From NCBI RefSeq assembly GCF_039383305.1, contig NZ_CP135009.1, forward strand, positions 300,001 to 332,000: a DNA stretch of 32,000 bases, given 5' to 3'. A program made the position numbers and the translations under genes. This DNA is from Candidatus Saccharimonadota bacterium. GTDB lineage: Bacteria; Pseudomonadota; Gammaproteobacteria; Enterobacterales; Enterobacteriaceae. Below are positions 1-32,000 of the stretch, in pieces (positions within the stretch are counted from its first letter, which is position 1; each line of letters begins with the position of its first letter). The notes under the pieces are model-generated. The model did no database searches and was not told the DNA's origin. It saw only the letters and a program-made list of their open reading frames with translations.

Positions 1-8505: not shown

Positions 8506-10023
8506 TTGAAAAATATTATTATTTCTAATGATAATCTAAAAAAAATAAATATCGAATATTTTGAACGTAAAAAAAAATTAATTAAATTAAAAAAGAATGG
8601 ATTTAATTTCCCAAATCACTTATATTTTATAGAATCTTTTAAAAAAAAATATAAAAAATATTTTAAAAAAACAAAAAAAGAATTAAAAAATTTAAATATT
8701 TCTGTAAATATTTCAGGACGTATTTTAATACGTAGATTATTTGGAAAAGCATTATTTTTCATTATTCAAGATTTTAATTTTGAAATACAAATTTATATTT
8801 CTTCCAATATTTTTTCAATTTCAGAATATCAAGAAAAAATTTTAAACTTAGAGATAGGAGATATTATTGGTATACAAGGTATACTGTTCAAAACAAATAC
8901 CCAAGAATTATCTATTTATTGCCAGAAAATTGATTTATTAAATAAAAGCTTATATACACTTCCTAAAAAATTTTATGGATTACGAAATCAAGAATTAAAA
9001 TATAGACGAAGGTATTTAGATTTAATTATCAATCAAAAAACAAAAAAAATTTTTATTACAAGATCTAAGATATTATCTGAAATAAGATTTTTTATGGAAA
9101 AAAAAAAATTTATAGAAGTAGAAACTCCAATGATGCATATAATTCCAGGAGGAGCTCTTGCTAAACCTTTTATTACTTACAACAATACATTACATCAAAA
9201 CATGTATTTACGTATTGCTCCTGAAATATATTTAAAACAAATTATCATTGGAGGATTTAAAAAAATATTTGAAATTAATAGAAATTTTAGAAATGAAGGA
9301 ATATCTACTCGACATAATCCAGAATTTACTATGATGGAATGTTATACTGCATATAATAATTATAAAGATATGATGTTATTATTAAATAAATTACTATTAT
9401 ATTTAATTAAAAAATTATTTAATTCTTCTATTTTAAAATATAAAAAAAATTCTTTTGATTTTAAAAAAAAAATTCCTACTATGACTATGTATGAAGCTAT
9501 TTTATTCTTTAACCCTAATATTAAAAAAAAAGATTTAAAAAATCTTAAAAATATAAAAAAACTTATTAAAAAACTAAATTTAATTATTGAAAAAAAATGG
9601 AAATTAGGACATATTATTAATTATATTTTTGAAAAAACAACAGAAAAAAAAATCATATCTCCTACTTTTATAACGCATTATCCAATTGAAGTATCTCCTC
9701 TTTCTAAAGCAGATAATAAAAATCCTAATTATGCTGAAAGATTTGAATTTTTTTTATTTGGTTATGAAATAGCTAATGGATATTCAGAGTTAAATGATTC
9801 TGAAGAGCAAAAAAAACGTTTTAAATTACAATTATCTTATGAAAATAAAAAAAAAAATATAAATAATAATTATGATAAAGATTATATACATGCTTTAGAA
9901 TATGGTTTGCCTCCAACAGCTGGATTAGGGGTAGGGATAGATCGATTAATTATGATTTTAACTAATAACGAAAATATTCGTGATGTTATTTTTTTTCCTA
10001 CACTACGCATTAAAGAAGCATAG
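8506..10023 (+). CDS. lysS: Lysyl-tRNA synthetase (class II)
   Basis: 505 aa, the same length as E. coli LysS. VETPMMHIIPGGALAKPFITYNN, FRNEGISTRHNPEFTMME and GLPPTAGLGVGIDRL are near-identical to E. coli. TTG start 6 nt after the prfB stop, with AGGA at 8493-8496 inside the prfB 3' end. TAG stop. Confidence 0.96.
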   Translation: MKNIIISNDNLKKINIEYFERKKKLIKLKKNGFNFPNHLYFIESFKKKYKKYFKKTKKELKNLNISVNISGRILIRRLFGKALFFIIQDFNFEIQIYISSNIFSISEYQEKILNLEIGDIIGIQGILFKTNTQELSIYCQKIDLLNKSLYTLPKKFYGLRNQELKYRRRYLDLIINQKTKKIFITRSKILSEIRFFMEKKKFIEVETPMMHIIPGGALAKPFITYNNTLHQNMYLRIAPEIYLKQIIIGGFKKIFEINRNFRNEGISTRHNPEFTMMECYTAYNNYKDMMLLLNKLLLYLIKKLFNSSILKYKKNSFDFKKKIPTMTMYEAILFFNPNIKKKDLKNLKNIKKLIKKLNLIIEKKWKLGHIINYIFEKTTEKKIISPTFITHYPIEVSPLSKADNKNPNYAERFEFFLFGYEIANGYSELNDSEEQKKRFKLQLSYENKKKNINNNYDKDYIHALEYGLPPTAGLGVGIDRLIMILTNNENIRDVIFFPTLRIKEA

Positions 10024-10057
10024 AAAAATAAAAAACAATACTTAAAAGTGAAAATCT

Positions 10058-11287
10058 ATGAATACTGAAATTTTAAAAAAAAAAAATATTTTTTTTTTAG
10101 ATAAGAAATATAAAACTCCATTATGGTTATATAACGCTGATATCATAAAAAATCAAATTCTAAAATTAAAAAAATTTGATATCATACGTTATGCACAAAA
10201 ATCTTGTTCTAATTTACATATTTTAAAAATTATTAAAAAATATGGCGCTAAGATTGATGCTGTTTCTTATGGGGAAATTAAAAGAGCTTTATTAACTGGT
10301 TTTAAACCTAAAAGTAATGATATTGTTTATACATCAGATATTTTTGAAGAACATACTTTAAAAAAAATTATTAAACATAAAATTCCAGTTAATTTAGGAT
10401 CTCTAGACATGATTTCTCAACTAGGTAAAAAATCTTATCAACATCCAGTCTGGATACGTATAAATCCAAAATTTGGATCCGGACATCACATACGAACTAA
10501 TACAGGAGGAGAAAATAGTAAACATGGAATTTGGAATATAACTTTTGCTTTAGAATTACTTAAAAAATATAATTTAAAATTAATTGGATTACATATTCAC
10601 ATTGGATCTGGAGTTAATTATTTACATTTACAAAAAGTTAGTCAATTTATGATTAATGCAGCTCTTAAATTAAACCAAAAAATTAATTTTATTTCTGCCG
10701 GAGGAGGTTTAAGTATTCCCTATAAAGATTCTGAAAAAGAAATCGATATAAAACATTATTTTAATCTTTGGAATACAGCAAAACATAATATTTCTAATTT
10801 TTTGAAATGCCCTTTAAAATTAGAAATAGAACCTGGAAGATTTATCACAGCTCAATCTGGAATCTTACTCACTAAAATATGTGCAATCAAAAAAACACAA
10901 AAAAAATATTTTATTATTATCAATTCAGGATTTAATGATTTATTAAGACCAGTATTATATGGGAGTTATCATAAAATTTCAGTAATTCCCGGACCAAAAC
11001 ACATTTTTAATCAAAAATATAATATTGATGCTATATTAGCTGGACCTTTATGTGAATCTGGTGATATTTTTACTGTTACTGATACAGGTCATTTACTAAC
11101 TCGAAAATTTAAAAATGTTGCATTAGGAGATTATATTGTTATTCATGATACTGGAGCTTATGGATCTAGTATGTCTTCTAATTATAATAGTAAACCTTTA
11201 ATTCCAGAAATTTTATATTATAAAAAAAATTTTAAAATAATTCGTAGAAGACAAACGATAACTGAAATGTTAAATTTAGAAAAATAA
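10058..11287 (+). CDS. lysA: Diaminopimelate decarboxylase (last step of lysine biosynthesis)
   Basis: 409 aa. The PLP-lysine region YAQKSCSNLHILK matches E. coli FAQKACSNIHILR. HIHIGSG and EPGRF motifs are present. Confidence 0.93.
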   Translation: MNTEILKKKNIFFLDKKYKTPLWLYNADIIKNQILKLKKFDIIRYAQKSCSNLHILKIIKKYGAKIDAVSYGEIKRALLTGFKPKSNDIVYTSDIFEEHTLKKIIKHKIPVNLGSLDMISQLGKKSYQHPVWIRINPKFGSGHHIRTNTGGENSKHGIWNITFALELLKKYNLKLIGLHIHIGSGVNYLHLQKVSQFMINAALKLNQKINFISAGGGLSIPYKDSEKEIDIKHYFNLWNTAKHNISNFLKCPLKLEIEPGRFITAQSGILLTKICAIKKTQKKYFIIINSGFNDLLRPVLYGSYHKISVIPGPKHIFNQKYNIDAILAGPLCESGDIFTVTDTGHLLTRKFKNVALGDYIVIHDTGAYGSSMSSNYNSKPLIPEILYYKKNFKIIRRRQTITEMLNLEK

Positions 11288-11410
11288 AAATCTTAAATTT
11301 ATATAATTTTATTTATATAAAATAAATACCTAAAAATATATTAAAAAAAAATTCTTAAAATCTTTAACTAATTAAACATAATTCCTTATTTTATATAAAA
11401 TAATAAAACC

Positions 11411-12739
11411 ATGAAAAAAAAAGTATATATTAAAACTTGGGGATGCCAAATGAATGATCATGACTCCCATTTAATACAAAATATTTTAATAAAAGAAAAA
11501 TATATTATTGAAATAAATCCAGAAATTTCAGATATTTTAATTCTAAATACTTGCTCTATAAGAGAAAAAGCTCAAAAAAAAGTCTTTGATCAATTAGGAC
11601 GATGGAAAAAATTTAAAGAAAAAAATAAAAATTTAATTATTGCTGTTGGAGGTTGTTTAGCTACTCAAGAAGGAATTAAAATTTATAATAGAGCTCCTTT
11701 TATAAATATTATATTCGGTCCTCAAACAATCCAGAAACTACCTCATTTGTTTAAAAAAATTAATAAAAAAAAAAATTTTTTTATAGATATTAAATTAAAT
11801 TCTTTAGAAAAATTTAATTTAAATTTTGTTAAAACTCCAAAAAAAAAATATATAGAATATGTTTCTATTATTGAAGGATGTAATCAATTTTGTTCTTTTT
11901 GTATTGTTCCATATACACGAGGTAAAGAAATTAGTCGTCCATCTAATGATATTTTAAATGAAATTAAAAAATTATCAAACCATGGCATTAGAGAGATTAT
12001 CTTATTAGGGCAAAATGTAAATGCATATTATGAAAAAAAAAAACATAATAAAATATATGATTTCTGTGATTTATTAACAGATATTTCTAAAATTAAAAAA
12101 ATTTTTCGTATTCGATATATAACTAGTCATCCTAAAAAATTTCATAATAAATTAATTAAATTATATCAAAAAATCCCAAAATTAGTAAATTTCTTGCATT
12201 TACCCGTACAAAGTGGTTCTGATAATATTTTAAAATCTATGAAAAGAGGATATACCATTTCTCAATATGAAAAAATTATTTCTAAATTAAAAAAAATACG
12301 TCCAAATATGACGTTTAGTTCTGATTTTATTGTAGGTTATCCAGGAGAAACAGAAAAAGATTTTAAAAATACTTTAGATTTTATTAAAAAAATAAATTTT
12401 GATACAAGTTTTAGTTTTTTATATTCAAAACGACCTAAGACTAAAGCAGCAAAATTAAATGATTCTATATCTTTAGAAAAAAAAAAAAAACGTTTGCAGA
12501 TTCTACAAAAACAAATTAAATTACAAGCATTACAATGGCGCAGAAGAATGCTAGGTACAATACAACAAATATTAGTAGAAGGTAGTAATATCCTAAATAA
12601 TACAATAGAATTTTTTGGAAAAACAGAAAATAATCGTCGAGTATATTTTTTAGGAAATGAAAAACATCTTGGTACATTAGTAAATGTAAAAATTATAAAT
12701 ATTAATTACCATTCTTTTTTAAAAGGAAAATTACTATAA
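11411..12739 (+). CDS. miaB: tRNA-2-methylthio-N6-dimethylallyladenosine synthase (radical SAM methylthiotransferase)
   Basis: 442 aa. N-terminal cluster YIKTWGCQMN, radical-SAM CxxxCxxC (EGCNQFCSFCIVPYTRG) and a C-terminal TRAM-like domain. Confidence 0.93.
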   Translation: MKKKVYIKTWGCQMNDHDSHLIQNILIKEKYIIEINPEISDILILNTCSIREKAQKKVFDQLGRWKKFKEKNKNLIIAVGGCLATQEGIKIYNRAPFINIIFGPQTIQKLPHLFKKINKKKNFFIDIKLNSLEKFNLNFVKTPKKKYIEYVSIIEGCNQFCSFCIVPYTRGKEISRPSNDILNEIKKLSNHGIREIILLGQNVNAYYEKKKHNKIYDFCDLLTDISKIKKIFRIRYITSHPKKFHNKLIKLYQKIPKLVNFLHLPVQSGSDNILKSMKRGYTISQYEKIISKLKKIRPNMTFSSDFIVGYPGETEKDFKNTLDFIKKINFDTSFSFLYSKRPKTKAAKLNDSISLEKKKKRLQILQKQIKLQALQWRRRMLGTIQQILVEGSNILNNTIEFFGKTENNRRVYFLGNEKHLGTLVNVKIININYHSFLKGKLL

Positions 12740-12799
12740 TTATTAAATTTTTTATTTAAAAAACTTATAAAAAATATCATTTAAAATTAGATATAAAAT

Positions 12800-13249
12800 A
12801 TGACAAAAATAAAAATAAATATTCAAAAAGTTTGTAAAAAAAAAAAATTTATCCCTTTAAAAAAAGATTTTCAAAAATGGTTATCTTTTTTATTTAAAAA
12901 AAAAAAAATCGAAATTACAATTAGAATAGTAGAAAAATATGAAATAAAAATGTTAAATTTTTTATATCGTAAAAAAAATTTTCCTACTAACATCTTATCA
13001 TTTTCTTTTAATTCATTTTTTAAAGAAAATAATTTCTGTTATTTAGGAGACATTATTATGTGTAAAAGTTACTTAGAACAAGAAGCATTTAAATACAAAA
13101 AAAATCTAAAAGAACACTGGGCTCATTTAACTATACATGCCACTTTACATTTATTAAAATATACACATAATACATTCGAATCACAAAAAAAAATGGAGAA
13201 TTTAGAAATTAAATTATTATCAAAATTAGGTTATAAAAATCCTTATTAA
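12800..13249 (+). CDS. ybeY: Endoribonuclease YbeY (16S rRNA 3' maturation)
   Basis: 149 aa. Metal-binding H3xH5xH motif HATLHLLKYTH (E. coli HGSLHLLGYDH). The C-terminus LGYKNPY matches LGYEDPY. It is followed by corC, as in E. coli. Confidence 0.88.
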   Translation: MTKIKINIQKVCKKKKFIPLKKDFQKWLSFLFKKKKIEITIRIVEKYEIKMLNFLYRKKNFPTNILSFSFNSFFKENNFCYLGDIIMCKSYLEQEAFKYKKNLKEHWAHLTIHATLHLLKYTHNTFESQKKMENLEIKLLSKLGYKNPY

Positions 13250-13333
13250 CATAAAATAATAAAATATAGATTAAAAATAAAAAAATTATATTCATATTTC
13301 ACATTAACTTAATTGGTATACTAAATAAATTAC

Positions 13334-14188
13334 ATGAATGAAAAATATCTAACATCTACTTATAAAAAATATAAAAAAGGTTTTTTTTCTGATATAATAC
13401 ATCATTTTTTTCAAATAGAACCTAAAAATCAAGAAGAATTATTAGAATTAATTCATTTTTTAAAAAAAAGAAAAAAATTGGATTCTGAAACTTTTGATAT
13501 GTTAAAAGGAGTAATTGTTATTTCTAAAAAAAAAGTACGTGACATTATGATTCCCAAACCTCAAATCGTTTTTTTAAAATCTGATTATACATTAAAAAAA
13601 TGTTTAAAAATTATTACAACTTCTTCTCATTCTAGATTTCCTGTAATTAATCATGACAAAAATTTCGTAGAAGGTTTCTTAATGGCTAAAGATTTTTTAT
13701 TTTTTTCTAATAATAAAAAAAATACTTTTTTTATAAAAAATATCTTAAGACCGGCACTTTTAGTACCTGAAAGCAAATCTGCAGATAGTATGTTAAAAAA
13801 TTTCCAATCCAAAAGATATCATATGGCAATTGTAATTGATGAATTTGGAAATATTTCAGGATTAGTTACTATAGAAGATATTTTAGAATTAATAGTAGGT
13901 AATATAGAAGATGAATACGATAATACAATAAATTATGAAAATAATATTAAAAAAATAGATAATAAAAATTACATAATTCAAGGATTGACCACCTTAAAAC
14001 AATTTAATAATTTTTTTCATACTAAATATAACGATTCAGAAATAGAAACTATTGGAGGATTATTATTAAAGAAATTTGGAAAAATCCCAAAAAAAAATGA
14101 AAAAATTAAAATTGATACATTTATTTTTATAGTTACAATCGTAAATTATCGTCATATTATACAAACTCAAATGAAAATTCACTTGTAA
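13334..14188 (+). CDS. corC: CBS-domain Mg/Co efflux-associated protein CorC/YbeX
   Basis: 284 aa. VRDIMIPKPQ, HSRFPVI and RYHMAIVIDEFGNISGLVTIEDILELIVGNIEDEYD are near-identical to E. coli YbeX. Confidence 0.92.
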   Translation: MNEKYLTSTYKKYKKGFFSDIIHHFFQIEPKNQEELLELIHFLKKRKKLDSETFDMLKGVIVISKKKVRDIMIPKPQIVFLKSDYTLKKCLKIITTSSHSRFPVINHDKNFVEGFLMAKDFLFFSNNKKNTFFIKNILRPALLVPESKSADSMLKNFQSKRYHMAIVIDEFGNISGLVTIEDILELIVGNIEDEYDNTINYENNIKKIDNKNYIIQGLTTLKQFNNFFHTKYNDSEIETIGGLLLKKFGKIPKKNEKIKIDTFIFIVTIVNYRHIIQTQMKIHL

Positions 14189-14314
14189 TAAAAAATAAAA
14201 AAATATTTAAATATACTAGTATTCAAAAATTATTTTTAAAACATATTCATTAAAAAAAAAATTTATATTATTTTTTTTAAAAAAAATATATTTTTTTTAA
14301 AAAACAGGAAAAAA

Positions 14315-16867
14315 ATGGAAAAAGAATATAAACCGCAATATATAGAAAATTTTGTACAAAAACATTGGGAAAAATATAAAACTTTTTCTGTATATAAAAA
14401 TAAAAAAAAAAAAAAATTTTATTGTTTACCTATGATGCCATATCCTTCGGGAAATTTACATATGGGACATATACGTAATTATACAATTAGTGATATTATA
14501 TCACGATTTCAACGTATGTTAGGAAAAAATGTATTACAACCTATTGGATGGGATGCTTTTGGTTTACCGGCGGAGCAAGCCGCTATTATACATAATATAC
14601 ATCCAGAAAAATGGACTAAAAAAAATATTCAAAATATGCGAATTCAACTAAAAAAATTAGGTTTTAGTTATGATTGGAATCGAGAAATTACAACTTGTAA
14701 TCCCAATTATTATCGCTGGGAACAATGGTTTTTTATACAATTATTTAAAAAAAAAATTATTTATAAAAAAAATACCTTAGTAAATTGGTGTCCTCAAGAT
14801 AAAACGGTTTTAGCCAATGAACAAGTAATACAAAATTCTTGTTGGAGATGCCAAACTACTATTATTTTTAAAAAAATTCCACAATGGTTTTTAAAAATTA
14901 CTAATTATGCAGAAGAACTTTTAAACGATTTAAAAAGTTTAACTAAATGGCCTCAAGATGTTATTAACATGCAAAAAAAATGGATTGGAAAATCTACTGG
15001 ATTACAAATAAAATTTAAAATTCAAAATCAAAAAAAATATATAGAAATTTATACTACAGAATGCCAAACTATAATGAATATAAAATTTATCGCAATATCT
15101 CCAGAACATCCATTTACAAAAACTTTAATTTTAAAAAATTTATTAATTAAAAACTTTATAAAAAAATATCAAAAAAATTTTTTAAATAAAGAAAAAATGA
15201 TTAAAAAAAAATTATATGGTATTAATACTCAAAATTATGTTTTACATCCACTTACCAAAAAAAAAATACCTATTTGGATTGCGTATTATGTGAAAAATAA
15301 TTATGCAACCAGTGCAATTATGGGTGTTCCTAAATATAATTCTATAGATTTAAAATTTTCTTTATTACATCATATACATTATAAAAAAAAAAATGATCAA
15401 AATAATAACTTGACTATTTATAATCAAAAAAATAATATAAATAATATTTCTAAAAAAAAAAATTTTTCTGAAATAAAAAATTTTTTAATAAAAAAAAAAA
15501 TTGCAAAAAAAAAAATTTATTATAAATTACAAGATTGGAGTATTTCTCGTCAAAGATATTGGGGTACACCTATTCCGATTGCTTATACTCAAACTGGTAA
15601 AATTGTTACAATTCCAGAAAATCAATTACCTGTTATTCTACCCAAAAATATAATTATAAAAAATGATATAAATATACTCCATAAAAATAAAAAATGGATT
15701 AATATAATTTTAAATAGCCAAAATTTAATCAGAGAAACAGATACTTTAGATACTTTTTTTGAATCTTCATGGTATTATGCACGTTATACTAATCCTTATT
15801 TTATTAAAGGTATGATTGACATTCATATGGCAAAATATTGGCTTCCTATTGATCTTTATATCGGTGGAATAGAACATGCTATTCTACATTTAATGTATTT
15901 TAGATTTTTTCATAAATTACTACGTGATTTTGGATTCGTAAAATCTAATGAACCTTCTAAAAAATTATTATGTCAAGGTATGGTTTTATCTGATGCTTTT
16001 TATTATTTTGAAAAAAATGGAAAAAAAATTTGGTTAAATAAAAAAAACATAAAAATAAAATATAATGTTCATAAACAAATTATTTCTGCAAAATTATTAA
16101 ATGGAATTCCAGTACATTATGCTGGAAAAATTAAAATGTCTAAATCAAAAAAAAACGGCGTTAATCCATTAAAAATTTTAAAAAAATATGGAGCAGATAC
16201 TTTAAGGTTATTTTTAATATATGCTTCTCCTATTGAATCTTCATTAGAATGGCAAGAAAACGGATTAATAGGCATGCATAGATTTTTAAAAAAAATTTGG
16301 AATTTTATTTATTTAATAAAAAATTCTCAAGAAAATTTTAAAAAATATAAAATTTCTGAACTAATTTTTAAAAAAATAAATTTTGAATTAAATAATACTA
16401 TTTTAAAGATTACTAAATCTTTAAAAAATACATATTCTCTTAATACTGCAATATCTTATATTATTAAATTTTTTAATTTTTTTAAAAAAAAATATCAAAA
16501 ATATGAAATTTCACTTGAAATAAGCAAAAAATCTATAAAAACAATATTAATTTTATTATATCCGTTTGCTCCACATATTTGTTTTGTATTATGGAAAAAA
16601 ATATATAATAAAAAAAAAAAATCTATTGATGAAGAAAAATGGCCTATTCCTGATTTCACTGCTTTAAAAATTCATCAAAAAAATATTACTATACAGATTA
16701 ATGGTAAAAAAAGACATATTATGAAGGTTAATATTGATGAAACTAAAAAAAAAATAATACAAAAAATTACAAATCTAGAAAATCTAAAAAAATATTTTAA
16801 AAATTGTGCTATAATTAAAATTATATATATTCCTTTAAAAATCATTAATTTTGTATTAAAAAATTAA
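14315..16867 (+). CDS. leuS: Leucyl-tRNA synthetase
   Basis: 850 aa. HIGH motif PSGNLHMGHIRNY and KMSKS motif KMSKSKKNG. WSISRQRYWGTPIP and DLYIGGIEHAILHLMYFRFFHKLLRD match E. coli LeuRS. Confidence 0.97.
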   Translation: MEKEYKPQYIENFVQKHWEKYKTFSVYKNKKKKKFYCLPMMPYPSGNLHMGHIRNYTISDIISRFQRMLGKNVLQPIGWDAFGLPAEQAAIIHNIHPEKWTKKNIQNMRIQLKKLGFSYDWNREITTCNPNYYRWEQWFFIQLFKKKIIYKKNTLVNWCPQDKTVLANEQVIQNSCWRCQTTIIFKKIPQWFLKITNYAEELLNDLKSLTKWPQDVINMQKKWIGKSTGLQIKFKIQNQKKYIEIYTTECQTIMNIKFIAISPEHPFTKTLILKNLLIKNFIKKYQKNFLNKEKMIKKKLYGINTQNYVLHPLTKKKIPIWIAYYVKNNYATSAIMGVPKYNSIDLKFSLLHHIHYKKKNDQNNNLTIYNQKNNINNISKKKNFSEIKNFLIKKKIAKKKIYYKLQDWSISRQRYWGTPIPIAYTQTGKIVTIPENQLPVILPKNIIIKNDINILHKNKKWINIILNSQNLIRETDTLDTFFESSWYYARYTNPYFIKGMIDIHMAKYWLPIDLYIGGIEHAILHLMYFRFFHKLLRDFGFVKSNEPSKKLLCQGMVLSDAFYYFEKNGKKIWLNKKNIKIKYNVHKQIISAKLLNGIPVHYAGKIKMSKSKKNGVNPLKILKKYGADTLRLFLIYASPIESSLEWQENGLIGMHRFLKKIWNFIYLIKNSQENFKKYKISELIFKKINFELNNTILKITKSLKNTYSLNTAISYIIKFFNFFKKKYQKYEISLEISKKSIKTILILLYPFAPHICFVLWKKIYNKKKKSIDEEKWPIPDFTALKIHQKNITIQINGKKRHIMKVNIDETKKKIIQKITNLENLKKYFKNCAIIKIIYIPLKIINFVLKN

Positions 16868-16903
16868 TTTATTATTTGTTTTCTACTAAGCTAATAAAAA
16901 AAT

Positions 16904-17902
16904 ATGAATTTTTTTTTAAAAAACATAAATCAAATACAAAAAAATAAGAAAAATATTTTTTTTTATATTATTATTACTTCTAATGAATTTTTTTTACAAG
17001 AAAATATAAAAAATATTTTAAAATTAGAAAAAAAAAAAAATTTTTTAAATTATATATATATTACTATTTTAAAAGAATCTGATTGGATTTATTTTTTTCA
17101 AAAATACAGTATAAAAAATTTTTTTTATAATAAGACTATTTTAATTGTTACAATTTTAGAAAAAAATATTCATAAAAAAATTCAAGAAAATTTTAAAAAA
17201 ATCTCAAAAATTTTTACGATACACATTAAAATAATTTTTAAATTTTTAAAACTTAATCTTATAAAAAATTATACAAAAATTTTTGAGAAATATTTTTCAA
17301 AAAAATTTTTTATAATTCAAAATCAAGACTTTTCAAAAATTCAATTTTCTTTATGGAAAAAAAAAAAAATTCAAAAACTTCAAAATCATTTTGATCCTAA
17401 AATTCTCATTTCTTTATTAAAAAAAAATATATTAAATTTCTTAAAAACTTTAAAAATTTTAAAAGATTTGCAAATTATTTATCCAAATAAATTTATCACT
17501 TTTAAAATTTTTAAAAAATATAAAATTTCTAATATACCTTATACATCTTCTCAATGGATTAATGCTATTATTTTAGGAAAAAAACAAAAATCTATTTTTA
17601 TTTTAAATAAATTAAAAACTTATAATATATCTTGTAAATATTTAGTTGAAATATTTACAAATTTTATTCTAACAGTATTAAAAATTAAAGAAAAAGAAAT
17701 TTTTTTATATAATTATTCAAAATTTTTTATATTTTATTTAGAAATAAAATTTCAAGATATACTTAATTGTACTAAAAAAAATACTCTACAAAATATATAT
17801 TCAGCTATAAAATTATTAAAAATTATAGATTTTAATTTAAAAATTAATAATCTTTATAATATCTGGACATATTTTCAAATCTTATCTATTACTTTAAATT
17901 AA
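16904..17902 (+). CDS. holA: DNA polymerase III delta subunit (highly diverged)
   Basis: 332 aa, directly downstream of leuS as in enterobacteria. Residual collinearity with E. coli HolA: IIITSNEFFLQENIKNI vs LLLGNDPLLLQESQDAV, and YTSSQWINAIILGKKQKSIFILNKLK vs FTPFHWVDALLMGKSKRALHILQQLR. Confidence 0.72.
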   Translation: MNFFLKNINQIQKNKKNIFFYIIITSNEFFLQENIKNILKLEKKKNFLNYIYITILKESDWIYFFQKYSIKNFFYNKTILIVTILEKNIHKKIQENFKKISKIFTIHIKIIFKFLKLNLIKNYTKIFEKYFSKKFFIIQNQDFSKIQFSLWKKKKIQKLQNHFDPKILISLLKKNILNFLKTLKILKDLQIIYPNKFITFKIFKKYKISNIPYTSSQWINAIILGKKQKSIFILNKLKTYNISCKYLVEIFTNFILTVLKIKEKEIFLYNYSKFFIFYLEIKFQDILNCTKKNTLQNIYSAIKLLKIIDFNLKINNLYNIWTYFQILSITLN

Positions 17903-17966
17903 TAATCTATATATTAAAAATTAAAATTTTATTTTCTATCCGTTCTAATAATAGAGTCTTAATAAT

Positions 17967-18203
17967 ATGTTCCAAAAAAAAAATATATTAAATTTACAAG
18001 GATATCGTTGCCCTGAATTTTTATTAAATTTAAGAAAAAAACTACATTTTTCATTTTCTACACAAAAAATTGTTATTTTAACAGATGATATCTCCAATCA
18101 AAGAGATATCATCACATTTTGTTATTTTATGAAATATAAAATAATAACATATAAAAATACAAAAACACCTTATCAATATGTTATTCAAAAAACCTTTTTC
18201 TAA
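17967..18203 (+). CDS. tusA: Sulfur carrier protein TusA (SirA/YhhP)
   Basis: 78 aa. The active-site Cys context GYRCPEFLLNLRKKL matches E. coli GLRCPEPVMMVRKTV. ILTDDISNQRDIITFCYFM matches IIADDPATTRDIPSFCRFM. PYQYVIQK matches PYRYLIRK. Confidence 0.88.
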   Translation: MFQKKNILNLQGYRCPEFLLNLRKKLHFSFSTQKIVILTDDISNQRDIITFCYFMKYKIITYKNTKTPYQYVIQKTFF

Positions 18204-18236
18204 AAAAACTAAAATTTTTTATAATAAAAAATATAA

Positions 18237-19349
18237 TTAAGAAATTAAAATTTTTAAAATTCGTCTTAAAGGTTCTGCGGCGCCCCATAATAATTGATCT
18301 CCTACAGAAAATGCAGACAAATATAATTCTCCAAAATTTAATTTACGTATTCGTCCAATAGGAATTTTTAATGTTCCAGAAACAAACGTTGGAGTTAAAT
18401 ATTGCATAGTTTCTTCTGGAACATTAGGAATAATTTTTACCCATTTATTATGTTCTTGAATTAAAGTATAAATATCGGAAATAGAAACATTTTTCAATAA
18501 CTTAATTGTAAAAGATTGACTATGACAACGTAATGAAGAAATTCGAACACAATTACCATCAATATAAATTTTTTTTTTAGAAGATAAAATCTTATTAGTT
18601 TCAGCCATACCTTTCCATTCTTCTTTGCTTTGTCCATTTTTCATTAAAGTATCTATCCAAGGAATTAAACTATTTACTAATGGAACTTTTAAATATTCTT
18701 TCGGGAAATTATTGTGAAATAAAGATTTTAAAATTTTATGTTCTAGTTCTAAAATTGAAAATTCTAAATATTTTTCATTTTTTTGTATAATTTTTGAAAT
18801 ATATTTAATTTGTAACAACAATTCTTGTAAATGTTTAGCACCTCCCCCTGAAATAGCCTGATATGTCGAAACTGAAACCCAATCAATTAATTTTTTTTGA
18901 AATAAGCCACCTAAAGCTAATAACATCAAACTTACTGTACAATTTCCACCTACAAATGTTTTAATTCCAAAATTTAAACCAGATAAAATATTATTATAAT
19001 TAATAGGATCTAAAACAATTATAGAGTCAGAATTCATACGTAATGTTGACGAAGCATCAATCCAATACCCTTTCCAACAAATTTTTCTTAATTTAAAAAA
19101 TATTGTATTAGTATATGCAGAACCTTGACAAGTAACAATTATATCTAATTCTTTTAATATAGAAATATCATATGCATCATATAAAAAAATGTTACCAACA
19201 TTTTTTATATTTGGACTCTTTTGACCAACTTGAGAAGTAGTAAAAAAAAAAGATTTTATTTTTTTAAAATCTTTTTTTTTTTTCATACGCTTTAATAATA
19301 CAGATCCAACCATTCCTCTCCAACCTAAAAAACCAACTTTTTTTTTCAT
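18237..19349 (-). CDS. asd: Aspartate-semialdehyde dehydrogenase
   Basis: 370 aa. The N-terminus MKKKVGFLGWRGMVGSVLLKRM matches E. coli MKNVGFIGWRGMVGSVLMQRM. The GGNCTVSLM active-site Cys region is present. Divergent from yhgN, as in E. coli. Confidence 0.96.
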   Translation of the reverse strand: MKKKVGFLGWRGMVGSVLLKRMKKKKDFKKIKSFFFTTSQVGQKSPNIKNVGNIFLYDAYDISILKELDIIVTCQGSAYTNTIFFKLRKICWKGYWIDASSTLRMNSDSIIVLDPINYNNILSGLNFGIKTFVGGNCTVSLMLLALGGLFQKKLIDWVSVSTYQAISGGGAKHLQELLLQIKYISKIIQKNEKYLEFSILELEHKILKSLFHNNFPKEYLKVPLVNSLIPWIDTLMKNGQSKEEWKGMAETNKILSSKKKIYIDGNCVRISSLRCHSQSFTIKLLKNVSISDIYTLIQEHNKWVKIIPNVPEETMQYLTPTFVSGTLKIPIGRIRKLNFGELYLSAFSVGDQLLWGAAEPLRRILKILIS

Positions 19350-19608
19350 AATTTTAATAACCTGTTTTAAAAAACATTCTTCCTAAAAAATAAAATTTTA
19401 AAAATTAAAAAAATTTTTAAAATTTTTTATTTTTTTAAAAAATTTTTATAGTGTATCTATAAAAAAAACCATAAAATATATTAATCTTTTTTCTAAAAAT
19501 ATTATATTTTTTTTTAAAAAAATATTTCAAAATAAATATTATATTAATATATTATAATATAAATTATTTAAAATATTATTTAAATTTTTATTATAGGACT
19601 TGAAAATT

Positions 19609-20202
19609 ATGCTGACACAAATTTTTTCTTTTACAATATTATTTTTTATTATTATGGATGCATTAGGAAATTTACCAATTTTTATTTCATTATTAAAAAA
19701 TGTTCCTTCTACACAAAAAAAAAAAATTATTATTAGAGAATTATTTTTTTCTTTAATAATTATGTGTATTTTTCTTTTTTTAGGTCAAAATATTTTACAA
19801 ATTTTACATTTAAAGATTTATACTATTTCAATCGTAGGAAGTATAATATTATTTTTTATTGCAATAAAAATGATTTATCCAGATATACTAAATGATAAAA
19901 AAATAAATAATTTTCAAGAAGTACCATTTTTGATTCCTTTAGCAGTACCTTTAATTACTGGTCCTTCTTTATTAGCAACTATACTTGTACTTTCAAAAAA
20001 ATATTCTTCTCAAATTTTATACATTTTTATTTCTTTAATTTTAGCATGGCTGATGACATTTATTGTCTTATTATCTGCAGATTTTTTTTCAAAAATTTTA
20101 GGTAAAAAAGGGATTAACATATTAGAAAAAATTATGGGAATTATATTAATTCTTTTATCTACACAAATGTTTTTAGATGGAATAAACTCTTGGTTAAAAT
20201 AA
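19609..20202 (+). CDS. yhgN: MarC-family inner membrane protein YhgN
   Basis: Collinear with E. coli YhgN: IMDALGNLPIF vs IMDPLGNLPIF, PLAVPLITGPSLLAT vs PLAIPLVAGPTILAT, and STQMFLDGI vs ATQMFLDGI. ATG 19609 gives a 197-aa product with the same N-terminal spacing as E. coli. The ORF-track TTG at 19600 sits 1 nt after AGGA, so I prefer the ATG. Confidence 0.85.
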   Translation: MLTQIFSFTILFFIIMDALGNLPIFISLLKNVPSTQKKKIIIRELFFSLIIMCIFLFLGQNILQILHLKIYTISIVGSIILFFIAIKMIYPDILNDKKINNFQEVPFLIPLAVPLITGPSLLATILVLSKKYSSQILYIFISLILAWLMTFIVLLSADFFSKILGKKGINILEKIMGIILILLSTQMFLDGINSWLK

Positions 20203-20308
20203 AATATTTTTTTATAAAAAAATAAAAAATTTATAAAAAATATTTTTATATTGTAAATATAAATTCAAATAACTCTATAATTAAGAAATATTATTAAGGA
20301 TTTCTAAA

Positions 20309-21454
20309 ATGAAAAAAATGACAGATTTTAATTTATATAAAAAAAAAATATTAATTAGAATGGATTTAAATGTTCCTATACATAATGGAAAAATTACATC
20401 TCATGCTAGAATTAAAAAATCTATACCGACAATCAAACTTGCATTATCTTATAATGCAAAAATTATTATCGCTTCTCATTTAGGAAGACCTAAAGAAGGA
20501 GTATATGATAAAAAGTATTCATTATTTCCTATTTTTAAATATTTACAAAAAAAAATTAAAAAAGTTTCAATACATTTTGAAAAAAATTACTTAAATGGAT
20601 TATCATTAAAAAATTTTTCGATTATACTTTTAGAAAACGTACGTTTTAATATAGGTGAAAAAACTAATAATATACAATTATGTAAAAAATATGCAAATCT
20701 ATGTGATATTTTTGTTATGGATGCATTTGCTACATCACATCGTAAAGAAGCGTCTACCTTCGGAATTTGTAATTTTGTATCTAAAATATGTGCTGGTCCA
20801 TTATTTATTTCAGAAATAAAAAATTTAAATAAACTTCTTTTAAAACCTAAAAAACCATTAATTACAATTGTAGGGGGATCCAAAATTTCAACAAAATTTA
20901 AAATTTTAAAATCATTATTAAAAATTACAGATTATTTAATAGTAGGTGGAGGTATAGCAAATACTTTTATTTCAATTAATTATAATGTAGGGAAATCTTT
21001 ACATGAACCAAAATTTCAAAAAAAAGCTAAAAAATTATTAAAAACAAATAAAATTATTATACCTATTGATTCTAAAATTGGAAATTCATTCTCTATACAC
21101 GCTAAAGCTTATTTACGAAAACTTCATGAAATTAAAAACTCTGAAGAAATTATGGATATAGGTAATAATACTATTCAATATTATAAAAAAATTATTATGA
21201 AAGCAAAAACAATTTTGTGGAATGGACCAATCGGAGTATTTGAATTTCCAAATTTTAGAATTGGTACCCAGAAAATTGCAGAAGCCATTGTAAATAGCAA
21301 AGCTTTTTCTATTGCGGGAGGCGGAGATACATTATCTGTTATTAAACTTTTTAAATTAAAAAATAAAATATCTTATATTTCTACCGGTGGAGGAGCATTT
21401 TTAGAATTTATTGAAAAAAGAACTTTACCTATTATTTCTTTTTTAAAAAAATAA
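20309..21454 (+). CDS. pgk: Phosphoglycerate kinase
   Basis: 381 aa. MTDFNLYKKKILIRMDLNVP matches E. coli [26 protein letters not shown] and STGGGAFLEF motifs are present. AAGGA lies upstream of the ATG. Confidence 0.96.
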   Translation: MKKMTDFNLYKKKILIRMDLNVPIHNGKITSHARIKKSIPTIKLALSYNAKIIIASHLGRPKEGVYDKKYSLFPIFKYLQKKIKKVSIHFEKNYLNGLSLKNFSIILLENVRFNIGEKTNNIQLCKKYANLCDIFVMDAFATSHRKEASTFGICNFVSKICAGPLFISEIKNLNKLLLKPKKPLITIVGGSKISTKFKILKSLLKITDYLIVGGGIANTFISINYNVGKSLHEPKFQKKAKKLLKTNKIIIPIDSKIGNSFSIHAKAYLRKLHEIKNSEEIMDIGNNTIQYYKKIIMKAKTILWNGPIGVFEFPNFRIGTQKIAEAIVNSKAFSIAGGGDTLSVIKLFKLKNKISYISTGGGAFLEFIEKRTLPIISFLKK

Positions 21455-21506
21455 TATTTAACAAATCATTTATTATGTAAAATATAAATATATTAGGATT
21501 TTAAAT

Positions 21507-22583
21507 ATGAAAAAAATATTAGATTTAATTAAACCAGGTGTAGTAAACGCTAAAGAAATGAATATTATTTTAAAATTTGCTAAAAAATATAAATTTGCTT
21601 TACCAGCTGTAAATTGCATTGATACTAATTCAATTAATAGCGCCTTAAAAACAGCTTCATATATGAAATCTCCTATTATTATCCAATTTTCATATGGAGG
21701 AGCTAGTTTCTTCAGTGGATTAAAAATTGAAAAAAAAAATCCACATCTTTCTGCTATTCAAGGTGCTATTTCAGGAGCTCAACATATTCATTTAATGTCT
21801 AAATATTATAAAATTCCTGTAATTTTACATACAGATCATTGCCATAAAGAAATATTACCTTGGATTGATTCTTTATTATCTGAAGGAAAAAAATATTTTA
21901 AAATTTATAAAAGACCTTTATTTTCTTCACATATGATTGATTTATCTAAAGAAGAATTTAATATTAACTTTCAAATTACAAAAAAATATTTAAAAAAAAC
22001 CAAAAAATTAGATATGTTTTTAGAATTTGAATTAGGATGTACAGGAGGTGAAGAAGATGGAGTTGATAATACTAATCTAAAAAAAAAATTATTATATACT
22101 AATCCAAATTCTATTATATATTTTTATAAAAAATTAAAAAAAATTCATCCAGATTTTATGATTGCCGCTGCTTTTGGTAATATTCATGGAGTATACCAAC
22201 CAGGAAAAATAATTTTAAAACCTTCTATTTTAAAAAATTCTCAAAAAAAAATTAATAAAGATAACATAAATTATAATCCAATTAATTTTGTATTCCATGG
22301 TGGATCTGGTACAAAAAATATAGATATTCAAAAATCTATCAAATATGGTGTTGTTAAATTTAATATTGACACTGATATACAATGGTCTACTTGGAAAGGA
22401 ATACTAAAATATTATAAAAAAAATAAATTTTTCTTAAAAACACAATTAGGAAATCCAGAAGGTATTAATAAACCAAATAAAAAATATTATGATCCTAGAA
22501 ATTGGATTCGGTCTTCTCAAGAGCAAATTTTTCATACATTAAAAAAATTATTTAAAAAATTAAATGCCCAAAATATTCTTTAA
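21507..22583 (+). CDS. fbaA: Class II fructose-1,6-bisphosphate aldolase
   Basis: 358 aa. FALPAVNCIDTNSINSAL and IIQFSYGGASFFSG match E. coli FbaA. HTDHC and FHGGSG motifs are present. pgk-fbaA adjacency is conserved. Confidence 0.96.
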   Translation: MKKILDLIKPGVVNAKEMNIILKFAKKYKFALPAVNCIDTNSINSALKTASYMKSPIIIQFSYGGASFFSGLKIEKKNPHLSAIQGAISGAQHIHLMSKYYKIPVILHTDHCHKEILPWIDSLLSEGKKYFKIYKRPLFSSHMIDLSKEEFNINFQITKKYLKKTKKLDMFLEFELGCTGGEEDGVDNTNLKKKLLYTNPNSIIYFYKKLKKIHPDFMIAAAFGNIHGVYQPGKIILKPSILKNSQKKINKDNINYNPINFVFHGGSGTKNIDIQKSIKYGVVKFNIDTDIQWSTWKGILKYYKKNKFFLKTQLGNPEGINKPNKKYYDPRNWIRSSQEQIFHTLKKLFKKLNAQNIL

Positions 22584-22812
22584 AACAAATATAAATAAAT
22601 TTTCTATTTTAATAGTAATATTTGTAATTAAAAAAAAAATAACTATAATTATAATATATAAATTTTTATTTTTTAAATAAAAATTTAAAAATTCTGTTCA
22701 CATATAAATTATAAATTAATAAAATTTAAATATATGCTCCTTCATATAATAAAATTTTTAAAATTTTATTATTATTTATTATTTTTAAAATTTTCAAATT
22801 ACAGGAACTATT

Positions 22813-23691
22813 ATCGAAGAATTACATGTTATTAAAGATATAAATACTGTTGGAAGTTGGGTATTTAAACACCATAGTTTATTATTTGCTTATATTTTTA
22901 ATTTTTCTACTGCAATTATTATTTTAATGTTTGGAGTATTTTTAGGACGTTTTGTTTCTAATGGCATTCATAGCATTTTAATTACTAAAAAAATTGATAA
23001 TACTATTTCAGGATTTTTATCAACTTTAATAAATTATACAATTATTACATTTTCTTTTATTGCTATATTAGAGAGAATTGGAGTACAAGCTAATTCTGTA
23101 ATTACCGTCTTAGGAGCCGCAGGAATGGCAGTAGGTTTAGCACTTCAAGGATCTCTTGCAAATTTTGCTGCAGGAGTATTATTAGTAACATTTCGTCCTT
23201 TAAAAACTGGCGAATATGTAAATTTTGGTTTAATTTCCGGAACAGTAATAGATGTACATATTTTTTATACAATTTTAAGAACTTTAGATGGTAAACGAAT
23301 AGTGATACCCAATGGAAAAATTATTTCAGGAAACATTGTTAACTATTCCCGAGAACCCATACGTAGAAATGAATTTTCCATTAATGTATCATATGATTCA
23401 GATGTAGATGTAGTAATAAAAATTTTAAAAAAAGTTTTAAAAAAAGAAAAAAGGATAATACATGAAAAAGGTACTTTAGTAGGTTTAAAAGAATTTGCTC
23501 CTTCTTCATTAAATTTTAAAGTGCGTTGTTGGAGCTATACTAAAGATTTAAATTCTGTATATTGGGATTTAATGTTGAAATTTAAAAAAACTTTGGATAA
23601 AAATCATATTTCAATACCTAATCCTCAAATGGATATTTATTTATATCAAAAAAATAAAAAAAAATTTAAAAGAAAAATATGGCGTAGTTAA
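22813..23691 (+). CDS. mscS: Small-conductance mechanosensitive channel MscS; homology starts at an ATC codon (first ATG is 22927)
   Basis: Read from 22813, the frame of the 22927..23691 ORF gives IEELHVIKDINTVGSWVFKHHSLLFAYIFNFSTAIIIL. This is collinear without gaps with E. coli [39 protein letters not shown]. There is no ATG, GTG or TTG in frame between the upstream stop (22786-22788) and 22927. AGGA at 22803-22806 lies 6 nt before ATC 22813. The TM3 pore helix GAAGMAVGLALQGSLANFAAGVLLV is conserved. Confidence 0.85.
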   Translation: MEELHVIKDINTVGSWVFKHHSLLFAYIFNFSTAIIILMFGVFLGRFVSNGIHSILITKKIDNTISGFLSTLINYTIITFSFIAILERIGVQANSVITVLGAAGMAVGLALQGSLANFAAGVLLVTFRPLKTGEYVNFGLISGTVIDVHIFYTILRTLDGKRIVIPNGKIISGNIVNYSREPIRRNEFSINVSYDSDVDVVIKILKKVLKKEKRIIHEKGTLVGLKEFAPSSLNFKVRCWSYTKDLNSVYWDLMLKFKKTLDKNHISIPNPQMDIYLYQKNKKKFKRKIWRS

Positions 23692-23717
23692 AAAGAAATC
23701 TACGCCATATTTATTTT
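23675..23717 (+). terminator. Intrinsic terminator overlapping the 3' end of mscS
   Basis: A perfect 13-bp stem pairs 23675-23687 (aaatatggcgtag) with 23700-23712 (ctacgccatattt) around a 12-nt loop. The loop contains the mscS TAA (23689-23691). A T-rich run (attttatatatttttt) follows. Confidence 0.6.
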
Positions 23718-23757
23718 ATATATTTTTTAAAAAAAAGTTAAAGGATTTTTTAAATTT

Positions 23758-26700
23758 ATGTTAAAAATTTATCAATCAAATAATATAAAAAAACTTTTTA
23801 AAATAGTTTGTTCAATTTTAAAAAAAAAAAAAAAAAAAATGTTTTAGAACCTGAATTTTTTTTAATTGATAATTTAGTAGTAAAAAAATGGATACAAATT
23901 TTTATTGCAAAAAAAATGAAGATTAGTGCTAATATAAAATTTATATCTTGTCAAAAATATTTAATAAATTTTTTAGAAACGCAAAATTTATACAATACAT
24001 CTTTCCCCTCTTATTTTAAAAAACAAGATTTAATTTGGATTTTAATTTTTTTGGAAGAAAAAAAAAAAATTAATTTAAAATTTTTAAAAACTACTACACT
24101 CTCAAAAAAAACAAATTTTTGTATATTATTAGCTACTATATTTCATACATATTTAATCGATGATCCTACAAATATTTTTAATTGGGAAAAAAATTTAACC
24201 TCTTTTCAAAAAAATTTTATTTTTCAAAAAAAAATATGGAGAAAAATAATAAAATATTTTAAAAAAAAATACAAAAAATTATCTTTTACAAAAACCTTAA
24301 AAAAATTTATTTCATATTCTAACTTTAAAAAAAAAAATAATAATATACCTAAAAGATTATTTATTTTCTCTACTGAACTTTTTAAACCTTTAAATATTTT
24401 TATATTAATGTATTTAAAAAAATATACTAACATATATATATTAGAATATGTTTCTGTTTTAAAAGATTTCTTATGTTACGAAATAAAAAAAAAAAAAAAA
24501 CTAAATTTAAATTATATTTCTTCTAATAATATTTCTGATTTTTTTTGGAGTTCTCAAAAAAAATTTTTTAAAATTAAAAGAAGAAAATTTTTTTATATTT
24601 CTTCAAATACAATTTTACAAATAGTTCAAAAAAAAAATTTATACTTTCAGAAATATAATGAATCTAACCATTTTAAAAATATACAAAAAAATATATTTTA
24701 TTCTAATCAAGATAATTCTTTTTACATTTCAAGATCTTATTCTAAAAGAGAAGAAGTTGAAAATATTTTTAATTATTTATTAATTCAATTTCAAAATAAT
24801 ATAACATTACAACCGCATGAAATATTAATTACATCACCTAATATAAAAAAATATTTTATACATATTAATAACATTTTTAAAAATTTTTCAATACAAAATA
24901 AATTTAAAATTCATAAAAAGAATAAATATATTTTAAAAAAAAAGAAAATTTTATTTATTTTTAAAAAAATATTAACATTATCATTTCAAGAATTTGAACA
25001 CGAATGGATTATAAATTTATTAGATTTATCATTTATTAGAAAAAAATTTTTAATTAAAAAAAAAGAAATAAAAATTTTATATTTTTTATTAGAAAAAATA
25101 GGAAAATTTTGGGGGTATAATAAAAAACACTTTAAAAAAATGTCATTACCGTATTTACCTTTTCATTCTTGGGAATATTTTATTAAAAGAATTATAACTG
25201 GAATTTTATTAAAATCTAAAGACAAAATTTGGTTAGATACATTACCATATAATATTCAGTCTCAAAAATATAAAATATTATTAGGGCACTTTATTAATTT
25301 CCTAGAAACATTAAATAAATGGAGATGTTTGTTATCTTCCACAAGAAATTTGAAAAATTGGATAGTTATAATTAAAAAATTAATTCAAGAAATATTTAAA
25401 ATACCTGAAAAATGGAAAAAATTTTTTAATATGTTACATAAAAATTTTTTAAAAAATATTCAAGTAGGAATTTTTTTAAATTATAAAAAAAAAATTTCAA
25501 TAAAAATTTTATTAAATAAAAATTTTTTAAATTTAACACCAAAAAAATATTATAAAAATTTTTTTTCTGGAACAATTAATATTGGTAATATTAATTTATC
25601 TTATAATTTACCTTTTAAAATTATATGTATTTTAGGATGTCATAAACTAAAAGATAGTACTATTTCTAAAAAAAACTCTATAACATTATTTAAAAAAAAT
25701 TTTAATATTCTACATGACATATACAGAAATTTAAAAAATAAAAATTTTTTTTTTGATACTATAATGTCTACAAAAAAATGTTTATATTTAAGTTATAAAA
25801 TTTCTAAAAATAGAAATATACTTTTACCTATGTTTTTAGAAGAATTAAAAGAATTTTTTCAAAATATATTTTTATTAAAAAAATTTCAAAAAAAAAAAAC
25901 TATTTTAAATAATATTTTTATTTCTTCAGAAAATTTATCTTTTAAAAAAAATGAAAATCTTAATTCTATAAATTTTGAAAAAAAAAAAATTATAAAGAAA
26001 AAGTATCATATTAATAAAAAATTTTCTCACTCATTAAATTTAAAACATTTAATAAAATTTTGGAAATCCCCAATTCAATACTTTTTTACAGAAATTTTAA
26101 ATATAAAAACAAATTTTTATCAAAATACAACATATTCATTAAATGAACCTTTCCTAATTAATCCTTTGAATAAATATTTAATAAACAAAAAATTCTTAAA
26201 TATGTTTCTTTATAAAAAAAAAATTAAATTTGAATACTTTCAAAAAAAAAGTATATTACCAAATAATAAATTAGGAAAAATTTATTGGAAAATAGAAAAA
26301 AAAAAAATGAAAAATTTATCTAAAAAAATTATTAAAAAAATTAATATTCCAAAAAAATTAAATTTTACTTTATCTTTAAATAAAATAACTTTAACCGGAA
26401 CTATAAAAAATATTCATAACTTTGAAATAATTCGTTGGATACCTTTACACTTAAAAACAAAAAATATTATGTCTTTATGGTTAGAACATTTGACATATTC
26501 TGCTTTAGGATATCAAAAAGAAAGTTTCTTATATAGTTTAGATAAAAAATATTTAAAATTTTCTATAATAAATAAAAAAAAAGCTCAAGAATACTTATTA
26601 CAATATTTAAACGGATATTATATGGGTATTAAAAAACCATTATTATTATTAGAATCTGGTATTAAATGGTTAAATTCTATATACTTTATAAAAAATAATA

Positions 26701-26909
26701 TCTTAAAAAAAAAAAATATAAACAAAAACTTAAAAAATAAAATTTTTCAAAAAACATGGAATGGAAATTTTTTATATCCGGGTGAAAAAAAAAATATTTA
26801 TATTCAAAAAATTATTCCTATTTTAACACCAGAAAAAATTAAAAAAATTAAAAAAATTTCAAAATATTGGTGGTTTCCACTTTTAAAATCTCTTTACTTT
26901 ATAAAATAA
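23758..26909 (+). CDS. recC: Exodeoxyribonuclease V gamma chain RecC; reading frame broken inside a poly(A) tract (23758..~23838 in one frame, the rest in the -1 frame)
   Basis: ATG 23758 encodes MLKIYQSNNIKKLFKIVCSILKKKKKK, matching E. coli RecC MLRVYHSNRLDVLEALMEFIV. This frame stops at TAG 23845-23847. The long ORF (track 23808..26909) continues with LEPEFFLIDNLVVKKWIQIFIAKKMKISANIKF, matching FEPEMILVQSTGMAQWLQMTLSQKFGIAANIDF. The two frames overlap only across the A20 run at 23820-23839. Confidence 0.88.
23820..23839 (+). repeat. Homopolymeric A20 tract at the recC frameshift
   Basis: Counted directly: A at 23820 plus 19 A at 23821-23839, then T at 23840. One extra A (or two fewer) would fuse the two recC frames. 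Confidence 0.95.
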
Positions 26910-26916
26910 AAAAAAT

Positions 26917-29900
26917 ATGAAAAAAATTTCATTACTTTTTAAAAAAAAAATAAATACAGGAATTATATTAATTGAGTCTTCAGCAGGTACTGGTAAAACT
27001 TTTACAATAGTAAAATTATTTTTAAATTTTTTATTTATAAAAAATTCTAAAAATTTATATAAATATTCAATACAAAAAATTTTACTATTAACTTTTACAA
27101 AAAATTCAAAAATTGAATTAAATAATAGAATTATTGAAACTTTAAAAAATTTACTTCAAATATATAAAAAAAAAAATATAAAAGAAATTTTTAAAAACAA
27201 AATATTAACATCTACAGAAAATATAAATGATATAGAAAATCATTTAAAAAAAATTAAAAAAAACATACATAATCTTGAAATTTATACTGTACATAGTTTT
27301 TTCTGGAAAATTTTACAAGAATTCCAATTTTCAATTTTACAAGATATTCCAAAAAATATTTTAAAAAATATAAAAAATTTATTATTTCAAGCTACTAAAA
27401 ATTTTTGGAGAAAAATTTTTTATAATTTTAAAAAAGATATTTTAAAAATTTTAATAAAAAAATGGTATTCCCCACTTATTTTATATAAATCAATCTTTAT
27501 AAAAATATCATTAAATCAGTACACAAAATCTATATTTCCAATAAAAAAAATATTAAATAAAAAACATAAATATTTTATTAATACTATTAATACTACTAAA
27601 AATTTATGGATATTAAAAAAAAAAAAAATTATACCTCTGTTAAAAAATTTTGTATTAAATAAAAGAATTTATACATCTAAAAATATAAAAAAATGGCATA
27701 ATGAAATTTCTCAATGGGCTTATACTCCCACTAAAAATTATAATTTTCCAAAAGTTTTAAAATATTTTTCTAATTTACAATTTAAATCAAAAATTTTTAA
27801 TGAAAATAAAATGTTAATTTTTAAAAATATAGAAAAATTTTTAAAAATAGATTTTTCATTACATAAAATTTTTTTAACATTAGCTACTTCTGAAATTTTT
27901 TTTATTTTTCAAAAAATTAAAATAAAAAAAAATTATATTGATTTTAATGATATTACTCAAATTTTTTTAAAAAATGTTAAAAAAAAAAAATCATTATTAA
28001 AAAAATATATACAAAAAAAATATCCTATGGTTTTAATTGATGAATGCCAAGACCTTGATATTTTTCAAAATAAAATATTTATAAAAATATATCAAAATTC
28101 TTTAAAAAATACATTATTTTTAATTGGAGACCCTAAACAATCAATTTATAGTTTTAGAAATGTAAATTTAAAATATTACTTTTTTTTTCATAAAATAGCT
28201 CAAGAAAAATATAATTTAAATATAAATTATCGATCTTCACCTAAAATTATACAAAGTATCAATGAAATATTTCTATATAAAAAAAATTCATTTTTTATAA
28301 AAAAATTAAAATATTCTTTTTGTCAACATTCCCCAAAAAATTCTGAATTCAATTTTTTTCTAAAAAACATCATACAAGAACCTCTAAAATTTTTTTTATG
28401 TTCACAAAATTCTATTACAAAAAAAAAATACTATAAAATTTCAGCAAAAGAATGTGCAGCAAGTATCTCAAAATGGATATTATTATCCTCTAAAAAACAA
28501 GCAATGTTAACTTTTCAAAAAAATATTCAAAAAAAAATTTTACCAAAAGATATTGTCATTTTAATAAAAAATAAACTTGAAGCCAAAATTATTAAAAAAG
28601 AATTAAAAAAACATGGTTTGTCGTCTTTTTATACTTCTGAAAAAAAAAATATTTTTTTACAAAAAATTTCTTTAGAAATATTATGGATCTTAGATTGTAT
28701 TATACATCCCAATAATGAATATAAATTTCAAAAAATTTTTTTAACAAGATTTTTTAATATAAATATTTATAAAATTCATAAAATTAATACAAATTTAAAT
28801 AATAAAATAAAAATTCTAAAAAAAATAAATCAATATTATAAAATTTGGAACAAATTTGGTATTTTTGAAATGTTAAAAAAAATTTTTTTTGAATATCAAA
28901 AAAATTCTCAAATAATACAAGAAAATTTTTTAATAAAGGAGCAAGAATTTATAATTCTTATTCATATTTTAGAAAAAAAAAATAATTTAATATATAATAA
29001 ATTTCTTTTAATTCAATGGTTACAAAAAAAAATACAAAAAAATTATGAATTATCTACGCATCAAAAAAATTTTTCTATTAATTCTAAAAAAAAAATTCAA
29101 ATTATGACTATTTTTAAAGCAAAAGGATTAGAATTTCCTATTGTCTGGATTCCATTTTTTAGTTTTTTTAATAATAAAATTAATGAATTTTTAACATATA
29201 AAATAATTTTTCAAAAAAAAACATTCAATATAAAATACTTTAAAAAAAATATTAATCATCTTTTAAAAGAAAAATTTTCCGAAGAACTAAGATTATTATA
29301 TGTTGCAATTACACGAAGTATAATTCATTGTCGTATTAGTATTGCTACTATAAAATCTAAAAAAGAAAATATCTATGATAATGCATTAAAATATTTATTA
29401 AAAAATAGAATTAATAAAAAAAAATTATATTTTTCTAATATTTTAAAAAGTACTCCAAAAAATCTTGTTAAGATATACCAAAAAAAAACAAAATTTTATA
29501 AAATAAAAAATTTAAATAAAATTTCTTACATAGAAAAAAAAAAAAATCTTATAAAAAATATTTGTTTACCTTGGGAAATCCTAAGTTATTCTAAAATTTT
29601 ACATAAACAAAAAAAAATTATTAAATTACCTAAAAAAATTTTTGATACATCTCACTCTTTTAAAACAATTACTAAAAAAAAATATACTTCTTACAATTTT
29701 CCAAAAGGTAAAAAAAATGGTATATTAATACATAAAATATTAAAAAATATTAATTTTTCAAATTTCTCTAAAGATTCTTATATTTTAACTAATACAGAAA
29801 ATCTAATATTAACAAAAAAAAAAAAAAAATTTTTTTCTAAATGGATATTTAATATTTTAAATTGTCCTATATATTCTAAAAAATTTTCTTTAAATAAAAT

Positions 29901-30384
29901 TCAAAAAAAACAATACATTCAAGAAATGCAATTCTTTATACCATTACAAAAAAAATTTAATATTCAAAACTTCAATAAAATCATTAAAACTTATGATGTA
30001 AATTCTAAAAAACTCCCTGATATTCAATACCCTGATATTACTGGTATGTTAACAGGGGCTATAGATTTAATATATATTTACAATAATCAATATTTTTTAT
30101 TAGATTATAAAACCAATTGGTTAGGACCAAAAAATATTTTTTATAATCAAAAAAATATATATAAAGAAATCTATAAAAATCGTTATGATGTTCAATATCA
30201 AATTTATAGTATCGCTTTACATCGATATTTAATAAATAAATTAAAAAATTATAAATATTCTAAACATTTTGGAGGCATAATATATTTATTCATTAGATCT
30301 TTCGATAATATTCATAATAAAAATGGAATTTTTTTTTATCTTCCAAACTATTCTTTAATTAAAAAACTAAATTTATTATTTTAG
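26917..30384 (+). CDS. recB: Exodeoxyribonuclease V beta chain RecB (helicase-nuclease)
   Basis: 1155 aa. Walker A IESSAGTGKTFTI, DExQ box LIDECQDLD and motif III GDPKQSIYSFR are present. The C-terminal nuclease motif GMLTGAIDLIYIYNNQYFLLDYKTNWLG matches E. coli GMLKGFIDLVFRHEGRYYLLDYKSNWLG. RYDVQYQIYSIALHRYL is also present. The start is 7 nt after the recC stop. TAG stop. Confidence 0.95.
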   Translation: MKKISLLFKKKINTGIILIESSAGTGKTFTIVKLFLNFLFIKNSKNLYKYSIQKILLLTFTKNSKIELNNRIIETLKNLLQIYKKKNIKEIFKNKILTSTENINDIENHLKKIKKNIHNLEIYTVHSFFWKILQEFQFSILQDIPKNILKNIKNLLFQATKNFWRKIFYNFKKDILKILIKKWYSPLILYKSIFIKISLNQYTKSIFPIKKILNKKHKYFINTINTTKNLWILKKKKIIPLLKNFVLNKRIYTSKNIKKWHNEISQWAYTPTKNYNFPKVLKYFSNLQFKSKIFNENKMLIFKNIEKFLKIDFSLHKIFLTLATSEIFFIFQKIKIKKNYIDFNDITQIFLKNVKKKKSLLKKYIQKKYPMVLIDECQDLDIFQNKIFIKIYQNSLKNTLFLIGDPKQSIYSFRNVNLKYYFFFHKIAQEKYNLNINYRSSPKIIQSINEIFLYKKNSFFIKKLKYSFCQHSPKNSEFNFFLKNIIQEPLKFFLCSQNSITKKKYYKISAKECAASISKWILLSSKKQAMLTFQKNIQKKILPKDIVILIKNKLEAKIIKKELKKHGLSSFYTSEKKNIFLQKISLEILWILDCIIHPNNEYKFQKIFLTRFFNINIYKIHKINTNLNNKIKILKKINQYYKIWNKFGIFEMLKKIFFEYQKNSQIIQENFLIKEQEFIILIHILEKKNNLIYNKFLLIQWLQKKIQKNYELSTHQKNFSINSKKKIQIMTIFKAKGLEFPIVWIPFFSFFNNKINEFLTYKIIFQKKTFNIKYFKKNINHLLKEKFSEELRLLYVAITRSIIHCRISIATIKSKKENIYDNALKYLLKNRINKKKLYFSNILKSTPKNLVKIYQKKTKFYKIKNLNKISYIEKKKNLIKNICLPWEILSYSKILHKQKKIIKLPKKIFDTSHSFKTITKKKYTSYNFPKGKKNGILIHKILKNINFSNFSKDSYILTNTENLILTKKKKKFFSKWIFNILNCPIYSKKFSLNKIQKKQYIQEMQFFIPLQKKFNIQNFNKIIKTYDVNSKKLPDIQYPDITGMLTGAIDLIYIYNNQYFLLDYKTNWLGPKNIFYNQKNIYKEIYKNRYDVQYQIYSIALHRYLINKLKNYKYSKHFGGIIYLFIRSFDNIHNKNGIFFYLPNYSLIKKLNLLF

Positions 30385-30393
30385 GAAAAAATA

Positions 30394-32000
30394 GTGTTAT
30401 TAAGTAAAAAAAATTTTTTAAGAATTTTAAAAAAATCTAAAATTAAAAAAATAATTCAAGAAATAGATTTTTATTGTATAAAAACTTTATTGCCATATTT
30501 TTCAATAAAAAAATTATTAATTATATTAATTTTAAATTATGAATCGAATAAAGGAAATACTTGTCTTTCAATAAAATATTTTTCTAAGAATCATATTTTA
30601 AAAAAAAAAATTCAAAAACTACAATATTTTTGGAATATTATAAAAAATATTAAATTATGGAATAATAAAAAAAATTTACCTTATATAATTAAAAAAAAAT
30701 ACATATATTTATCACGATACTGGAAACAAGAAAAAAAAATTTTAAAATTTTTTAAAAATAAAACTATTAATTATACTAGAATTTTAAAAAAGTATTCTAA
30801 AATATATAAAAATTTTAATTTTAAAAATATAGATAAAAAACAAAAATTAGCTATTGGAATAATATTATTTCATAAAATTTCTTTTTTAATTGGAGGACCA
30901 GGAACTGGAAAAACAACAATTTTAGCATATATTTTAATAATATTAATTAAAACAACTACTCACACATTAAAAATTGCATTAACAGCTTTAACGGGAAAAG
31001 CCACAACACATTTAACAAATACAATATATAAAATTTTACACAAACAAAAATTTTCTTCATTAGAAAATAAAAAATATTTAATCACTGCAAACACCTTACA
31101 CAAAACTTTATTAATTCAAAAAAATTTTATTATTAACAAAAAATACAAAAAAAAAATAAATTTTGATCTTTTAATTATTGATGAAGCTTCAATGTTAGAT
31201 ACTAATATTATGGAAATTTTATGTCAAAGAATTTCTCTACATACAAAAATAATATTTTCTGGAGATATAAACCAATTACAACCTATTGAAACCGCTTCAA
31301 TTTTAAAAGAAATTTGTTATTTTGCAAAAAATACATACAATCCTATATTTTCACAATATATTTCAATATTTACGAAACAAAAATTAAAAATTTGTAAAAA
31401 AATATCTGAAAAAAATATTAAAAATTCAATTGTGATTTTAAAAAAAAATTATCGTTTTAACACAAATAATATGGTAATAAAGTTCACAAAAATTTTAGAA
31501 AATAAAAAAAAAATTTTTTTAAAAGATTTAATTTTTTTAAAAAATACTAAAAATTTTATTTTATCTGATATTTCTACAGAATTTTATTATAAAAAAATGT
31601 TAAAAAGTATCAAAAATTTATACCAAAAACATTGGAAACTAATAAAAAAAAAAAACAATAATTTTCCTTTAAATATTAAAAAAATTTTAAAAAATTTTCA
31701 AAAAAATCGAGTATTATGTGCAATAAAAGATGGATATTTCGGGGAAAAATTTTTAAATAATTTTTTAGACAATATTTTTTTTCAAAAAAATAATCTATCT
31801 CAAAAAAAATCTAAAATATGGTATCATGGAAAAATAATTTTAATTACAAAAAATAATTTTAAATTAAAATTATTTAATGGAATAATTGGAATTTGTATAT
31901 TATATAAAAAAAAATATAAAATATTTTTTCAATCTTCTAATAATACAATTTTCTCTATTAATCCTATATTAATAAAAAATTTTCAAAGTGCATGGGTTAT
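30394..32000 (+). CDS. recD: Exodeoxyribonuclease V alpha chain RecD (5' portion; continues past the window end)
   Basis: Not in the ORF track because there is no stop before the window end. Manual translation from GTG 30394 to 32000 has no stop. Walker A LIGGPGTGKTT (30889-30921), TALTGKA, TLHKTL, Walker B LLIIDEASMLD, FSGDINQLQPIE, KKNYRF and LFNGIIGI are collinear with E. coli RecD. AGGA at 30383-30386 overlaps the recB TAG and lies 7 nt before the GTG. Confidence 0.9.
   Translation, partial: MLLSKKNFLRILKKSKIKKIIQEIDFYCIKTLLPYFSIKKLLIILILNYESNKGNTCLSIKYFSKNHILKKKIQKLQYFWNIIKNIKLWNNKKNLPYIIKKKYIYLSRYWKQEKKILKFFKNKTINYTRILKKYSKIYKNFNFKNIDKKQKLAIGIILFHKISFLIGGPGTGKTTILAYILIILIKTTTHTLKIALTALTGKATTHLTNTIYKILHKQKFSSLENKKYLITANTLHKTLLIQKNFIINKKYKKKINFDLLIIDEASMLDTNIMEILCQRISLHTKIIFSGDINQLQPIETASILKEICYFAKNTYNPIFSQYISIFTKQKLKICKKISEKNIKNSIVILKKNYRFNTNNMVIKFTKILENKKKIFLKDLIFLKNTKNFILSDISTEFYYKKMLKSIKNLYQKHWKLIKKKNNNFPLNIKKILKNFQKNRVLCAIKDGYFGEKFLNNFLDNIFFQKNNLSQKKSKIWYHGKIILITKNNFKLKLFNGIIGICILYKKKYKIFFQSSNNTIFSINPILIKNFQSAWV

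Follow-up and report, generated by a model that had tools for sequence, protein, structure and literature searches.

The recC gene of Buchnera aphidicola (Nippolachnus piri), an aphid symbiont, is split between two reading frames that join within a run of 20 adenines (A20), and it is on balance probable that this −1 frameshift is real and that the gene remains functional at reduced output through transcriptional slippage, with ribosome sliding possibly helping, because the tract would be decoded unfaithfully. The gene lies in a window of 32,000 nt (GC content of 18.5%) from genome CP135009 (417,660 bp), the AT-rich, reduced genome of an obligate endosymbiont. It is best read as a new member of the class of poly(A)-frameshifted endosymbiont genes described by Tamas et al. 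(2008), and literature searches brought up no earlier description of a poly(A) frameshift in Buchnera recC. With its 20 A, this recC would be an extreme addition to the known endosymbiont genes whose function outlasts a homopolymer frameshift. Buchnera keeps RecBCD without RecA, and a slippage-dependent recC would, if the rescue is true, be a workable system for asking what amount of RecBCD the symbiont requires.

The features of the locus are collected in Table 1. The upstream and downstream frames of recC start at positions that are 1 and 0 mod 3, respectively; a continuous frame therefore results from one additional A (A21), from the loss of two (A18) or from a −1 ribosomal shift. This arrangement had been proposed in the initial annotation, which placed an A20 tract at 23820–23839 as the only meeting point of the frames, a first frame running from ATG 23758 to TAG 23845, a clean 1033-codon frame downstream and a continuous RecC of about 1050 aa upon addition of one A, with a −1 ribosomal shift as a second way of restoring the frame. 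All of this is borne out by the sequence and the frame arithmetic: the first frame holds 29 codons, the second shows no internal stop between 23808 and 26909, and one A inserted into the tract yields a seamless protein of exactly 1050 aa, reading ...SILKKKKKKNVLEPEFF, in which the Pfam Exonuc_V_gamma match is unbroken across the junction (residues 2–301 of the repaired RecC). The tract occupies codons 22–28, and the junction peptide that follows the Lys run is NVLEPEFFLIDNLVVK. Both non-productive frames terminate 2–5 codons past the tract (after MF and CFRT), so that abortive products have only 29–31 residues and are cheap. No other homopolymer in the window is as long as A20, the runner-up runs having 16 nt (in-frame A16 tracts lie at 8294–8309, 24485–24500 and 29814–29829); by dinucleotide shuffling, 0.05 runs as long as A20 are expected per window, and at least one appeared in 3 of 100 shuffles.

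Table 1. Features of the recC locus and its neighbourhood (positions in the window).
Feature	Coordinates	Strand	Remarks
Hairpin GGCGTAG, 12-nt loop, CTACGCC	23681..23706	+	Overlaps the mscS stop; T-rich sequence after
Shine-Dalgarno-like AAGGA	23741..23745	+	12 nt 5' of ATG 23758
Native recC start and N-terminal frame, 29 codons MLKIYQSNNIKKLFKIVCSILKKKKKKMF	23758..23847	+	Stop at TAG 23845-23847
A20 tract, one A short or two long of in-frame length	23820..23839	+	Sole junction of the recC frames
Downstream recC frame, 1033 codons	23808..26909	+	Pfam RecC_C and Exonuc_V_gamma matches; 0 internal stops
Complete recC if decoded with one extra A, 1050 aa	23758..26909	+	Repaired translation
recB, intact, 1155 aa	26917..30384	+	TIGR00609 727 bits (cutoff 696)
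recD, leaves the window; 604 aa in the full record	30394..32000	+	Open frame, motifs present

The locus encodes RecC, the exodeoxyribonuclease V gamma subunit, as established by full-length homology and by its position in a recC-recB-recD operon. The RecC profile matches PDB 1W36_C over residues 1–1119 with an E value of 3e-212, and Pfam Exonuc_V_gamma and RecC_C are both above their cutoffs, while the NCBIfam equivalog scores lie under theirs (402 vs 1470 and 335 vs 583) owing to extreme divergence. The gene order is pgk-fbaA-mscS-recC-recB-recD. The claim that recB and recD are intact with conserved motifs was also upheld, by open frames and by the presence of SAGTGKT, LIDECQD and the nuclease motif LLDYKTN in RecB, and of GGPGTGKT and IIDEAS in RecD. 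Judged from the sequence, the hairpin upstream of recC is likely the mscS terminator, which would probably give recC its own transcription start just downstream; the hairpin arms are kept in an alignment with Tuberolachnus salignus and LR217700. A terminator consensus scan did not call this hairpin since its loop exceeds 8 nt, and promoter and terminator consensus scans near recC were uninformative in sequence of 18% GC.

The recC tract was compared at the DNA level in 13 Buchnera lineages, a subset of the published genomes, the survey being limited to these because a contig-level scan of genomes for recC yielded just 9 loci. A metagenome scan returned 3 loci, none of them with the recC 5' end, and a repeat protein search seeded with the RecC alignment gave almost no new members, as its candidate pool was saturated by Lys-rich words. 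Comparison of tract length, suggested earlier for sister strains, gave A20 also in a second N. piri strain (CP135006) and, when extended to the sister species, an in-frame A15 in both genomes of T. salignus. The frameshift is thus common to two near-identical strains, which over 18.2 kb show 4 substitutions and 2 indels in other homopolymers (about 0.02% divergence), and absent from the sister genus Tuberolachnus (two genomes). It is therefore lineage-specific and not ancient, and the comparison gives no evidence for its long-term maintenance in the N. piri lineage.

Most of the other surveyed Buchnera, T. salignus included, are in frame at this tract. Two further lineages are one A short, the Buchnera of Drepanosiphum platanoidis with A16 in two assemblies and that of Ceratovacuna japonica with A14, and both keep the N-terminal ORF and the rest of about 1000 codons. 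The D. platanoidis gene (OZ060412.1) resembles that of N. piri in being broken one A short at the Lys-run site after the conserved N-terminal helix, and in consisting of an N-terminal mini-ORF and a remainder of about 1030 codons, whereas its tract is A16 instead of A20 and it is the N. piri records that hide the break behind a TTG. RecC of the two symbionts shares 30% identity, and the three out-of-frame lineages are independent and not sisters. At least three Buchnera lineages have independently been hit at this one recC site, and each is left in a state that the commonest polymerase error (+1 A) would repair.

An artefact of consensus or assembly, in which PCR and Illumina stutter together with Pilon polishing would have produced an identical one-base miscount in both samples, the real modal tract being A21 (or A18) in an unbroken recC, is considered unlikely. 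For the N. piri genomes, PCR-amplified Illumina libraries were run on NovaSeq (2x150); MEGAHIT, NOVOPlasty and Geneious served for assembly and Pilon for polishing (PMC11193766), so that a tract of 20 nt could be off by one. In addition, CP135009 and CP135006 come from one laboratory and one pipeline, and the Logan contig of SRR28869279 breaks off directly behind the 20th A, a hint that the tract varies in length among the reads. However, A20 is read in both genomes and in an independent Logan assembly of SRR28869278, and all 7 window runs of 14–16 nt are in frame, indicating that the pipeline is not miscounting in general. Elsewhere in Buchnera this recC site carries a frameshift at A14 and at A16, in one species in two assemblies, and miscounts are much less likely at these lengths.

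Likewise unlikely is a recent pseudogene, by which recC would have been inactivated shortly before the strains split and no functional RecC would be made. Gene erosion in Buchnera usually begins with a homopolymer frameshift (PMC3268670; PMC3017870), the in-frame sister species makes the event lineage-specific, and the frameshift is older only than a strain split of about 0.02%, so that a very recent inactivation would look identical. Furthermore, recC seems eroded in the Buchnera of Astegopteryx bambusae, where the homologue is an 829-aa product annotated as hypothetical and devoid of the N-terminal domain, and the gene may be dispensable in some Buchnera.

Several observations stand against such a loss. 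Over the 1033-codon region the recC frame has 0 internal stops, whereas the two alternative frames contain 109 and 111, and the other A/T runs of at least 8 nt in recC are all in frame (27/27). With 7.5–10% of point substitutions creating a stop and these 27 slippery runs, an unconstrained recC would be expected to stay open only up to about 1% divergence. The N. piri branch shows no excess of protein divergence (0.338 vs 0.348 for T. salignus), the ratio of 0.97 lying within the range of 0.74 to 1.83 seen for 13 neighbouring genes. The recC ATG and the SD-like motif are both kept in N. piri and T. salignus, recB and recD are intact though dependent on RecC, and the recurrence of the same single lesion in three independent lineages with the rest intact would be unlikely for freshly dead genes. 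In short, recC does not have the marks of an eroding pseudogene: it has a single lesion, retains its start and SD-like motif, and shows no elevated substitution rate. The earlier view that the gene is no dead pseudogene thereby gains comparative support from the absence of rate acceleration, the conserved mini-ORF and the same-site recurrence of the frameshift.

Under the preferred reading of slippage rescue, the tract would have grown from a shorter Lys-coding run, such as the in-frame A15 of the sister species. RNA polymerase may slip backward on the fully homopolymeric hybrid, adding As, and a sizeable minority of transcripts with A21 (or A18 or A24) would then code for the entire RecC (1050 aa) starting at ATG 23758. 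Additional in-frame RecC could come from ribosomes that slide on the Lys codons, and may come from tract-length heterogeneity among the many genome copies as well. The slippage itself and the production of RecC in N. piri we infer by analogy. In Buchnera, most insertions made during transcription concern one base within an A/T run, at a rate that climbs exponentially with run length (PMC5574713); according to PMC3017870, which cites Tamas et al. (2008), about 30% of transcripts are full-length in frameshifted endosymbiont genes. According to Koutmou et al. (2015; PMC4363877), E. coli ribosomes slide and lose frame on A runs from A11 upward, and the recC tract, with its uninterrupted AAA codons, is well over this threshold. 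While sliding in that study meant lost protein output, in N. piri recC it would by analogy act as a partial rescue.

A more ambitious proposal, to which a low probability is assigned, is that the Lys-coding poly(A) run is more than a mutational accident and that selection has repeatedly favoured it as a 'one A short' attenuator, a state evolved independently in at least three lineages. If this were true, the frequency of polymerase slippage would set the output of RecC, and consequently also the stoichiometry of RecBCD in a recA-less cell.

Still less credence is given to an N-terminally truncated RecC made from an internal start at TTG 23808, for which the first 17 residues would be dispensable and slippage unneeded. 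This would be exactly the 1033-aa protein of the public record, where recC is annotated as intact from TTG 23808 and the break is hidden, and similar annotations are found in D. platanoidis (RefSeq start ATT) and C. japonica (GenBank start TTG). However, no purine-rich or SD-like motif was found 5' of TTG 23808, as against the AAGGA 5' of ATG 23758, and the TTG sits within the translated upstream ORF. The frame of ATG 23758 is homologous to RecC of T. salignus from residue 1 onward (MLDIYQSNDIKKLFKIICNIL), in which AAGG precedes the ATG, and it aligns also to the start of E. coli 1W36_C (MLRVYHSN...), the MxxxYxSN N-terminus belonging to the segments best conserved between Buchnera and E. coli. 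Between N. piri and T. salignus, the 21 N-terminal codons show 6 synonymous and 4 non-synonymous codon differences; retention of the ATG together with mostly synonymous changes is unexpected for untranslated DNA. The first RecC residues are presumably the first strand of RecC domain 1 in the 1W36 structure. An AlphaFold2 model of the repaired RecC from a 15-sequence alignment was poor (mean pLDDT of 62, pTM of 0.33, residues 1–10 below 50) and was discarded as a gauge of the need for this strand.

RefSeq and two GenBank records mask recC frameshifts by means of TTG or ATT starts, and surveys of gene content and pseudogenes in Buchnera will consequently miscount them. The D. platanoidis gene was annotated across the break by its submitter, as seen from the CDS of 3176 nt and product of 1058 aa of CAL4322543.1 (OZ060412.1). 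The truncated-looking RecC of Periphyllus lyropictus and JGI entry P0010 were set aside as mis-called starts, with the frame intact and no frameshift.

The lowest probability is given to heterogeneity at the DNA level, like phase variation, in which replication slippage would maintain a mixture of A20 and A21 chromosomes within each cell, intact copies would supply RecC and the consensus would read A20. Buchnera is polyploid, with many chromosome copies per cell. Both inter-strain indels in the 18.2 kb fall in homopolymer runs, which are indel hot spots between strains (PMC3268670), and the end of the Logan contig at A20 would fit a de Bruijn branch between A20 followed by T and A21. Nevertheless, the modal length is identical in two populations, the contig end has other possible causes, and such heterogeneity would add to transcriptional slippage without excluding it. 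The recC run resembles the homopolymer contingency loci of pathogens, where the frame depends on a hypermutable mononucleotide run close to the 5' end of the CDS; in contrast to these loci, there is no ON/OFF polymorphism between the two N. piri strains, both A20, and a clonal intracellular symbiont has no obvious benefit from switching.

Three other routes were rejected: programmed −1 ribosomal frameshifting of the dnaX type, since the slippery A run has no stimulator beside it (the 121 nt downstream of A20 fold no better than shuffles, z = −0.63, the 15 nt upstream contain no GG-containing motif, and there is no internal SD); termination-reinitiation, since the vicinity of TAG 23845 holds no start codon in the recC frame, where ATG first occurs at codon 54 of the repaired protein; and programmed transcriptional realignment, the out-of-frame state not being conserved in relatives and the three out-of-frame lineages being independent.

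The assignment of N. piri recC to the Tamas class agrees with the known poly(A) frameshifts of Buchnera and Blochmannia (Tamas et al., 2008; Wernegreen et al., 2010; see PMC3017870). The host is an AT-rich obligate insect endosymbiont, a single one-base indel in a sense-strand poly(A) interrupts an otherwise intact gene, and the frameshift is common to geographically separate samples without rate acceleration. The class is defined by a sense-strand homopolymer of at least 9 nt with homologous coding on both sides, as A20 has, in an intact gene without accelerated evolution, and recC has 0 stops and a branch ratio inside the range of its neighbours. The class is further marked by conservation of the frameshift among populations or species, by a mixed mRNA pool with in-frame transcripts and by full-length protein; the N. 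piri frameshift occurs in two near-identical strains but is absent from the sister species, and in-frame transcripts and full-length RecC are predicted for it. Its tract of 20 nt differs from those of Blochmannia, which reach up to 12 bp (PMC3017870).

As with the +1 site of prfB, the −1 site of dnaX, IS elements and the realignment of Thermus dnaX, a full product from recC needs non-standard decoding at a slippery run. Unlike these programmed systems, recC is without a stimulatory element and its out-of-frame state is not conserved in the sister species, and the frameshift looks accidental and tolerated rather than programmed. The prfB gene, located in the same window, keeps its canonical CUU UGA +1 site.

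The recC gene, which follows the order pgk-fbaA-mscS-recC-recB-recD in a window of 18.5% GC, is split by a frameshift at a run of 20 adenines, where 0.05 such runs per window are expected from dinucleotide-preserving shuffles. The N-terminal frame encodes MLKIYQSNNIKKLFKIVCSILKKKKKKMF, and the addition of one A within the tract yields a 1050-aa protein, in which Pfam Exonuc_V_gamma covers residues 2-301 without a gap, RecC_C covers residues 759-974, and the tract itself occupies codons 22-28. The Buchnera RecC profile matches E. coli RecC (PDB 1W36_C) over residues 1-1119 (E = 3e-212), with its MlkiyqSn paired with MLRVYHSN. The third frame, given by A19 or A22, reads CFRT before the TGA stop at 23852, and both non-productive frames stop within 5 codons of the tract. 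The frameshift at A20 is confirmed as described in the initial annotation, including that a single extra base would join the two frames. The repaired RecC (23758-26909) falls far short of equivalog level in NCBIfam (402 bits for a cutoff of 1470, and 335 for one of 583) despite its clear syntenic identity, which illustrates the extent of drift in these proteins.

Coordinates of the recC features, and the homologous tract in Buchnera lineages (named by aphid host)
Feature	Position	Strand	Remark
A20 tract	23820-23839	+	longest homopolymer in the window; runners-up 16 nt
recC N-terminal frame	ATG 23758 to TAG 23845	+	
recC downstream open frame	23808-26909	+	1033 codons, displaced by -1
Pemphigus obesinymphae			A8, in frame
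Pterocomma populeum			A9, in frame
Periphyllus lyropictus			A10, in frame
Mollitrichosiphum nigrofasciatum			A12, in frame
Tuberolachnus salignus (two genomes)			A15, in frame
Ceratovacuna japonica (AP026065)	L020:1424-1560		A14, out of frame
Drepanosiphum platanoidis (OZ026537.1, OZ060412.1)	L019:1421-1560, L023:401-500		A16, out of frame
Nippolachnus piri			A20, out of frame

The 1033-aa ORF corresponds to the NCBI protein XAJ79576.1/WP_343128833.1 on a 417,660-bp chromosome, and CP135006, a chromosome of 417,640 bp from Buchnera aphidicola (Nippolachnus piri), carries a near-identical protein (XAJ79195.1). Both genomes, 'Nippolachnus piri 09' (CP135006) and 'Nippolachnus piri 10' (CP135009), derive from PCR-amplified NovaSeq 2x150 libraries assembled with MEGAHIT, NOVOPlasty and Geneious and then polished with Pilon (PMC11193766). 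With such data, a consensus one base off at 20 nt could create the break artificially, but this is unlikely: the comparison between sister strains, proposed initially, returned A20 in CP135006 as well; a Logan contig (L015, SRR28869278), from independent assemblies of four SRA runs, two per haplotype, spans the site with A20; and each of the window's seven runs that measure 14-16 nt is intragenic and in frame, which argues against general miscounting by the pipeline. Only 4 substitutions and 2 one-base indels separate the two strains along 18.2 kb. Each indel falls in a non-coding run of 7-10 nt, and the 25 runs of at least 11 nt all have the same length in both strains. The first indel (A7/A8, 18194-18201) immediately follows the tusA stop codon, and the second (T9/T10, 19498-19506) lies in the asd-marC spacer.

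The recC frame appears to have been maintained. Its 1033 codons hold no internal stops, against 109 and 111 in the other two frames, while 7.5-10% of the possible point substitutions would create one, and another 27 A/T runs of at least 8 nt, among them one A16 and six of 12 nt, all keep the frame. In a three-taxon relative-rate test with LR217700 as outgroup, the recC branches of N. piri and T. salignus (LN890285) measured 0.338 and 0.348, a ratio of 0.97, and 13 neighbouring genes ranged from 0.74 to 1.83. Between the same two symbionts, the 21 N-terminal codons carry 6 synonymous and 4 non-synonymous differences. RecB reaches the NCBIfam equivalog level (727 bits, cutoff 696), and recB and recD are intact, as initially reported, with helicase and nuclease motifs present. 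Together these data exclude a long-dead gene, and to that extent the earlier claim that recC is not a dead pseudogene stands; they are compatible with an inactivation that is recent on the scale of ~1% divergence. Such a recent pseudogene is improbable, but the argument from function is tempered by the Buchnera of Astegopteryx bambusae, whose RecC looks eroded, suggesting that some lineages can lose the gene. This homologue (P0019/P0036), found in two genomes, is an 829-aa "hypothetical protein" without the N-terminal domain, and may represent real erosion. A truncated RecC made from TTG 23808, where the public annotation begins without any frameshift flag, is very doubtful, since no SD-like motif was found upstream of this codon, while the N-terminal ORF retains its ATG (23758) and an AAGGA motif 12 nt before it.

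Most Buchnera have a Lys patch at the homologous position, around recC nucleotide 63, and examination at the DNA level revealed a frameshift there in 3 of 13 lineages. All three tracts are one A short, with an ATG-initiated N-terminal ORF upstream and an open remainder of 989-1033 codons. RecC identity among these lineages is 28-34%, and nearer relatives of the N. piri and D. platanoidis symbionts are in frame, which indicates that the lesions arose independently. For D. platanoidis, the submitter of OZ060412.1 deliberately annotated recC across the break, as a 3176-nt CDS for a 1058-aa product (CAL4322543.1, MIKIISYQDTNDLIKKICLIYKKKKKNIFKKELF...); the public record thus already holds a same-site poly(A) frameshift handled as read-through. 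The RefSeq version has 1031 aa from an ATT start, and the GenBank recC of C. japonica starts at TTG, masking the break, so that automated annotation (RefSeq and two GenBank records) conceals a recurrent lesion. The C. japonica gene also holds a second 20-nt homopolymer, in frame (L020:2470-2489), which indicates that runs of this length can persist within the recC reading frame.

The interpretation of recC as still expressed is plausible and is strengthened by these comparative data, with slippage-type rescue as its presumed key step. A transcript with one added A, or a ribosomal shift of -1, would restore the frame, and so would -2 or +4. In Buchnera, 151 of 157 transcriptional insertions were single bases added in A/T runs, at a rate climbing exponentially with run length, as measured up to 11 nt (PMC5574713), and runs of at least A11 make E. 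coli ribosomes slide into another frame (PMC4363877). Tamas et al. (2008), as related by Williams and Wernegreen, described mixed mRNA pools with ~30% full-length transcripts and functional protein for frameshifted Buchnera and Blochmannia genes (PMC3017870). The recC case would be a new member of this well-described kind; only the tract length and the recurrence at one site are unusual. Nothing points to a programmed element: shuffled sequences fold as well as the 121 nt downstream (z = -0.63). Because the lesion lies so early, with near-immediate stops in both wrong frames, failed decoding would cost just a 29-31-residue peptide, and this low cost may explain why the lesion is tolerated at this 5' site. 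Another Logan contig (L013, SRR28869279) stops right at the 20th A (equivalent to 23839). In a k=31 graph, reads that branch between A20 and A21 would have this effect, other causes being possible; the remaining two contigs end ~20-25 nt upstream of ATG 23758. A mixture of A20 and A21 among genome copies is very improbable, and would act alongside slippage, not in its place.

All 26 A/T runs of at least 12 nt in the window are sense-strand poly(A) within coding regions (Lys runs), including four in-frame A16 tracts (engB, prfB, recC, recB); to judge by these runs, the exposure of the symbiont proteome to slippage must be heavy. The canonical programmed +1 frameshift of prfB (7431-8499) is kept: a 29-codon ORF ends ...AAG AGG AAT CTT TGA, with an SD-like AGAGG followed by CUU UGA at 7515-7520, and the +1 frame is open from 7519 into the RF-1/PCRF-domain ORF (7750-8499). 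In mscS (22813-23691) there is no ATG, GTG or TTG at the homologous N-terminus; the conserved IEELHVIKDINTVGSW starts at ATC 22813, with AGGA 6 nt upstream, and NCBI annotates 292 aa from this codon. A start at ATG 22927, the first canonical one, would cost 38 residues.
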